This document shows positions 1 to 64,000 of a stretch of 64,000 nucleotides of DNA, piece by piece. Position numbers and translations under genes: made by a program. The stretch comes from Candidatus Latescibacterota bacterium. GTDB lineage: Bacteria > Latescibacterota > UBA2968 > UBA8231. Numbering within the stretch: position 1 is the first letter of the stretch; every line of letters begins with the position of its first letter. Location of the stretch: contig OZ253462.1 of assembly GCA_965261395.1 (NCBI GenBank), positions 672,001 to 736,000 on the forward strand, written 5' to 3'. The notes beneath the pieces were generated by a model. That model was not told the origin of the DNA, made no database searches, and worked only from the letters and a program-made list of their open reading frames with translations.

Positions 1-418
1 GGGGCGCGTTGCGCGATTGCTGGAAGGGCAGGAGCAGGCGATCAGCCTTGAGGGTGGCGGCGATCATGTTGTCGATTTCGGCCACGCTCCAAGCGAGGGG
101 TTTTTCGCAGATGGTGTGGTGGCCACTGCTGAGGGAATCGATAGTCGCTTGAGGATGGAGATGGCTGGGCAAGGCGTTGACGACCAAGTCGATATCGCTG
201 CGCGCGAGAAGGTCGTGGTAGTCGGCGTAGGCATCGCAGCCCATTTCGCCTTGGGCGCGCTGACGGCGGTCGTCAAGCAGGTCGGCGACGGCAACTATTT
301 GGTATTTGTGCGGGACGGTCTTGAAGTAGCGGCAGTGGATGTCGAGGCCGGAGCGACCTTGGCCGAGAACGGCGACGCGGATGGGGTCTTTTTGTGTAGG
401 CAATCTGGGTGGCTCCAT
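1..418 (-). CDS. Gfo/Idh/MocA family oxidoreductase (5' part; runs off the window)
   Basis: Not in the ORF track. Manual translation from the ATG at 418 gives MEPPRLPTQKDPIRVAVLGQGRSGLDIH...DIDLVVNALPSHLH...HTICEKPLA, with a Rossmann GxGxxG and the EKP motif. Confidence 0.85.
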   Translation of the reverse strand, partial: MEPPRLPTQKDPIRVAVLGQGRSGLDIHCRYFKTVPHKYQIVAVADLLDDRRQRAQGEMGCDAYADYHDLLARSDIDLVVNALPSHLHPQATIDSLSSGHHTICEKPLAWSVAEIDNMIAATLKADRLLLPFQQSRNAP

Positions 419-532
419 GTAAAGAGGGGCGTTTATGTTGGGGGTTGAGAGGAAGGGTGTCAAGGGTTTGTAAAGGGGAGTTGGGATGCGTAGTTTACCG
501 TGGTGGTAGATAACGATAACGAGGAGAAAAGC

Positions 533-1327
533 ATGCAACGCATCCGACATGTCCGTCTCTATGAGTTGGGCCCAGAAGGCGGTCCGGTCTTTGAGGGATT
601 GCGGCAAGAGACGCCGTGGTCGGCGTTCGACTATTGGATATTGGCACCGGGGGAAATGCGCTCGGTGCCAGCAGTTATAGGAATAGCTTGTGAACAGGGC
701 TATGTGTTTACGGGGGGGCCGGTGGCGTTGATCGTGGGTCAGCATCGAATAGAAAGCGGAAAAGGGGCTGGGTTTATCGTCGAACCTACCGGGTGTGCTC
801 ACGAACTGAAAAACTTGACCAAACGGTCTATACAAGTGTTGCGCGTGCGCGTCGCGATGGACGTGGATGCAGAGACGCAGCAACGCCTAGTCAACCGGTT
901 TTGGGAAGGGTTAGGCGTCAAACCGAACGCGGCGCAAGGTGTACCCCTCCTCAAGGGAACCTTTGACGAGCAAGCGCTAAAGTGGCGAGACGCAATCCAC
1001 GGAGGCTGTGGGAAGATCGCCACCCGGCATGTGATCCCGCCCAGGAATTTCTACAGTGATTGGACGTTTCTCGACCACGCGATTCTCGATGAGAAGGGGT
1101 CGTTAGGGTATCACCACCACGACGCGTTGGAGGAGAGCTTTGTGGTGCTGAAGGGACAGGGGTCGATGAAGATTGATGGCGAGACCTTTAAGGTGGGGCC
1201 GGGGTCGGTTACTTGGCAGGGCATTGGGCAGAAGCACCGCCTCTGCAATCTCGGGCCGGGAAAGCTGGAGTTTGTACGCATCGCCGTGAGGCAGGCGTAC
1301 ACTACCATTGACGTGCATGATAATTGA
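533..1327 (+). CDS. Cupin-domain protein (two cupin-like halves)
   Basis: GYHHHDALEESFVVLKGQG...PGSVTWQGIGQKHRL cupin motifs; GAGGAG RBS before ATG 533. Confidence 0.8.
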   Translation: MQRIRHVRLYELGPEGGPVFEGLRQETPWSAFDYWILAPGEMRSVPAVIGIACEQGYVFTGGPVALIVGQHRIESGKGAGFIVEPTGCAHELKNLTKRSIQVLRVRVAMDVDAETQQRLVNRFWEGLGVKPNAAQGVPLLKGTFDEQALKWRDAIHGGCGKIATRHVIPPRNFYSDWTFLDHAILDEKGSLGYHHHDALEESFVVLKGQGSMKIDGETFKVGPGSVTWQGIGQKHRLCNLGPGKLEFVRIAVRQAYTTIDVHDN

Positions 1328-1376
1328 CTTGCACGACGATTTGTCGGCGCGCAGGCCGACTTGAGAAAGGAAGATC

Positions 1377-2348
1377 ATGGACCAAGCCAATACAGTACGG
1401 CGCATGGCCGAGGCCGCCGGCAATTTCCTCGCGTCCTTAGATGCGGCCGGACGGCAGAAAGTAGTGATCGACTTTGCCGACAGCACGGAGCGCGAAAACT
1501 GGCACTACGTGCCTCGCGCGCGCGCCGGATTGCCGCTCAAGGAAATGGACGAGCGACAGCGGGAGCTAGCCCACGCGCTGGTAGCAACCGGAGTCAGCGC
1601 GTCGGGGTACGCAAAAGTCTCGACGATCATTTCGCTGGAGCCGATACTCGCCGAGCTAGAAGGAGCGGGGCGGCGCTTCCCGCGCGATCCCGAGTTGTAT
1701 CACGTAAGCATTTTCGGCGCGCCGGGCGGAGACGCGCCCTGGGGCTGGCGCTTTGAAGGCCACCACGTCTCGCTCAACCACACGATAGTAGAAGGTCGGA
1801 TGCTGGGATCGACGCCGTTGTTTTTTGGCTCAAACCCCGCCGAGGTGCGCCACGGCGAGCAAGCTGGGTTGCGGGCTTTGCGGGAGGAGGAAGATCTGGG
1901 GCGGCAGCTTTTGCACGAGTTGGACGGTGAGCAGAAAGCGATGGCCATCGTCAGTGCCGAAGCCCCAGGGGACATCCTCACGACCAATGTGCCCCACGTG
2001 CGCGGCGAGGTTGCGCCGGAGGGCTTGGGCAGCGCGGACATGAGTACAGCGCAGCGCCAGATCTTGGACGCCTTGCTTGCAGTGTACGTCCGGCGTCTGC
2101 CCGAAGCGGTGGCCGAAGCCGAATGGGCGCGACTCGGAACAGCATATTTACGGGCGGCGCACTTTGCTTGGGCCGGCGCAGAGGAACGAGGGGGACCTCA
2201 TTACTACCGAGTACAGGGGCCGAGTTTCCTAGCCGAGTACGACAACACCCAAAACGACGCCAACCACATCCACGCGGTTTGGCGCGACCTGCGCAACGAT
2301 TTCGGCGAAGATCTGCTTAGGCGACACTATCGGCAGAACCATAGATAG
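1377..2348 (+). CDS. DUF3500 domain protein
   Basis: WHYVP, WGWRFEGHHVSLN, YYRVQGPSFLAEYDNTQNDANHIHAVWRD..NDFG are typical of DUF3500. Confidence 0.9.
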   Translation: MDQANTVRRMAEAAGNFLASLDAAGRQKVVIDFADSTERENWHYVPRARAGLPLKEMDERQRELAHALVATGVSASGYAKVSTIISLEPILAELEGAGRRFPRDPELYHVSIFGAPGGDAPWGWRFEGHHVSLNHTIVEGRMLGSTPLFFGSNPAEVRHGEQAGLRALREEEDLGRQLLHELDGEQKAMAIVSAEAPGDILTTNVPHVRGEVAPEGLGSADMSTAQRQILDALLAVYVRRLPEAVAEAEWARLGTAYLRAAHFAWAGAEERGGPHYYRVQGPSFLAEYDNTQNDANHIHAVWRDLRNDFGEDLLRRHYRQNHR

Positions 2349-2363
2349 TTTAGGAATTGCGAA

Positions 2364-4532
2364 TTGAGCAATGGACCAATTCCCAATTCTTTTGGAGAGA
2401 TTTCTTTGACCGTTACGGCCGTCTTCGGTTCACGCGCCGCGTTCTACGAACAATTGCACTGCCGCTACCAGCGCCGCGAGTTCGACAACTGGCAGGTCTG
2501 GGGCGGCAACCTGACCATTGAAATCGACGGTCGGGTTTGCGAGCCGCCCCTCGCTAGGGCCTATATCGAACCCGGCAAAACAACGGCCCGCGCCCGGGTG
2601 CGCTGCGAGCTTTTCGTCGCTGCCGTTGACCCGTACCAAGTCCAGCCAAGGGATGTGGATGCGCGGCTGTGGACCGATGCCAGCGGGACCAACGCGTATG
2701 TGGAGATGCGGCTGCTCGTCGATGAGGAAGGCACTCCCGTCCTCGCCGACAACAATCTTATCTTTGAGTCGGCCGCTTTCGCGCTTGAGCGCACCGGGGC
2801 CTTCAACTACGCGGTGGAGTTTTCCGCCGACAGCTACGCCGAGGCCGGGCGCAAGGAGTGGATCAGCCTCAACGATCTAGCCGAAAACCGCGACGGGATC
2901 ATCGTCGTCAGCCCGCAGTGGGTACGCCAAGGGCCGACGATCGCCGAAGTGTGTGCGCGCAAGGTCGGCGCGCGCATCGAAGGAGGCCGCTTCCGCTCGG
3001 GCCGGCTCGCCGACCTGACGCGGCGCATAGATGCCATTCCGGCCGACGTGATCTACCTGCTGCCTTTCTTCCGCCCGGGTTTTGTGGACCTGCACACCGG
3101 CGAGGATGTGCGCAAGGGTACCCTCGGCAGCGTCTATGCGGTACAGGACTTTTTCCAGGTTGACCCTGAGCTGGTTTCGCCAGCCGAGGAAGTGGATTGG
3201 GGGGCACTGGTGGCGGAGGGGCTCATGCGCTCAGAGGAAATAGAAGGTCTCGCCGGGCTGTTGGCGGTCCAAGCGGAAAAAGTCCTCGGCCGCGACGCCT
3301 TCGTCCAGCTCGTCGGTCGCGCCGAGTTGCGAGCACTGACCAAGAGGGCGCACGCGCTCGGCAAGAAGGTCATCTTCGACTTGGTGCTGATGCAGAGCAG
3401 CCGCGACTGCCCACTAATCGCCGAGCATCCCGAGTGGTATCTGCGCGACGAGCGCGGGGTGCCGCAAATCCATCAGATCGCTTGGCTGGTTTATTCGGAC
3501 GTGGCGCTCTTTGACTTGGTTTACAATCAGCCGTTGCAAGAGTACTTGCTGGAGATCGCCCCGTATTGGATCGAGCAGTGCGGGTTCGACGGGGTGCGGA
3601 TCGACGCCAGCCAGACCATTGACCGGCCCTTCCTCAAAAAGCTCAAGAACCGCATTCAGGCTGCCGCGCCCGAAGCCCTCCTGCTGGGCGAGACGCTATG
3701 TCCGCTAACCGAAGCAGAGGATGTCCCGGCAGATGCGATCTACGCGCTCTTAGTTGACTTTCACCGCGACGTCGAACACGCCCAGCCCCTCATCGATTTC
3801 CTAGAGGAGACGAATCGCACCTTCGCGCCCGGCACCGTGGCCATGGCCTACTTTGAAAATCACGACAGCCCACGCGCCACCCAAGTCTGGCACGAGCAGT
3901 TCCGGGAACTTTTGCGCTGCGACGAGCAGGCGCGAGACTACTGGCAGGGTCTTATCTGTCCCATCCAGTCGGATCCGGGAAACCGGGCACTGCTAATGGC
4001 ATTGCTCAAAAATTTGCAGGCCGCCCTGATCGACTGCTCGGCCGGCTCGGCCTCTGGGTGCAATCTGACGCGGGGCTTAGAGCTGGGCAGCGAGTGGGGC
4101 GAGGAAACGCGCACCGACTTTGAACACGAGACCCTACTGCACTTCGACCAAGCCGAACGCGAGCCACACGCCAGCCTAGCGAGGGCCTACGGGGATCTTC
4201 TCGCGCTGCAAAAGGAGTGGCCGGAATTTTGCGCCGGAGAGGTGTACTTCCACCGCAACGAGTTCGAGGGCGGAGACCCAGACGACTGCATTCTGGCGTA
4301 CGTGCGCTATACTGATCGGAGCGCGCTTTTGGTGGTACATAACTTCGACCCACGCACCGTGCGGCGGGCCTTCTACCGCTTCGATTACCTACCGCAGCCG
4401 CCCACATCGCGCCAAAAGTGCTTCGACGCGTACGAGGCCCTGGCGATTGAGGCTATACCCGTTAGCGACGAGGTCTCGGAGATCAGCCTCATGCCGCTAC
4501 AGACGCAAGTGTGGCGGCTTTACTGGACCTAA
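2364..4532 (+). CDS. Alpha-amylase family (GH13-like) glycoside hydrolase with N-terminal extension
   Basis: GSVYAVQDF, VIFDLV, GFDGVRIDAS (nucleophile D), LGETL (acid/base E), ENHDSPR. Start codon uncertain (TTG). Confidence 0.8.
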   Translation: MSNGPIPNSFGEISLTVTAVFGSRAAFYEQLHCRYQRREFDNWQVWGGNLTIEIDGRVCEPPLARAYIEPGKTTARARVRCELFVAAVDPYQVQPRDVDARLWTDASGTNAYVEMRLLVDEEGTPVLADNNLIFESAAFALERTGAFNYAVEFSADSYAEAGRKEWISLNDLAENRDGIIVVSPQWVRQGPTIAEVCARKVGARIEGGRFRSGRLADLTRRIDAIPADVIYLLPFFRPGFVDLHTGEDVRKGTLGSVYAVQDFFQVDPELVSPAEEVDWGALVAEGLMRSEEIEGLAGLLAVQAEKVLGRDAFVQLVGRAELRALTKRAHALGKKVIFDLVLMQSSRDCPLIAEHPEWYLRDERGVPQIHQIAWLVYSDVALFDLVYNQPLQEYLLEIAPYWIEQCGFDGVRIDASQTIDRPFLKKLKNRIQAAAPEALLLGETLCPLTEAEDVPADAIYALLVDFHRDVEHAQPLIDFLEETNRTFAPGTVAMAYFENHDSPRATQVWHEQFRELLRCDEQARDYWQGLICPIQSDPGNRALLMALLKNLQAALIDCSAGSASGCNLTRGLELGSEWGEETRTDFEHETLLHFDQAEREPHASLARAYGDLLALQKEWPEFCAGEVYFHRNEFEGGDPDDCILAYVRYTDRSALLVVHNFDPRTVRRAFYRFDYLPQPPTSRQKCFDAYEALAIEAIPVSDEVSEISLMPLQTQVWRLYWT

Positions 4533-4549
4533 ACGAAAGGAACACGAGC

Positions 4550-5356
4550 ATGAGCAAAATAGGCGCAATTCACTACAACTGGCCCGGCTGCGATCTCGAA
4601 GGCTTCGCCCGGCGGGCCAGCGAAATCGGCTACCGGCACTGCGAATTGCAGATCCGCGATATCTGGGATGGCGAGTCCAAAAACGGCGAGCAGACGGCCG
4701 CAGCCACCCGCGAGTTATTGGCCAAATACGGGATGCAAGCCTCGGCGGTAGCGGCTGGCAACGACTTCTTGCAAGCCGACGGCCGCGACTTGGACGCGCA
4801 AATCGAGCGCTACCGCTACGTCTGCCAGATCATTCCCATAACCGGTACGGACATCGTGCGCTCGGACGGCGGTTGGAACCGCAACGGCGACGTGCCGGAA
4901 GACCAGTGGGACGGCATGATGTTAGAGGCCTTCAAGCGCTGCGCCGACTTTCTGGAGGAGTACGACGTGCGGATCGCCCTCGACAATCACGGAATCTCCA
5001 CCAACGATGGCGATTGGCAGTTAAGCCTGATCGAGCGCGTTGGCTCGGACCGACTCGGCGTCAACTTGGATACCATGAACTATCGCTGGTTTGGGCACGA
5101 GTTGGACCAAATTGATCGCTTCTACGAGATTTTGGCACCGCACGTTTTCCACACCCACATAAAGGACGGAACCGGCTCGCGGCAAGATTACAAGGGGGCG
5201 GCATTGGGCGAGGGCGAGATTCACCTCGACCACGCGGTCAAGTGCCTCAAGGCGGCCGGCTACAACGGGGCCTGGACGGCTGAATACGAAGGGCCGGCGA
5301 CCGAGGGGCAGGCGGGATACGAAAAGTGCTACCAGTGGCTGGTGGAGAACGTCTGA
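4550..5356 (+). CDS. Sugar phosphate isomerase/epimerase (xylose isomerase-like TIM barrel)
   Basis: DNHG, LDTMN, HTHIKD, LGEGEI and AEYE motifs; GAAAGGA RBS. Confidence 0.85.
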   Translation: MSKIGAIHYNWPGCDLEGFARRASEIGYRHCELQIRDIWDGESKNGEQTAAATRELLAKYGMQASAVAAGNDFLQADGRDLDAQIERYRYVCQIIPITGTDIVRSDGGWNRNGDVPEDQWDGMMLEAFKRCADFLEEYDVRIALDNHGISTNDGDWQLSLIERVGSDRLGVNLDTMNYRWFGHELDQIDRFYEILAPHVFHTHIKDGTGSRQDYKGAALGEGEIHLDHAVKCLKAAGYNGAWTAEYEGPATEGQAGYEKCYQWLVENV

Positions 5357-5364
5357 GTCTTGTT

Positions 5365-5982
5365 TTACGCGCGGTTTTTACTGTCCAAAATTTCGGCTAA
5401 CTCGCACGCGGTGCTTGCCGCGTCGCGGAAGAGGACCGTCTCCAAGCCCAGCGCTGCGGCCGCGGCCACGCAGTGCGGGTTGTCGTCGATTAGCACGGCT
5501 TCTTGTGGCTGACAGCCAATCTGCTCCAGCGCATAGCGAAAGGCCGCAGAACCGGGTTTGAGCAGGCCGATTTCCTGCGAGAGGAACACCTGCTCAAAGA
5601 CATCGAGGGTCGTGCAAACGCGCTGGATGCCGCGCCAGAGTAATTCGTTGTTGTTCGACAGCGCGTACAGAGGGTACTCGGCGGCTAGCTGTCGAAGCAA
5701 TGGAGCGACGCCCTCGATCTCGTGCAGGATCAGCCCCCCGAAGGCGCGGCCCAATGCGTCGTCAGTAGCCTCTAGGCCAGTGCCCTTGCGCAAGGCGGCG
5801 AGGAAGGCCGCAGCGCCGATTTCGCCGCGTTCAAAGGCGAGGAACTCCGCGCTGCCGCCGAACCACTGCTCCAAGCGACGAACATGGCTGGGGTCAGTGC
5901 CTCCGAGCAAAAGGGCCAACCCAGGCAGACCGGCGGTGCGCACTACGGTGTCGCAAAGATCGAAGATCAGGGCGCGGATCAC
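5365..5982 (-). CDS. HAD family phosphatase
   Basis: FDLCDT (DxxD), LSN, KP and IDD motifs. Confidence 0.85.
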   Translation of the reverse strand: MIRALIFDLCDTVVRTAGLPGLALLLGGTDPSHVRRLEQWFGGSAEFLAFERGEIGAAAFLAALRKGTGLEATDDALGRAFGGLILHEIEGVAPLLRQLAAEYPLYALSNNNELLWRGIQRVCTTLDVFEQVFLSQEIGLLKPGSAAFRYALEQIGCQPQEAVLIDDNPHCVAAAAALGLETVLFRDAASTACELAEILDSKNRA

Positions 5983-8900
5983 CGGATTTGACGAATCTGC
6001 TCGACCTTCTTGTCGAGCCGTTTGGGGGAGATCGGGTGGGCGGTGCCTAGCTCCTGGGCGAAGACCGAGACGCGATATTCCTCCAGCATCCAGCGCAATT
6101 CCTCGATTTGGGCCGCTCGCTCGGGCGAATTGGTTTCCCCGGCGAGCTTTTCCAACTGGCTCTGGTACATCTCAATCAACTCGGCTTTCTGCACGTCCTT
6201 GCGTGGGTCGGTCGCGGCGCGCTCGACGCGCACCTCGACGGCTTTTAGGTAGCGGATCAGGTGGCTGAGGTGTTGGTAGGGAACGCGGGCCAAGAAATCG
6301 TCGGGCAGCAGTCGCTCCAAGTCCGCGTCTAGCCCGCGATATCCCCGGCCCGCAAGGCGGATTGCCCGGCGAGCTTCAAGCAGGCTATCGACTAAGGAGA
6401 TGAAGCGTGCAGCCAAGCCGCGCAACCGCAGCTTGGCCTGCACCAGTACGGCGTCGAAATCCTCTCGGCGCAGGGGTAGGATTTGCTCGCGGTGGAAGAG
6501 ATAGCGCTCGAGATGTTCAAATGCTTGGGTGCGCAGTTCTAGGGAACTGCCTTGGTAGCGCGCCTTGAATTGCGCCAGCTCCTGGAGCTCGCGCCGGAGC
6601 CACGCTAGCTCGTCGCGGAGCGCGAGGGCACAGAGGCCCAGGAAACCCTCGTGCGAACGGGCTTCGGCTTCGACGCGATTTTTGTAGAGCCGCAGCGACA
6701 CGTCACCTTCGTCGCGGTCGAGGCCGGGCCATCCATAAAGCGGCATCCCGCCCGCTTGGGTCACCTCTATTCGTTCGGGCAGGTCGCCGAAATCCCAAGT
6801 AGTTATCCCGTCTCTTTCCCACTGTTGGGCCGCCTTTTTCCAAGCGTCGAGTTCGACTGGGGTGTCGTGCTGTTCGAGGCGTTGGGTCAGTTGCTGCAAA
6901 TCGCGGCCGGCCGCGACGGATTGATCGTCGGTGCCTTGGATATCGACGCGCATCTTGAGGTGGTCGGGCAGGTCGGTGGCGTTCCAGTCTGATGCTTGAA
7001 TTTGGATCCGGTAGTGCTGACGGATGTGTTCCCGTAGCGACTCCAAGAAGGTGGGATGGGTCGGCTTGAGTACGGCTGCAATGCTCTTGGCCTTTGCGGG
7101 GATCGGTACCAGTTGCTTGCGAATGGACTTGGGCAACGAGCGCAGCAGGACGGTGATTTTATCTTCGAGCAGGCCCGGCACCAGCCATTCGAGTATTTCT
7201 GGATCAACGGCGTGGGCCAGTTTGTAGGGCAATTTGACGGTGACGCCGTCCTCGTCTTGCCCCGGGCGATAGGCGTAGCTGATGGCTAGCTTTTTGCCGT
7301 CGAGGTCGAGTGCGTCTGGGAAGGCCTGTTGGTCGAAATCGGCGCGGGTGGTGCCGAGCAAGTCCTCCTCCTGCATCATCAGGAAGTCGTCGGCTTTGTC
7401 TTTGAGGAACCGGTTGAGGTCGGGCAGCGAGGAAACATCGTCGAGGTGCTGGGAGTAAAAGCGGGCGGCGGCCTCTTCGACGTGGACATCGGCCAAACCG
7501 CGGGCGCGGGTCTGCCAAGTTTCGATCTTCTGACACAGGCGAATGTTGTGCGCGAGAAACTTGTGCGGAGTGTGCACCGTCCCAGGCACCAACGCCTCGC
7601 GGATGAATATCTCGGTGGCCTCGCGGGCGTTGATGCGGCTATAAGGGATGCGGCGGCTGAGCACTTCGAGGCCGTAGAGGATCAGCTTTTCGCGCACCAG
7701 CACCCGCCCCGAGCGCGGGTTGAAATAAGGTTGGTCGTAGGAAGCGCGGCACAAGTGGCTGCCTAGCTCAGCGAGCCATTCGGGCTGGATGCGGGCGACC
7801 GTGCGGGCGAACAGGCGCGAGGTCTCGACGATTTCGGCCGCGACCAGCCAACCGGGGGGGCCGCCGCCCTCGGCTGGCTTCTTGCCCTTGTTAGAGCGGA
7901 AGAGTCCCGAGCCGGGAAAAACCATCACCTCGCGACTGCGCGCTGCCTGATAGATATTGCCCTCCTCTTGGCGCGCCACACTCGAAAGCAAGCCGGTGAG
8001 TATCGCGCGGTGGATCGCGTCGTACCCGGCGGGTTCTTGGTTGAAGCGGAAGCCTTTTATCTCGCCCAGTGCCTCGCGGATCTGCGCGTGGATATCGCGC
8101 CATTCGCGCATCCGCATGTAGGACAGATAGTGCGCCTTACAGAATTTGCGTAGCTGGTTCTGCGAGGCACTTTCCACTTTGTCGTGATAGGCGTTCCAGA
8201 TGTTGAGGTAGGCTAGGAAATCGGAATTTTTGTCGTGGAACTGTCGGTGCATTTGGTCGGCCGCATCCTGCTCTTCCAGAGGCCGCTCGCGCGGATCTTG
8301 AATGCTGATGGCCGCGGCGATGACGAGCACCTCGGAAAGGGCTTGCTCCTCGCGGGCCCGAAGCAGCATCCGCGAGACCGTGGGGTCAATGGGCAGGCGC
8401 GCCATAGCGCGGCCCATGGGGGTGAGTGCGCGGTTTTCGTCGAGGGCATTGAGCTGGCTCAGAAGTTGGAAACCGCCGGCGATAGTGGCTTTTGCCGGGG
8501 GGTCGATAAAGGGAAAAGCCTCAATGTCCCCTAGCTTGAGGTTGATCATCCGCAGGATGACCTCGGCGAGATTGGCGCGCTGGATCTCGGGCTGGGTGTA
8601 TTCGGGCCGCGAGAGAAAATCCTGCTCAGAGTAGAGGCGAATACACACCCCGTCCTCGACCCGCCCACAGCGCCCCTCTCTTTGGCGGGCACTGCTCTGC
8701 GAGATCGGTTCGATCGGCAGGCGCTGAGTGTGGGTGCGCGGGTTATAGCGCGACAGACGCGCCAAGCCCGTATCTACGACGTAGCGGATGCGGGGGATGG
8801 TCAGCGAAGTCTCGGCGATATTGGTGGCCAACACTACGCGACGACGGTCACCCGGGGCGAATACGCGCTGCTGCTCTCCGGCGGTTAGGCGGCCAAACAG

Positions 8901-9860
8901 CGGCAAGATCTCGACCCCGCGCAGTTTGCGCCCTTCGAGCCGCTCGCGGGTTTCGTGGATATCGCGCTCAGACGGCAGAAAGACCAAGAGGTCGCCTTGC
9001 CGCGATGTGCGCAAAATTTCGTCCACCGCGCTGGCGGCCGCATCCAAATACGTGTAGTCGCCGCGATCCTGCAGGATCTCGTCGAGTGGCCAATAGCTAA
9101 CCTCAACTGGGAACATCCGGCCTGAGACCTCGATGATGGGGGCGTCGTCAAAAGCCTTAGAGAAGGTTTCAGTGTCGATGGTAGCCGAGGTGATGACGAT
9201 CTTGAGTTCGGGTCGCTTGCGGCGCAAAAGCCGCAGGTAGCCGAGCAGGAAGTCGATGTTGAGGCTGCGCTCGTGGGCCTCATCCACGATAATGGTATCG
9301 TATTCGAGCAGGTCGGGATCGGTTTGGGTCTCGGCCAGCAGCATCCCGTCGGTCATGACCTTGATACAGGTCTCGGGAGCAGTCTGGTCGCGGAAGCGGA
9401 TTTTGCAGCCGACATCGCGGCCGTAGGTCACCTTGAGTTCTTCAGCCACGCGCTGGGCGATGGAAAGAGCGGCGACGCGGCGCGGCTGCGTGACGGCGAT
9501 GCGGGCGGCCTCGCCCCGGCCAGCCTCTAGGCAGATTTTGGGCAGTTGAGTGCTCTTGCCCGAACCGGTCTCGCCGGCGACGATGACGACGGGGTGCGCC
9601 TTGATCGCCGCGAGGATTTCGTCCCTGCGATCGCTGATGGGCAGGGCGGGTGGGTAGGTGGGGTTTGGGCGGTTTCCGCGCCGCCGTTCGCGCAGGTGAG
9701 CAGAGCTGCGAGCTTGGCCTATGAGGCGTTCGACCTCTTCGGGGTTGAGGCGGCGACGCTTCAGACGCCGTTCGATGCGTACCCGGTCCTGGAGCATACA
9801 CTGGGGCAGGAGGGTTTTAAGCGCCGTGATGGGGTAGGGTTTACTAGGCGATTGATTCAA
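5979..9860 (-). CDS. hrpA: ATP-dependent RNA helicase HrpA
   Basis: GETGSGKSTQ, TQPRRVAA, DEAH, SAT, TNIAETSLT, QREGRCGR; C-terminal WMLEEYRVSVFAQELGT..PIS.KRL. Confidence 0.95.
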   Translation of the reverse strand: MNQSPSKPYPITALKTLLPQCMLQDRVRIERRLKRRRLNPEEVERLIGQARSSAHLRERRRGNRPNPTYPPALPISDRRDEILAAIKAHPVVIVAGETGSGKSTQLPKICLEAGRGEAARIAVTQPRRVAALSIAQRVAEELKVTYGRDVGCKIRFRDQTAPETCIKVMTDGMLLAETQTDPDLLEYDTIIVDEAHERSLNIDFLLGYLRLLRRKRPELKIVITSATIDTETFSKAFDDAPIIEVSGRMFPVEVSYWPLDEILQDRGDYTYLDAAASAVDEILRTSRQGDLLVFLPSERDIHETRERLEGRKLRGVEILPLFGRLTAGEQQRVFAPGDRRRVVLATNIAETSLTIPRIRYVVDTGLARLSRYNPRTHTQRLPIEPISQSSARQREGRCGRVEDGVCIRLYSEQDFLSRPEYTQPEIQRANLAEVILRMINLKLGDIEAFPFIDPPAKATIAGGFQLLSQLNALDENRALTPMGRAMARLPIDPTVSRMLLRAREEQALSEVLVIAAAISIQDPRERPLEEQDAADQMHRQFHDKNSDFLAYLNIWNAYHDKVESASQNQLRKFCKAHYLSYMRMREWRDIHAQIREALGEIKGFRFNQEPAGYDAIHRAILTGLLSSVARQEEGNIYQAARSREVMVFPGSGLFRSNKGKKPAEGGGPPGWLVAAEIVETSRLFARTVARIQPEWLAELGSHLCRASYDQPYFNPRSGRVLVREKLILYGLEVLSRRIPYSRINAREATEIFIREALVPGTVHTPHKFLAHNIRLCQKIETWQTRARGLADVHVEEAAARFYSQHLDDVSSLPDLNRFLKDKADDFLMMQEEDLLGTTRADFDQQAFPDALDLDGKKLAISYAYRPGQDEDGVTVKLPYKLAHAVDPEILEWLVPGLLEDKITVLLRSLPKSIRKQLVPIPAKAKSIAAVLKPTHPTFLESLREHIRQHYRIQIQASDWNATDLPDHLKMRVDIQGTDDQSVAAGRDLQQLTQRLEQHDTPVELDAWKKAAQQWERDGITTWDFGDLPERIEVTQAGGMPLYGWPGLDRDEGDVSLRLYKNRVEAEARSHEGFLGLCALALRDELAWLRRELQELAQFKARYQGSSLELRTQAFEHLERYLFHREQILPLRREDFDAVLVQAKLRLRGLAARFISLVDSLLEARRAIRLAGRGYRGLDADLERLLPDDFLARVPYQHLSHLIRYLKAVEVRVERAATDPRKDVQKAELIEMYQSQLEKLAGETNSPERAAQIEELRWMLEEYRVSVFAQELGTAHPISPKRLDKKVEQIRQIR

Positions 9861-9889
9861 AATTTACAAGAGGTTATTTTGCCAGCCCT

Positions 9890-11161
9890 TCAGGCCTCAG
9901 TGCGCCAAAGGCGCGGCACGGGGCTGGTGGCTTGGCGTTCGGGCAGGTGCCAGTATTCGGCCTCTGGCGGGATTTCTTGTAGGTGCGGGCAGGTCATGCC
10001 GTGGCGATCCCACACTACTTCGCCCGCGCGCAAGGTCAGGGCGCATTCGAGGCGGTGTCGGGCCTCAATGCAGGCCCAGCCGCAGTCGCGAAAATAGAAG
10101 TTGCCCTCGAGGACGCCCAGCACGGCGATGTCGGCCTCAGAGCCGGGCGTCAAGGTCCCCAACTCGGGCCGGCGGATGGCACTGGCGGGCGTGACGGTGG
10201 AGCGGTAGATCACTTCCTGTAAGGGCATGTCCATAGCCAAGCACTTAGACATGGTGTCGAGCATGGAGTGGACGTGGCCGTTGATATTGCCCATGTGCAG
10301 GTCGGTGCTAATGGAATCGGGCGGGAAGCCGTCGGCAATGGCCGGCATGGCAGCGCGGTACCAGAAGCTGGCCGCTCCGTGGCCAAGGTCGAAGTGGATG
10401 CCCTTCTTGCGCACTTCGCGCATGTAGTCGTACACCGCGCCGTCCTCATCGATGACGGGGAACTGGCGGGCAAAGACGTGGGTGTGGATATCGCCTGGGC
10501 GCAGGTGCTTGAGGAGTAGATCGGGATAGGAGCGCTCGGGCGGGCGCGGCCAAAAGTCAACCATCACCGGCATTTTACAGCGCTCGCCGGCCGCGACGGC
10601 CGCGTCAACCGAGGCCCAAGGCGGATGCTCGTCGTCAAAGGGCTTGGTGGTCCAATAGTGGGCGGTCTTGATGCCGACGCACACCTCGTCGTGGGCCGCG
10701 GCCATCTCGGCCGCCCGCTGAGGATCGAGGTTGGCGACGATTTGTTCGGGAGGGCCCATGCCTGGGGCGGCAATGTTGACATAGGCGAACATGCGGATCT
10801 TGGAGTGGTCGATCACCGTCTCGCGGAAGTGCTCGAACTCCTCGGCCCCGGCCGTGCCGGTATCGACGCAGGTGGTTACTCCCTCTTTGAGGAAGTGGGC
10901 GTCGGCATTGAGGCTGCCCACCAACCCGCCGCCGGGTTTGCCGGCGCGGGTATGGTACGTATGGACGTGGATGTCGAGCAGGCCCGGCACGACGACGAGG
11001 TTGCCCACGTCGATGACGCGATGGGCGTCCGCCGGGGAAATGTTCTCTTCGACGCGAGCGATGCGGCCGTCGAGTACGCCGACGTCGGCGACGCCGTTGA
11101 TGTCGTTGGCAGGGTCGATTACGTGGCCGCCCTTGAGCAGCATTTCGAGTTTGCGGGGCAT
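9890..11161 (-). CDS. Amidohydrolase/deacetylase family metallohydrolase (dihydroorotase-like)
   Basis: PGLLDIHVH, GVTTCVDTG, GIK, GDIHTH, DLGHG, ISTDLH. Confidence 0.85.
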   Translation of the reverse strand: MPRKLEMLLKGGHVIDPANDINGVADVGVLDGRIARVEENISPADAHRVIDVGNLVVVPGLLDIHVHTYHTRAGKPGGGLVGSLNADAHFLKEGVTTCVDTGTAGAEEFEHFRETVIDHSKIRMFAYVNIAAPGMGPPEQIVANLDPQRAAEMAAAHDEVCVGIKTAHYWTTKPFDDEHPPWASVDAAVAAGERCKMPVMVDFWPRPPERSYPDLLLKHLRPGDIHTHVFARQFPVIDEDGAVYDYMREVRKKGIHFDLGHGAASFWYRAAMPAIADGFPPDSISTDLHMGNINGHVHSMLDTMSKCLAMDMPLQEVIYRSTVTPASAIRRPELGTLTPGSEADIAVLGVLEGNFYFRDCGWACIEARHRLECALTLRAGEVVWDRHGMTCPHLQEIPPEAEYWHLPERQATSPVPRLWRTEA

Positions 11162-11234
11162 GGCTTTTTCGTTCCGGATATTATAGGGAAAATCACAAAA
11201 TAGGCCGGGCCGAAGGGAGGGTCAAATGAGGTTG

Positions 11235-11264
11235 TTGACAATGGTTAGATGCTTGGAGTACAAT
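11235..11264 (+). promoter_or_regulatory. Sigma70-type promoter of the nfeD-floA operon
   Basis: TTGACA (11235-11240), 18-bp spacer, TACAAT (11259-11264), shortly upstream of ATG 11291. Confidence 0.6.
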
Positions 11265-11290
11265 CTATAGCCTCATATATTCAATAATAA

Positions 11291-12610
11291 ATGCGATACC
11301 TTATATACACACTCCTAATTTTGTCGGCCGGCAGCGCCCAAGCGCAGACCGTCTATCGCGTCCATCTCAAGCTAGAGGGCATGATTGACCCGGGCGTAGC
11401 GGCCTTTGTCGAGCGCGTGATCGCCGAGGCCGACGAGGCCGAAGCCGACGCCATCGTCTTTGAGATCGACACCTTTGGCGGGCGCGTCGATGCGGCCACC
11501 GTGATCCGCGACGCCATCCTCGACGCCGAAACCCTGACCATCGCCTTCATCAATAAGCGGGCGATTTCGGCCGGGGCACTCATCTCGCTGGCCTGCGACA
11601 AGATCGTCATGACCCAAGCATCGACCATGGGCGCGACCACTCCGGTCGATGCCACGGGCACCAAGGCCAGCGACAAAGTGACCTCCTATATGCGCGCTGA
11701 GATGCGCGCTACGGCCGAGCGCACTGGCCGCAACGTCAAGATCGCCGAGGCCATGGTGGATGAGCGCGTCGATGTGCCGGGCCTGAGCGTCGAAGCGGGC
11801 CGACCGGCGACCCTGACCACCGAGCAGGCGCTCAACTACCAGATGGCTGACGAGACGGCCGAGACCCTGATCGAGCTGTTGCGCATCTACGATCTAGGCG
11901 AAGCCGAAATCGTCGAAGTCGAGCTCAACTGGACCGAACACGTCTTGCGCATGTTGACCCACCCGGTCGTCACTTCGATTTTGCTAGCCGTAGCCATGTT
12001 CGGCTTGATCGCCGAGGTGCGCACCCCCGGTTGGGGCTTGGGCGGCACGCTGGCGCTGGTGGCGCTGGGGCTTTTCTTCGGCAGCCACTTGATCGTGCAT
12101 CTGGCCGAGTGGCAGGAGCTGGCGCTCTTTGCGGTGGGCGCGGCGCTTTTGGTCGTCGAGCTAGTGGCCATTCCGGGCTTTGGCCTTGTGGGCTTGTTGG
12201 GTATCGCGGCGATGATTGCCAGCGTGGTGATTACCCAGTTGGGCGATTTCCAATTGTGGAGTTTCGGCGAAATCGTCTCGGTGATCGGGCGTCTCGCAGG
12301 CTCGATGATCGGCGCGTTTGTAATCTCGCTCATCGTCTTGCGCTCTCTGCCCAAGTTCGCCGCCTTCAACCGCCTAGTGCTCCACAACGAAATCAAGGCC
12401 GCCGATGGCTACACTTCCTCCTCGCGCAAGACCGACGAGGAGTTGTTGGGCCAGGAGGGGGTCACGGTCAGCTACCTGCGGCCCTCGGGTATAGCCCTGT
12501 TGGGGGGCCAGCGGCTCACCGTGATCGCCGAGGCCGAATTCATCGAGGCACAGCGGCCCATTAAAGTCGTCGAAGCTTGCGGCAGTCGAGTGGTGGTGAA
12601 GCCACTATGA
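11291..12610 (+). CDS. nfeD: Long NfeD (YqeZ-like) membrane serine protease-domain protein
   Basis: Signal peptide; IDTFGGRVD, AISAGALISLACD, MRATAE; TM bundle; C-terminal OB fold (LRPSG). Confidence 0.9.
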   Translation: MRYLIYTLLILSAGSAQAQTVYRVHLKLEGMIDPGVAAFVERVIAEADEAEADAIVFEIDTFGGRVDAATVIRDAILDAETLTIAFINKRAISAGALISLACDKIVMTQASTMGATTPVDATGTKASDKVTSYMRAEMRATAERTGRNVKIAEAMVDERVDVPGLSVEAGRPATLTTEQALNYQMADETAETLIELLRIYDLGEAEIVEVELNWTEHVLRMLTHPVVTSILLAVAMFGLIAEVRTPGWGLGGTLALVALGLFFGSHLIVHLAEWQELALFAVGAALLVVELVAIPGFGLVGLLGIAAMIASVVITQLGDFQLWSFGEIVSVIGRLAGSMIGAFVISLIVLRSLPKFAAFNRLVLHNEIKAADGYTSSSRKTDEELLGQEGVTVSYLRPSGIALLGGQRLTVIAEAEFIEAQRPIKVVEACGSRVVVKPL

Positions 12611-13116
12611 GCTTTCTCGGGGGGGAGGTGTTGGAATGGGTTTATTCGCTGGCCTTGCTATTGCTCGGCTTCGCGCTGGTGCTGTTGGAAATTTTCGTCA
12701 TCCCAGGGATCAATATCTTCGGCGTCGTTGGTTTGCTGACCGCGATCGCTGGCATTGGCTATGCCTATATGAATATGGGCGGCTTGGCGGCTGGCGTCGT
12801 GGCGGGCCTGGGGCTGACGGGGATCGCCGTCTTGGTGAGACTGATGCTCAAGGTCCGCGCTTGGAACCGCTTGGTGCTCAACGAGGGCATGACGCGCAAA
12901 GCCGGCTACGATTCGGTCAAGCCCGGCCGCGAGGATTTGCTCGGGCAGACGGGCGAGGTGCTGACGACGCTGCGGCCGGCGGGGCGGGCGCAGTTCGGCG
13001 AGCGGGTATTCGACGTAGTCAGCGAGGGTGGCTATATTGAGCGTGGTGAGCAGGTCGAGGTATTAAAAGTGGCTGGCAACAGAGTAGTGGTGCAGTTAGT
13101 CCCTGCCAAACGTTAG
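12607..13116 (+). CDS. Short NfeD family protein
   Basis: ATGA overlap with the upstream gene; EIFVIPG TM region; LRPAG...DVVSEG OB fold. Confidence 0.85.
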   Translation: MSFLGGEVLEWVYSLALLLLGFALVLLEIFVIPGINIFGVVGLLTAIAGIGYAYMNMGGLAAGVVAGLGLTGIAVLVRLMLKVRAWNRLVLNEGMTRKAGYDSVKPGREDLLGQTGEVLTTLRPAGRAQFGERVFDVVSEGGYIERGEQVEVLKVAGNRVVVQLVPAKR

Positions 13117-13140
13117 TTCACTCCCTTCAAGGAGCCTATA

Positions 13141-14118
13141 ATGGAAGTCCTGTTTTTGGTCTTGGTGCTTTTCGGCATCATCATCTTTTTGTCGCTCTTT
13201 ACGTATTTCGTCCCGATTGGCCTGTGGATCACGGCTTATTTCGCCGGGGTCAAGGTGGCGATCTTCAAGGACTTGGTGGGTATGCGGCTGCGCAAGGTAC
13301 CGCCCCGCCAGATCGTCGTCCCCAAGATCAGCGCGACCAAAGCCGGTCTCGACGTGAGCTTGGATCGCATGGAAGCCCACTTTCTGGCCGGCGGCAATGT
13401 CAACCTAGTGATTCTAGCGCTGATCTCGGCCGACAAGGCCAATATCGATCTGAGCTTCGAGCGGGCTACGGCGATCGACTTGGCCGGTCGCGACGTACTC
13501 GAAGCGGTCAAGCTGAGCGTCAATCCCAAAGTGATCAACACCCCATTGGTCGCGGCGGTCGCCAAAGACGGCATCCAGGTCAAGGCCCTGTGCCGGGTGA
13601 CGGTGCGCGCCAATATCGACCGGCTAGTTGGCGGTGCCGGCGAGGAGACGATCATCGCGCGCGTCGGCGAGGGCATCGTTACCACCATCGGCTCGTCGGA
13701 GACGCACAAAGCGGTGCTGGAGAATCCCGATCGTATTTCGAGGACGGTGCTGGATAAGGGACTGGATTCGGGTACGGCTTTCGAAATCCTCTCGATCGAC
13801 ATCGCCGATGTCGATGTGGGCGAGAATATCGGTGCCAAGCTGCAGACCGACCAAGCCGATGCCGATCTCAAAATCGCCCAGGCCAAGGCCGAAGAGCGCC
13901 GGGCGATGGCCCAGGCGCGCGAGCAGGAGATGACGGCCCAAGTCGTGGAAATGGAGTCGCGAGTCAAGGAAGCCGAGGCCGAAGTGCCGCGCGCAATGGC
14001 CGAAGCCTTCCGCGAGGGCAATATGGGCATTATGGACTACTACCGCATGCGCAACATCCAGGCCGACACGGAGATGCGCGACTCGATTGCCGAAAGCGAC
14101 GAGGACCGCGACAACTAG
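13141..14118 (+). CDS. floA: Flotillin-like protein FloA (YqfA)
   Basis: [63 protein letters not shown]. Confidence 0.95.
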
Positions 14119-14121
14119 TCC

Positions 14122-14613
14122 ATGGAACTCCTACTCTTTACCCTCGCCATACTGTTCAGCATATTTTCGGTGCTGATGGAGCGTCGCAAGCGCCGCAAAC
14201 GGCGTGAAGAAGCACAACAGCACGCCCAGATCGAACAACAGCACGCCGGGGTCAATCCGGCCGCGCCTGTTGTCGTCGAGGAGGAGAAAGAGGAAGAGCC
14301 GTCCTTGGGGTGGCCTTTTGACGGCGATCCTTTTGACGAGCCGGTTCCCGCCGAAGCCGAGCCGGTCGCAACTGAGCGGGAGGCCATAGAAGCCGAGCGG
14401 CAGGCTGTAGAAGCCGAGCGGCGCGCCGTGGCAGCCGAGAGGCTGGCCATGGAGCGGCTGACGGAGACCAAGCCCCATGATTCGGGCGAGAAGCGGCGGC
14501 CTCGTCGTAGTCGTACCCGGAGCCGTTGGTTCCTCAACCCGCAGACGGCGCGCGACGCGATCGTCTATATGGAAATCCTCGGCAAGCCGAAGAGCGAACG
14601 AGAGGAGAGGTAA
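14122..14613 (+). CDS. YqfB-like membrane-anchored protein
   Basis: N-terminal TM; C-terminal RDAIVYMEILGKPKS; located after floA. Confidence 0.7.
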   Translation: MELLLFTLAILFSIFSVLMERRKRRKRREEAQQHAQIEQQHAGVNPAAPVVVEEEKEEEPSLGWPFDGDPFDEPVPAEAEPVATEREAIEAERQAVEAERRAVAAERLAMERLTETKPHDSGEKRRPRRSRTRSRWFLNPQTARDAIVYMEILGKPKSEREER

Positions 14614-14621
14614 ATGGTCTA

Positions 14622-14708
14622 GCCGGAGTGGCGGAATTGGTAGACGCGCTGGATTCAAAATCCTGTATCCGCAAGGGTGTGTGGGTTCGAGTCCCACCTC
14701 CGGCACCA
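14622..14708 (+). tRNA. tRNA-Leu (CAA)
   Basis: GCCGGAG/CTCCGGC acceptor stem, D-loop GG, TT-CAA-AA anticodon loop, long variable arm, TTCGAGT T-loop, encoded CCA. Confidence 0.95.
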
Positions 14709-14728
14709 TTTTTTATTTTTCACTGCAA

Positions 14729-14760
14729 GCTAGCGGTGCGGAGCCACTCGCATCGCTAGC
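14729..14760. repeat. Inverted repeat/hairpin downstream of the tRNA
   Basis: GCTAGCGGTGCG...CGCATCGCTAGC pairs, with one G-U pair. Confidence 0.5.
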
Positions 14761-14883
14761 ACCATCAGTTTCTTTGTACCTCCTATGGCCCGCGTAATCT
14801 TGCCTCCCTTTTCTTCTTCCCCGTCCGTCGAAAGTTCAATTAACTTTCTCTCCATCTCTCGCCCCGAAAGGAGATAAACCGCC

Positions 14884-15042
14884 GTGACATCTCCCGAAAT
14901 AAGGCGCCTCCTCGACATCGCCTCGGTACTCGTCCTACTTATCGTAGTTCCCGCTTACATCCTCTGCCGCCTAGGGCTCATTCTGCTGATTGCAGTTCCA
15001 GCGGTTTACATCTTCTGCCGCCTACGGTCGCACGCCGACTGA
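14884..15042 (+). CDS. Small hydrophobic membrane protein (52 aa) with an internal repeat
   Basis: Below the ORF-track cutoff. GAAAGGAG RBS, GTG start; MTSPEIRRLLDIASVLVLLIVVPAYILCRLGLILLIAVPAVYIFCRLRSHAD. Confidence 0.5.
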   Translation: MTSPEIRRLLDIASVLVLLIVVPAYILCRLGLILLIAVPAVYIFCRLRSHAD

Positions 15043-15054
15043 CGAGACGAGACC

Positions 15055-16845
15055 ATGAAAACGCTAAAGGGCCAAACGCGCACGGCACCGCCGCTGTGGG
15101 CGGTCTTGGAACGGCGACTAATCGACGCTATCGACGAGGCAGCACCGATTTTTCTCGACAAGTACACCCGCCCCGGCGGCAGCCTGATATGGATGGAAGA
15201 ATACCCCGGAGACGGGGTCTGGGCCGACGACCTGTACGAGGCATTCTTCAACTGGCCTCACTACTATGCCCTAGGCGGCAGCGAGTACATGGGTGTCAAA
15301 GCTATAGAGGAATGGAACGCCATTACTCGGCAGCTAGAGCACGACTACGGCCGCGTCACCCGAGAGTTTATCAACGACGACGACTGGTTCCACAACGCCG
15401 AAAACTACATCTACTTCTATCACTTGGGGATGGCCGACCCGACCAACGCCGAGACGCGCCGCCGGGCGCAGCGCTTTGCCGGATTGTACTTGAACGACGA
15501 CCCGGCCGTGCCCAACTACGACCCCGAACACCGCATCGTGCGCTCGCCCTGTAGCGGCAGCAAGGGGCCGCTCTTCCAAATGCGGCGCGGCGAAATCCAC
15601 TACGACCTCACCCACGATCACGCCACGTTGGGGCCGGGCTTTGATTCGCCCGCTAACTGGTGGGAAGACCCCGAGACCAAACGCCGCGTTGAGGAACAAT
15701 TTGACCAAGTGGTCATGCAGGGCGACGTGACCGTCAACTTAGGCGTCGCAGCACTGGTGGCAACGGCATTTCTCCACACCGGCGAGGCGCGGTATCGGGA
15801 GTGGATAGAGGAATACGTGGGGGCTTGGATAGAGCGCACCGAAACCAACGGCGGCATCGTCCCGGACAACATCGGTCCCAACGGCATCGTCGGTGAGATG
15901 CGCCAAGGGCAGTGGTGGGGCGGGCTGTACGGCTGGACCGGGCGCTATGGACACGGCATGATGGCCCACTCGATCACCGCGGCGGTGGAAGCCGCGCTGT
16001 TGGTCACGGGCGAGACCCGCTACTTGGACCTGCTCCGCATGCACATGGATGCGCTAGTCGAGCACGGCCGTGAGCAAGGGGGACGGCTGCTCGTACCCTA
16101 TAAGCACACGGATCAGGGTTGGACCGACTTCAATCCCATCAATCCCAATGCGCCGATCCACTTGTGGGCCGCGTCCATGGAAGAGCGGGACTGGCAGCGG
16201 CTGGAGACCTTGCGCCAAGGTGCCAAAGACGAGTGGGGGCAGGTGGGACAGCGCGGGCCACGCTCGCTCGACGACCGCGCCTGGACCCGCTTTCTCGCCG
16301 GCGAGTCCCCGGATTACCCCGAGCGCATCTTGCAGGCCAACTACCGAGAGGTCTGCGACCGCATTGCCAAGGTTATAGACGACGAACAAGATCTAACCCA
16401 ACTCGACGTACACTGGTGGCAGCAGGTCAACCCGGTGGTCACCGAAGCCTTGGTGCAGCTAACGACCGGCGCGCCGCAGACCATCTACTGGGGAGGGTTG
16501 GCGCAAGGGCGGGTGCGCTATTTCGACGGCGAGCAGCAACGATCGGGTTTGCCCCCGGACGTAGCAGCCTTGGTGACCGGCCTCAGCAGCGAGGGTGCAG
16601 AGCTGACGTTAGTCAACTTGAGCACGAGTCGCACCCGGCAGGTGGTCGTCGGTGCTGGCAGCTTTGGCGAGCACTGCTTTGGCCGAGTGCGAGCCGGCGA
16701 CGAGGCCCTCGACGTGGATAGCACCTATTTCCAAGTCGAATTGGCACCGGCCAGTCAAATCGAGTTGTCGCTCGCCATGCGGCGTTACAGCCAGCAGCCC
16801 AGCTTTCGCCTGCCTTGGCACGGCGAGCGGGTTCCATATCGCTAA
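15055..16845 (+). CDS. Hypothetical protein (aromatic-rich, possibly alpha/alpha-barrel enzyme)
   Basis: 596-aa ORF with host-like codon usage; DDLYEAFFNWP, DWFHNAE, GQWWGGLYGW. No function recognised. Confidence 0.75.
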   Translation: MKTLKGQTRTAPPLWAVLERRLIDAIDEAAPIFLDKYTRPGGSLIWMEEYPGDGVWADDLYEAFFNWPHYYALGGSEYMGVKAIEEWNAITRQLEHDYGRVTREFINDDDWFHNAENYIYFYHLGMADPTNAETRRRAQRFAGLYLNDDPAVPNYDPEHRIVRSPCSGSKGPLFQMRRGEIHYDLTHDHATLGPGFDSPANWWEDPETKRRVEEQFDQVVMQGDVTVNLGVAALVATAFLHTGEARYREWIEEYVGAWIERTETNGGIVPDNIGPNGIVGEMRQGQWWGGLYGWTGRYGHGMMAHSITAAVEAALLVTGETRYLDLLRMHMDALVEHGREQGGRLLVPYKHTDQGWTDFNPINPNAPIHLWAASMEERDWQRLETLRQGAKDEWGQVGQRGPRSLDDRAWTRFLAGESPDYPERILQANYREVCDRIAKVIDDEQDLTQLDVHWWQQVNPVVTEALVQLTTGAPQTIYWGGLAQGRVRYFDGEQQRSGLPPDVAALVTGLSSEGAELTLVNLSTSRTRQVVVGAGSFGEHCFGRVRAGDEALDVDSTYFQVELAPASQIELSLAMRRYSQQPSFRLPWHGERVPYR

Positions 16846-16865
16846 CAAAATCAGGAGATAAGGCG

Positions 16866-17612
16866 ATGGACCAAGCCAACCGCGATTTCTTTGCTGCAAA
16901 CGGTTATCTCAATCTAGGGCAGGTGCTCGACAACGACGACGTGCAATACTTCCGCGACATGTTCGATGGGGATATGGAAAAGTATCCCTACTTCTGGCAC
17001 CGCTACGGCCACCACCAGCACGCCAACTACGAGGCACTGATCACCTCGCCGCAGTTCGACGAACTCATCCGGCACCCGAAGATATACCCGACGATTGAAG
17101 CGCTGATGGGCGGGCCGCTCTGCTTTGGCGAGATCGGGCTGCGGCTGATGCGGGCCTACGACGGCCCGTTGCACCAGGGTTGGCACCGCGACAAGCAGCA
17201 TTGGGAAGAGCATCCGCTCCGCATGGACTACATCCAGCTCATGGTCTATTTGGCCGACGTGGACGAGGGAACGCACTGTTTTTCGCTGTCCCCGGAATCG
17301 GCAAGCCAGTCGGTACTCGAAGATAAGGAGGCACAGCTCAAGCGGGGCGGCGAGTATCACTTGCATGGGCCGGCCGGGACCTGTGCATTGTTTAACGTGG
17401 CGGTGCTGCACACGGCGACGACGCGGCCCACGCAGGCCGAGCGGCGCACCGTGCAGATTTACTACGGACATCGCAGCCGGGCACCGCTGGCGAACGATTC
17501 GAGTATTCCAGCGGCGTTTTGGCGGGATAGCGAAGATGCGGAGACGCGGGCTTTTTACGGAGTTTTAAACGAGCGCACCAAGGTGTATTTGGCGGCGTTC
17601 CCCGGAGCTTGA
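16866..17612 (+). CDS. Phytanoyl-CoA dioxygenase (PhyH) family protein
   Basis: FFAANGYL, WHRD, distal LHTA, R motif; AGGAG RBS. Confidence 0.85.
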   Translation: MDQANRDFFAANGYLNLGQVLDNDDVQYFRDMFDGDMEKYPYFWHRYGHHQHANYEALITSPQFDELIRHPKIYPTIEALMGGPLCFGEIGLRLMRAYDGPLHQGWHRDKQHWEEHPLRMDYIQLMVYLADVDEGTHCFSLSPESASQSVLEDKEAQLKRGGEYHLHGPAGTCALFNVAVLHTATTRPTQAERRTVQIYYGHRSRAPLANDSSIPAAFWRDSEDAETRAFYGVLNERTKVYLAAFPGA

Positions 17613-17656
17613 CCCATCCCTTCCTTTAGGTTGGGAGATATTGAGATCAGATTATT

Positions 17657-18846
17657 TTGTCCACATCCCTGTTGAACATCGCACCCACTGATCTGGTGGA
17701 TATTGCAGTCGTCGGTTTGCTGCTTTGGGGTCTAGTGGCTTGGACCCGCCAGATGCGGATGGCGCTGCTCGGCTTGGCTTTTTTGAGCGTCTTCTACCAC
17801 CTAATAGTGCAGCAATTCAGGTTGCAGCTAACCGATTGGATCTTCCAAGGCTTTTTCGGGGCGGTGGTGGTGGTGCTGGTGGTGGTGTTCCAGGATGATT
17901 TGCGCCGGCTCTTTGAGCAGATCGCCACGCTCGGTCTGCGCCGCAAGGCTCCGCGCCCGGACCCCTCCAGCTTGGGAACGCTGACCAGGGGGTTGCATGA
18001 GTTGGCCAAGAAAAAGCGCGGGGCCTTGGTGGTCCTGCCGGGGCGCGAGCCAATAGAGCGGCATTTTTTGCAGGTGGGGACCCCTTTGGACGCGGAGATC
18101 AGCGAAGAACTCCTCGACAGCCTTTTCGATCCCGGTTCGGCAGGGCACGACGGTGCGCTGGTGATGCATAATAATAGGATCGCGTGCTTTGGGGTGCCTT
18201 TGCCGCTTTCCGAGAACAGGGACGAGATGAAGGGGGGCGGTACGCGGCACGCGGCTGCGTTGGGCCTAGCCGAACGCAGCCGCGTGCCGCGTGTCTGGTA
18301 GTCTCAGAGGAGCGCGGCACCATCGGGATTGCAGCGCGGGGGCAACTCGAGATCCTCGGCGATCCTACCGAACCTACTAAACCGGGCGATTTGAGGGATA
18401 AGATCCAAGACCACTTACAGCGTACGGGGACCGAGGTGAAGACGCGCCGGATCGAGTGGGGTTGGTTGGGGCGACGGCTGGTGGAAGGTCTTTTGTCCTT
18501 GGCCTTGGCCTTGGGCGCATGGCTGGTCTTCGTGCCGGGCGCGACGCTCGAGGAAACGGTGCTTCAGGTGCCCGTAGCCGTGGAGAACATGCCCGAAGGA
18601 TATGTGCTAGAGGACTTTAAACCTCGAGAGGTGGAGATCGCGGTGGCCGGACCGCGACGGGCCATGTTTTTGGCGAGCAATGCAGATTTCCAGATTGTCA
18701 TTGACGCCGATCTCGTCAGGTTGGATCGGAGGACCTTTGAGGTATCCGCTCAGTCCGTGCGCCATGCAACCGGGTTGAAGATCACCAGTATCAAGCCAGA
18801 CAAGGTGAAACTAACCGTGCATAAAGCGCGAGGAGGTGCGCGATGA
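17657..18846 (+). pseudogene. cdaA: Diadenylate cyclase CdaA fused to a YbbR/CdaR domain, frameshifted near 18280-18292
   Basis: The first frame has TM helices, HDGA and GTRHAAALGLAERS. The conserved continuation CLVVSEERGTI, a TM and a YbbR-like domain are in another frame. Confidence 0.8.
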
Positions 18847-18874
18847 AAATCGCCTTGCACGACAGCGGCACGTC

Positions 18875-19609
18875 ATGGTATTAAGCGAGCAACAGATCGC
18901 GTTTTTTAAGCAGCAGGGTTATCTGATTCTGGAAAACTTCATCGCGCCGGAGCAGATAGCCGCTTGGCGCGGGCAGTTCTGGCAGCACGCGGGCGGCACT
19001 CCAGAAGACCCGGCGAGTTGGCCCGATAGCTATGTGATCGACGGGTTTGCGGTCGAACCGGCCTTTGGGCAGCTTCCGCAGATGCAGGCGGCGGTCGAGG
19101 CTATGGGTGGGGGGCAGTTTAGCGGCGGCGGCGGGTCCATGCTGGTGCAGTGGCCGCGCTTGGAAGAAGCGTGGGACTGGCCGGCCCAAGGGCATATCGA
19201 CGGCTACGGGCCGGGTGGCTGGAGTGGCGGTTTTATGCTGGGGGCGACTGCCTATCTCGACGATGTGGAAGCAGGTGGCGGGGCCTTTATTTACTGGCCT
19301 CAAAGCCATCTGCCGACCCATGCGTACTTCCGCAAACATCCCGACCACATCGACGGCAGTTTCCGCGACCGCGAGAATTGGGAGCCGCGTCAATGGGGGT
19401 TGTTTTCAGACCGCTCGCCCCACGGGCCGGAGCAATTTGTGGCGCGGGCCGGGGACGTGATTTTCTGGCACTGCTTTCTGTGCCACACCGGCTCGGCCAA
19501 CATCCGCTCCAAGCCGCGACTGGGGCTTTTCGCCCGCTGGCACTACGCCGAGCGCGAGACTATGCGCTACGAGGTGCCGGAGGACCTGTGGAAGTACTGG
19601 GCGATCTAG
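18875..19609 (+). CDS. PhyH family protein
   Basis: LSEQQIAFFKQQGYL, GHIDG, AGDVIFWH...CHTG, R motif. Confidence 0.85.
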   Translation: MVLSEQQIAFFKQQGYLILENFIAPEQIAAWRGQFWQHAGGTPEDPASWPDSYVIDGFAVEPAFGQLPQMQAAVEAMGGGQFSGGGGSMLVQWPRLEEAWDWPAQGHIDGYGPGGWSGGFMLGATAYLDDVEAGGGAFIYWPQSHLPTHAYFRKHPDHIDGSFRDRENWEPRQWGLFSDRSPHGPEQFVARAGDVIFWHCFLCHTGSANIRSKPRLGLFARWHYAERETMRYEVPEDLWKYWAI

Positions 19610-19713
19610 AACGCCTTCCTCGGCCACCCGTAAATTTGCCCGTTTCGACAAAATCGTCTAATTTTTGTAACACTTTGTCCGCCACTATTCACCTTTCATC
19701 CTCGGGAGCCACC

Positions 19714-19959
19714 ATGGCTAAGTCGATGTTTTCTCGGGAAGTCGCCCTCAAGCTGGAAGGCGAAATCAATGCCTTTCAAGCCTGTCGCAGCCTGTCCCAT
19801 CGCGCACGAGACATTAACACAGAGCGCAAAGTGAGAGAAGCCGAAGGCGAAATTCCCGAAGAAGATCAGCCCAATTCGTCGGCCAGTGCCATGCTGGATT
19901 TTGCCGAGGGCCGCATCACCATCTTGCCAGAAGAGAGCGCGGACTCAGACGAGGTCTGA
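19714..19959 (+). CDS. rpoZ: Probable RNA polymerase omega subunit
   Basis: 81 aa with GGAG RBS. NAFQACRSLSHRARDIN and SAMLDFAEGRI resemble the omega N.F/Y....RAR.I and A..E...G.I motifs. Confidence 0.55.
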   Translation: MAKSMFSREVALKLEGEINAFQACRSLSHRARDINTERKVREAEGEIPEEDQPNSSASAMLDFAEGRITILPEESADSDEV

Positions 19960-20203
19960 ATCTCCGCCGCTAGCGACAGCCCATCTTACGCTTTTTGTGG
20001 GCCTGCTTTCGCTGCCGTCTCCAACGAAAAAACATATAGCCGTCGCGCTGTCGGTCGCGTAACTTGCTGACTGAGAGGAGGCTGGGGACGGGGCCGCCTG
20101 CTCGGCGAATTTTCACGTTTTCTGCCCTCGGTGCATAGTGCTTTCTCCCTTTGCCACAGCGCGAAAAAGGCGCTTCCACTAAACGCCCCGTAAAGGAGGC
20201 GTC

Positions 20204-21142
20204 ATGGGCCTAGAAAAAAACTGCTGTCCCCGCCGCCGTTGGGGCAAGACCGAGCTTTCCATACCCGTGATCCCATTCGGGACGCAAGGCTTTGGCGGTC
20301 ATTTCGGGCCGGTCAACGACGAAGAAGCCATGGCCCTGATGCGCCGGGCCGTCGATTTGGGCGTCAATCACTTCGACTGCGCCCGCTGCTACGGCGACTC
20401 GCTGCACAAGCTGGGTCGAGCGATCAAGGAAGGCGTCATCGCCCGCAACGAGATCATCATCAGCGGGCGCGTATGCTGCCACAGTGCCGCCGCGTGGGGC
20501 GGCTACGGCGAGGGGCGGCCCGACTACTCGGCGGCGCGGGCCTTGGCCGATGTTGAAGACCAGCTAGCAATTTTGGGGATCGAGAAATTCGACGTGCTTT
20601 TCCTCCACGACCCGCACGAGATAGAACCGACCCTTGAGGCGGGCGGCGCGCTCGAAGGACTGGAAAGGGTGCGCCAGCAGGGTGCCGTGGACTTCATCGG
20701 CTATGGCATGAGGCCCCACGACTTTCACCTCGCGCACATTGCTTCGGGCCGCACCAACGCGATGCTGTGCTTCAACGACTACAACTTGCTCCGGCAGAGC
20801 GCCGCCGACGCTATCCTGCCCGCGGCCGCAGCCGCCGACCTCGGAGTACTCAACGGCTGGTCGATCATGCGCGGCTGGCTGACGGGCGTGCCGGTGGAGC
20901 ACTTTATACCACGCGACAAATGGGGCGAAGATCAGCAACGGGCCGAGGCCATGCGCTTGTGGTGCAGTGAGCAGGGCATCGACATGCTGGAGCTGACGCT
21001 GCAATTTTGCCTACGCGAGGAACGGATCCACGGCAACCCAATCGGCTCGCTAAACATCGAGCAACTAGAGCGAAACGTCGCGGCTGCCATGGCCACCGTA
21101 GCGGACGAAACCATTGCCGCATTTAGGGCCGCGGCGCTTTGA
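20204..21142 (+). CDS. Aldo/keto reductase
   Basis: RRWGKTEL, GVNHFDCARCYG, DVLFLHDP; AAGGAGG RBS. Confidence 0.85.
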   Translation: MGLEKNCCPRRRWGKTELSIPVIPFGTQGFGGHFGPVNDEEAMALMRRAVDLGVNHFDCARCYGDSLHKLGRAIKEGVIARNEIIISGRVCCHSAAAWGGYGEGRPDYSAARALADVEDQLAILGIEKFDVLFLHDPHEIEPTLEAGGALEGLERVRQQGAVDFIGYGMRPHDFHLAHIASGRTNAMLCFNDYNLLRQSAADAILPAAAAADLGVLNGWSIMRGWLTGVPVEHFIPRDKWGEDQQRAEAMRLWCSEQGIDMLELTLQFCLREERIHGNPIGSLNIEQLERNVAAAMATVADETIAAFRAAAL

Positions 21143-21160
21143 ACAGGAGTAACCACGCGC

Positions 21161-21931
21161 ATGAGCGCTGCTGAAGAGTACTACGCGCAGACGATGGAGC
21201 TGTTGCAACGTCTGCGCGATACGCAAATGGACTCTATAGACCGGGCCGCCGAAATCTGCACCGAGAGCATTGCCAACGGCGGGTTGGTTTTTCTCTTTGG
21301 CGCTGGGCACTCGCGGATGATGTGCGAGGAAATGACGCCACGCCAGGGATGTTTCGTGGGCTTTTTTGCGTTGGTCGAGCTAGCGGTATCGACCCATGCG
21401 TCGATCGTCGGCACCAACGGATTGCGCGGGCCGCTCTTTTTGGAGAAGTACGAAGGCTACGCCGAGGAGATTCTCCAAGGATTCGAGTTCGGGCCGCACG
21501 ATGTCTTTATCTTGATTTCGACCAGCGGCATTCGGCCCTTGATCGTCGAAATGGCCATGGGCGCTAAAGCGCGGGGCTTGCCCGTGATTGCCATGCTGTC
21601 GAAGCCGCACGGCGACCAGTCGCCGCCCGCGCACTCGTCGGGCCAGAAGCTGATGGATCTGGCCGACGTCGTCCTCGACAACCAATGTCCGCCGGGAGAC
21701 TGCGTGCTCGAACTAGAGGGGTTGGAGTGGCGGACCGGGCCGGTATCGACGGTGACCGGCTCGATGATGATGAATATGCTGCGCTGCGAAGTGGCCGAGC
21801 GGTTGTTGGCGCGGGGGATCAAGCCGGAGCTATTGCCGAGCCATCAGTTTGTGGGCAATACAAGTGCAGAAGAGCAGCTAGAGCGGTTTTACGAGGGCTA
21901 CCGCAAGAGCCTTAAGCATTTGTACGCGTAG
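21161..21931 (+). CDS. SIS-domain sugar isomerase family protein
   Basis: FGAGHS, ISTSG, ADVVLDN, GPVST. Confidence 0.85.
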   Translation: MSAAEEYYAQTMELLQRLRDTQMDSIDRAAEICTESIANGGLVFLFGAGHSRMMCEEMTPRQGCFVGFFALVELAVSTHASIVGTNGLRGPLFLEKYEGYAEEILQGFEFGPHDVFILISTSGIRPLIVEMAMGAKARGLPVIAMLSKPHGDQSPPAHSSGQKLMDLADVVLDNQCPPGDCVLELEGLEWRTGPVSTVTGSMMMNMLRCEVAERLLARGIKPELLPSHQFVGNTSAEEQLERFYEGYRKSLKHLYA

Positions 21932-21982
21932 TAATCGATTCTCTTTCCAACGCCTCATTTGCAAACCCCCTTCCACTGAACC

Positions 21983-22762
21983 GTGGGCACTCTCGAAAAC
22001 AAGGTTTGTCTAATTACCGGCTCTACCGGCATCGCCGAGGCCACGGCTCTGCACGCGGCCGAGGAAGGGGCCAAGGTGTTCGTCACCTCGCGCACGGAAG
22101 ACCATTGTAGGGAACTCGCCGAAAAATTGGGTGACCAGGGGGCGCATCTGGCAGCCGACCTGACGCAGCAGGAACAGGTCGCCGCAGCCGTGGGGGCCTG
22201 CGTGGAGCAGTGGGGGCGGATCGATGGGTTGTTCAATGTGGCGGGGATCAGCGGGCGGCGCTTTGGCGATGGGCCGCTGCACGAGTGTACTGAGGAAGGG
22301 TGGGACGCGACGCTGGATGCCAACGCCAAAAGCATGTTTTTGATGTGTCGCGCCGTGCTGCAACAGATGTTGACCCAAAAAGTTCGCGCAGACGGAGCGC
22401 GGGGGGCGATCCTCAACATGGCCAGTGTGTTGGCCTTTTCACCGGAGCGAAAGTTTTTTGCCTCGCACGCCTATGCGGCCAGCAAGGGGGCCATTGTGTC
22501 GCTGAGCAAGGCTATGGCCAGCTACTACGCGCCGCATGGGATTCGGGTCAATGCCATTGCGCCGGCGCTGGTGGAAACGCCCATGAGCCAGCGGGCTGGA
22601 GAAAACGCGGAAATCATGGCGTTTATGCGTGACAAGCAGCCGCTCGGGGCGATGATGAGTGCGGCGGACGTGGCGGGGATGGCGGTCTTTTTGTTGGGGG
22701 ACCGAGCGCGGGCGATTACCGGAACCGTGGCGACCGTGGATGCAGGTTGGTGTGTGAGCTAA
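21983..22762 (+). CDS. SDR family oxidoreductase
   Basis: TGSTGIA, NVAG, YAASKG, IRVNAIAP. Confidence 0.9.
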   Translation: MGTLENKVCLITGSTGIAEATALHAAEEGAKVFVTSRTEDHCRELAEKLGDQGAHLAADLTQQEQVAAAVGACVEQWGRIDGLFNVAGISGRRFGDGPLHECTEEGWDATLDANAKSMFLMCRAVLQQMLTQKVRADGARGAILNMASVLAFSPERKFFASHAYAASKGAIVSLSKAMASYYAPHGIRVNAIAPALVETPMSQRAGENAEIMAFMRDKQPLGAMMSAADVAGMAVFLLGDRARAITGTVATVDAGWCVS

Positions 22763-22776
22763 CGCAAGGAGGGCGC

Positions 22777-23754
22777 ATGAAAGAATACGTCATTGGCTTT
22801 GACGTGGGCGGCACCCGGGTCAAAAGCGGCGCGGTGACTCGGCGCGGGCGAATGCTCGCACCGGGGATCAATCCGTCGGGTTTTGCGCTGGGCATGGGCA
22901 ATCTGCTCAAGACGCTCAAGGAGGAGGTCGCGCGGATTTCCCAGAAGTTGGGTGGCAAGCCGCAGGCGCTCGGCTTGGGCTTTCCCGGAGCCGTGGATCC
23001 CGAGGTCGGCGTGGTGTACATGCCGGGCAAAATTAAAGGGCTGGAAGGCTATCCCATTGTCAAACGGCTGGCCAAGGTCACGGGGATTCCAGTCATCGCC
23101 GACAACGACGGCCGCATCTCGATCTACGCCGAGCGCTACTACGGCCTAGCGCGGGATGTGGACTGGGCGGTGACCATCACCATCGGCACGGGCGTCGGCT
23201 CCGGGGCCTTGCTCGATGGCAAAATTCTGCGCGACCCGCATCTCCAGTTCGGGACGCAGATGAGTCATATCGTCATGCAAGCCCTCGGCGGGCGACTGTG
23301 CCTGACCAACGCGCGGGGCACCGCCGAGATGATGTGCTCGGCCACGGCGCTGACTCAGCAGGTGCGGGATGGGCTGGCGCGCGGCATTCCCTCGGTCTTG
23401 AGCGACCAGTACTTCAAAGATCCCAGCTCGATTGATTTCAAGGCCGCGATCCGCGGCGTCAAGCGCCAAGACCGGCTCTGTCTTGACGAGCTGGAGCACT
23501 GGACCCGCAACTTGGGCTGGCTGCTGGTGAGCGCGGTACACGTGTACGCTCCCCAGCGGATCATCCTCAGCGGCGGGGCGACCAATGCGGCCGAGCATTT
23601 TCTTGAACCACTGCAAAAGCAAGTTGACAGCCACTTATTCCGCCATCCAGCGGGCGCAGGCGTGCCGATTGTATTATCCAAGCTGCGCGATCACGCCGGC
23701 GTTTTGGGGACGGCGGCAATCGCTTGGGAAAAGGCGGATGGAGAAAAGACGTGA
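22777..23754 (+). CDS. ROK family sugar kinase
   Basis: GFDVGGT, GFPG, DNDG, TIGTGVGSG, IILSGG. Confidence 0.85.
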   Translation: MKEYVIGFDVGGTRVKSGAVTRRGRMLAPGINPSGFALGMGNLLKTLKEEVARISQKLGGKPQALGLGFPGAVDPEVGVVYMPGKIKGLEGYPIVKRLAKVTGIPVIADNDGRISIYAERYYGLARDVDWAVTITIGTGVGSGALLDGKILRDPHLQFGTQMSHIVMQALGGRLCLTNARGTAEMMCSATALTQQVRDGLARGIPSVLSDQYFKDPSSIDFKAAIRGVKRQDRLCLDELEHWTRNLGWLLVSAVHVYAPQRIILSGGATNAAEHFLEPLQKQVDSHLFRHPAGAGVPIVLSKLRDHAGVLGTAAIAWEKADGEKT

Positions 23755-24779
23755 AAGAACAACCCCTGCGCACCACCGTTATCGGCTCCTACCCTTTCCC
23801 GAGCTGGCTCGAATACGCGGCTGAGCATCTAGCGGCCTTCGGGCCGGACGATATTGCCGAGATGCAAGACGACGCGGTCGTTGCCGCGCTCGGCGACCAA
23901 GTGCGTGCCGGGTTGGACGTCGTCACCGACGGCGAGCAGACTCGCTTTGACTTCAACCTCTCCTTTTACGGCTATCTCGAAGGCATCGACCTAGAGTCCG
24001 CACCGCCCAGGCACTTCGGCCCGCCCGCCCACGATCAGCGGGGGCGTCACGCAATCACTGGACCGCTGCAAGCGCCGCACGGTTTGGGCGCAGTGGAGGA
24101 GTTTGCGCGGCTCAAGCGGCTAGCACCAGCAGGGCCGACGCTCAAGGCCAGTGTGCCGGGGCCTTATACGTTGAGCGGACGGCTGGTGCCCAACGATCAG
24201 TACCCGGACCGCTGGGCAGTGACCGAGGCGCTGTTGCCGATTGTGCGGCGCGAGCTGGAGGCGCTCTGTGCGGCGGGTTGCACGGAGCTGACCGTCGATG
24301 AGCCGTCGATGAGTTGCTATGCCCACCGCGAGGATCCAGCGCGCTTCGTCGATATCTTCAACCGCACGGTTGAATCCGTCGCTGGGCAGTGCCGACTCTC
24401 GACCCATCTGTGCTTTGGCAACTACAAGGGCCGCGCCGTGGGGTTGCGCCGCTACGCGCCCATGTTCCCGGCCTTCCTGGACATGCAGGTCGATGAGATG
24501 CACGTCGAAATGGCCAGCCGCGAGTTTGCCGAGTTGGAGATTATCGGCCCGATCGCCGCAAAGATGGACGTGGCCGTGGGGATCATCGACGTCAAGAGCT
24601 ACTACATTGAAACCGCAGAGGACATCGCGGCGCGGGTGGAGGCGTGCTTGGAGTATGCCCCGGCCGACAGGCTCTCTTTCGCGCCCGATTGCGGGCTGAG
24701 CCAAACGGCGCGCTGGGCAGCGAAGCAAAAGCTGGAGAACATGGTGGCTGGGGTGCGCGCCGTGCGAGAGAAGCTATAG
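23751..24779 (+). CDS. Cobalamin-independent methionine synthase-like protein (single catalytic domain)
   Basis: TTVIGSYP, GLDVVTDGEQTR, VDEP, HLCFGN, PDCGL Zn ligands; GTGA overlap with the ROK gene. Confidence 0.85.
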   Translation: MKEQPLRTTVIGSYPFPSWLEYAAEHLAAFGPDDIAEMQDDAVVAALGDQVRAGLDVVTDGEQTRFDFNLSFYGYLEGIDLESAPPRHFGPPAHDQRGRHAITGPLQAPHGLGAVEEFARLKRLAPAGPTLKASVPGPYTLSGRLVPNDQYPDRWAVTEALLPIVRRELEALCAAGCTELTVDEPSMSCYAHREDPARFVDIFNRTVESVAGQCRLSTHLCFGNYKGRAVGLRRYAPMFPAFLDMQVDEMHVEMASREFAELEIIGPIAAKMDVAVGIIDVKSYYIETAEDIAARVEACLEYAPADRLSFAPDCGLSQTARWAAKQKLENMVAGVRAVREKL

Positions 24780-24832
24780 CAATCCTGAATGACTTGAACG
24801 ATTCGAGCTGCGGATCGTCTTGTGCATACTAT

Positions 24833-24859
24833 TCTGCGTCCATCTGCGTCCATCTGCGG
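24833..24859. repeat. 10-bp tandem repeat
   Basis: TCTGCGTCCA TCTGCGTCCA TCTGCGG in intergenic DNA. Confidence 0.7.
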
Positions 24860-24930
24860 ATTATCTTTGAATGATGTAGGATTGCTGTAGGAGTTGACGC
24901 TGGTCGAAGATTGCCAACGCGGAGGAAGAA

Positions 24931-25908
24931 ATGAGCTATAAACCAGTGGCTGCCCAGCGGCCCAATCGCTACAAAGTCTCCACGGCGGAATACGCCCAGT
25001 ACCAGAAACAAGGATTCCTCGTTGTCGAGCGCTTGGTCGATATGGAGGAAGTGGAAGAACTCAAAGCGCATGTCATGGCCATGCTCAAGGGCCAAATCGA
25101 CGTTCCCGGCCAAGAGCCTCCGGCCCCGGAGGCGACGGATGCGGAGTTGGTGCAGCGTTTCACGCGAGTGCATCAACTGCACCGTTGGGACGCCACCTGC
25201 GAGCGCTTTTTGCTGCACCCGCGCATCTTGGACGTTTTGGAGGCGCTCATCGGGCCGGATGTGCTGGCTTTGCAGACCATGCAGTTTTTCAACGCGCCGG
25301 GCATGGGCGGACAGGGTTGGCACCAAGATTCCTATTATATCACGACCTACCCGGACACCCTCATCGGCGCTTGGTTGGCCTTGGAGCGGGCCGACGAGGA
25401 GAACGGCTGTCTGTGGGTCGCGCCCGGCTCAAACCACGAGCCTATTTATCCCGATGAAGGCCGGGGACACCTAGTCCACGCCGAAGGGGCCTTTGACGAA
25501 ATTGAGGTTGTAGAGGGGATTAGCCATCTCGACGACGAGGTCAATACGCTGTCGGGAGTGGCGCGGCGCTACGGAGACGCGGTGCCGGTGGTGGTGGAAG
25601 CCGGCGATGTAGTGTTCTTCCATCCGCATCTCCTGCATCGCTCTCATCCCAATCAGTCGCCCGATCGCTGGCGTCGGGCTTTTGTCAGCCACTACTGCAA
25701 TGCCCGCTCGTGGGTACCGTGGAACCACGGGGCGGCCTATGAGGGACCGGCGGCTAATTACAAACACATTCTAGCGCGGGGGCGGACCCATCTGCCCTTT
25801 GCCCAGCCCGCCTTCGGCACGCCGTGCGCGGCGTCGGCAGCCGATGCGAACGGCGCTCCCGAGCGCATGGTGGCGAGCGGGGGCGATATGGAGAAGCAGG
25901 AGGCCTAG
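24931..25908 (+). CDS. PhyH family protein
   Basis: WHQD, ENGCLWVAPGS, AGDVVFFH...LHRS, RRA. Confidence 0.9.
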   Translation: MSYKPVAAQRPNRYKVSTAEYAQYQKQGFLVVERLVDMEEVEELKAHVMAMLKGQIDVPGQEPPAPEATDAELVQRFTRVHQLHRWDATCERFLLHPRILDVLEALIGPDVLALQTMQFFNAPGMGGQGWHQDSYYITTYPDTLIGAWLALERADEENGCLWVAPGSNHEPIYPDEGRGHLVHAEGAFDEIEVVEGISHLDDEVNTLSGVARRYGDAVPVVVEAGDVVFFHPHLLHRSHPNQSPDRWRRAFVSHYCNARSWVPWNHGAAYEGPAANYKHILARGRTHLPFAQPAFGTPCAASAADANGAPERMVASGGDMEKQEA

Positions 25909-26711
25909 GGCTTGTGATCCGTGTCGATGGGCGCTTCGTCCTTATCTAAGAAGCGCTCGGCGGTATTGTGGGTCGCCGGGCTGGTGCGGAAATCGGCGAT
26001 CCAAGGCTGGCGGAAATAAGCCTGCTTTTCGCGCGGCAGACTGTGCAGCACCACCGGGGGGATCTTCAGCCGGTGCCAGTGGGTAGCCAGATGCGAATAG
26101 GCGTTTAGTACGGTGACGCGCGGGGTGTCGCGGTTCCACACCGGTCCAGCGTGGCACAAGTTCTCAGTGAAAAAAACCGCGCTGCCGGCCGGGCAGGCGT
26201 ACGTGGTGAGGAAGGGACTGCGCTTGCCCTCTTCCAGCGACCGATGGTCTTCGTGGATGGGGAATTCCGACTTGTGGCTGCCGATTAAGAAATGGGTGCT
26301 CTGGTCTTCTAGCGCGATATCGGTCAATTCAAAAATAACCCGCACCATACCGGCGTGGATGCGCCCGTTTTTCACCCGGTAGCCAAAAATGGGATCGGCT
26401 TGCCCAGGGCCGCCCCCGTGCAGCGCGCCGTGCTCCTCGCCCTTTTTGCGCCAGACGCAGCTACAGCCTTCCAGCCGGATATCGGGCCCGATCACTTCGC
26501 GAATCACATCGACCACTTGGGGATGATCGATTAGTACACTGGCCGGGCCGCCGGGCACGTCGCGGTGCTCGGGCGGCAGCGATTGGGGGTCGTGTTTGAT
26601 GCGGTCGATCTGATCGACAATAGCGGCGACTTCGGCTGGCTCTAAGATGGCGGGGCGCACCAAAAAGCCGGTGAGGTCAAAGCGGAAGCGTTCTTCTTCG
26701 GTCATGGCCAT
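25905..26711 (-). CDS. PhyH family protein, HxG variant
   Basis: EERFRFDLTGFL, LHGGG, IGSHKS, AGSAVFFTENLCHAG. Confidence 0.8.
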   Translation of the reverse strand: MAMTEEERFRFDLTGFLVRPAILEPAEVAAIVDQIDRIKHDPQSLPPEHRDVPGGPASVLIDHPQVVDVIREVIGPDIRLEGCSCVWRKKGEEHGALHGGGPGQADPIFGYRVKNGRIHAGMVRVIFELTDIALEDQSTHFLIGSHKSEFPIHEDHRSLEEGKRSPFLTTYACPAGSAVFFTENLCHAGPVWNRDTPRVTVLNAYSHLATHWHRLKIPPVVLHSLPREKQAYFRQPWIADFRTSPATHNTAERFLDKDEAPIDTDHKP

Positions 26712-26777
26712 GGGAATATCTCTCGTCTGGTGAGTATAGGAGACGGGCCGGTCTTGTGCAGCCGAGGACCGCCAGCC

Positions 26778-27911
26778 TCAGTTGACCCCCTGCATGAGGC
26801 GTTGGGTGATGGAGCCTTCCTGGGTCAGGACATAGACGACCACGTTGACCGCCATCTGATTGTAGCGTGGGTTGCTGCCCCAGCCTACGTTGTCGATGCC
26901 GACCATCCGGCCGCGGATGAAGTACCCATTGACAATGTCCCTCCAGTCAACTAGGCCCCCAGTACCGCCCTTCAGCGCGAAAAAGGCATTGAAAACGGGA
27001 TGGTCCAAGGGCAGGCGTTCTTTCCAGAAATCATACCCGTCCACTAAGCCGCCGTACTTTACCAAGGCTTCGCGATGGTAACCTCCCAGAACGAAGCCCC
27101 CGGACAGCATATAGCGGGCATAGTTTTCCATCTCGCTCTCGTTGAGGGATCCTTGGGGGATGAGAATGGGCAGTTCGAGTAGGCGTTTGTCGTCGTAGGT
27201 GATCGTGCCGATAAACTCGGCTTCGAGTCCGGTGTACTCATTGATAACGTCGCACAAAGCATCAATTGAGCGCAGATTCAAATTGCTGTAGCCTTGTATT
27301 TGATCGGTAACGCCGCGAGCCGAAATCACATGGGCTATCTTGATGAAGCCCTTGACCGCTTGGGGATCGCTGGCGTTCTGGACGACCATGGCCCGGTAGC
27401 GGCCGGTGTCCATGCTGTTGACATCGAGCATCTCCAAGGCCATGTCGATTTTGTGCTCCGGAGTCCGCGTGCTGGTCACCGAGGTGGAGACGAGCTTGGG
27501 CTCGAGTACAAAGCTGTTCGCGGTGCCATCGGTAATCGGCTTGAACAAGCTAATGCCCGAGTTGCCGACGTGGCTGGAAATCAACGAGCGGACATTGAAG
27601 TTGGTCGTGGCCTGCACTTGATCTAGGCGGGCGGCGGCCAAGTGGACTTGGCGGTGGGCTAGTTGGCGCTTGGGCTTGGGGATTCTGCGCAGTTCTAAGG
27701 GTTTGGTCAAGCGGGGTTCGCGTTTGATGAATTTGGTGCTGAGCGGCCGAGGGGCTTTGGTCTCGACTTGTTGGAAGGGATTGAGAGCGACAAAAGCCAA
27801 CGCGAGGCCGACGGCTAGTGCCAAAGACAGGAAAAGGCCACGGCGCTGGCGACGGACCAATTCGGCGAGGTCGAAACCGGAAGCAGGGGAAACAAAGCGG
27901 GAAGAACTCAT
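26778..27911 (-). CDS. Membrane-anchored protein with a C-terminal DUF4159-like domain
   Basis: N-terminal TM; EMENYARYMLSGGF, LPLDHPVFNAFF, QMAVNVVVYVLT. Confidence 0.6.
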   Translation of the reverse strand: MSSSRFVSPASGFDLAELVRRQRRGLFLSLALAVGLALAFVALNPFQQVETKAPRPLSTKFIKREPRLTKPLELRRIPKPKRQLAHRQVHLAAARLDQVQATTNFNVRSLISSHVGNSGISLFKPITDGTANSFVLEPKLVSTSVTSTRTPEHKIDMALEMLDVNSMDTGRYRAMVVQNASDPQAVKGFIKIAHVISARGVTDQIQGYSNLNLRSIDALCDVINEYTGLEAEFIGTITYDDKRLLELPILIPQGSLNESEMENYARYMLSGGFVLGGYHREALVKYGGLVDGYDFWKERLPLDHPVFNAFFALKGGTGGLVDWRDIVNGYFIRGRMVGIDNVGWGSNPRYNQMAVNVVVYVLTQEGSITQRLMQGVN

Positions 27912-28204
27912 CGCGCCCTCCTAGCCGGAGGTTGAAGAGATCAGCCGACAAATGGGTGCTCAAGATACCCCAATCCACGGCTGTAATCAAGCACGGCTCA
28001 CACCAAGTTGCAGAAGTCCAACACCGGAGTTATGCAAACGAGGAACTTCTCAGCTCGGGCGAAACGCGCCAGCTATTAGGAATGTACGGGAGGCCATATT
28101 CAATAGGCCATGAGTAAGCCACTGCCCAAGGCTCGGTAGGATAGAGATGTCGGCACGCTGGCTGTGATCGTTGGGATTAATTTTGCAACTTCACGACAAT
28201 GGCA

Positions 28205-28318
28205 GGCTGCGCGGTCGTCGAGGACGAATTGCGCAAAGGGGTCGTCGCCGGCCATGAAGGCCCGACCCACGCCCAACAGGCTCTCGCCGTGGTTGGGCAG
28301 GTCAAAGCTGAAGACGAG
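28205..28318 (-). pseudogene. Fragment of an alpha/beta-hydrolase-like gene
   Basis: Manual translation LVFSFDLPNHGESLLGVGRAFMAGDDPFAQFV carries a DLPxHG motif; no start or full frame. Confidence 0.35.
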
Positions 28319-28326
28319 GATTTTTT

Positions 28327-28740
28327 ATGAGCAAAAACACACCAAACCTACCAGAGGATTACGCACGCCTCCTAGCAGATGTGAAGGAGCGCGTCCGCGC
28401 TGCCCAGTACGCAGCTCTCAAGGCGGTGAACAAGGAACTAACCGCTGGTTGCACAAATCGGTTGGACTCACAACTTGGTCATCCTCCAGCGCTGCAAGGA
28501 CCCGCTAGAGCGGGAATTCTACATCCGCAACGAATATACGTTCGACTTTCTCGCGCTGGACGACGAGTACGGCGAACGGGAACTGGAAAAAGCCCTCATT
28601 GCCCGCGTCGAGGACTTCCTGCGTGCCATGGGCGGAATGTTTGCCTTCGTTGGGAGTCAGTTCCGGCTGGAGGTGGGCGGCAAAGAGTACTTCATCGACT
28701 TGCTTTTATTCCACCGTCGTCTGCGCTGCTTGTCACCTGA
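28327..28740 (+). pseudogene. YhcG/DUF1016 PD-(D/E)XK nuclease remnant
   Basis: YARLLADVKERVRAAQ..A..AVNKEL, then in another frame LVAQIGWTHN..REFYI | EYTFDFL..ERELE..FAFVGSQ..FIDLLLFHRRLRCL; internal deletions and truncation. Confidence 0.85.
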
Positions 28741-28860
28741 TGATCGACCGAGTCGCCGTCGAAGAGCGCGCAGTTTATCCGACCAAAGCCCTCGTACTGG
28801 ACGCTAAATTTACCAGCAGTATCCATGCAATCCACACGCCCAGGTAAAAGGAAAGGACTT

Positions 28861-29673
28861 GTGAAGATCGACAAAGACGAAGGTGCTGCCAAGCGCGATT
28901 TGGGCCGGGGCTTTGAGGACCGCCGGATCGACCTAGACGTGGGGCATTTTTCCTACTGGGTGCGCCCAGGCGCCGCCCCGACTCTGGTGCTAATACCGGG
29001 CAGCTTCAATGACGCCTATGCCTTAGGGGGCATTATTGATGGACTCGATGAGAGCATGCAGTTGGCAGTCATAGAAGTGCGCGGCCACGGCGGCGGTTGG
29101 CCACCCCCGCGAGGGGGTTCAATTGAGCAATTCGCCCAAGACGCGCTGCGCGTCATTGATGAACTGGGACTCGATTGCTGCTATGTGGGTGGCCACAGCA
29201 TTGGCGGTATGATCGCCCTGGAGGTGGGCCGAGTGCAGCCGCAAAAGGTCCGGGGCATCATTTCTATGGAGGGCTGGACCAGTCACCATGTCTTGAGCGA
29301 TGCTTTTGGCGGCGATGTCTCCAGTACGCTCTCGCCGCGGCAACAAGCGCGCAATGAGGCCCTGCGTCGCCGGGTGCTGGGTCGCTGGACAGACGAGCAA
29401 ATAGCGGAATTTCGCACGTACTGGAAAAAGTGGGACGGGTACGATTTTCTCTGTCGCACCGAGTTGCCCATCTTGGAATTGTACGGCGACCGGGGCCGCA
29501 ACAGACCCAGTCTGGCCCAATTGCGCATTCCGGCGCGGGCCAATATCCAGGTCCAGTGGATGGCCCACGTATCGCACAATTTGCAGCTTGAATGCCCCGC
29601 GGCCGTAGCCCGGGCGTGCCGCGATTTTATCGCCCGGGTCGAACAACAGCAGCCCATGGCATCCGCTCCCTAG
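28861..29673 (+). CDS. Alpha/beta fold hydrolase
   Basis: LIPG, EVRGHG, GHSIGG nucleophile elbow, catalytic H in SHNL. Confidence 0.85.
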   Translation: MKIDKDEGAAKRDLGRGFEDRRIDLDVGHFSYWVRPGAAPTLVLIPGSFNDAYALGGIIDGLDESMQLAVIEVRGHGGGWPPPRGGSIEQFAQDALRVIDELGLDCCYVGGHSIGGMIALEVGRVQPQKVRGIISMEGWTSHHVLSDAFGGDVSSTLSPRQQARNEALRRRVLGRWTDEQIAEFRTYWKKWDGYDFLCRTELPILELYGDRGRNRPSLAQLRIPARANIQVQWMAHVSHNLQLECPAAVARACRDFIARVEQQQPMASAP

Positions 29674-29754
29674 TCCACGGGCCACCAGCGAATGGCTTGG
29701 ACTTGTGGCATGTATTGAAGTTGGGGGGCCTTTGCTGCCCCAATTGTGCTCCGA

Positions 29755-30786
29755 TTAACCCACTTTCAGCGGATACACCCAACAGGCGCTGCCGCCCAGT
29801 TCGCAGGGCGCGCCAAAGGGTTCGAGGCGGCCGATCTCGTCGATGCGGTAGGAGACCAGCCGCGTGGAGTCGTCGCCGCCGCCGTACATGAACTTGCCCT
29901 CGGGTTCAATGGCAAAGGGGCGAGGGGTGGCCTCGCCGGGCTGCTGCCCTAGCGAGCGAATCAGGCCGGTGTCTGGGTCAATGGCGAACATCGCGATGCT
30001 GTCGTGGCCTCGGTTGGAGGCGTAGATCGACTTGCCGGAGGGGTGGATGTGGAGCTGGGCGTTGCTGTTGTCTTCGCGGCCGGCGAAATCTTCCTCGGGC
30101 AGGGTCGATACGGTCTGCACCGCTTGTAGCGTGCCTTGGCTGGTGTCGAAGCGGTACACAGTGACGCTGGAGCCTTGCTCGTTATCGGCGTACACCACGT
30201 CGAGGTTGGGGTGAAACGCTAGGTGGCGCGGCCCTTCGCCGGATCCACAGGCCAGAATGGGTACGGCCGGGTTGGGGCTTAGTTTGCCGGTGTCGGCGTC
30301 AAAGAGGAATTGATAGATCGAATTGGCCGATTCGACATGGGGCACAAAGGCGTAGCGGTTGGAGGGATCGGTGGCAATGCAGTGGGCAAAGCGCTCGGTC
30401 TCGTAGGTATCGACAGCCGGGTCTTGTAGAGCACCATTGCTGCCGATGGCGTGGACCGTGGCCATGCCGCCGAGGTAGTAGGCGGCCAAAAGGAAGCGAC
30501 CCGTGCGGTCGGTGGACAAATAACAGGGCATGGCCGCCACCGACACTTCGCCGATGGGCGTCAAAGCTCCGGTGGCTGGATCAATGGTATAGCTGCCAAT
30601 GGCGTGCTCGTCGCCGCCTCCCAAGCCGACGTACAGGTATTGGCGCTTTGGGTCGGCGGCAACGGCAAAGCCGCTTTTGCCCAGGGCGATCTGGTGTTTG
30701 CGTTCGAGTTCGCCCGAATCGGCATCCATAGAAAAAACAAGCAATTGGTTGTCCGTCGAGATCGGCACGTACATGTAGTAGTTCAT
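29755..30786 (-). CDS. Lactonase family beta-propeller (6-phosphogluconolactonase-like)
   Basis: GEGPRHLAFHP, YASNRGHDSIA, PRPFAI. Confidence 0.9.
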   Translation of the reverse strand: MNYYMYVPISTDNQLLVFSMDADSGELERKHQIALGKSGFAVAADPKRQYLYVGLGGGDEHAIGSYTIDPATGALTPIGEVSVAAMPCYLSTDRTGRFLLAAYYLGGMATVHAIGSNGALQDPAVDTYETERFAHCIATDPSNRYAFVPHVESANSIYQFLFDADTGKLSPNPAVPILACGSGEGPRHLAFHPNLDVVYADNEQGSSVTVYRFDTSQGTLQAVQTVSTLPEEDFAGREDNSNAQLHIHPSGKSIYASNRGHDSIAMFAIDPDTGLIRSLGQQPGEATPRPFAIEPEGKFMYGGGDDSTRLVSYRIDEIGRLEPFGAPCELGGSACWVYPLKVG

Positions 30787-30894
30787 GGTGTGATAGTCCT
30801 CTCTTCTTTAGGTTTGCCCAAGGTGGGCGAGTGAATTGCCTGATAAACTATGCTGCGCAGGCTACCGGACCAACCTAACCCCCTGGAGGAAACT

Positions 30895-32463
30895 ATGACA
30901 GAGCGAACGGCCGCGCCCAACTACGGCATCATGTACAACTGGGACGGTGCGCCCCACGGCTACAGCGAATACCCCCAATCGCTGGCGCAGTTCCTCGACA
31001 AGGTGTACGCGCCGCTGGCAGATACTCAGGTGGGGGCCTTGTGCTGGTGCGTGGGCGTCCACGAAGTGCCTTGGCCGTCGCAGCAATTGGATATGGTCGG
31101 CGCATCGACCGAGCGGCGCTACGATTCAGTGCAGACTATGCGCCACACCGAAAACATCCGCGCCTTTTTCGAGCGGGGGGACGATTTGTACGGGGCACTG
31201 GTGCAGCACGGGCGCGAACTGGGCATGGCGGTGCTGCCGTCGCTGCGCATGAACGACAACCACTTCTGGGATTTGCGCCCGGGGGATTTGGGCAGCTTGC
31301 AACGGTCCGAGCTGACGCCGCTGCGGCAACAGCATCCCGAGTGGCTTTTGGGCGAGGAGCAGGCACCGGGCTGGGCCTCGACTTCGTGGAATATGGCCAT
31401 CCCCCAAGTGCGGACGTACGTCTTGCAGCGCGTCGTCGAAGCCTGCCGCTTGGCCGACTGGGATGGCGTCGAATTGGATTGGCAGCGGCACGCCTTTCAC
31501 TTGCCAGCCGACGATGCGTACCGCTTGCGCTACGTTTTGACTGATCTCATGCGGGCCGTGCGGGCGCAGACCGACCAGATCGCCCAAGAACGGGGTCAGC
31601 CCTTTCACGTGGCCGTGCGGGTGGCCACGACCTTTGAAGCCTGCCGCCGCATTGGCTACGATGTCGAGACTTGGGTGCGGGATGGCTTGTGCGATGTGGT
31701 TATCAGTGGCGGCAATTCGGGGACCGATCCTGGGGCCGAGGTCGAGCGTTTTGTCGAGTTGTGCCGTCCCCACGGCGTGCGCTTCTACGCTGGCTTTGAC
31801 TCGGACGGACGGCAACAGGCGCGGCGCTTGCGGCCTCATGGAGCGTGGCGGGTGGATTGGTTCCGCGGCTTGGCCCAAGACCAACTAGCGCGCGGGGCGG
31901 ACGGAGTGTACGCGTTCAACTGGCACGGCCATGCCCAGACGCACCGACCGTTGCTCACTACCATGGGGGCGGCAGCAACACTGGCTGGCCTAGACAAAGT
32001 GTACACCGCCCTGCATCGCAGCATTGGCCCCAAGACCGGGAACCGAGCAGATGCCGAGCGCGACGATCGCCTGTACGGCGAGGTGCCAGTGACGCTCTAT
32101 CCCACGCTGACGGACAGTGGGCCGATCTTCCACGTCCGCGTCGGCGACGAGGTCGAGACCGAGGGTCAGTTGGCTGCCGCCGAGTTGCAGATCGAAATGG
32201 CCCATTGGTCGCCCGCCGATCAGATCGAGGTGGTGTTGGACGGGGTCGCATTGGCAGCGCCAGTGGTGCGCGATGCTGCGGCTGAAGATGCGGCCGATCC
32301 GGGCGATGTGTCAGAGAACGCTTGGCTTTGCTGGCGCTTGACCGCAGCACAGGTGAGGCGCGGCGTTCACCAAGTCCGGCTGCGGCTGCTAGAGCGAGAT
32401 GAGCGGTTGCGGGTGCCCTTGCGGGTCGAACACGTGGAAATCTATTTGCAGTACCGCCGATAG
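30895..32463 (+). CDS. Glycoside hydrolase-like TIM-barrel protein (GHL10/DUF187-like)
   Basis: YNWDG, SLRMNDNH, HPEW, DGVELDWQR, GADGVYAFN. Confidence 0.65.
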   Translation: MTERTAAPNYGIMYNWDGAPHGYSEYPQSLAQFLDKVYAPLADTQVGALCWCVGVHEVPWPSQQLDMVGASTERRYDSVQTMRHTENIRAFFERGDDLYGALVQHGRELGMAVLPSLRMNDNHFWDLRPGDLGSLQRSELTPLRQQHPEWLLGEEQAPGWASTSWNMAIPQVRTYVLQRVVEACRLADWDGVELDWQRHAFHLPADDAYRLRYVLTDLMRAVRAQTDQIAQERGQPFHVAVRVATTFEACRRIGYDVETWVRDGLCDVVISGGNSGTDPGAEVERFVELCRPHGVRFYAGFDSDGRQQARRLRPHGAWRVDWFRGLAQDQLARGADGVYAFNWHGHAQTHRPLLTTMGAAATLAGLDKVYTALHRSIGPKTGNRADAERDDRLYGEVPVTLYPTLTDSGPIFHVRVGDEVETEGQLAAAELQIEMAHWSPADQIEVVLDGVALAAPVVRDAAAEDAADPGDVSENAWLCWRLTAAQVRRGVHQVRLRLLERDERLRVPLRVEHVEIYLQYRR

Positions 32464-32497
32464 CTCCCCTCTAAAAACAAAAGGTAAAGAGAAGATT

Positions 32498-32671
32498 ATG
32501 AAGAAGGTTGAGACTGAGATGGACGACGAACTTCGTTCGGAATACGATTTGAAGAGTTTACAGGTGAGACAGGTTGGCCCTAAGCGAAAGAATTTCAGGA
32601 AACGATCTGTCCAGTTGGAACCAGATGTCGATGCGATTTTTCCAGACCGAAATTTTGAGGAAGCCTCATGA
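32498..32671 (+). pseudogene. Truncated BrnA-like antitoxin remnant
   Basis: DDELRSEYDL...VQLEPDVDAIFPD, lacking the usual C-terminal VNEALR helix; AT-rich; no toxin gene alongside. Confidence 0.55.
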
Positions 32672-33921
32672 AAGTCACTAAGATAGAAGTACACGAAATC
32701 AGCCTAGAGTACCAAGACTGGATCGCCTATCCGGTCAGCCACTACCAAGGCGTGAACCGGCGCACGGTGTACGTGGTCCACACCGATACCGGTCTGATCG
32801 GCCTAGGCGAGAGCGGCCGCACCGAGCCGCAGGAAGTAATCGACCAGTACCTGGGTAGCAATCCCTTTGAATGGATGGGCGACGAAGTCTCCATCGGGCT
32901 GGGTACGGCCATGTACGATTTGATGGGCCAAGCCGCGGGCGTGCCGGTGTACAAGTTCTTCGGCCAAAAGTACCGCTCGTGGGTGCCAGTGGGCAGTTGG
33001 ACCGTGTCGAGTGCCCCTAAGCACATGGCCGAGGCCGTGGAGCGCTACGCCGCCCAAGGATACACTTGGCTCAAGTTCCATCTGTCGCCCTTTGAGAATG
33101 TCTTCGACCAGACCGAGGCCATGCAGGCCGTGGCCCCGCCCGGGTTCAAGATCCACTACGATTTCACCGGCGGCGGCACCAATGACTACATGCCGGATCT
33201 GCTGGCTAGGTTGGCCCAATATCCCATTGCCGGCTGCTTTGAAGATTCGCTCGATGCCGGCGACACCTTGGCGTCGATTGACTTGCGCCGGCGCATTCCC
33301 CTACCCATCGTGCGCCATCAAGCACCGCTGAACGCTACGTACGAGGTGCTGATGGGAGCGGGAGATGTGTACATGCGCGGCCACCAGAAATTCGGTGAGG
33401 CGATCCGCGCCGCCGGGCTGTTCGCCGCTGGCAATATACCGTTCATGTTGCAAAACGTGGGCGGCTCGATTACCCGGGCCATGGTTTGCCATATGATGGC
33501 GGCCTTCCCCTCCGCCACCTTTCACTTTGTCGATAGCAGCGAAACTCTCAAGGACGAGGTAGTGCACGAGCGTCTGGAGCCGGTCAATGGACTTATTCGC
33601 GTGCCGGAAAAGCCGGGCTTGGGCCTGACTCTGGACCGCGACGAGTTGGAAAGGCTAAAGAACCGGGAATTGCCACCCATCAAGCCGTGGATCGTCAAAT
33701 CGCAATTCGCCAATGGGACGCGGATGTACAACAGATACGACCCCCTGACGACGCGCCATTTCCTAGTCCGGCCCGACTGGACCCGAGGCGGGCTGCCCCA
33801 TAGCTACGCCGCGCCCATTGAGACCGAGTACTGGGACGACGACGGTACGCCTGAATTCGCCCAGATGATGGCGCGATTGGTGGAGGAGGGGATGGTGTTG
33901 GAGCCCCCAAGTTCCGTATGA
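32668..33921 (+). CDS. Mandelate racemase/muconate lactonizing (enolase superfamily) protein
   Basis: VHTDTGLIGLGE, AMYDLMGQAAGVPVYK, WLKFH, FED, VPEKPGLG. Confidence 0.85.
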   Translation: MKVTKIEVHEISLEYQDWIAYPVSHYQGVNRRTVYVVHTDTGLIGLGESGRTEPQEVIDQYLGSNPFEWMGDEVSIGLGTAMYDLMGQAAGVPVYKFFGQKYRSWVPVGSWTVSSAPKHMAEAVERYAAQGYTWLKFHLSPFENVFDQTEAMQAVAPPGFKIHYDFTGGGTNDYMPDLLARLAQYPIAGCFEDSLDAGDTLASIDLRRRIPLPIVRHQAPLNATYEVLMGAGDVYMRGHQKFGEAIRAAGLFAAGNIPFMLQNVGGSITRAMVCHMMAAFPSATFHFVDSSETLKDEVVHERLEPVNGLIRVPEKPGLGLTLDRDELERLKNRELPPIKPWIVKSQFANGTRMYNRYDPLTTRHFLVRPDWTRGGLPHSYAAPIETEYWDDDGTPEFAQMMARLVEEGMVLEPPSSV

Positions 33922-33979
33922 CGGTAGGAGGCCGGGCGGACTGGCCACGAACTTATTGGCAGATCAACGCCCCCATTCA

Positions 33980-35551
33980 TTACACCTTGCGCTCGGAAGG
34001 CCCCAAGTCTGGATCGACATAAGCGCGGTGAAAATTCCTGCCCTTCAGGTATTTGGTCTCCAACTCGACATCGGTCAGGGTGCAGAAGGGATCGGCCAAA
34101 TCCGCGTCGCGCTCCAACAGCGTCACTTCAATGCGGTTTTTCCCCCGCACCGGCCAGTGCGCCGCGTCCAATTTGAAAATGTGCCAGTACCCGCCCATCA
34201 CCCGGTAGCGCGGGCCGTCCATGTTGTAGAGCGAATTGATCTTGCGCAGCAGATCGTCGGGCAAAATTTGACCATTGAGCGCAAATTGGATGCGATCAGT
34301 CTCGACATTGCCGTGGATGCGGAAACGCAGCAAAACCTCGTGGACGCGGTCGAACTCCCCCCATTTTTGCAGGTCATCGGCAATGGTCAATGCCAATTCG
34401 ACGGGTTGGTTCAGATTCAATTGACGTGGTAGCGGATTAGGACGGCTGACCGGCAGCCCCCCCTCGGTGGCGGTAGGCAAGAAGTAGTATTTGTCCTTGG
34501 CCGCCATAATGCTGGGGTAGGGCAGTTCCCTGAGCTTTTCATAAAAGGACGCCTCGTACGGCCACAAGTGGAACCACTCGGAGACGTACAGGCCGTCAAC
34601 GCCCTGATCCCAAAAATTGCAGACCGCGGCCCGTAGCATGGACAGGGGCGCGTCGAGCAGGCGGTCGGAAAAGACCATGCTGTTTAAGGGGGCCAATAGG
34701 CGGCAGGACGTCCCTTGGGTGAGGCCGATGAATTCGGCGTAGTCGGCCTGCATTTTCAGGCGGTAATTCTCGCCGAAACTTTCCGTTACAATAACATCAA
34801 CCAGACCCCGTTTGACCCATTCCTCGGGATCGAGTCCGGCGCGGGCGCAATCGTCCAAGCGGTCGGGAATGTGCACCACCAGTTCTTTGTCGGGGCCGCT
34901 TTGTTTTACCGCTTCGTGGACCCGGCCGATCCAGTCGGTCATCAGGGCGCGCCCAGCGTCGATTTCGTCGGGGTGAAAGAAATAGGGCATTTGGTTGAGC
35001 TGCAGTTCAAAGCCGTCGGCCGGATACTCGCCCATCACTTCTTCGACAATGGCAAAGCGTTCGTCGCGGACCTCCGGGTGCTTGAAGTCGAGGCCGTCAA
35101 AGCCGGGGTAGTCCGGGTCGAGATTGCCGGCCGCGCCAATTTCAAGATGCTGGTTCTCAATGCGGAAATTGGAGCAGCGCACCGAGGCGTGGTCAACGCC
35201 GCCGCGCTGCACGATTAGGGTGGGATACACCTCGATGCCCAACTCGTGGGCTCGGTCGCAGACCAAGCGCAGGGGATCGTGGCCAGCGTCGATGAGAGAC
35301 TGGGCGTTTTGCCAAGCGCGGCGAAAGACGTGGTGATCCCAAACCTCGACATTGTGCCCCATCAACTCGCCGGCCCGGGTGTCGTGCAGCATGGTGCGGC
35401 CCTCGCCCAAGCAGAAGGCGATGGCTTCGACCGTGGTGCCGGCCAATTCATCGACCAAGGCGATGTATTCCTCGGGGGCCATGGGCGGCTCGTAGCGATA
35501 GATGTGGGGATGCCGGCCGTCGTGGTAGTACATGATTTTGGGTTGGTTCAT
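33980..35551 (-). CDS. Glycoside hydrolase-like TIM-barrel protein (GHL10/DUF187-like)
   Basis: YYHDG, LDFKHPEVR, ADGFEL, GVDGLY; similar layout to 30895-32463. Confidence 0.65.
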   Translation of the reverse strand: MNQPKIMYYHDGRHPHIYRYEPPMAPEEYIALVDELAGTTVEAIAFCLGEGRTMLHDTRAGELMGHNVEVWDHHVFRRAWQNAQSLIDAGHDPLRLVCDRAHELGIEVYPTLIVQRGGVDHASVRCSNFRIENQHLEIGAAGNLDPDYPGFDGLDFKHPEVRDERFAIVEEVMGEYPADGFELQLNQMPYFFHPDEIDAGRALMTDWIGRVHEAVKQSGPDKELVVHIPDRLDDCARAGLDPEEWVKRGLVDVIVTESFGENYRLKMQADYAEFIGLTQGTSCRLLAPLNSMVFSDRLLDAPLSMLRAAVCNFWDQGVDGLYVSEWFHLWPYEASFYEKLRELPYPSIMAAKDKYYFLPTATEGGLPVSRPNPLPRQLNLNQPVELALTIADDLQKWGEFDRVHEVLLRFRIHGNVETDRIQFALNGQILPDDLLRKINSLYNMDGPRYRVMGGYWHIFKLDAAHWPVRGKNRIEVTLLERDADLADPFCTLTDVELETKYLKGRNFHRAYVDPDLGPSERKV

Positions 35552-35608
35552 GGCGCGATCCTTTTCGTTAGAGATGCCCGGCCCTGCGCAAAAAAGCGGG
35601 CCGATCCC

Positions 35609-36502
35609 TCAACGGACATCAACGCCCACCTTTTGCGCCAACTCTTGAATGTAATTGCACGCCCGAGTGTTTTCCCAGTCTGTGTCGGGGTAATTGACGT
35701 ACACCGGCGAGGCGACCGTGCCCGAAACGCCGACATCCCGGTAGTGCTCTATGGTGAGCAGCACGTCCGCGTCGAGTTCGCCCAGGCGTTTCAGATAGGT
35801 CTCGTAGTCGAGCTCGCCCATCCCTAGGGGCACCTCGTCGAGTTTGATCACCCAGTGGGAAGTATCCAAAGACACATCCTTGGCGTGGGCCGCGATAATG
35901 TCCGGGCCCAGCAAATCGAAGGTATAATCGAGGAAGGCCGTGGTATTGTAATAGGTCCGGTGGGTGGTCATATTGACCGGATCGAGGATCACTTTGAGCC
36001 TCGGCGAGGCCACGTCGTCGAGCAGGCGGCGCAGTTGCGCGGGCGCATCGAGCGGCCCGCGATTGCCGGGATGGACACCCAGATCGACGCCTAGGTCTTC
36101 GGCTTCGGCCACCACTTCGGCCATGCCTTGCACCAGCCGGTGCCAGACTTCGTCGGACCACAGGTCGCCTTCTTCGGGACCGTTGGCAATGACGCTGACG
36201 CCGACGCAGTGGGCTTTGAGGGCGCAGGCGGCGCGCAAGCCTTGGGACAAGGATTCGCTGGCTTCTCGACGGATATTGGGATCGGGGCTGGCTAGAGGCC
36301 ATCCACAGTGGTACAGGGTGACCTCGCCGACAAAGCAGCCCTGTGTTTCGACCGCGGCTCGGCACGACTGCCACTGTTCCGGGTGCCAGTTGTGCGCGGC
36401 GATATGGCCGATTCCTTTGACGCCTATGCGGGCTAGACGCTGCAAGGTTTCGTCGATGTTGTCGGGGTTGACGCCGCTCCAGAATGCCACACCTAAGCGC
36501 AT
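35609..36502 (-). CDS. Sugar phosphate isomerase/epimerase
   Basis: LDPVN, AHAKD, GMGELDY, TIEH; start reassigned to MRLGVAF at 36502. Confidence 0.85.
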   Translation of the reverse strand: MRLGVAFWSGVNPDNIDETLQRLARIGVKGIGHIAAHNWHPEQWQSCRAAVETQGCFVGEVTLYHCGWPLASPDPNIRREASESLSQGLRAACALKAHCVGVSVIANGPEEGDLWSDEVWHRLVQGMAEVVAEAEDLGVDLGVHPGNRGPLDAPAQLRRLLDDVASPRLKVILDPVNMTTHRTYYNTTAFLDYTFDLLGPDIIAAHAKDVSLDTSHWVIKLDEVPLGMGELDYETYLKRLGELDADVLLTIEHYRDVGVSGTVASPVYVNYPDTDWENTRACNYIQELAQKVGVDVR

Positions 36503-36753
36503 GGTTGTACTCCCTGTTGGATTCGGGGCTAATATTGGGCGATTGGCCGCCGTGGACAAGCGGTCGGTGCGACTGCGACTAGGAGATCGCGGCGTTTGAC
36601 TTTCTGCGCGAAAATATCTTGAATACCGGATTGCCCTCAGCGCACTAGGTGCTCTGCGGACAAATTGCATTTTCGCTGGGTAGCCCGCGTGGTTGCCCAG
36701 TATCTATGGACTATCGAACCAAAAAAAACCAGTGAAGAAGGAGAATTGAATCC

Positions 36754-37593
36754 ATGAGCGAGTCGAAGAGTGATGCAACATATACGATGGGACGCACCCA
36801 AGGGGAAGAGGATCGTCTAATTCAGCAGTCGCAACTGTACGACGCCGTGACGCGGCGTTTCTTTAGAGCGGCGGGCATCAGCAGCGGGATGAAGGTGCTC
36901 GACATTGGCAGCGGCACCGGGGATGTGGCCCTGACAGCCGCCGAGTTGGTCGGTCCAGCAGGGGCCGTCGTGGGCGTGGATGTAAATCCGGCGATTCTCA
37001 AAACGGCGCAGGCACGGGCACAGGTAGCCGGGTTTACCAACGTCGAATTCGTCGCGGGGGACGCCCGGACTCTAGACCTAGGAAACGACTTCGACGCCCT
37101 AACCGGCCGGCTAGTCCTCATGTACATGGCCGATCCCGCCGACGCCCTGAAACAGCTCGCGACCCGCCTGCGCCCAGGAGGGATCGTAGCCTTTCAGGAG
37201 GCTGATTTCACCCCCTATCAGCAAATGCCTCACTCTCCAGATACGCCCCTCGCAAACGAGCTGATCGGTTGGATCCTCGAAGTATTCGAGCGTTCTGGGG
37301 CGCATATTGACATGGGCTTCGGCCTGTACCGGGCTTTCGTCGAGGCGGGTCTGCCCGAGCCGTACATGCATTGCGAGTATCCGGTCGGCGGTCCGGAGGG
37401 CTGGGCCGGATACTCATACGCTGCCAACAGCTTGCGCAGCGTACTCCCACTCCTCGAAGATTACGGGATCGCCACGGCGGAAGAGCTTGATGTGGACACC
37501 CTAGCCGAGCGGGTTCGGCAAGAAGTGGTGACGTCGAAACGCCCGATTCGCTTAGCGCCCCATGTAACCGCTTGGGCACAGCTTGCGAGCTAA
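36754..37593 (+). CDS. Class I SAM-dependent methyltransferase
   Basis: VLDIGSGTG, VGVD, GDA, LRPGG. Confidence 0.9.
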   Translation: MSESKSDATYTMGRTQGEEDRLIQQSQLYDAVTRRFFRAAGISSGMKVLDIGSGTGDVALTAAELVGPAGAVVGVDVNPAILKTAQARAQVAGFTNVEFVAGDARTLDLGNDFDALTGRLVLMYMADPADALKQLATRLRPGGIVAFQEADFTPYQQMPHSPDTPLANELIGWILEVFERSGAHIDMGFGLYRAFVEAGLPEPYMHCEYPVGGPEGWAGYSYAANSLRSVLPLLEDYGIATAEELDVDTLAERVRQEVVTSKRPIRLAPHVTAWAQLAS

Positions 37594-37746
37594 CCTTCCC
37601 GGCGGCCTGCGTCCGGCTACAAAAGCCATCGGCGCAGGCCGCGTCAAGATCAACGCCTTCCTTGTTCTACATAAATAAGTCGGTTGACCCGCCTTGGCTG
37701 TCGATTTTTCGCTACGTAATTGATCGGTATTGCTTTGGGAGAAGAC

Positions 37747-39141
37747 ATGTACGAATACCGTATACACCAAGACGCTATTTCCAACTTCGATAGTAAAGCT
37801 TTATCTATAGTTGAAAGGGTCTCTTTCACACCACATGGGGTTGATAGACAACCAATTCATGGAACTGTAATAGAAAATTCAGGTACTGAACGACCTCAAC
37901 CATCTGGACCTGATTTCCATGTGTCTGGTGTGATTACGGAATCAGACATCGTAGGTGAGGTGGACATAGGGCAGGTGGATGGAGATGGAAATAGAATTTC
38001 GTACCAGTGGTACGATGAGCCCGGCCAGTTCAGTATATCAGAGCATAACTACTCAGATGTCCGAGGCCTCGCCGCTCAACTCTTGAAAAACCAAGATATA
38101 GATTCTGCTATCTCACGCGAGACGGTAGAAGGACTTATCTGTAGGTGGGTACGCCAATTTTATACGAAAATCACCAAACAGAGTTTTATTGAATTTTTTC
38201 GTGCGGAAGCAGAAAAATGTGTTTGCAAGCTTCAAGTTTGGGCACCGATTCGTAGTTTGTGCATACAAAAGGCATTCAAACTCGGCGTGGTAACTTTCGT
38301 GCCCATAGGCCGAACTCGGATTGATGAATGGGAAAGACAATCGCTCGTAAAAGCGAAAGAACACAAAGAGTCGATCAAACAATATTTCGAGAATGAAGTG
38401 CGGCCAGTTCAAGGGTACACCGCAGCAGTAATGGAAGTTACTGCTGAGCAAAAAAAGGCACATGGCCTTCTACTTGATGAGGCCAATAAGGCACTAGGCT
38501 TGGTTAGGGTATTCACACCCTCATCCTTGCTTCCGAGTGAGACTTCTTCCTGTGTTCTATGGGGTACTGGACATATCGACCAATCGTTTATCTTCACAGT
38601 CTCTGACGGAAAGTTTGAAGGCTCTCAAAAAGGGTTTCTTGGCCCTAGTAATCAACCTGTAATACTGAGTTCTGAGATCATCGATAACAGCTTTCATCTC
38701 GGTTTGCATCGCCTACATGAAATGTTAGTTTCAAACAGTAGATCTGATTTAGAAGAAGCGGTACTCGAAGCCGTTCTACTATACTCAAGATGCACCATAG
38801 CAAAAGAGCCTACTGATAAACTCGTCTACATCCTCGTAGGCCTAGAAAGCATACTTCTTAAAGATTCGAATGAGCCAATTACGCAGAATTTGTCTGATAG
38901 AATAGCATTCCTCGTAGGTCGCAATTTGCAACAAAGAAAAGATATAGTGCAGTCTACTAAAAAGGCCTACAAATTGCGTTCCGATTTCGTTCATCATGGT
39001 GCTTCGATTGAATCCCTAGAGATTCTTCGAAAATTTATGGAGATCGCATGGCGTGTGATACTAGCACTGATTGGCTCTACTAGTCAACTGAGAACACGCC
39101 AGGAGCTTCTAGATCATCTGGATGACAAACGGCTTTCGTGA
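37747..39141 (+). CDS. HEPN-domain protein (ApeA-like), putative defence RNase
   Basis: Low-GC ORF; C-terminal GLESIL...LSDRIAFL...AYKLRSDFVHHG (Rx4H). Confidence 0.75.
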   Translation: MYEYRIHQDAISNFDSKALSIVERVSFTPHGVDRQPIHGTVIENSGTERPQPSGPDFHVSGVITESDIVGEVDIGQVDGDGNRISYQWYDEPGQFSISEHNYSDVRGLAAQLLKNQDIDSAISRETVEGLICRWVRQFYTKITKQSFIEFFRAEAEKCVCKLQVWAPIRSLCIQKAFKLGVVTFVPIGRTRIDEWERQSLVKAKEHKESIKQYFENEVRPVQGYTAAVMEVTAEQKKAHGLLLDEANKALGLVRVFTPSSLLPSETSSCVLWGTGHIDQSFIFTVSDGKFEGSQKGFLGPSNQPVILSSEIIDNSFHLGLHRLHEMLVSNSRSDLEEAVLEAVLLYSRCTIAKEPTDKLVYILVGLESILLKDSNEPITQNLSDRIAFLVGRNLQQRKDIVQSTKKAYKLRSDFVHHGASIESLEILRKFMEIAWRVILALIGSTSQLRTRQELLDHLDDKRLS

Positions 39142-39292
39142 ATTAAGAATACAAACTTCGGCCAATACTATACTTCTGAGTAATACCAGCTCAACACAGC
39201 TTCGGGAGCAAACCACACGGTCAGGAGACCTCACTGTTTAAGCTTGGTCTGACTAGCTCCGAACCGGATACACGAAGTTTGAACAGCGGGGC

Positions 39293-39321
39293 TTGACGGT
39301 GTACTGAGGGTACGATATTGT
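39293..39321 (+). promoter_or_regulatory. Sigma70-type promoter candidate
   Basis: TTGACG, 17-bp spacer, TATTGT, upstream of ATG 39402. Confidence 0.4.
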
Positions 39322-39401
39322 TGCACACGACAGGCTTCTTGGATGAATCTGAGCTGAACACAAAAAGCGAGATATTTTCTTTTAGAACGGATTAGAACAA
39401 T

Positions 39402-40301
39402 ATGATAACTGACCTTTTCTCGAAACGGCAGAAACGGAATCGAGGCGAAGTTCCTGACGTGTACCAGTACGAGACCATTCCTCCTGAATTACGGATTCAG
39501 ATTTTCCAAATCTGGACAGATGCCTTTGGGGATACTAGCACGAGAGGTGCCGTCAGTGCATACGGGTATATCAACAAAGTGCTGTGTCGTGAGTATGGCA
39601 TGCTTACACTTACTGAATATAGTGATTCCTATTTTGAGTCAGTCTCCAAATTCTTCCTCCAGACAGAGGATACAGAAAAGATAGTTGATATCATTGAGCT
39701 TTTATTCCAGTATATAGATAAATATCTCCGTGGCTACACTCCTGAATTCAGTAATCAGGAAGTATCACCCGATGAGGCGATTGATGAATTAAATTATCGG
39801 TTCCGCGAACACGGCGTGGGGTATCAATACGAATCCGGTCAAATAATCCGAGTTGATTCTCAGTTCATCCACTCTGAAGTGGTGCGACCTGCGCTGAATA
39901 TGCTTTCTGCTCCAATGTACGAAGGAGCGAATGCGGAATTTTTGAGTGCGCACGAGCATTATCGATCAAAGAGGTACAAAGAATGCCTGAACGACTGTCT
40001 CAAAGCATTCGAGAGTTGCATTAAAGCGATTTGCAAAAAGAGGAAGTGGGGCTATAATGAAAAAGATACTGCTAGTCGTCTAATTGAGATCGTGTTCTCT
40101 AACGATCTAATTCCACCTTTCATGCAATCACACTTTTCGGCACTAAGGAACACGTTGACGGATGGAATTCCTACTGTTCGCAATCGCCTGTCGGGACATG
40201 GACAGGGGTCAGAAGAAGTCGCTGTTCCAGAATACATAGCCGCATACGCACTTCACTTGACTGCATCAAATATTCTCTTGTTGGCGAGAGCTGACGAGTA
40301 A
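39402..40301 (+). CDS. AbiJ-related (STM4504/CBY_0614-like) abortive-infection protein with C-terminal HEPN
   Basis: DLFSKRQK..RGEVPDVYQY, ELNYRFREHGVGYQY, KAFES, VRNRLSGHGQG (Rx5H). Confidence 0.8.
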   Translation: MITDLFSKRQKRNRGEVPDVYQYETIPPELRIQIFQIWTDAFGDTSTRGAVSAYGYINKVLCREYGMLTLTEYSDSYFESVSKFFLQTEDTEKIVDIIELLFQYIDKYLRGYTPEFSNQEVSPDEAIDELNYRFREHGVGYQYESGQIIRVDSQFIHSEVVRPALNMLSAPMYEGANAEFLSAHEHYRSKRYKECLNDCLKAFESCIKAICKKRKWGYNEKDTASRLIEIVFSNDLIPPFMQSHFSALRNTLTDGIPTVRNRLSGHGQGSEEVAVPEYIAAYALHLTASNILLLARADE

Positions 40302-40426
40302 ATAAAATAGGAGTCAACATGCTGAAAAGTTTTGATAAAAAAAACTGATCGAACTGCTTATAACCGCCCCTTGTTTCGTCGATGGTGATGTGGATATAAC
40401 GGCGAAATGGATCGAGGAGCTAAACA

Positions 40427-41503
40427 ATGAGCAAGTGGAAAATCGCCGGAATCAACTTCGACCATCTGCACATGGGCGACAATTTGCGCATGGCCTTTGA
40501 GCACGCAGACGTCGAAATCGTCGGCATCTGCGACGAGCAGCCCGAACGCATGAAACAGGCGTGCGAAGATTTCGCCATTCCAGCCGATAGAGTTTTCAGC
40601 GACTACCGAGCGTGTCTAGAAAAGACCCAGCCGGACATCGTCCTTTTGTGCCCAGCTACCGCCGAACACGGGGAGTGGACCGAAAAGGTCGCGCCTTTCG
40701 GGGTGCACATTATCATGGAAAAACCCTTCGCCGCCACCCTCGCCGAGGCAGACCAGATGCAGCGGGCCATGGAGGGGACGGGCAAGCTGTTGGCGATCAA
40801 CTGGCCGCTGGCTTGGTATCCACCGCACCGCACCGCGCAACGGCTCATCGCCGCTGGCGAGATCGGCGAGGTGATCGAAGTCCACTACTACGACGGCAAC
40901 CGAGGGCCGCTGTGGCATCTCGCCGACAAAGTGGAGCGCACCGCCGACGTCGTCGAGCGGGAAAAGCCCACGAGTTGGTTTTACAAAAAGGCGGCGGGCG
41001 GCGGCTCCCTGCTGGACTACCTAGGCTACGGCACCACATTGGGTACTTGGTACATGGACGGCCGGGCACCGATTGAGGTGACGGCCACCGTAGATCAGCC
41101 CCAAGGACTCGAAGTGGATGAGCACTGCATTGCAGTGGCGCGCTACGAGCGGGGTCTGTCGAAATTCGAGACGCGCTGGGGCACCTTTACCGACCCCTGG
41201 ACCCTGCAACCCCAACCCAAGTGCGGCTTCGCGATCGTCGGCAGCGAGGGCACGATCAGTTCCTACGACTACGAGGAGGTAATCCGCGTGCAGACGCGGG
41301 CGCAGCCAGCAACCGAAGAACGGCCGGTGGACGTGCTCGAACCGCCGTTCCAGAATCCCGTTCAGTACGTGATCCACTGCATTGAAGAGGACCAACCCAT
41401 CGAGGGGCCGCTCTCGCCGGTGCTGTGTCGCATCGGACAACAAATCGTCGATACCGCTTATCAAAGCGCTGCGCAGAAGCGCACCTTACCTCTGATTCAA
41501 TAG
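40427..41503 (+). CDS. Gfo/Idh/MocA family oxidoreductase
   Basis: MEKPFA, INWP, GGGSLLDYLGY. Confidence 0.9.
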   Translation: MSKWKIAGINFDHLHMGDNLRMAFEHADVEIVGICDEQPERMKQACEDFAIPADRVFSDYRACLEKTQPDIVLLCPATAEHGEWTEKVAPFGVHIIMEKPFAATLAEADQMQRAMEGTGKLLAINWPLAWYPPHRTAQRLIAAGEIGEVIEVHYYDGNRGPLWHLADKVERTADVVEREKPTSWFYKKAAGGGSLLDYLGYGTTLGTWYMDGRAPIEVTATVDQPQGLEVDEHCIAVARYERGLSKFETRWGTFTDPWTLQPQPKCGFAIVGSEGTISSYDYEEVIRVQTRAQPATEERPVDVLEPPFQNPVQYVIHCIEEDQPIEGPLSPVLCRIGQQIVDTAYQSAAQKRTLPLIQ

Positions 41504-41506
41504 CGT

Positions 41507-42625
41507 ATGGCAGAAAGCCAAGACAGCGGCTATGGCCGTGGCAAGACCGGATCAGGAGTCGAAGTAGCAGCCCCAGACTTACCCTACCAGCCGCGCGACC
41601 CGGCGACTTATCGTCCGCAGATCGGCCTAATCGGCTGCGGTGGCATTTCCGAGATGCACTTGCGGGCCTATAAAAACGCCGGCTATGAGGTCGCGGCCCT
41701 GTGCAGCCGTGATCAGGGGCGCGTCGAGCAGCGGCAGCGGGAATTCTACCCCGCGGCCGACACCTATCTCGACTATCGGGACCTGCTCGCCCGCGATGAC
41801 ATCGAAGTAGTGGACCTTACACCCCATCCGCAGGAGCGGCTGCCGATTCTCGAAGCGGCCATTGATGCTGGTAAACACGTCCTCAGCCAGAAGCCTTTTG
41901 TGCTCGACTTGGATGTGGGCGAGGCGCTCATTGCACGGGCCGAGCGGCGCGGCGTGCAACTGGCCGTCAATCAGAATGGCCGCTGGGCACCGCATTTTAG
42001 CTACATGCGCCACGCGGTGGCCGCTGGATTGGTCGGCCAAGTGCAGAGCGTCGAGTTCGCCGTGCATTGGGACCACAACTGGATCGCCAGCTCCGCCTTT
42101 GACTCGGTAGAGGATCTAGTGCTCTACGACTTCGGGATGCACTGGTTCGATATGGCAGTGGTGCTCTTAGGCAGCGAGATGCCGCAAAGGGTCCACGCCT
42201 CAGCCCGGCACGCAGCCGGCCAGGAAGCTAAACCGCCGCTTTTGGCCCAGGCGGCGATTGAGTGCGCGGGCGCGCAGGCGACAATCTTTCTCAACGGCAA
42301 CACTCGCCAAGGTCAACAGGACCGCACTTATTTGGTCGGCACAGAGGGCACCATAGACGCCAGCGGCATAGATCTGACCGCGCAGGAAGTCGCGCTATAT
42401 ACCGCTGCGGGCGTGGCCCGACCGCAGCTTGTGGGGACGTGGTTTGAGCAGGGGTTTCACGGGACCATGGGCGAACTGCTCTGCGCCGTCGAAGAGGGCC
42501 GCGAACCCAACAACAGCGCCCGCGAAAATCTCGCAAGCTTGGCGCTGTGCTTTGCAGCCGTAGCCAGCGCCCACCGTGGTGAACCCGTGGTGCCGGGAGC
42601 GGTGCGGCGATTGCCCGGCCATTAA
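41507..42625 (+). CDS. Gfo/Idh/MocA family oxidoreductase
   Basis: GLIGCGGIS, GKHVLSQKP, NQNGRW, DFGMHWFD. Confidence 0.9.
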   Translation: MAESQDSGYGRGKTGSGVEVAAPDLPYQPRDPATYRPQIGLIGCGGISEMHLRAYKNAGYEVAALCSRDQGRVEQRQREFYPAADTYLDYRDLLARDDIEVVDLTPHPQERLPILEAAIDAGKHVLSQKPFVLDLDVGEALIARAERRGVQLAVNQNGRWAPHFSYMRHAVAAGLVGQVQSVEFAVHWDHNWIASSAFDSVEDLVLYDFGMHWFDMAVVLLGSEMPQRVHASARHAAGQEAKPPLLAQAAIECAGAQATIFLNGNTRQGQQDRTYLVGTEGTIDASGIDLTAQEVALYTAAGVARPQLVGTWFEQGFHGTMGELLCAVEEGREPNNSARENLASLALCFAAVASAHRGEPVVPGAVRRLPGH

Positions 42626-42704
42626 GCCGCCTACAATGGGCTGGATCTTCGGTCCGCCACTTCGTTTTCCTGCCGCCAGACGGCAGTCTCCAAAGGAGTT
42701 TTCT

Positions 42705-43553
42705 ATGGATTCGACCTGCCTGCAACACACCTTGACCGAGGAGGAGCGTCGCCAATTTGCGGAGGACGGCTTCTTCATCGTCCGCGATGTGCTGCCTCGG
42801 GATTTGGTAGCACAGCTCATCCCCATCGTCGATCGACTCGCTGCCGAGTACCGGCCGAAAAAGGGGCTGGAAAAACACCAGATGCACAACTTGTTCGACT
42901 TTATCGGCAAAGATGAACTTTTTCTGGAGTTGCTCGACTGGCCAAAGACGTTTGCCAAGGTCTTCGGGATTTTGGGCTGGCACATTCAGCTTTACCACTC
43001 GCACTTGATCGTTACCCCGCCTTTAGACGGCGTCGTGCCCAAACGCAAGCGGCTGGGCTGGCATCAAGACAGCGGGCGGCTCAACATCGACTTGGAGACT
43101 CATCCCCGGCCGAGGGTCTCGCTCAAGGTGGCGTATTTTCTCACGGACTGCACCGAGACCAATCGCGGCAACTTCCACGCCGTGCCCGGCTCTCACCTAA
43201 GAAACAAGCTGGAAATGCCCGAGGACGAAGACTTAGACCCACCGGGCGCGGTGCCGATTCAAGTGGCGGCGGGAGACGCGGTCTTTTTCGACCGGCGGAT
43301 TTGGCACTCGGCCGGCCACAACTTTTCGCCCGACGCGCGCAGGGCGCTGTTTTACGGCTATAGCTACCGCTGGTTGCGGCCACGCGATGACATGACCGTG
43401 GAGCACCTGATGGACCGCTGCGATCCGATCCGGCAGCAGCTACTCGGTGCTGGCCCGAGCGGCGGGCACGGTTACACTTCGCCGAAAGAGGAAGACGTGC
43501 CGCTGAGAGAGTGGATCCGCGAGCATCTGGGTGCCGAAGCGGTGGTGCAATAA
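42705..43553 (+). CDS. PhyH family protein
   Basis: WHQD, VPGSH, AGDAVFFDRRIWHS; AAGGAG RBS. Confidence 0.9.
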   Translation: MDSTCLQHTLTEEERRQFAEDGFFIVRDVLPRDLVAQLIPIVDRLAAEYRPKKGLEKHQMHNLFDFIGKDELFLELLDWPKTFAKVFGILGWHIQLYHSHLIVTPPLDGVVPKRKRLGWHQDSGRLNIDLETHPRPRVSLKVAYFLTDCTETNRGNFHAVPGSHLRNKLEMPEDEDLDPPGAVPIQVAAGDAVFFDRRIWHSAGHNFSPDARRALFYGYSYRWLRPRDDMTVEHLMDRCDPIRQQLLGAGPSGGHGYTSPKEEDVPLREWIREHLGAEAVVQ

Positions 43554-43572
43554 ATACCGGCAGGTATTCAGA

Positions 43573-45930
43573 TCAGTAGACTATTGAGACCAACTCGACA
43601 GCCAACTCGGTGCTCCCATCCCCTTTGACCTTCAACCGCGCTATATAATTGCCCGGCGGCACTTGCCCTCTCGTCCCGGTGCGCCCGTCCCACGCCAACC
43701 GCAGCGGTCCGGCCATGCCCATCGACTCTACCCCGGCCACGCGTCGTCCCGCCAAATCGAAAATCTCCAGCTGCACGGGCCGCGCTGTCAAAACATCGAC
43801 CAGATCCAGTGCGACGACCAACTCGTCATTGACCCCGTCGCCGTTGGGCGTCAACACGCTGGGGGCAATGGACATATTGGCCCACAAGGATCGACCCAGC
43901 GGCAAGCGCACCACATTGGTGCTGCTTTCCACCAACTCCGCAGCATCCCCTGGTTCGACCCGCTGGCGCACGGGCTCGGCCAGACGACTGTCCTCCAAAA
44001 ACAGCTCAAAGCGAGTGGCGTCGAGGAATATGGCCGCGGCAAAATCCACTTCCACCAACTGCCCCGAGCGCACTGGCTGCGGCAATTGCACGGCAAAACC
44101 ATCCTCCACCGCGGCCACTGCCACTTCCCGCACCACCCCATCCACCCGCATCTGGTCGAACTGCAAATCCGTCGAGGCCCGCACCAATAGTCGGTCAAAG
44201 CCGTTGCGCGTGCGCACGGGCCGCACATAGTACGTAAAAATTTCCTGCCGACCCGGTTGCACCAGCACGGGTGCCAGTTCCGCGACTACCTGCTGGGCCA
44301 GGGGCTCGGAAAAATCCAGCACCACCCAATCCAGCCACGCCCCCATCGCCGGATCGCCGGATACCAGCCGCCCTTCCAACTGCACATAGCGCCGCATGGA
44401 GGGCGACTGGAAGGGCTGGTCCGGCTCCAAGTACACCGGACTCCACGGACTCCAATCCACCCCTGGCACAAAGACCGTGTCAATGGGCCCGCGAAAAGAG
44501 GGGATGCGCCGCTCCCACTGCCGCTGAGTGATTTCCTTGCCCTCTGGACTGCGGTATATCACCTCAGTATCGAGCGTATTGCCCGAGCGGCTGCGCAGCT
44601 CCAGACGCGTGCCCCCCGGGGCCTGACCGCCCCAGCGCAAGGCATTGATATTCTTCTGTCCCTGCAAATCCAAAATGGGCGAGCGCAGATCTACCTGGAC
44701 CGGCGCGCCGCGGCCAAAGACCTGGAGTTCGGAGATAGTACCAGAAGCTCCGCAGCCGCGCGCATCCTCGCCGCCGAACTCGTCGCCGCAGTTGGCGTCC
44801 CACGTCTTCCATCTGATGCGCACAAAGCGGACCGGTAGACTGGTAAAACGGTGATCGGCTAAGCCCTGTACCCGGTTGAGCCAGCTACCCCAACCGGAAA
44901 AGTGCTTGGTCCAGCGCAGCGAGCCGTCCGGAGCCCGTGAACCGTCCGAGGTCAATACCTCGTAGAAATTGAACGAGAACCCGCGGTACTGGCCGGAAAA
45001 GGTGAGCAGCCGCACCTGGTCAACCCAGTAAACAGCCCCCAGATCTAGGGTGATCTGGGCAATCACATCGACATCGGCCCGGGTCGCCCGGATATTGGAC
45101 CAGACTGTGCTGATGCGGCCGTCCATCAACTGCAGGGCATTGGCCAGATTCGGGGTATCGGGATTCTTGGTATCGACCCCCACGACAATGTCCACGCTGC
45201 CGCCTCGCTCGATGGCCCCCTGTACCAGATTGTCGCCAAAGGCCTCCACCTCGATCTCGACCAGTCGCGCCTCGGGCGCCGCTTTCAGGGCCTCTACCCG
45301 CACGAAGTGCACTGGGAAGGGCTCGTCCGGGTTCAATTCATAGGTGATCCGGCGGCGGCGGTCCTCGGTAAAGCGCTCTTTAATCCGGTACGCCAAGGTG
45401 CCTTCTATCTGCGTGCGGGTCTCGTCGCGGAACTGTTCGCCAGTGGACAGCAGCAGATCGAAAATCTCAAAGGGAGGGCCTCGCTCGGAAAAAATCAGAT
45501 GCACCCGGTGGGCCGAAACCACCCGGCCCAGATCCACTTCGACAAACCAGTCCTCGACCCTCTCGTCCAAATCCGGCCCCCAGCCCGTGTCCCCGTCCCC
45601 GTCCAGCACCCCCGGCGCCTCCAGGGCATTGGAACCCACCCGGCTGATCCCCCCGCCAAAGGCCACCGCGTCCAGGACCGCATTGTTGTTCCGGCGCACC
45701 GCCACCGGCCGAATGATCCCCTCCCGCGTCAGTTCCACCGCCCCCAGGGGCAACTCCCACTGGTGCCACTGAGCCGCTGTTGCAAAGCGCAACTCGTCGC
45801 CGGCGCCCTTTTGCCAAGGGGCCAACAGAATGCCGATGGCGAGCAAAAACGCCCGGCCTGAATCCATTGCCGCACGACGGAAAATGCCCCCACTCGCCGC
45901 ATCCCGGCGGATTTCTACTCCCTGCTCCAT
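43573..45930 (-). CDS. Secreted protein with discoidin-like modules and a C-terminal FlgD Ig-like domain
   Basis: Signal-peptide-like AFLLAIGILLAP; LDGDGDTGW, VDLG; C-terminal TPNGDGVND..IFDLAGRRV..WDG..VPPGNY. Start uncertain (45930 or 45867). Confidence 0.75.
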   Translation of the reverse strand: MEQGVEIRRDAASGGIFRRAAMDSGRAFLLAIGILLAPWQKGAGDELRFATAAQWHQWELPLGAVELTREGIIRPVAVRRNNNAVLDAVAFGGGISRVGSNALEAPGVLDGDGDTGWGPDLDERVEDWFVEVDLGRVVSAHRVHLIFSERGPPFEIFDLLLSTGEQFRDETRTQIEGTLAYRIKERFTEDRRRRITYELNPDEPFPVHFVRVEALKAAPEARLVEIEVEAFGDNLVQGAIERGGSVDIVVGVDTKNPDTPNLANALQLMDGRISTVWSNIRATRADVDVIAQITLDLGAVYWVDQVRLLTFSGQYRGFSFNFYEVLTSDGSRAPDGSLRWTKHFSGWGSWLNRVQGLADHRFTSLPVRFVRIRWKTWDANCGDEFGGEDARGCGASGTISELQVFGRGAPVQVDLRSPILDLQGQKNINALRWGGQAPGGTRLELRSRSGNTLDTEVIYRSPEGKEITQRQWERRIPSFRGPIDTVFVPGVDWSPWSPVYLEPDQPFQSPSMRRYVQLEGRLVSGDPAMGAWLDWVVLDFSEPLAQQVVAELAPVLVQPGRQEIFTYYVRPVRTRNGFDRLLVRASTDLQFDQMRVDGVVREVAVAAVEDGFAVQLPQPVRSGQLVEVDFAAAIFLDATRFELFLEDSRLAEPVRQRVEPGDAAELVESSTNVVRLPLGRSLWANMSIAPSVLTPNGDGVNDELVVALDLVDVLTARPVQLEIFDLAGRRVAGVESMGMAGPLRLAWDGRTGTRGQVPPGNYIARLKVKGDGSTELAVELVSIVY

Positions 45931-46001
45931 CGACACCCACTTCCCCTTTGACAGAGTTTGTGGGTATCTATAGTAAACAAAAAGCGACGCATGCGTCGCC
46001 C

Positions 46002-48875
46002 CTAGGCCGGTAGCCCTGCAAAGAGCCGGCTGAACAGGCTGGTCAAGGGCTCGGTCTCGCCGCGCTGGGCCGCCCGGGCAAAGACTACGCCGGGCTGGGC
46101 CGCCCGCACTGCCCGGCCCAAAATGTGGTAATCGGCACGGCTGGGCCGTTGGGCCGCTTCCCGCGCCTCGCTCCAGCCCTGGTTGGTGGCGGCTAGACCC
46201 CATAGGGCACGCGGTGCCCGCACCTTGGTCTCCTCGACCGACAGGCCGTCGCGCCAACAACCACGCTGAGCGAATAGACTACCATCTTCCCGATAGATCA
46301 GCCCACCGCCCACGTATTGAATCAACTGCTGTTGGTTGCCCCGCGCGCCCGACAGGGCCAACAGAGCCAAGGGCCCCAAGTCGTTGTCGTCGAAATCGGC
46401 CTGCTGGTGGAAAGCCGCCACCAACTCGTCGCTGTACATTTGCCACTCGTCCCAATTGATCTCTGCGGGCTGCTCAGGCCACTCCTTGCCCGAACCCAAG
46501 AAGGGGTTGAAGGAAGCCCCCGACTGCTTGCAGACCTCAAAACCGCGCCGCGTCAGCCGGTCGAGTACCTCCAGTGATCGCTGCAAACCCTCACGCTGCA
46601 GCACCTGCGCTAGCAAGCGGTTGAGATCGTGCTTGGCGAACAGTCGGCTGCCATCCACAGCCACTCCAGTCAGTTCCTCCACTTCAGCGCGGCCTTCCTC
46701 CGTGCGGCACAGCCGCGCCAAGCCCCATATCATGCCGTGGTAGTTGTCGGCCACGTAGCGCCATACATCCGCATCGCGCTGTATGTGTCCGGCCACCGAC
46801 AGCGCGGTTCCGGCTTCGGCCTGGGCTTCCTCCGTGAGAGGCAAAAACACCTCGATATGGTCGCCGTCGAAATCTAGCTCCATCAGTCGGCAGACGCGCG
46901 GATGGACGCGCACTGCGGCCCCGGCCAAACGCTGCGGACGAAAGGCCACCATCGCGGTGGGCGGCACGTGGAACATCGGACCTTCTTCAACCAGCACCCG
47001 CTGGGCGCTGTACAGCAGCACCCACGAGCGCGCCATGATCGCGTCCAAAACCTCAGCCGCATGGGCCGAACGCCGCGCCACTTCCTCAGCGCGACCTATT
47101 TCCCGCTCCACCTGAGGCCCGAACAAAGCCCAGGCCATTTCCTCGGGCAGGCCCACTTGGTCAAGATTCAACTCAAACCCCGAAACAAGCGCGGCCCGGC
47201 CGCTAAACAGCGGTCTGGCCCGGAAGTGAAGGTGCTCTGGGCGCAACAACGCGGTAAAAAAATCCTCCACCCGTTGGGCCACCTGCGCCACTGCCGGTCC
47301 GACTAGGACCTCGGGGGCCTCGCTATCGACGACGCGCTGCAAGCGCGCATTGGCTTCGACCAAATCCTCGTAGCAGCCCCGGACCGGGTCGAACTCGGTC
47401 CCCACTGGCAAAGCGACGGGGGCTCCCACCGTCCCGACCTGGCGTCCCGGGGCCCACGGGTGCGGCACTGGCCGGGCTAGGGTCAGTCCCTCGGGCTCGG
47501 CAAAGGAGAAGCGCAACTCCCCACTCGCTAACTCGGCCCGTATCCCGGCCATACCCAACAACTGCTGCAACAAAGCAAAGCGCGGGGACGGTGGTGGGGA
47601 CAGGGATATCGGGCCGGTGGTTAGGCGCTGGCCCAGCGCATTGGCATCGGGTCGCTCGGCCGCGGCCGTGTTGAACAAAGCGTGGATATTGGCTACGGCC
47701 CCGGCCTCGCACAAAGCTCCGTAGGCTATCATATCCAGTTCTGGTCCGCCGACTCCTGTCACCGCAGTTTCCAAGCGCTCGGCCGCGGTGTGGGCCGCCA
47801 GAAGGCCCCAGTACACCCAACCCACAGTACTGCGATAGGGTAGCTTTGCGCCTTTGAGGGTCAGTTGCTCCATGCCATCTTCGGACAGTCCCGCCTCGAA
47901 TAGACGCGCTTTCAACATCTCTTCGCTGGGTGCCTGAAAAGGTGGTACCACCGACGGGTGCCCGGCGACTTGGGCGAGGCGACCCATGACCGCCTCGCGC
48001 TGCTGGCCGAAATTGAGCCGCGAGACCATACTGGTGGGGCTGAAGATGAGTTCTATCGGCGCACCATCGGGCAACTGCGGCATGTCGGCGTCGGGCAGGA
48101 TGCGCGTCACCACCGCTTTGGCACCGTGGCGGTTGCTCATGCGGTCGCCCACCCCCACTGCGGCGGGAAAATCCATCCGCGCCGCGGCCGATTCGCTAAT
48201 GACCAAGCCATCCTCAAACGTGTCTCCATCCCACATGATGAAGGCGGTCAACAGATTGTAGCCACCCCAAAAATCGACGGCCCCGGACTCGTATCCCGTC
48301 TGCACTAGGGCCGGTTCGGGCTTGTGGCCCTTGGAGGCCAAGCGCTGGTCGTACTGTTGGCGGAACCAACCCGTGGAGTGGATCGGTGCCGCTGTATCGG
48401 CTGCGCTCGTCCACTGGCGCATCATATTGATGCCCATTAGGGCGCGATTGGTATCGTCGTGTTCGAGAAAGGGCACCATAGAGGCCGAAAAACCCAAGAT
48501 GCTGTCGGGCGCTTTGTCGGTTCGTTCGAGCTTGCCGTCGCGGATGCGGGCACCGCGGGCCACTTCCAGCATTCGACCGATATTGGGGCCTTCGGGGATG
48601 CAGTAGGGGCACACTAGGCCGTATTGGCTGTAGGGGAAAACGTCTTGGTCGTCAAAGGGCTCGACGACGATGGGGATCAGCGTCAGCCGCCGCAAATGGG
48701 TATAGCGGTCGAGCCAATTGGTCGCCTGTAGATACTGCGAAGTTTCCTCCAAGTGGAAGTCGCGCATCCAGGCGTCCAGCGGCAGCCAGTTGCGCACCAA
48801 GTCGCCATCCCAAGCCAACTGCTCGGGGGCCGCCTCCAACCTTTGGTCAATAAAGTCGTATAGCTGTTCGCCCAC
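46002..48875 (-). CDS. Miniaturised single-chain RNA polymerase beta/beta-prime-like protein
   Basis: RpoB motifs in order: SQY..TN..THLRRL, CPYCIPEGPNIG, PFLEHDDTNRALMG.NM.RQ, FED, GDRMSNRHGAK, DMPQLPDG, SR.N.GQ. Then RpoC motifs: LA.PV.H.W, FSGRA, GLP..MA..LF.P, HP.VC...LDFDGD, PL..EAQAEA, SGARG...Q, RDGLS..E. Confidence 0.9.
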   Translation of the reverse strand: MGEQLYDFIDQRLEAAPEQLAWDGDLVRNWLPLDAWMRDFHLEETSQYLQATNWLDRYTHLRRLTLIPIVVEPFDDQDVFPYSQYGLVCPYCIPEGPNIGRMLEVARGARIRDGKLERTDKAPDSILGFSASMVPFLEHDDTNRALMGINMMRQWTSAADTAAPIHSTGWFRQQYDQRLASKGHKPEPALVQTGYESGAVDFWGGYNLLTAFIMWDGDTFEDGLVISESAAARMDFPAAVGVGDRMSNRHGAKAVVTRILPDADMPQLPDGAPIELIFSPTSMVSRLNFGQQREAVMGRLAQVAGHPSVVPPFQAPSEEMLKARLFEAGLSEDGMEQLTLKGAKLPYRSTVGWVYWGLLAAHTAAERLETAVTGVGGPELDMIAYGALCEAGAVANIHALFNTAAAERPDANALGQRLTTGPISLSPPPSPRFALLQQLLGMAGIRAELASGELRFSFAEPEGLTLARPVPHPWAPGRQVGTVGAPVALPVGTEFDPVRGCYEDLVEANARLQRVVDSEAPEVLVGPAVAQVAQRVEDFFTALLRPEHLHFRARPLFSGRAALVSGFELNLDQVGLPEEMAWALFGPQVEREIGRAEEVARRSAHAAEVLDAIMARSWVLLYSAQRVLVEEGPMFHVPPTAMVAFRPQRLAGAAVRVHPRVCRLMELDFDGDHIEVFLPLTEEAQAEAGTALSVAGHIQRDADVWRYVADNYHGMIWGLARLCRTEEGRAEVEELTGVAVDGSRLFAKHDLNRLLAQVLQREGLQRSLEVLDRLTRRGFEVCKQSGASFNPFLGSGKEWPEQPAEINWDEWQMYSDELVAAFHQQADFDDNDLGPLALLALSGARGNQQQLIQYVGGGLIYREDGSLFAQRGCWRDGLSVEETKVRAPRALWGLAATNQGWSEAREAAQRPSRADYHILGRAVRAAQPGVVFARAAQRGETEPLTSLFSRLFAGLPA

Positions 48876-48934
48876 ACACAGAATTCGCGCTTGAAAGACT
48901 CCCTATGCCAGGGTACGTCGAGATTCAATGTCAT
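48876..48934 (-). other. Out-of-frame 5' segment (RBS + ATG) of the RNAP-like gene
   Basis: GGAGGA-6 nt-ATG at 48934 encodes MTLNLDVPWHRESF, one frame off the long ORF. Confidence 0.6.
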
Positions 48935-49169
48935 TAATGTTCCTCCGGGTTATTATTCGCGCTATGAGTTGTGGGTCCGGTATCTGCATCGAGGCCCTCC
49001 GCAGATAAAGACGCCGCCCGGAAAGTACAGGTTCAAGGTCGAAGGTAAAAAAGTCCCGAAACCTCATTGGAGGCTGGCTTCTTTTACGAGTTGACTCACT
49101 AGTCGAGCAGGGTATCTTACCACCCACCGTCCGAATACCAACCTTAACCCTTACAGGTGCTCTTGCCTT

Positions 49170-50123
49170 ATGAGACTAACACCAGCCCAACTCGACCAGT
49201 TTTACCGCGACGGCTACATCATCGTCCCCGACCTGTTCACTGCCGACGAGATGGACGCCGCCCTAGCGGCGATGGAACAGACTTTCTACGGCCAATTCTT
49301 CCAGCAGTGGCTGACCGATTGCGACCAAGGCGATGCCTCCGGGGTCTCGGACGGCTTCACCACCACGCACGACCACTCCGAGGGCCGCTCGCAATTTCCC
49401 GTGGGTGCGCCAGCCTTGGATCGGCTAATAGAAAACGAGACCTACCTCGACATTTTCGAGCAATGTCTGGGCGCAAAAGCCAGCTACTGCAACGCCCACC
49501 TCTTCATGCGCTCGGGGCCTACCGACAAGCGCCATCCCGACAACCCTTGGGAGGGCTACCACATTGACCACTACACCAATTGCCTGCTGCCGCCCTACGA
49601 CCAAACAGGCCGTTTCGACTACGTCAATTCGGGGGTGTATCTGCACGATGTCGAAGACGACGGTGCCCCCATGCAGATCATCCCCGGCTCGCACAAAGTA
49701 GCTGGCCCCGCTTTTGTGCGGGCGCTTGCCCAAGGCAACGCCACGGGTGGGTCCTTCAAGGACCTGCGCCAAGCCACCGAACTAGCCGCTCCGGTCCCCG
49801 CTACCGGTCGGCGCGGGGCGGCTGCCTTCTACTCGTCGTATCTGGTACACGCGGCGCAACCCTTTGCCAATAAGCGCAAGCAGCGCGCCTTTTGGACTTT
49901 GTCCATGTGCCGCCGCGACAACGATCGCTGGACCCGGTTCGCCAATCCCTTCATCTACGGCGAACGCGAGCACATGTTGCCCTTTTTCACGGCCACCACG
50001 CCCCGGGTGCGCGGCCTGTTCGGCTGGCCCGAACCCGGCCACCCGTACTTCACCAGCCAAACCCTGGAACTTTTGCAGCATACCCTACCTGGCATTGATA
50101 CAGGTCCCTATCGCGAAAGTTGA
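49170..50123 (+). CDS. PhyH family protein
   Basis: QFYRDGYI, YHID, IPGSH, LVHAA, R motif. Confidence 0.85.
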   Translation: MRLTPAQLDQFYRDGYIIVPDLFTADEMDAALAAMEQTFYGQFFQQWLTDCDQGDASGVSDGFTTTHDHSEGRSQFPVGAPALDRLIENETYLDIFEQCLGAKASYCNAHLFMRSGPTDKRHPDNPWEGYHIDHYTNCLLPPYDQTGRFDYVNSGVYLHDVEDDGAPMQIIPGSHKVAGPAFVRALAQGNATGGSFKDLRQATELAAPVPATGRRGAAAFYSSYLVHAAQPFANKRKQRAFWTLSMCRRDNDRWTRFANPFIYGEREHMLPFFTATTPRVRGLFGWPEPGHPYFTSQTLELLQHTLPGIDTGPYRES

Positions 50124-50162
50124 AAGATTGCCAACTGTGGATCGAAAGGTCGTCTCCCATCT

Positions 50163-51080
50163 ATGGCTCCGACAATCACCCTGCGACAAAAAGTAAAAGT
50201 AATAGAAGGGGCTCAAAAAGGTCCCAACCTGCTGATCCTAGGCGGCGTCCACGGCGATGAGTTCGAGTCTATGGCAGCCATTCGCCGCCTGCTAGACCAC
50301 CTCGACCCAGCGGCTTTGCGGGGTCGCCTCACCGCCATCCCCGTAGTCAACGAGGCGGCCTATTGGCGCGGCCAGCGCACAGCCGAGGACGAGCTGGACT
50401 TGGCCCGCACCTGCCCGGGCCGGGCTGACGGCTCGATCACCGAGCGCACGGCCCACGCCGTCAGCCAGGAAATCCGCCGGGCCGACTATCTCATTGACCT
50501 ACACAGCGGCGGGCTAGTCATGGAATTCTATCCCACCGTGGGGTACACCCTGCATCCCGATAAAGCCATCCTCGATGTGCAACGACGCATGGCCCGAGCA
50601 CTGAATATGCCCATCATCTGGGGCACCTCGGCCCGGCTCGACGGACGCACACTCTCGGTGGCCCGCGACGCCAACGTGCCGGCCATCTACGCCGAGTGGA
50701 TGGGGGGTGGCACGTGCGATCCCCGAGGCGCGGATGCTTATTTCGAGGGCTGCTTAAACGTCTTGGCCGAACTAGGTATGATCGACCGCGCTCTGCCGCC
50801 CCTGCGCACCGAGTACACCATAGAGGACGACCGCGACAACGCAGGTCACATACAGATCAATTACCCGGCACCCTTTGCCGGTTATTTTGAGCCCCAAGTA
50901 ACATTGAAAGCGCCCGTGCAACCGGGCGATGTGATCGGCACGGTGGTCGATCATCTAGGACAGCGGCGCGAGGAAGTCGTATCGACCCAAGCGGGCTTGA
51001 TCCTGTGTCTGCGGGTCTTCAACCGCGTCCACCAAGGCGACAGCTTGGCCGCGGTTTTGGAACTCGACCCTTCCCAATGA
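50163..51080 (+). CDS. Succinylglutamate desuccinylase/aspartoacylase family protein
   Basis: GGVHGDE, DLARTCPG, IDLHSG, YAEW; C-terminal lipoyl-like domain. Confidence 0.9.
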   Translation: MAPTITLRQKVKVIEGAQKGPNLLILGGVHGDEFESMAAIRRLLDHLDPAALRGRLTAIPVVNEAAYWRGQRTAEDELDLARTCPGRADGSITERTAHAVSQEIRRADYLIDLHSGGLVMEFYPTVGYTLHPDKAILDVQRRMARALNMPIIWGTSARLDGRTLSVARDANVPAIYAEWMGGGTCDPRGADAYFEGCLNVLAELGMIDRALPPLRTEYTIEDDRDNAGHIQINYPAPFAGYFEPQVTLKAPVQPGDVIGTVVDHLGQRREEVVSTQAGLILCLRVFNRVHQGDSLAAVLELDPSQ

Positions 51081-52411
51081 TCACCTGTTCCGCGCCGCTG
51101 GACTCTCGCCGTTTCCAGGCCGCGCTACTGCTTCTTTTAGGCCCCCTGTTCATCGGGGTCTCCTTTGTCCTTATGCTGCGACGGGTGGAACCTGTGACCA
51201 CCTTGTTTTATCTGTGCGCTTGGTACGGTACCATTTGGACCCTAGATCGACTCATCCAGTGGCGGGAAGGGCGCTCGCTCATCGCCCGCTGCGGTCCTGC
51301 TTTTTTGCTGATCCTTTTTTGGTCCGCGGTAGTGTGGTACGCTTTCGAGTTGATCAATTTCCGTCTGCAAAACTGGTATTATATCTTCGTCCTCGACCAT
51401 CCTGTTTTGCAGACGCTGAACGCCTTCTTCTCCTTTGCCACTGTTTTTCCCGGTCTGCTGTGGTTGGAATATTACTTGGGGCTGCGCGGCGTAGCTGCCG
51501 GTTGGCAAGGCCGTCGTTGGCCGCTAAACCCCCGTCGCCTAATTCTCCTACAAATAGCCGGACTGATCGGGCTAGTGCTGGTCCTTTTGTGGCCGCGCTA
51601 CTTCTTCCCGCTCATTTGGCTCGCCTTTATCCTGCTCTTGGCTCCCGTCGAATATCGCCGCCTGCCCAACAGCTTGCTGCATCAATTGGCACGCGGCGAC
51701 TACGCCCCATTGACCCGCCAGTTGCTGGCTGGATTCATCGCCGGTGGTCTGTGGGAGTTCTTCAACTACTGGGCCCAAGTCAAGTGGATCTACACAGTGC
51801 CTTTCTTTTCAGAATTGAAACTCTTTGAAATGCCGCTGGCCGGCTTTTTGGGCTTTCCTCCCTTTGCCGTGGAATGCGCTCTAGTCTATCGCCTGTTGGT
51901 CTGGTACAGATTAGCACCACCATTGGGAGCGCACCGAGACCAGCGACCGGGGCCGACCAAGTTCTGGAGTGCGCTCGTCGTCCTTTTGGCCGCGGCTTTC
52001 GCCCTGACGGTCAACCACTACATACACTTGAATATCGGCTCGGTGAAGCCGCGCTTGGCCAAAGTGGACAGTCTGGATACCACTGCCCGCGCTTTTTTGC
52101 AGGACAAAGGCATCGTCTATCTGACCGATTTAGAAGCTGGAGGATCGGCGGAAATTTGGCGGCAAATGGAAGGAGAATTGGGCCGTGAACGCACCCAATC
52201 TACCCGCAGCCGCATCGAACTATACCTGCACCAAGGCATTGGGGTAGCATACGGCAATCTGCTAGTCAAAGCCGGGATCCGTTCACTGGCGGATTTGGCT
52301 ACCTCATCTGCCGAGCAAGTAGAGGAGCGGATAAACGCGCTTTCCGGGAATGTCCGACGGCCCACCCCAGTGCAAATTCGCCTGTGGATCCGGCGGGTTC
52401 CAAGCCCTTGA
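51077..52411 (+). CDS. Integral membrane protein with a C-terminal DUF4332-like HhH domain
   Basis: Multiple TMs; WEFFNYWA..KWIY..LFEMPLAGFLGFPPFA; GIGVAYGNLLVKAGIRSLADLA. Confidence 0.75.
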   Translation: MITCSAPLDSRRFQAALLLLLGPLFIGVSFVLMLRRVEPVTTLFYLCAWYGTIWTLDRLIQWREGRSLIARCGPAFLLILFWSAVVWYAFELINFRLQNWYYIFVLDHPVLQTLNAFFSFATVFPGLLWLEYYLGLRGVAAGWQGRRWPLNPRRLILLQIAGLIGLVLVLLWPRYFFPLIWLAFILLLAPVEYRRLPNSLLHQLARGDYAPLTRQLLAGFIAGGLWEFFNYWAQVKWIYTVPFFSELKLFEMPLAGFLGFPPFAVECALVYRLLVWYRLAPPLGAHRDQRPGPTKFWSALVVLLAAAFALTVNHYIHLNIGSVKPRLAKVDSLDTTARAFLQDKGIVYLTDLEAGGSAEIWRQMEGELGRERTQSTRSRIELYLHQGIGVAYGNLLVKAGIRSLADLATSSAEQVEERINALSGNVRRPTPVQIRLWIRRVPSP

Positions 52412-52565
52412 CTACCCAAACCGGGCGATCCGGCCGAAGGGGGAATTGCCATTGCACGTCGGTCGGATTGGCCGGATATTGATTCGCCGATTTGCCGTAA
52501 TCGTACGCAATCAGCCCCCGCGATGGACGGGGCGCACCGCATTGGAGGAAACAAGGGAGTAACAC

Positions 52566-53495
52566 ATGTTTCGCGAAGCAATCGGTTTATTCGTCCCTGA
52601 ACCAACGGCCAAACTCTACATCCCCAAGAACAGTGGTCTGCATGAGTATGTGAACAATCTCCTGAGTGAAGTTGGCGTTAGCGACAGAGGCGAATTCACT
52701 CGCACTGACGAGAGCGCGGGAACCCTCGAAATAATATCGGCGCGCGGTGAGGATGTACCCCAACGGGTTGACGATTGTCTCTTACGTGGAGAAGTCGCGT
52801 ATGGCCTCACTGGAGACGATCTATTCGATGAGTACATGTTGGGTGCTGGGGACTCTCCACTTGGGATCCTCAATACCTACGATTGGTTCGATCCAAGTGC
52901 TCAATTTTATCGGCCGGCCCTTTGTCTGTTAAATCGCGAGGGACGGATTCCAGATTCGTCCGCGATGGTGTCCATTGCCGTGAACAAGAAGTATGAACTG
53001 TCCTCTCGCCAATACCTGTCGCAGCGCTTACAATCCAGCAAACTGCAGATCAGTATCGTTGCTTATGCTGGCGACACGGAAAACACCGTAGCAGAGGGCA
53101 CGCACGACTGGTGTGTCGAGGTGGTGTATCGCGGGGAACGCTCGCCCGCAAGCGCGATGGCCAAGACTGGACTCAAGGTCGCCGAGGTCGTCCGATTCAG
53201 CGATATCTCATTGATCGGACGGGAAATCGTCAATCCTTGGGAAGAGGAGTACCGGAGAATCTCCACGGTCGCGCAAAAGCCCACAGGCTCCAGTACGTCC
53301 AAGCTCCTTGCAGACAGCAATGAGATTTGCAAGAAAGTCGGCGAGGAATCTGCTGAATTTGTGAGGGCGTTTACCCAAGAAACGGGGCTTCCAGAAGAGT
53401 TTAACGGCGTCGTGTATGCGTTGATGGTCGCAGCCGCAAAACTGCACGTTCCCTGGCAGGAAATCGAGGCGGACCTGAAATCTAGGTGGTCGTAA
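52566..53495 (+). CDS. HisG(short)-HisE-like fusion protein
   Basis: N-terminal IPK, RGEDVP..V, GLTGDDL.DE, GDTE (ATP-PRTase-like); C-terminal GSSTSKLL...KKVGEESAE...Y.LMV......W.EI...L..R (HisE-like). Confidence 0.7.
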   Translation: MFREAIGLFVPEPTAKLYIPKNSGLHEYVNNLLSEVGVSDRGEFTRTDESAGTLEIISARGEDVPQRVDDCLLRGEVAYGLTGDDLFDEYMLGAGDSPLGILNTYDWFDPSAQFYRPALCLLNREGRIPDSSAMVSIAVNKKYELSSRQYLSQRLQSSKLQISIVAYAGDTENTVAEGTHDWCVEVVYRGERSPASAMAKTGLKVAEVVRFSDISLIGREIVNPWEEEYRRISTVAQKPTGSSTSKLLADSNEICKKVGEESAEFVRAFTQETGLPEEFNGVVYALMVAAAKLHVPWQEIEADLKSRWS

Positions 53496-53502
53496 TCGAC
53501 CT

Positions 53503-54039
53503 ATGTTGCTGATTAGACATTGTCAGTCCTCAGGGCAAGACCCGGATGCGACGCTGACAGAGACTGGGCGAAAACAGGCAGAAGCACTCGCTGGGTTCTT
53601 GTCCGACTACCCGATCGACATGATCGTCTCCAGCTCCTACAAGCGGGCACAGCAAAGCATTGAACCATTTGCTGCCAAAGTGGGATTGCCTGTTCACTTG
53701 GATCACCGCCTAATTGAACGGACGCTTTCGGGGAGTCCAATTGACAACTGGCGCGAGGTGGTCCGCGATTCATTTGGAGACTTGGAATTGCGAGTACCGG
53801 GCGGCGAATCGGCACGCGAAGTGTTAGACCGAGGCTGGGCCGCCATCACCGAGCTGCTCGACGGTAATCACCGGTTCCCAATTGCGGTAACCCATGGCAA
53901 TCTCTTGAGTCTGATCCTGAACTCACTGGACCCTACTTTCGGCTACGATGGATGGGAATCTCTATCGAATCCAGACGTATTTGCACTCAAAGAAGCCGAC
54001 GATGGGCGATTGGTATTCGAGAGGCTCTGGTCTGAATAG
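53503..54039 (+). CDS. Histidine phosphatase family protein
   Basis: IRHC (RHG-like), LTETGRKQA, SSSYKRAQQS, GGES, VTHG. Confidence 0.9.
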   Translation: MLLIRHCQSSGQDPDATLTETGRKQAEALAGFLSDYPIDMIVSSSYKRAQQSIEPFAAKVGLPVHLDHRLIERTLSGSPIDNWREVVRDSFGDLELRVPGGESAREVLDRGWAAITELLDGNHRFPIAVTHGNLLSLILNSLDPTFGYDGWESLSNPDVFALKEADDGRLVFERLWSE

Positions 54040-54234
54040 GCACTGAGCCGCTTAACAACGCGGTTCGGGCACAGTGGGAAAAGAAGTAGCGGGAAGGAGA
54101 TTGACCTGCGTCACCAGCAGTATTACTGTACAAATATCATCTATCATCACAGTCTGCGTCGTCCCACCGGATACGGCTCTAGGTGGTCGTGAGTTAGAAG
54201 CGGATTTCAGGAATTACCGCGAATAAGGATTGAA

Positions 54235-54504
54235 ATGCCTGAAATTTCCCGATTTTTCGGCATCATAATACGAATGTATGCTGAGCCTCATGTACCTCAT
54301 CACCGACCTCACCTTCACGCTTATTACCAAGAGGACGTTGGCGTATATGCCATTGATACTATTGAACTGATCGCGGGACAACTTCCCCGGCGACAGCAGC
54401 GTCTAATTGAGGCTTGGATGGAGTTACACCATGAAGAATTACTGGCAGATTGGGAGCGATTACAATCAGGTCAAGCACCTTTCAAAATCGACCCTCTTCA
54501 ATAA
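54235..54504 (+). CDS. DUF4160 domain protein (putative toxin)
   Basis: MPEISRFFGIIIRMY..HHRPHLHA..ELLADW..KIDPL. Confidence 0.9.
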   Translation: MPEISRFFGIIIRMYAEPHVPHHRPHLHAYYQEDVGVYAIDTIELIAGQLPRRQQRLIEAWMELHHEELLADWERLQSGQAPFKIDPLQ

Positions 54505-54515
54505 AGGAGATCGAC

Positions 54516-54818
54516 ATGCGTCATCCTATATACCGCGTAATCTTTTTTGAAATACAAGCACCCTATACACTCCGAGTTTGTTTTGACGATGATACGGAAC
54601 AGATTATCGATTTCCAGGCCATATTGGAAGGTGAACTATTCGGTCCACTTCGCGATGTATTCCTATTCAATCAAGTTCGGATTGATCCTGAGGTCCATAC
54701 TCTGGTATGGCCGAATGGGGCTGATTTTGATCCAGCCACTTTACATGATTGGCCCGAGCATCTTCCTGAACTTAAGCGCATGAGCAAGCGTTGGTCTCTC
54801 GTTGAGATGGAGGACTAA
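54516..54818 (+). CDS. DUF2442 domain protein (putative antitoxin)
   Basis: YTLRVCFDD, GELFGPLRD..F.QV, TLVWPNGADFDP..L; AAGGAG RBS. Confidence 0.9.
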   Translation: MRHPIYRVIFFEIQAPYTLRVCFDDDTEQIIDFQAILEGELFGPLRDVFLFNQVRIDPEVHTLVWPNGADFDPATLHDWPEHLPELKRMSKRWSLVEMED

Positions 54819-54878
54819 CGCGGTTTGGCCGATACAGATAATGATTTTTGATGTCGGAATACGAGGAGTAATCAGGTA

Positions 54879-54980
54879 ATGATAAGGGCCATCACGTCAG
54901 AAGACTTGAGAGATTGCGCACGTCTATTCGTGAAGGTTTTCTCCGAATGGGCGTACGAGATGTTGGTACGCCCTGAGTAA
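54879..54980 (+). pseudogene. N-terminal remnant of a GNAT acetyltransferase
   Basis: GAGGAG upstream; MIRAITSEDLRDCARLFVKVFSE then an early stop. Confidence 0.45.
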
Positions 54981-54993
54981 AGAAAGATGGTCC

Positions 54994-55963
54994 ATGCCCA
55001 CGTTCCCTCTCGAATCAATCGGGGTTGGTTCCCAGCTATACCTTACAGCGGCACCCGGTATCGAGCTTGGAACTCGCCTAAATGGCGGCCACTTCAGAGA
55101 CACTGTCGAGCAAGGTGTTGTGACTGATCATGGTTCTATTCTGGAAATTATGTGGGAATTGGTTCGCATGCGCGAATTTCCGTCGCGACCATGCCGATTC
55201 GACGCGCTCTTTCTTTGGCCAGATGAAGTTATCGCACGAGGATGGCATTACCGCCAAGGCTTTTTCGATTCCGAAACAGGCTCACAGCGCGGGCTGTACC
55301 AAGTTGAGGTGGAACGGATTTGTCAAATCTGGGCCGCCGACATGCACTTGATCAGTTACATCCGCGATGGCGAAACAGTTGAGGCGCTGATGCAGCGCGC
55401 GTCAATACTGGAAATCTGTTCCTAGCAAAAATCATCCAGAGATTCTTCTACACGGTCAGGTGATCGTTCGCCAGAATCTGCGTGATTTGGGAATAGAGCG
55501 AATTGTTCCCATACAAGATGCAAGTGTTGATGGGCTGATACGCGAACGCCTTTGGTCCGATTTGTCTGGTCATTCATGCCTGCTGTCGCAGAGCGGTGAC
55601 TCTCGTTACCTATTGAGTCTGCAAATGACCGTGGCAACTGATCTGCCAACGCCGCTGGCCGGCTGGATCGGTCTGGAAATCGAAGGGCTGAATGAGGTAT
55701 TGAAACCGAGACGAGGAAGGGAACCGATTCTTGTGACCGGACATGCACCACTTAGTTACAGACTAGATGATGAGAGTGGTGTTTGCGAAACTCCATATGA
55801 GTTTAAGGATCCAGTAGTAGCTGATGCGGCGAGGGAGTGCGTGCTAGGGAAAAGGCGCTTTCGACCTGTATTGATCTGTAATCGGGAAGCGGCTCACTAC
55901 TGGCAGTTGCCTTCCTATTGGGATGGCCAAATTCCCGGAAATTGGACTACAGGTAAAACATGA
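54994..55963 (+). pseudogene. DUF2441-like protein, frameshifted at 55395-55401
   Basis: ELVRMREFPSRPCRFDALF. The expected tail RQYWK...PEILLHGQVIV lies in the frame of ORF 55460-55963. Confidence 0.6.
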
Positions 55964-56037
55964 GCAAGTTCGCGTACTTTCTCAATTCTTAGTTTAATCT
56001 TTGGCATGGCGTTTTCAGTGAAGCTATTTAGGTCCAC

Positions 56038-56790
56038 TTAGGTGATTTCTATTCTAAATTCACGGTCAGACTTTTTCGCCTGGACATACTGAATATTGCG
56101 CTCCTTGCAGAGAGTCTCTATACAGGACTTGAACCATTTTTCTATTCTTACCCCAAGAATAACACGTGAAATTGGCCACGATAGAGGATATTCTTTATCA
56201 CCACAATCCGTTATTAAGCGCCATTCTTTCTCGTACGCCCATTCCCATGACTTGGTTTTCATCATGAGCCTTATCGTCTCGCCATCTTGGTTAATCAACA
56301 TCTACCCAAGATCGATTGGTGGATAATGCCTTTCATATCTTACCGGCGAACACCTTTCTTCATCGCCAAGATAGTTATTTTCGGCACGGGTAAACTCAAA
56401 GCAAACACCTTTGTGATTTTGTGCATAATGGGACCACATAAGTATTGAATCGCAGACTTCTGACAGGCATACGACTCCTGAGTTCTTGTTTTCTTTTTCG
56501 AAATTTCTAACTATTTCGTTCAATCGTTTCCGTTCTTCTATGGTAAATTTCCCATTGGCATCAAGCTTCGATGTCTTGTATTCGGCAACTTGACTTTCGT
56601 TCCGCCATCGGCGTGCTGCCTCTAAGACACTTTCTTCGGTTATGTCTTTTTCAATCTCCAAATCACAGTCAAATGGATCATTGAATCGCTCTGGTTTTGA
56701 TGCCCAAAGGCGACCGTTGATCAAGATGTCTAATGTATAGGCGTCTGGGGGTTTGTACATGTAAAGTTTCTTGATAAGAGGGTAGAGCAT
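56038..56790 (-). pseudogene. DUF2971 domain protein split by an in-frame TAG
   Basis: FNDPFD, LMWSHYAQNHKGVC, then TAG (56302-56304), then TKSWEWAYEKEWRL in the same frame. Confidence 0.85.
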
Positions 56791-56830
56791 CTATTATGTC
56801 TCCTAACGGTTTTTCACATATACTCAACTT

Positions 56831-58216
56831 CTACCCAAGCTTGCGCTGTTCCGCTTCAATAATTTCCAGTTGCGCCTCTATTGCGGCGTAGTACTCGGGT
56901 AGCGGATCTACCTCATACAGCATGTCAACACCTTGCTGCTGGCAGTTATCGAATAGGATCATGCCCCCCTCACTCGGTTCCTCCATATCCTGTACAGCCT
57001 CTCGAAGGTCGACATAGAAGCTACGCGAGGCTGCATGTTCGGTCTTCAGTTCCTTGGACGCCATTCTATAAAATGTGGTCTTTGCACTTGGAAACATCAT
57101 TCGCTTGAAGAAGCCTTCCTCGGCGACCCCCTCTGTCGCAACTTCTAGGTGCTTCTCAAAAAACAAGTCCATTGCACCTACGACATTATGATACAACTCC
57201 ATAAATGCATCCCGAAACTCGGCAGCGAGATACCGGAGATCCTCAAGAGCTCTGCGAAGATGTCGCTCCTTGACCCATCCGCTGATTCCCTTGCCGGTAA
57301 AGATGCCGGCCAAGCTGCCTAATACTGGTAGAACAACGGCCGATAGGCCCCCTGTCACGGGTGCTAACGCCAGCCCCCAACCAAGCCCAGCCGTGCCTCC
57401 GAGCCAACCGCCAACACCGCTAGCAGTCGCGTCGAGCGCGGTGTGTTCTGCCGCGATCTTCCAGTTTATATCGCCTTTGCGCAATTTATGGATATTCTTA
57501 CATGCGTTGATGGCCAACGAAATGAAGGGAACGCTGTCGATCCCATCTCCGAGGTCGGCAATCCCCTCAAACGTGTCGGCCGTGCTGTGAAATGCTTCTT
57601 GAGAAGAGAGTTCAGAATTGATTACAACTCGGGGGTTGTCGCGGAAGGCGTCGGCCATCTCCCGGTTTGCGATTACGTCGATATCTGGATGCTTGTCGAG
57701 GTGGTCTTGGATATACCGTCGTTCATCTGTGACCTTAACGTTGTACGGCTTCCCATCTATTATATGGTCCCATCCCTCGTTAGTACCTGAACCTGGAGTC
57801 TCGACGTCATGCCCTCTATCTCGGTAATAGTCTGCTACAGCATCCTCGGCGGTGTAGCCCTTATATTTGTCGATCATCCGGTCCCAAGCTTCCGATCCAG
57901 GCTCGGACTTGATGATCTTGCTTTTCATAAAGTCCATGAGGTCACCAAGATTATCGAAGCCTTGTGCGTGGTGCAGATGCTTCATCCCCTCCAGAGCGTT
58001 GGGGTCTAGTTTCATCGTGTTGTATAGCACATCAAACGTGCTTACACCTGTCACGACAGCTCCGTCCACTCCTAACTCTCGCGCTACACTCTTCCGTAGC
58101 GGTTCGTCAACCTTGAGCGTCTTTGTGAGGAAGGCCCGCTGGCGCGACCGATGGAAGTATGAGGCTGTGCTGAGTACGACAGTCGCAACAGCTATACATA
58201 TAAGGATGACTTCCAT
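56831..58216 (-). CDS. Membrane protein with a glycine zipper and a possible nuclease-fold segment
   Basis: N-terminal TM; GYTAE..GWD..YNVK; GVGGWLGGTAGLGWGLALAPVTGG glycine zipper; helical C-terminus. Confidence 0.65.
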   Translation of the reverse strand: MEVILICIAVATVVLSTASYFHRSRQRAFLTKTLKVDEPLRKSVARELGVDGAVVTGVSTFDVLYNTMKLDPNALEGMKHLHHAQGFDNLGDLMDFMKSKIIKSEPGSEAWDRMIDKYKGYTAEDAVADYYRDRGHDVETPGSGTNEGWDHIIDGKPYNVKVTDERRYIQDHLDKHPDIDVIANREMADAFRDNPRVVINSELSSQEAFHSTADTFEGIADLGDGIDSVPFISLAINACKNIHKLRKGDINWKIAAEHTALDATASGVGGWLGGTAGLGWGLALAPVTGGLSAVVLPVLGSLAGIFTGKGISGWVKERHLRRALEDLRYLAAEFRDAFMELYHNVVGAMDLFFEKHLEVATEGVAEEGFFKRMMFPSAKTTFYRMASKELKTEHAASRSFYVDLREAVQDMEEPSEGGMILFDNCQQQGVDMLYEVDPLPEYYAAIEAQLEIIEAEQRKLG

Positions 58217-58255
58217 AGCGCGATTCCTTTTCGCCTCATGTCATGCTGGTACTTA

Positions 58256-59210
58256 TTGACCTCTGCATTTTTAAAGGAATAGTTATATTCATTTATATGC
58301 GACCTAAAGGTAGTGCCGATCGGCTGGAATATCGTCGTCAATGGGCGGCTCAGTTGCTTGATGAAGGCAAAGGCGTCAACGAAGTAGCTCGTCTGGTCCA
58401 AGTCTCCCCCTCCTCGGTGTCTCGTTGGAAGGCGATGAAAGCGCAAGCCGGCGAGGCGGGGCTCAAAGCCAAACCGCATCCGGGGCGGGGCTGTCAGTTG
58501 AGCCCCCAAGACCAGGATCAGTTGAAGCAGCTTCTGCTTCAGGGCCCTCAGGCGGCTGGCTTTGATACGGCGCTGTGGACCTGTGGGCGTGTAGCGCAGG
58601 TCATTGCACAGACGTTTGGGGGGTCCTATCATCCCGATCATGTAGGTCGTCTGCTGCATGGGTTGGGTTTTTCGTGCCAGTATCCCCAGCAACGCGCCCG
58701 GGAACGGGACGAGGAAGCCATCCGTCAATGGCGCTTGGTCGAGTGGCCACGGATTAAAAAAAAGCCCGACAAAAGGGGGTGACCATCGCCTGGATCGATC
58801 AGAGCGGCTTTATGTTGCAACCCACCCGTCGCCGAACAGGGGCTTTGCGGGGGATGTGGGGTCCTTTGTCGGTCATCTGCTGCGTATGATACGGCGCAAG
58901 GTCGTGCTCATTTTGGATCGGTGGAGTGTGCATCGCGCCGCGGTGGCGATCTTGCAGAAAAGGTATCCGGATCGACTCACCATCGAATGGTTACCCGCCT
59001 ATGCACCCGAATTGAATCCGACTGAACAGGTCTGGAATCATACCAAGTATGGCGATCTAGCCAACTTCATTCCAGACCACATCGAGGACTTAGCAGATGC
59101 GGTCTGCATGTCGATCACCGCCCAGCATCATGATAACAACCTGATTCGAGGCTTCTTCAAGTATGCACAACTTGAACTGTAAAACATTCCTTTATATTTG
59201 CAGTCCTCAA
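58256..59210 (+). mobile_element. IS630-family insertion sequence, internally deleted
   Basis: Imperfect TIRs (TTGACCTCTGCATTTTTAAAGGAAT vs reverse complement TTGAGGACTGCAAATATAAAGGAAT) flanked by TA at 58254-58255 and 59211-59212. HTH ORF from ATG 58297, A8G slippery run at 58756-58764, LPAYAPELNPTEQVW. Confidence 0.9.
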
Positions 59211-59270
59211 TAATAGGCCAAGTTAAGCTGTGATCGGGTTACGACCTAAGCGCGGTTTGCAAACGGTGCC

Positions 59271-60242
59271 TTAAGCGCAGACGGCCGCGTCGGCGCTCCA
59301 GCGGTTGAAGGGGGTGTGCGCCTCTTGCGCCAGCCGGTCGCGGGTGTCGCGCCAGAGCTTTTCCCACGCCACTGGATCGCGCAGGACGCTTTCTGGGTTG
59401 GCTCTACTGCGGGCGACAAAGCCGGGAAAGATATCGCGACCGGTGGTTTGGCCGACGGGATTGTAGCGCAGGTCGAAGCTCCAGCGCACGTCGTCGCTGT
59501 GGTTGGACAGCGAGCCGTGGATGGTGTGGCGGGTGAGGAAGAGCACGTCGCCGGGCTGCATCGGTACCGGTATAGCCGATTCCATATCCATAAGTTGTTC
59601 GGGGATGCGCAGGCCGCTGGGATGGCCGGGGCAGTGGGTGTGCAGGCCCGAGCGATGGCTTTTGGGCATAATCTGCAGACAGCCGTTTTCGAGCGTCGCC
59701 TCATTGAGCGGAAACCACACCGTCAACACCTTGGACGCATCGGCTTCGGGCAGAACCACGCCGCTATCCTGGTGCCAGTTGGTGGCGCTGACCAGCGCTT
59801 GGCCGTTGTGGTCTTTGGGCACTAGGTGCTCGGGCGGCTTGAGGCGCACGTGCTGGACGGGATTGGACCAGATCTCGGGACCGACGATCGACTCGGCCAC
59901 GTCGAGCAGAGTGGGGTCGGTAATGCAGCGGAAGACGGCCGGTCCGGCCCAGAAGGGGGTGTCGGCCTCAATGCCCGTCTGGGGCAAGGAGAAGTCGAAG
60001 TACTGGGCGTGGATCTGGCCGCTCTCGACGACTATTTGCGTCAGGCGCTTGCCAAAGGGCAGGTCGTCGTACGTGGATGCGATCTGGCCGGCTTGGTAGA
60101 GCTCACGAGCTAGGTTGTCGAGGACGCCGTGGTATTCGTCGATAATGGGTTGGATGACCTTCTCGACGTCGAGCATCCCCCTCACTAGTAGATAGCCTTC
60201 TTCGTCAAAGTGTGTGAGTTGTTCGTCCGTCAAGCATGGCAT
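59271..60242 (-). CDS. PhyH family protein
   Basis: HFDEEGYL, WHQD, ENGCLQIMPKSH, PGDVLFL...IHGS, RWS.DLRY. Confidence 0.9.
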   Translation of the reverse strand: MPCLTDEQLTHFDEEGYLLVRGMLDVEKVIQPIIDEYHGVLDNLARELYQAGQIASTYDDLPFGKRLTQIVVESGQIHAQYFDFSLPQTGIEADTPFWAGPAVFRCITDPTLLDVAESIVGPEIWSNPVQHVRLKPPEHLVPKDHNGQALVSATNWHQDSGVVLPEADASKVLTVWFPLNEATLENGCLQIMPKSHRSGLHTHCPGHPSGLRIPEQLMDMESAIPVPMQPGDVLFLTRHTIHGSLSNHSDDVRWSFDLRYNPVGQTTGRDIFPGFVARSRANPESVLRDPVAWEKLWRDTRDRLAQEAHTPFNRWSADAAVCA

Positions 60243-60350
60243 ATGCTTTCCTCCGTGGGTTGCAGAATCCAATCTGCGCTTGAATATAGCGCGATATGGT
60301 CCGTTTGCGAATAGCTGAAAGGAGGAGCGACGCTCCGTTGTCGCGTCGCA

Positions 60351-61280
60351 ATGTCTATGGAGTTTCCCAAACTCGACGACGCCCTGCGCCTTGAGCGCTT
60401 GAAGCCGCCGACAGGCAAGGTGCGGATGGTGCTCGACACCGATACGTACAACGAGATCGACGATCAGTTCGCAGTGGTCCAGACGCTGCTCTCGCCCGAC
60501 CAGCTCGCAGTCGAGGCGATCTACGCGGCACCTTTCTATAACAGTCGTTCGTCCGGGCCGGGCGACGGGATGGAGAAAAGCTACGAGGAAATCCTGCGGC
60601 TATTGGAGCGTTTGGATATTGCGCCGGAAGGATTGGTGTTCCGGGGAGCGACGGATGTGCTGCGGGACGGCGCACCGCAGAAAAGCGCAGCGGTCGATGA
60701 CCTGATCGCCAAGGCCCAAACCGCCGACCCGCTCTACGTGGTGGCCATCGGCGCGCTCACCAACGTGGCTTCGGCTATGCTGCAAGATCCTTCCATAATC
60801 GAGCGAATCGTCGTGGTCTGGCTCGGCGGCCACGCGCACTACTGGCCGACGGCTAACGAATTCAACCTCCAAGGCGATCTCGTAGCATCGCAAGTAGTCT
60901 TCGACAGCGGCGTGCCCTTAGTCCAGATCCCATGCCACCCGGTGGCCTCGCACCTGCTGACGACGCTGGCGGAGCTGGAGCGCTTCGTCAAGGGGCGAGG
61001 GGCGATAGGCGACTATCTGGTCGAGATCTTCGCCGCCTATTCCCAAAACCACTTCGCCGCTTCCAAGGTGATCTGGGACATGTCGGCGGTCGCTTGGCTG
61101 CTCGACGCATCGTGGGTGCCGACCGACGTGGTGCATAGCCCGGTATTGACCGAGCAGAAGACTTGGAGCCACGATCCGTCGCGGCACTTTATCCGGGTGG
61201 CGCAGACGGTGCGGCGCGATGCGATTTTCGGGGATTTCTTCGAGAAACTGGAGAGGTGGGTGGGGAAGCTCGAAGCATAG
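60351..61280 (+). CDS. Inosine-uridine preferring nucleoside hydrolase family protein
   Basis: LDTDTYNEIDDQFA, AIGALTNVA, EFN, IWD. Confidence 0.9.
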   Translation: MSMEFPKLDDALRLERLKPPTGKVRMVLDTDTYNEIDDQFAVVQTLLSPDQLAVEAIYAAPFYNSRSSGPGDGMEKSYEEILRLLERLDIAPEGLVFRGATDVLRDGAPQKSAAVDDLIAKAQTADPLYVVAIGALTNVASAMLQDPSIIERIVVVWLGGHAHYWPTANEFNLQGDLVASQVVFDSGVPLVQIPCHPVASHLLTTLAELERFVKGRGAIGDYLVEIFAAYSQNHFAASKVIWDMSAVAWLLDASWVPTDVVHSPVLTEQKTWSHDPSRHFIRVAQTVRRDAIFGDFFEKLERWVGKLEA

Positions 61281-61333
61281 AAGGGCAATGGTCAATCATT
61301 GCGCCGGAGCTAGTCGATTAGTAGCATACTTCC

Positions 61334-63832
61334 ATGGCCACCGTCGTCCTCACCGAAAAGCCCAGTGTGGCGCGCGATATTGCCCGGGTCCTAGGGGCCA
61401 ACAAGCGCGGCCAAGGCTATGTCGAAGGCAGCGGCTATATCGTCACCTGGGCACTAGGGCACCTCGTGCAATTCGCCGAGCCAGACGATTACGGCCCGCC
61501 TTGGAACAGCCGCTGGTCCTTTGCCCAGCTACCGATGATCCCCGAGCAGTGGAAGCTCAAGACGACGCGCTCGACCTCCGACCAGTACCAAATCGTCAAA
61601 AAATTGCTCAACAGCCCGCAGACGGAGCGCGTCATCTGTGCTACGGACGCCGGGCGCGAGGGCGAGCACATCTTTCGCCTGATCTACGAACATGCCCGCT
61701 GCAAAAAGCCGTTTAGCAGGCTGTGGGTTTCGAGCCTGACCGACGAGGCAATTCAGGGCGGCTTCCGCGCCTTGCAGGAGGGAGCGGCCTTCGATCCTCT
61801 CGCTGCGGCCGCACGGGCGCGCGGCCAAGCCGACTGGATAATGGGCATGAACCTGACCCGCGCCTATACCGTCCACAACAAGGTGCTCTGCACCATCGGC
61901 CGAGTGCAGACGCCGACCCTGTCCTTGGTAGTCAAGCGCGATGCGGCAATTGCCAGTTTTGTAAAGGCGTACTTTTATGAGTTGGTGGCGCAGTTAGAAG
62001 AGGGCTTTGCCGTCAAGTACTGCAAGGATGGCCAGACGCGCATCGACAAGAAGGAGGAAGCCGATCGCCTGCATCGCCAGCTCAGCCCCAACAAGGTCGG
62101 CACCGTCCGCAAAGTTGAGAAGAAAGTCAAAAAAAATCGGCCACCCGCCCTCTACGACCTCAACAACCTCCAGCGCGACGCCAACCGCTACTTTGGCTTT
62201 ACCGCGGCGCAAACCCTCGAACGCGCCCAAGCCCTGTACGAAACCCACAAGCTCATCACCTACCCGCGCACCGAGAGCCGTCACATCTCCGAGGACATGG
62301 TGCCCAAGCTGCCTGGCATCTTGGAAAAGCTAGCGCACCCTCAGGCAGCGGCTGCACTGGCGCGCCTGCGCGGCGGGCACCGGCTCGGCAAGGCGTATGT
62401 CGATCGCACCAAACTCACCGATCACCACGCCATTATTCCCACCGGGCAGCAGCCCGCCCCCAATCTCGCACCGGACCTACAAAAGGTGTACGACTTGGTG
62501 GTGGCGCGCTTTGTCGGCATTTTCCTGTCCGACCAAGTGGTCGAGGAGACGACCGTCTTGCTCGACATCGGCGGTGCCGACTTTGTGGCCAAAGGCTCTG
62601 TCGTCTTAGAGGCAGGTTGGACGGTGGTCGCCATGCGGCCTCCAAACGCTGCAAAGGGCAAAGAGAAAGACGACGACCACCAGCGACAGGTGCTCCCGCC
62701 GTTGCAACAAGGTCAGCAAGTTCACGTAACGCGCATGGATGTGGTCGAGAAAGAAACCCAGCCGCCCCGGCCGTACAACGACGCCACGCTGCTAGCGGCG
62801 ATGAAGAACGCCGGCCGCGAAATCGAGGACGATGAGTTGGCCGCGGCCATGAAGGAATCGGGGCTGGGCACGCCGGCCACGAGGGCCGAGACCATTGAGA
62901 AGTTGATCCGTACCGGCTATGTAGTCCGCGACCGCAAGGCGATCACCTCGACGGAGAAGGGCAAAGCACTGGTGGGTTTGGTGGCCGAACCGCTGCGTAG
63001 CCCGGAGTTAACGGCCGAATGGGAGCAGCAACTCAAGGAAGTCGAAGAAGGACAGCGGCCGGTGGCGGGTTTCTACGAAGGGATCGCCGACTTGGTGAAG
63101 ACGCTGGTGCCCAAGGTCCAGCAGGGGCCGGCGCTCTCGCCCGAGCAAGCGGCGCAGGCACAAGACAAGAAGACGGGGAAGGGGAAGGGCCGCGGCAAGG
63201 TGTTAGGGCCTTGTCCCAAGTGCAAAGAGGGCCAAGTAGTAGAAAACACCAAGGCGTATGGATGCAGCCGCTACCGGGAGGGCTGCAACCTGACTATCTG
63301 GAAGACGGTGGCACGCAAGAAACTGACCGAAAAGCAGGCGCAGTTGTTGATGGCCAACGGCCGCACTGAAAAGATGCAGGGCTTTATCTCCAAGGCCGGT
63401 AAGAAATTTGAAGCGCGGCTCAAATTCGACGATGAATTCAAGGTCGTCTTCGAGTTTGATGATCAGCCGCGGAATGGCTCCTCTAAGTCGGAACGACGCC
63501 CCTCAGTCCAAGAGGAGCCGCCAGCGGAGTCTACCCGACCCGCCGCCGACCCATCGGCCGCCCTCACCTGCCCCAAGTGCCAGCAGGGCCAAATAATCGA
63601 GGGCCAGCGCGGCTTTGGCTGCAATCGCTATCGCCAAGGGTGCGACTTTGTGGTGTGGAAGGAAATGGCGGGCAAGAAGCTAACGGAACGGCAGATACAG
63701 ACCTTGATCGCCAAAGGCAAAACCGGGATAATCAAGGGCTTCAAAAGCAAAAAGGGCAGCAAATTCGACGCGCGGTTGAAGCTCGGGCCGGAGTGCAAGG
63801 CTGCGTTTGATTTTCCCGCCGCTGCACGCTGA
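61334..63832 (+). CDS. topB: DNA topoisomerase III
   Basis: EKPSVA, DAGREGE, GRVQTPTL, ITYPRT (catalytic Y), DHHAIIP, GLGTPATRA; two C-terminal Zn-ribbon repeats. Confidence 0.95.
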   Translation: MATVVLTEKPSVARDIARVLGANKRGQGYVEGSGYIVTWALGHLVQFAEPDDYGPPWNSRWSFAQLPMIPEQWKLKTTRSTSDQYQIVKKLLNSPQTERVICATDAGREGEHIFRLIYEHARCKKPFSRLWVSSLTDEAIQGGFRALQEGAAFDPLAAAARARGQADWIMGMNLTRAYTVHNKVLCTIGRVQTPTLSLVVKRDAAIASFVKAYFYELVAQLEEGFAVKYCKDGQTRIDKKEEADRLHRQLSPNKVGTVRKVEKKVKKNRPPALYDLNNLQRDANRYFGFTAAQTLERAQALYETHKLITYPRTESRHISEDMVPKLPGILEKLAHPQAAAALARLRGGHRLGKAYVDRTKLTDHHAIIPTGQQPAPNLAPDLQKVYDLVVARFVGIFLSDQVVEETTVLLDIGGADFVAKGSVVLEAGWTVVAMRPPNAAKGKEKDDDHQRQVLPPLQQGQQVHVTRMDVVEKETQPPRPYNDATLLAAMKNAGREIEDDELAAAMKESGLGTPATRAETIEKLIRTGYVVRDRKAITSTEKGKALVGLVAEPLRSPELTAEWEQQLKEVEEGQRPVAGFYEGIADLVKTLVPKVQQGPALSPEQAAQAQDKKTGKGKGRGKVLGPCPKCKEGQVVENTKAYGCSRYREGCNLTIWKTVARKKLTEKQAQLLMANGRTEKMQGFISKAGKKFEARLKFDDEFKVVFEFDDQPRNGSSKSERRPSVQEEPPAESTRPAADPSAALTCPKCQQGQIIEGQRGFGCNRYRQGCDFVVWKEMAGKKLTERQIQTLIAKGKTGIIKGFKSKKGSKFDARLKLGPECKAAFDFPAAAR

Positions 63833-63833
63833 T

Positions 63834-64000
63834 ATGGCTCTCCAACGCTGCCCGTGGCTCGACCTCGACAAACCCGATTACGTCGCTTACCACGACCGCG
63901 AGTGGGGTGTCCCGGTCCACGATGACCGCAAGCACTTCGAGTTTCTCACCCTCGAATCCGCTCAAGCCGGCCTCAGTTGGTACACCGTCCTCCGCAAGCG
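63834..64000 (+). CDS. tag: DNA-3-methyladenine glycosylase I (partial, runs off the window)
   Basis: Manual translation: MALQRCPWL...YVAYHDREWGVPVHDDRKHFEFLTLESAQAGLSWYTVLRK. Confidence 0.95.
   Translation, partial: MALQRCPWLDLDKPDYVAYHDREWGVPVHDDRKHFEFLTLESAQAGLSWYTVLRK

Follow-up and report, generated by a model that had tools for sequence, protein, structure and literature searches.

What is a gene assembled from parts of both large RNA polymerase subunits doing among the metabolic genes of a bacterial chromosome, and can this copy of it still work? Textbooks give bacteria one RNA polymerase core, and the genome in question also carries normal rpoB and rpoC. The gene lies in a window of 64,000 nucleotides from Candidatus Latescibacterota bacterium (GenBank assembly GCA_965261395.1, contig OZ253462.1, positions 672,001 to 736,000 of the forward strand); all positions below count from the first letter of this window.

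We propose that the gene belongs to a sigma-linked family of mini RNA polymerases (mini-RNAPs), and within it to a derived clade with replaced nucleotide-contact residues; in this genome its operon is broken and the copy most likely disabled. We consider this account as a whole to be probable rather than secure. The family would give bacteria a further core, miniature and chromosomal, that is paired with a sigma factor of its own. It bears on the minimal size of a sigma-dependent transcription machine, and on the drift of such a machine to other substrates or to purely regulatory roles.

A polymerase gene pruned to its two barrels

A single open reading frame of 957 amino acids, free of internal stops and frameshifts, joins a β-derived N-terminal half to a β′-derived C-terminal half (Table 1). 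It corresponds to residues 100-1056 of a full-length relative, P0003, with 97% identity over 957 aa. Its Pfam matches, Rpb2_6 (E 6e-28) and Rpb1_2 (E 5e-12), are far above chance. The NCBIfam scores fall far below the cut-offs set for ordinary subunits, with 149 bits vs 801 for TIGR02013 (RpoB) and 95 vs 963 for TIGR02386 (RpoC), as well as below that for the natural full-length β::β′ fusion (NF007172, 154 bits vs 5372). The AlphaFold2 (AF2) model reaches a pLDDT of 94.2 and a pTM of 0.91, and the PDB matches listed by Foldseek are RNAP β or β′ chains, either bacterial or plastid-encoded. Both barrels are present, with FED and DFDGD. Judged by sequence and predicted fold, the frame is the surviving body of a single-chain mini-RNAP gene, a β::β′ fusion pruned to two double-psi barrels and their surroundings.

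Table 1 Features of the mini-RNAP locus in window coordinates
Feature	Position	Strand	Remarks
Mini-RNAP body ORF	46002..48875	-	957 codons, GTG start at 48875
C-terminal conserved block GVVFARAA..GE..PL....SRLF.GL	46011..46091	-	weak alignment to β′ ~1329-1355
Bridge helix	46152..46238	-	one 29-residue helix in the model (P0003 979-1007); alignments and AF2 model
LWGLAAT	46185-46205	-	inside the bridge helix
ELDFDGD	46860..46880	-	Mg-binding Asp triad intact; E and L at the N458 and A459 positions
DFDGD	46860-46874	-	aa 668-672
Clade-specific loop after YSAQRVL	46974-46988	-	low model confidence
YSAQRVL, replacing NRAPTLH	46992..47012	-	S at R425, Q at P427
Helical hairpin	47247..47390	-	P0003 helices 595-616 and 621-642; first helix aligned to β′ from 267-269 (clamp-helix stretch)
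GDRMSNRHGAKA ... VSRLNFG	48006..48149	-	second β-barrel half; K1065 to R, K1073, R1106
VSRLNFG	48006-48026	-	in the second β-barrel half
GDRMSNRHGAKA	48114-48149	-	in the second β-barrel half
FEDGLVISE	48192..48218	-	β E813/D814; first half of the β double-psi barrel; subsequent flap absent
Mini-RNAP native start	48895..48934	-	ATG at 48934, GGAGG 8 nt upstream; first 13-14 native codons MTLNLDVPWHRESF
Cognate ECF sigma gene, remnant	48954..48989	-	ATG at 48989 and 12 native codons (MQIPDPQLIA.I)
ECF-type promoter-like motif	49010..49035	-	TGAACC-N13-CGGCGTC, before the sigma remnant; shared by family operons as TGAACC-N13-CGG[CT]GTC

Equivalences to E. coli K-12 rpoB and rpoC were established by BLASTP, hhalign and a PDB sequence match (query 240-306 = β 1060-1126). 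On the β side, R245 corresponds to K1065, K253 to K1073, R286 to R1106 and FED to E813/D814; on the β′ side, S623 corresponds to R425, Q625 to P427, E666 to N458 and L667 to A459. An original prediction, made from the letters of the window alone, had DFDGD, FED, K1073 and R1106 retained, and motif mapping and alignments find all four intact in the protein. The replacements that it named (K1065 by R, NADFDGD by ELDFDGD and NRAPTLH by YSAQRVL) are likewise borne out by the BLASTP and hhalign equivalences. The K1065 position is polymorphic in the genus: of 21 copies, 14 have K there and 7 have R.

Like canonical RpoB and RpoC, the family runs from β to β′ and keeps both barrels with FED and DFDGD, the fork/Rif region, the C-terminal part of β, the clamp helices, switch 2, the F loop, the bridge helix and the last β′ block, in ~1050 aa compared with ~2750. 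Its profile aligns to E. coli β over 444-1342 (hhalign, Prob 100, E 6e-50), with no counterpart to the flap stretch between FEDS and GDKM, and to β′ over 267-789 only (Prob 99.9, E 2e-33); from β′ 790-1407, the last conserved block alone aligns, weakly. Missing are β 174-443, which we take to be the lobe, the flap, the N-terminal 266 residues of β′ with the zinc finger, and β′ 790-1328; trigger loop, SI3 and jaw are all gone. In the AF2 model, FED leads to GDR with no domain in between, no trigger-loop helices follow the bridge helix, and neither SI3 nor jaw precedes the C-terminal block. Profile alignments and model thus agree with the earlier view that flap, β′ zinc finger, trigger loop and jaw are absent, and no overlooked equivalent of trigger loop or flap appears in the model. 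That view had also seen LWGLAAT as bridge-helix-like, with a jump from it to the C-terminal block; the jump is there, and the helix is complete rather than a fragment. From the model, we read the helical hairpin as a whole as the β′ clamp helices.

A family with its own sigma factor

Relatives of the window protein are pruned single-chain β::β′ fusions of ~1000-1075 aa, widespread and mainly from uncultured bacteria. They number 306 representatives at E<=1e-30, and a copy was found in 65 of the 168 genomes of the phylum. A whole-protein alignment scan of genome contigs was dominated by ordinary rpoB/rpoC, with family members at 5 of 80 loci, and no distribution was drawn from it. The family consensus is canonical, with GDK, NRAP and NADFDGD.

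We found no paper in the searchable literature that describes this family. In the accessible main text of an ECF classification paper, the searched terms occur 0 times; its supplementary context tables could still list this sigma group (PMC7826278).

A gene for an ECF sigma factor (Pfam Sigma70_r2, r4) lies directly upstream of the mini-RNAP at 33 of the 34 genome loci; of 72 metagenome loci, 59 show this arrangement and 4 more have an intervening ORF. The two-gene operon starts with an ECF-type promoter, found in all 15 diverse loci inspected, followed by the sigma gene and by the mini-RNAP as second gene. The clamp-helix hairpin, the main dock of sigma region 2 in β′, is retained according to BLASTP, hhalign and the AF2 model. 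The proposal that loss of the flap makes the protein sigma-independent therefore fails for the family.

A predicted complex of sigma and mini-RNAP points weakly in the same direction, with a score of 0.45 vs 0.00 for the best control (run agreement on >=27% of contacts, partner pLDDT >=66). In calibration, 58 of 80 solved complexes attained the mark, as did 2 of 110 mismatches; at scores <=0.60, only 7 of those 80 solved complexes passed, along with both mismatches. The pass may reflect memory of solved sigma-core complexes.

Given that most members combine canonical catalytic residues with a sigma-linked operon, the family would most likely perform sigma-directed RNA synthesis by a two-barrel core devoid of a trigger loop. 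Slowness, which had been expected from the missing trigger loop, does not follow: YonO, without a trigger loop, is as fast as the multisubunit enzyme according to the accessible text of its report (PMC5467207). The family sigma could also drive transcription of the operon solely by way of the host core. Finally, a sigma-less function may exist, given one genome locus with a full-length mini-RNAP and no sigma upstream (L111) and nine metagenome loci without an adjacent sigma.

A regulon search with the promoter pattern recovered the operon's own site in 5/5 genomes; counts were otherwise not above those of a reversed-pattern control, and no regulon emerged. A viral origin was rejected: 78 pattern matches in viral contigs included 0 relatives, and the flanks of the gene in the window are metabolic. 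Against viral models Foldseek gave weaker matches only; of the named ones, most are subunits of giant-virus or poxvirus RNAPs, and the YonO type is not among them.

Replaced sugar-contact residues define a derived clade

The swaps R425 to S, P427 to Q, N458 to E and A459 to L mark one nested, monophyletic clade that includes the window protein (19 or 20 rows, support 100). The clade keeps 161 of 174 family-conserved columns, and only 7 of the 174 are strongly changed, R425 and P427 among them. Outside it, 88% of 84 members have R at the 425 position; the window protein has S and E at the universally conserved R425 and N458. The change at 425 and 458 is essentially one event in one clade, and no covariation statistic is possible. 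We considered the Arg of YSAQR as a relocated R425 and rejected it, as the position varies (R, E or D) over the clade.

R425 is described in the accessible part of a published study as the major determinant of 2′-OH selectivity, R425K being unselective and R425L strongly defective (PMC7862312). By extension from these mutants, and with R425, P427, N458 and A459 all replaced, sugar recognition and NTP affinity are probably altered or lost in the derived clade. The clade thereby offers a natural experiment on the residues that separate ribo- from deoxyribonucleotides in multisubunit RNAPs.

Catalysis itself seems dispensable in parts of the clade, to judge from the alignment, because several sister lineages lost a catalytic Asp (at least three sublineages) and K1073, keeping the polymerase scaffold. 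The triad is broken in 6 of 12 aligned derived-clade members vs 2 of 84 others. Derived members that lost the Asp have an acidic residue at position 458, so three carboxylates are left in the motif, which could amount to a shifted metal site instead of a dead one. The genus of the window is conservative: YSAQR[VM]L and ELDFDGD occur in 21/21 copies, DFDGD, K1073, R1106 and FED are kept in 21/21, and dN/dS within the genus is 0.12-0.20. Conservation of DFDGD among homologues, which the original prediction had proposed as a check, is therefore complete in the genus and partial in the clade. Its picture of a pruned β::β′ protein with selectively changed NTP-contact residues stands, and the altered sugar specificity or non-catalytic role that it offered are both live options.

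A bolder reading, to which we give little weight, is that the derived clade comprises sigma-guided two-barrel polymerases without ribose discrimination, in which R425, P427 and N458 are replaced and purifying selection holds for the remaining core. They would use or tolerate dNTPs, or bind another nucleotide, and Glu458 would act as a relocated metal or sugar ligand; this would explain the three carboxylates that persist where the Asp is lost. If true, the clade would be a living parallel to the step, as it is thought of, from an RNA-polymerase core to PolD-type DNA polymerases.

Comparison with other two-barrel enzymes

Three described systems resemble the family in part. YonO, from Bacillus prophage SPbeta, is likewise one polypeptide chain that has two barrels and lacks a trigger loop, a likeness by architecture alone; the accessible text of its report shows that a single-chain two-barrel enzyme can be fast and processive (PMC5467207). 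From the same text, YonO is phage-borne and only very distantly homologous to β/β′ (PMC5467207), whereas the mini-RNAP family is chromosomal, sigma-linked and close to bacterial β/β′.

Orf6 of pGKL2, one of the yeast cytoplasmic linear plasmids, is an Rpb2::Rpb1 fusion of 982 aa with the second-largest subunit first and about half of the sequence deleted, as the available description has it (PMC2919709). In contrast to the mini-RNAPs, it is of eukaryotic ancestry, plasmid-borne and without a sigma (PMC2919709); the likeness, drawn from that partial description, is an analogy only.

The derived clade in turn recalls DP2 of archaeal PolD, a two-barrel core with changed residues near the nucleotide sugar, in which the choice between rNTPs and dNTPs is altered (PMC7708050, accessible part). 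PolD uses a His steric gate in a selectivity motif of its own, according to the same part of that paper (PMC7708050); it is a precedent for the idea and not a relative.

The operon is broken in this genome

Comparison with two species reveals two deletions just upstream of the body ORF. The first, of 541 nt at junction 48953|48954, leaves 12 codons of the sigma gene; the second, of 238 nt at junction 48894|48895, shifts the frame, so that the native start of the mini-RNAP and its first codons no longer share the reading frame of the body ORF. The operon is thus broken: the sigma gene and the polymerase's own start are deleted. The 238-nt deletion removes codons 15-93 of the polymerase, 79 conserved N-terminal codons that include the invariant G72, 12 of the 20 N-terminal positions that hardly vary (L22 to L92) and the universal β motif G.F.I.G..RVVV (aligned to β 121-173). 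The family-profile match of the window protein accordingly begins at position 94 of 1009, short of full length, compared with position 1-5 for all contig-internal full-length matches in genomes of the phylum. Its alignment marks the window copy as a truncated family member by descent, and no other species representative among the phylum genomes has this truncation.

No replacement for the cognate sigma was found elsewhere in the genome, where the best sigma-profile match scores 91 bits vs 340-360 for orthologues of the same genus and 251-371 over all loci. With two deletions and no other cognate sigma in the genome, the window copy is, most likely, a remnant disabled in the recent past.

Several observations pull the other way. 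The frame of 957 codons is open, and the private codon changes of the copy, 17 nonsynonymous and 22 synonymous, stand in a ratio as in intact relatives. Relaxed selection on the window's branch was not detected by this comparison (17:22), which merges the time before and after the deletion. Moreover, the gene call for P0002, the sister of the window protein, starts at the same internal codon; the two have 24 mutual differences and share 20 vs P0003. If P0002 shares the deletion, the truncated frame stayed open in two diverged lineages, which hints at continued constraint.

These observations count for a second reading, which we find unlikely: the truncated protein would still be made, from the internal GTG at 48875 or by reinitiation after short upstream frames, and would act free of sigma, for example as a nucleic-acid binder or as a slow, sugar-relaxed polymerase. 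Its intact DFDGD, K1073, R1106 and FED fit this, as do the mini-RNAPs that occur without an adjacent sigma. Against it, the native ATG and its GGAGG now serve another frame, the closest Shine-Dalgarno-like sequence (GGGAG) lies >20 nt before the GTG, the 79 lost codons carry conserved positions, and among the species representatives of the phylum the truncation is confined to this one. We therefore keep the disabled remnant as the preferred reading.

Another reading concerns what was disabled. The derived-clade protein might have ceased to be a polymerase and be a 'decoy core', idle in catalysis, to which its ECF sigma binds; its gene would sit in the usual place of an anti-sigma gene, downstream of an ECF sigma gene, in which case the window copy would be orphaned. 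The sublineages without catalytic Asp or K1073 suggest it, since their proteins are full length and sigma-linked (L116, L125), and so do the retained clamp-helix hairpin and, weakly, the predicted complex. We judge it improbable: the window's genus keeps its catalytic residues in every copy under purifying selection, and the acidic residue at 458 that accompanies Asp loss could mark a shifted metal site.

The weakest alternative is that both deletions are assembly artefacts and the true genome keeps the sigma and mini-RNAP operon whole. It draws on a metagenome-type assembly with 8% estimated contamination and on related strains with the undeleted allele that co-occur in other runs, seen as loose contig ends at 48954, 48953 and 48897 (X6, X19). 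It is largely rejected and very improbable, as gapless contigs span both junctions in two runs that belong to different studies (X1, record 8, possibly the source sample, 47503-49100 with 0 differences; X5, record 21, 47448-48988 with 1 difference) and P0002 has its called start at that internal codon as well.

Contigs from the X19 RNA libraries cover parts of the gene at 90-99% likeness and at the junctions carry another strain's undeleted allele; such libraries can contain DNA, and contigs cannot show a transcript. Parts of the system are often lost elsewhere in the genus: L111 lacks the sigma, L106 has it frameshifted, and 10 of 30 species have no copy. In itself the window copy matters less than its family: it documents the decay of the operon in a genus that has already seen it vanish from a third of its species.

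The mini-RNAP is a pruned, single-chain polymerase core

By its sequence, the mini-RNAP ORF is a beta part joined N-terminally to a beta' part. Pfam recognizes Rpb2 domain 6 (residues 241-357, E = 6e-28), Rpb1 domain 2 (residues 627-690, E = 5e-12) and Rpb2 domain 3 (E = 8e-5), while NCBIfam matches to rpoB, rpoC and fused rpoBC all stay well under their cut-offs (e.g. 154 bits vs 5372). The motifs named in the original prediction all lie where it placed them.

Features of the mini-RNAP gene in the window
Feature	Position	Strand	Remark
Body ORF	46002..48875	-	single 957-codon ORF
LWGLAAT	46185-46205	-	motif
DFDGD	46860-46874	-	motif
ELDFDGD	46860-46880	-	motif
YSAQRVL	46992-47012	-	motif
VSRLNFG	48006-48026	-	motif
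GDRMSNRHGAKA	48114-48149	-	motif
FEDGLVISE	48192-48218	-	motif
Clean 238-nt deletion	junction between 48894 and 48895	-	codons 15-93 of the polymerase lost
Clean 541-nt deletion	junction between 48953 and 48954	-	sigma gene reduced to its first 12 codons and last ~22 nt

Built from 96 members (alignment A1), the family profile matches E. coli beta over 444-1342 (Prob 100, E = 6e-50) and with beta' over 267-789 (Prob 99.9, E = 2e-33); its N-terminal module matches beta 121-173 (G.F.INGTERVIV motif, E = 7e-4). We also modelled P0003, a 97%-identical full-length relative whose numbering equals that of the window plus 99, and AlphaFold2 gave a very confident structure (pLDDT 94.2, pTM 0.91). The PDB matches that Foldseek lists belong to the beta or beta' chains of bacterial or plastid-encoded RNAPs.

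The three proposed domain losses are borne out. The flap stretch between FEDS and GDKM of beta has no counterpart in the profile-profile alignment, and the model has no domain between FED and GDR. The beta' zinc finger is missing: the alignment begins at beta' 267, the model has a helical hairpin (595-642) whose first helix aligns from 267-269, the clamp-helix stretch, and the eight cysteines of the mini-RNAP form no zinc-finger cluster ahead of the clamp helices. Trigger loop and jaw are absent as well, with ~50 residues left beyond the bridge helix in the model; within beta' 790-1407 the sole aligned part is ~1329-1355, matched weakly (E = 0.55) to the family's C-terminal GVVFARAA..GE.DPL motif. 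LWGLAAT, described as bridge-helix-like, is indeed present but not partial: the model has a complete bridge helix, one 29-residue helix at 979-1007.

Relative to the family consensus, two clade-specific additions were noted on the minus strand: ~28 residues past the MMRQ motif (48324-48407), and a loop of ~10 residues directly behind YSAQRVL (46974-46988), where alone the pLDDT of the model drops below 50.

Distribution of the family

Relatives are numerous and ~1000-1075 aa long, with 306 representatives at E<=1e-30 in a 50%-clustered library; the best 120 share 43-98% identity. Named ones are 'hypothetical proteins' of Latescibacteria, Gemmatimonadota and Poribacteria MAGs, to which genome records add Caldilineaceae and Spirochaetales copies. 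The gene occurs in 65 of 168 genomes of the window's phylum and in 20 of 30 other species of its genus; the remaining 10 species have no mini-RNAP at all. Normal rpoB and rpoC are also encoded in the window's genome. Among 78 pattern matches in viral contigs, none was a relative. A literature search found no description of the family, nor did a term search of the main text of the ECF classification paper.

In two genomes from another family of the phylum (G009:C8:794715-797846 and G010:C1:3161236-3164343), the profile matches in two pieces. They meet, with a short gap, around profile position 655, roughly where beta joins beta', so that either an inserted sequence or a natural division of the fusion is conceivable.

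The active site is rewired in a derived clade

Residue equivalences were taken from BLASTP and profile-profile alignment to E. coli K-12 rpoB/rpoC, and from a PDB sequence match (query 240-306 to E. coli beta 1060-1126).

Active-site positions in the window and within A1 (12 derived-clade members, 84 others)
E. coli position	Window	Derived clade	Others
beta E813/D814	FED		
beta K1065	R245	R in 9/12	K in 94%
beta K1073	K253	K in 6, R in 2, V/T/Q in 4	non-K in 3
beta R1106	R286		
beta' R425	S623	S, G or N in 12/12	R in 88%
beta' P427	Q625		
beta' N458	E666	E in 11, D in 1	N or D in most
beta' A459	L667		
beta' Mg triad	D668, D670, D672		

The family consensus is canonical (GDKLSNRHG.KG,.RAP., NADFDGDQ), and the substitutions predicted from the window (arginine at K1065, ELDFDGD, YSAQRVL) are real and clade-specific. 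The window falls in a monophyletic clade deep within the family (19 of 117 rows, support 100, FastTree, fifteen near-identical genus loci omitted), and a second tree recovers the same clade (20 of 36 rows, SH-aLRT 100, IQ-TREE). Of 174 columns at least 85% conserved elsewhere, 161 are retained inside it and only 7 strongly changed, K1065, R425 and P427 among them; the rewiring is thus selective, not general decay.

The triad is broken in 2 of the 84 other members and intact in 21/21 genus copies; one Asp is replaced in 6 of the 12 clade members (SFDGD, YFDGD, four times DFDGN), across at least three sublineages. Since position 458 is acidic in every clade member with a lost Asp, the motif retains three carboxylates. 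All 21 copies of the genus carry LLYSAQR[VM]L and LMELDFDGD[QHS], with K1065 as K in 14 and R in 7. Pairwise dN/dS is 0.12-0.20 (median 0.163, 189 pairs); selection therefore maintains the derived site in the genus.

A cognate ECF sigma factor

When the flanks of related loci were compared, a conserved gene (~190-200 aa) emerged directly upstream on the same strand; its product contains Sigma70 regions 2 and 4, the former at E = 1e-15 to 3e-18. Thirty-five genome loci were inspected; one lacks upstream sequence, and 33 of the other 34 have the sigma, which in most cases reaches a few bases past the start of the polymerase gene. Two loci of the window's genus are exceptional: L106 (genome G141) has a frameshifted sigma divided over two frames, and L111 (G144) has a full-length mini-RNAP with no sigma gene upstream. 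Among 80 metagenome loci examined, 72 had more than 650 nt upstream: sigma lies directly upstream in 59, behind an intervening ORF in 4, and is missing in 9, all of one lineage. The broken-triad members L116 and L125 retain it.

All 15 diverse loci inspected carry TGAACC-N13-CGG[CT]GTC ~25-30 nt ahead of the sigma start, an ECF-type promoter shape. Searched genome-wide, the pattern recovered the operon's own site in 5/5 genomes, its total sites not exceeding the reversed control.

Complex prediction for the sigma of L008, another species, with residues 260-1054 of its polymerase scored 0.45 (runs 0.49, 0.44, 0.45), against 0.00 for the best of 3 controls, with run contact agreement of at least 27% and partner pLDDT of at least 66. 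In calibration, 58 of 80 solved complexes passed the mark, as did 2 of 110 mismatched pairs; passes at 0.60 or under comprised only 7 of the 80 and both mismatches. The predicted pairing gains weak support, and its pass may stem from solved sigma-core complexes memorized by the predictor.

Given the conserved upstream sigma, the promoter and the complex prediction, sigma independence, deduced earlier from the missing flap, is unsupported at family level; the original observation is confirmed and its interpretation supported in part. If the sigma is not the factor with which the mini-RNAP initiates, it is at the least a regulator dedicated to it, and the mini-RNAP is a bacterial RNAP core cut down to a single chain that has a sigma of its own.

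A few metagenome loci have an additional ORF (280-380 aa) between the two genes (L126 1073-2212, L132 3605-4444), which could encode a third component in some lineages. The promoter pattern also matched three sites of one genome (G037:C2 at 270956, 449397 and 3503705) that all read TGAACCTGAATCTGCTTTCGGTGTC and probably lie inside a repeated element. A 444-nt contig of the RNA library X19 (record 13, on 48897-48953) carries the undeleted allele from sigma end through mini-RNAP start; co-transcription of the two genes in a related strain would account for it, but a contig is no proof of a transcript, and the library may contain DNA.

Proposed mechanism

We observe the architecture, a conserved operon and promoter, clade-specific substitutions, purifying selection and two deletions. 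Canonical members are probably sigma-directed RNA polymerases working without a trigger loop; the precedent is YonO, reported as fast, processive and devoid of proofreading (PMC5467207). In design, the nearest published parallel is a 982-aa Rpb2::Rpb1 fusion, Orf6 of the yeast plasmid pGKL2 (PMC2919709).

In the derived clade, ribose recognition would be weakened or lost, and some lineages may be non-catalytic. According to PMC7862312, discrimination against 2'-deoxy substrates depends mainly on R425. With R425K, selectivity falls 17-fold for binding and 25-fold for incorporation; the R425L enzyme is severely impaired, whereas the N458S change matters little. PolD provides a precedent for a two-barrel core with altered sugar choice (PMC7708050).

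Two deletions in the window's copy

Relatives 97% identical to the window's mini-RNAP carry 99 extra N-terminal residues. Alignment to two species (L008 and L095) defined two clean deletions. The window still has the gene's native ATG at 48934, preceded by GGAGG, and the frame shifts after 13-14 native codons. The lost polymerase segment held the universal beta motif, the invariant G72 and 12 of the 20 N-terminal positions that hardly vary (L22 to L92). Among species representatives, every contig-internal full-length match begins at position 1-5 of the family profile, that of the window at 94. No other cognate sigma was found in the window's genome, whose best sigma-profile match reaches 91 bits (same-genus orthologues 340-360, all examined genome loci 251-371).

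Contigs from two studies bridge both junctions: one from sequencing run X1 (47503-49100, 0 differences; X1 may be the source sample) and one from run X5 (47448-48988, 1 difference). Those from X6 and X19 diverge from the window exactly at the junctions, into the letters of the undeleted allele. The deletions are therefore real and strain-specific, and the window's copy is a degraded member of the derived, rewired clade.

We lean towards a recently disabled remnant. Continued use of the truncated protein, without sigma, seems rather unlikely. The body ORF is intact, however, and its private codon changes (17 nonsynonymous, 22 synonymous) resemble those of intact relatives. P0002, called from the same internal codon, is sister to the protein of the window: the two differ at 24 positions and share 20 differences from P0003. 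Should P0002 have this deletion too, two lineages would have kept the truncated frame open. L111, moreover, keeps a full-length polymerase without sigma. These observations leave the remnant reading, which we prefer, uncertain.

Genomic surroundings

Between the mini-RNAP and the next PhyH gene lies a gene (43573-45930, minus strand) whose 785-aa product combines an F5/8 type C domain with a CHU_C sorting domain for type IX secretion. The gene is missing from this position in the 91%-identical L008, where the PhyH gene directly follows the polymerase: an insertion/deletion difference between close species. A low-GC stretch (38001-40000, GC 0.44) contains a gene with AbiJ N-terminal domain 4 (E = 1e-28) and DUF7014 (E = 3e-48) at 39402-40301 (plus strand), adjoining a 473-aa ORF without Pfam matches, in what resembles a small foreign island that carries a defence-type gene. 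A second such stretch (54000-59200, GC 0.48) contains genes for DUF2442 and DUF2971 proteins, a 461-aa ORF that Pfam does not match, and an IS630-like transposase whose HTH (58243-58782) and DDE_3 (58658-59182) parts are read in separate, overlapping frames.
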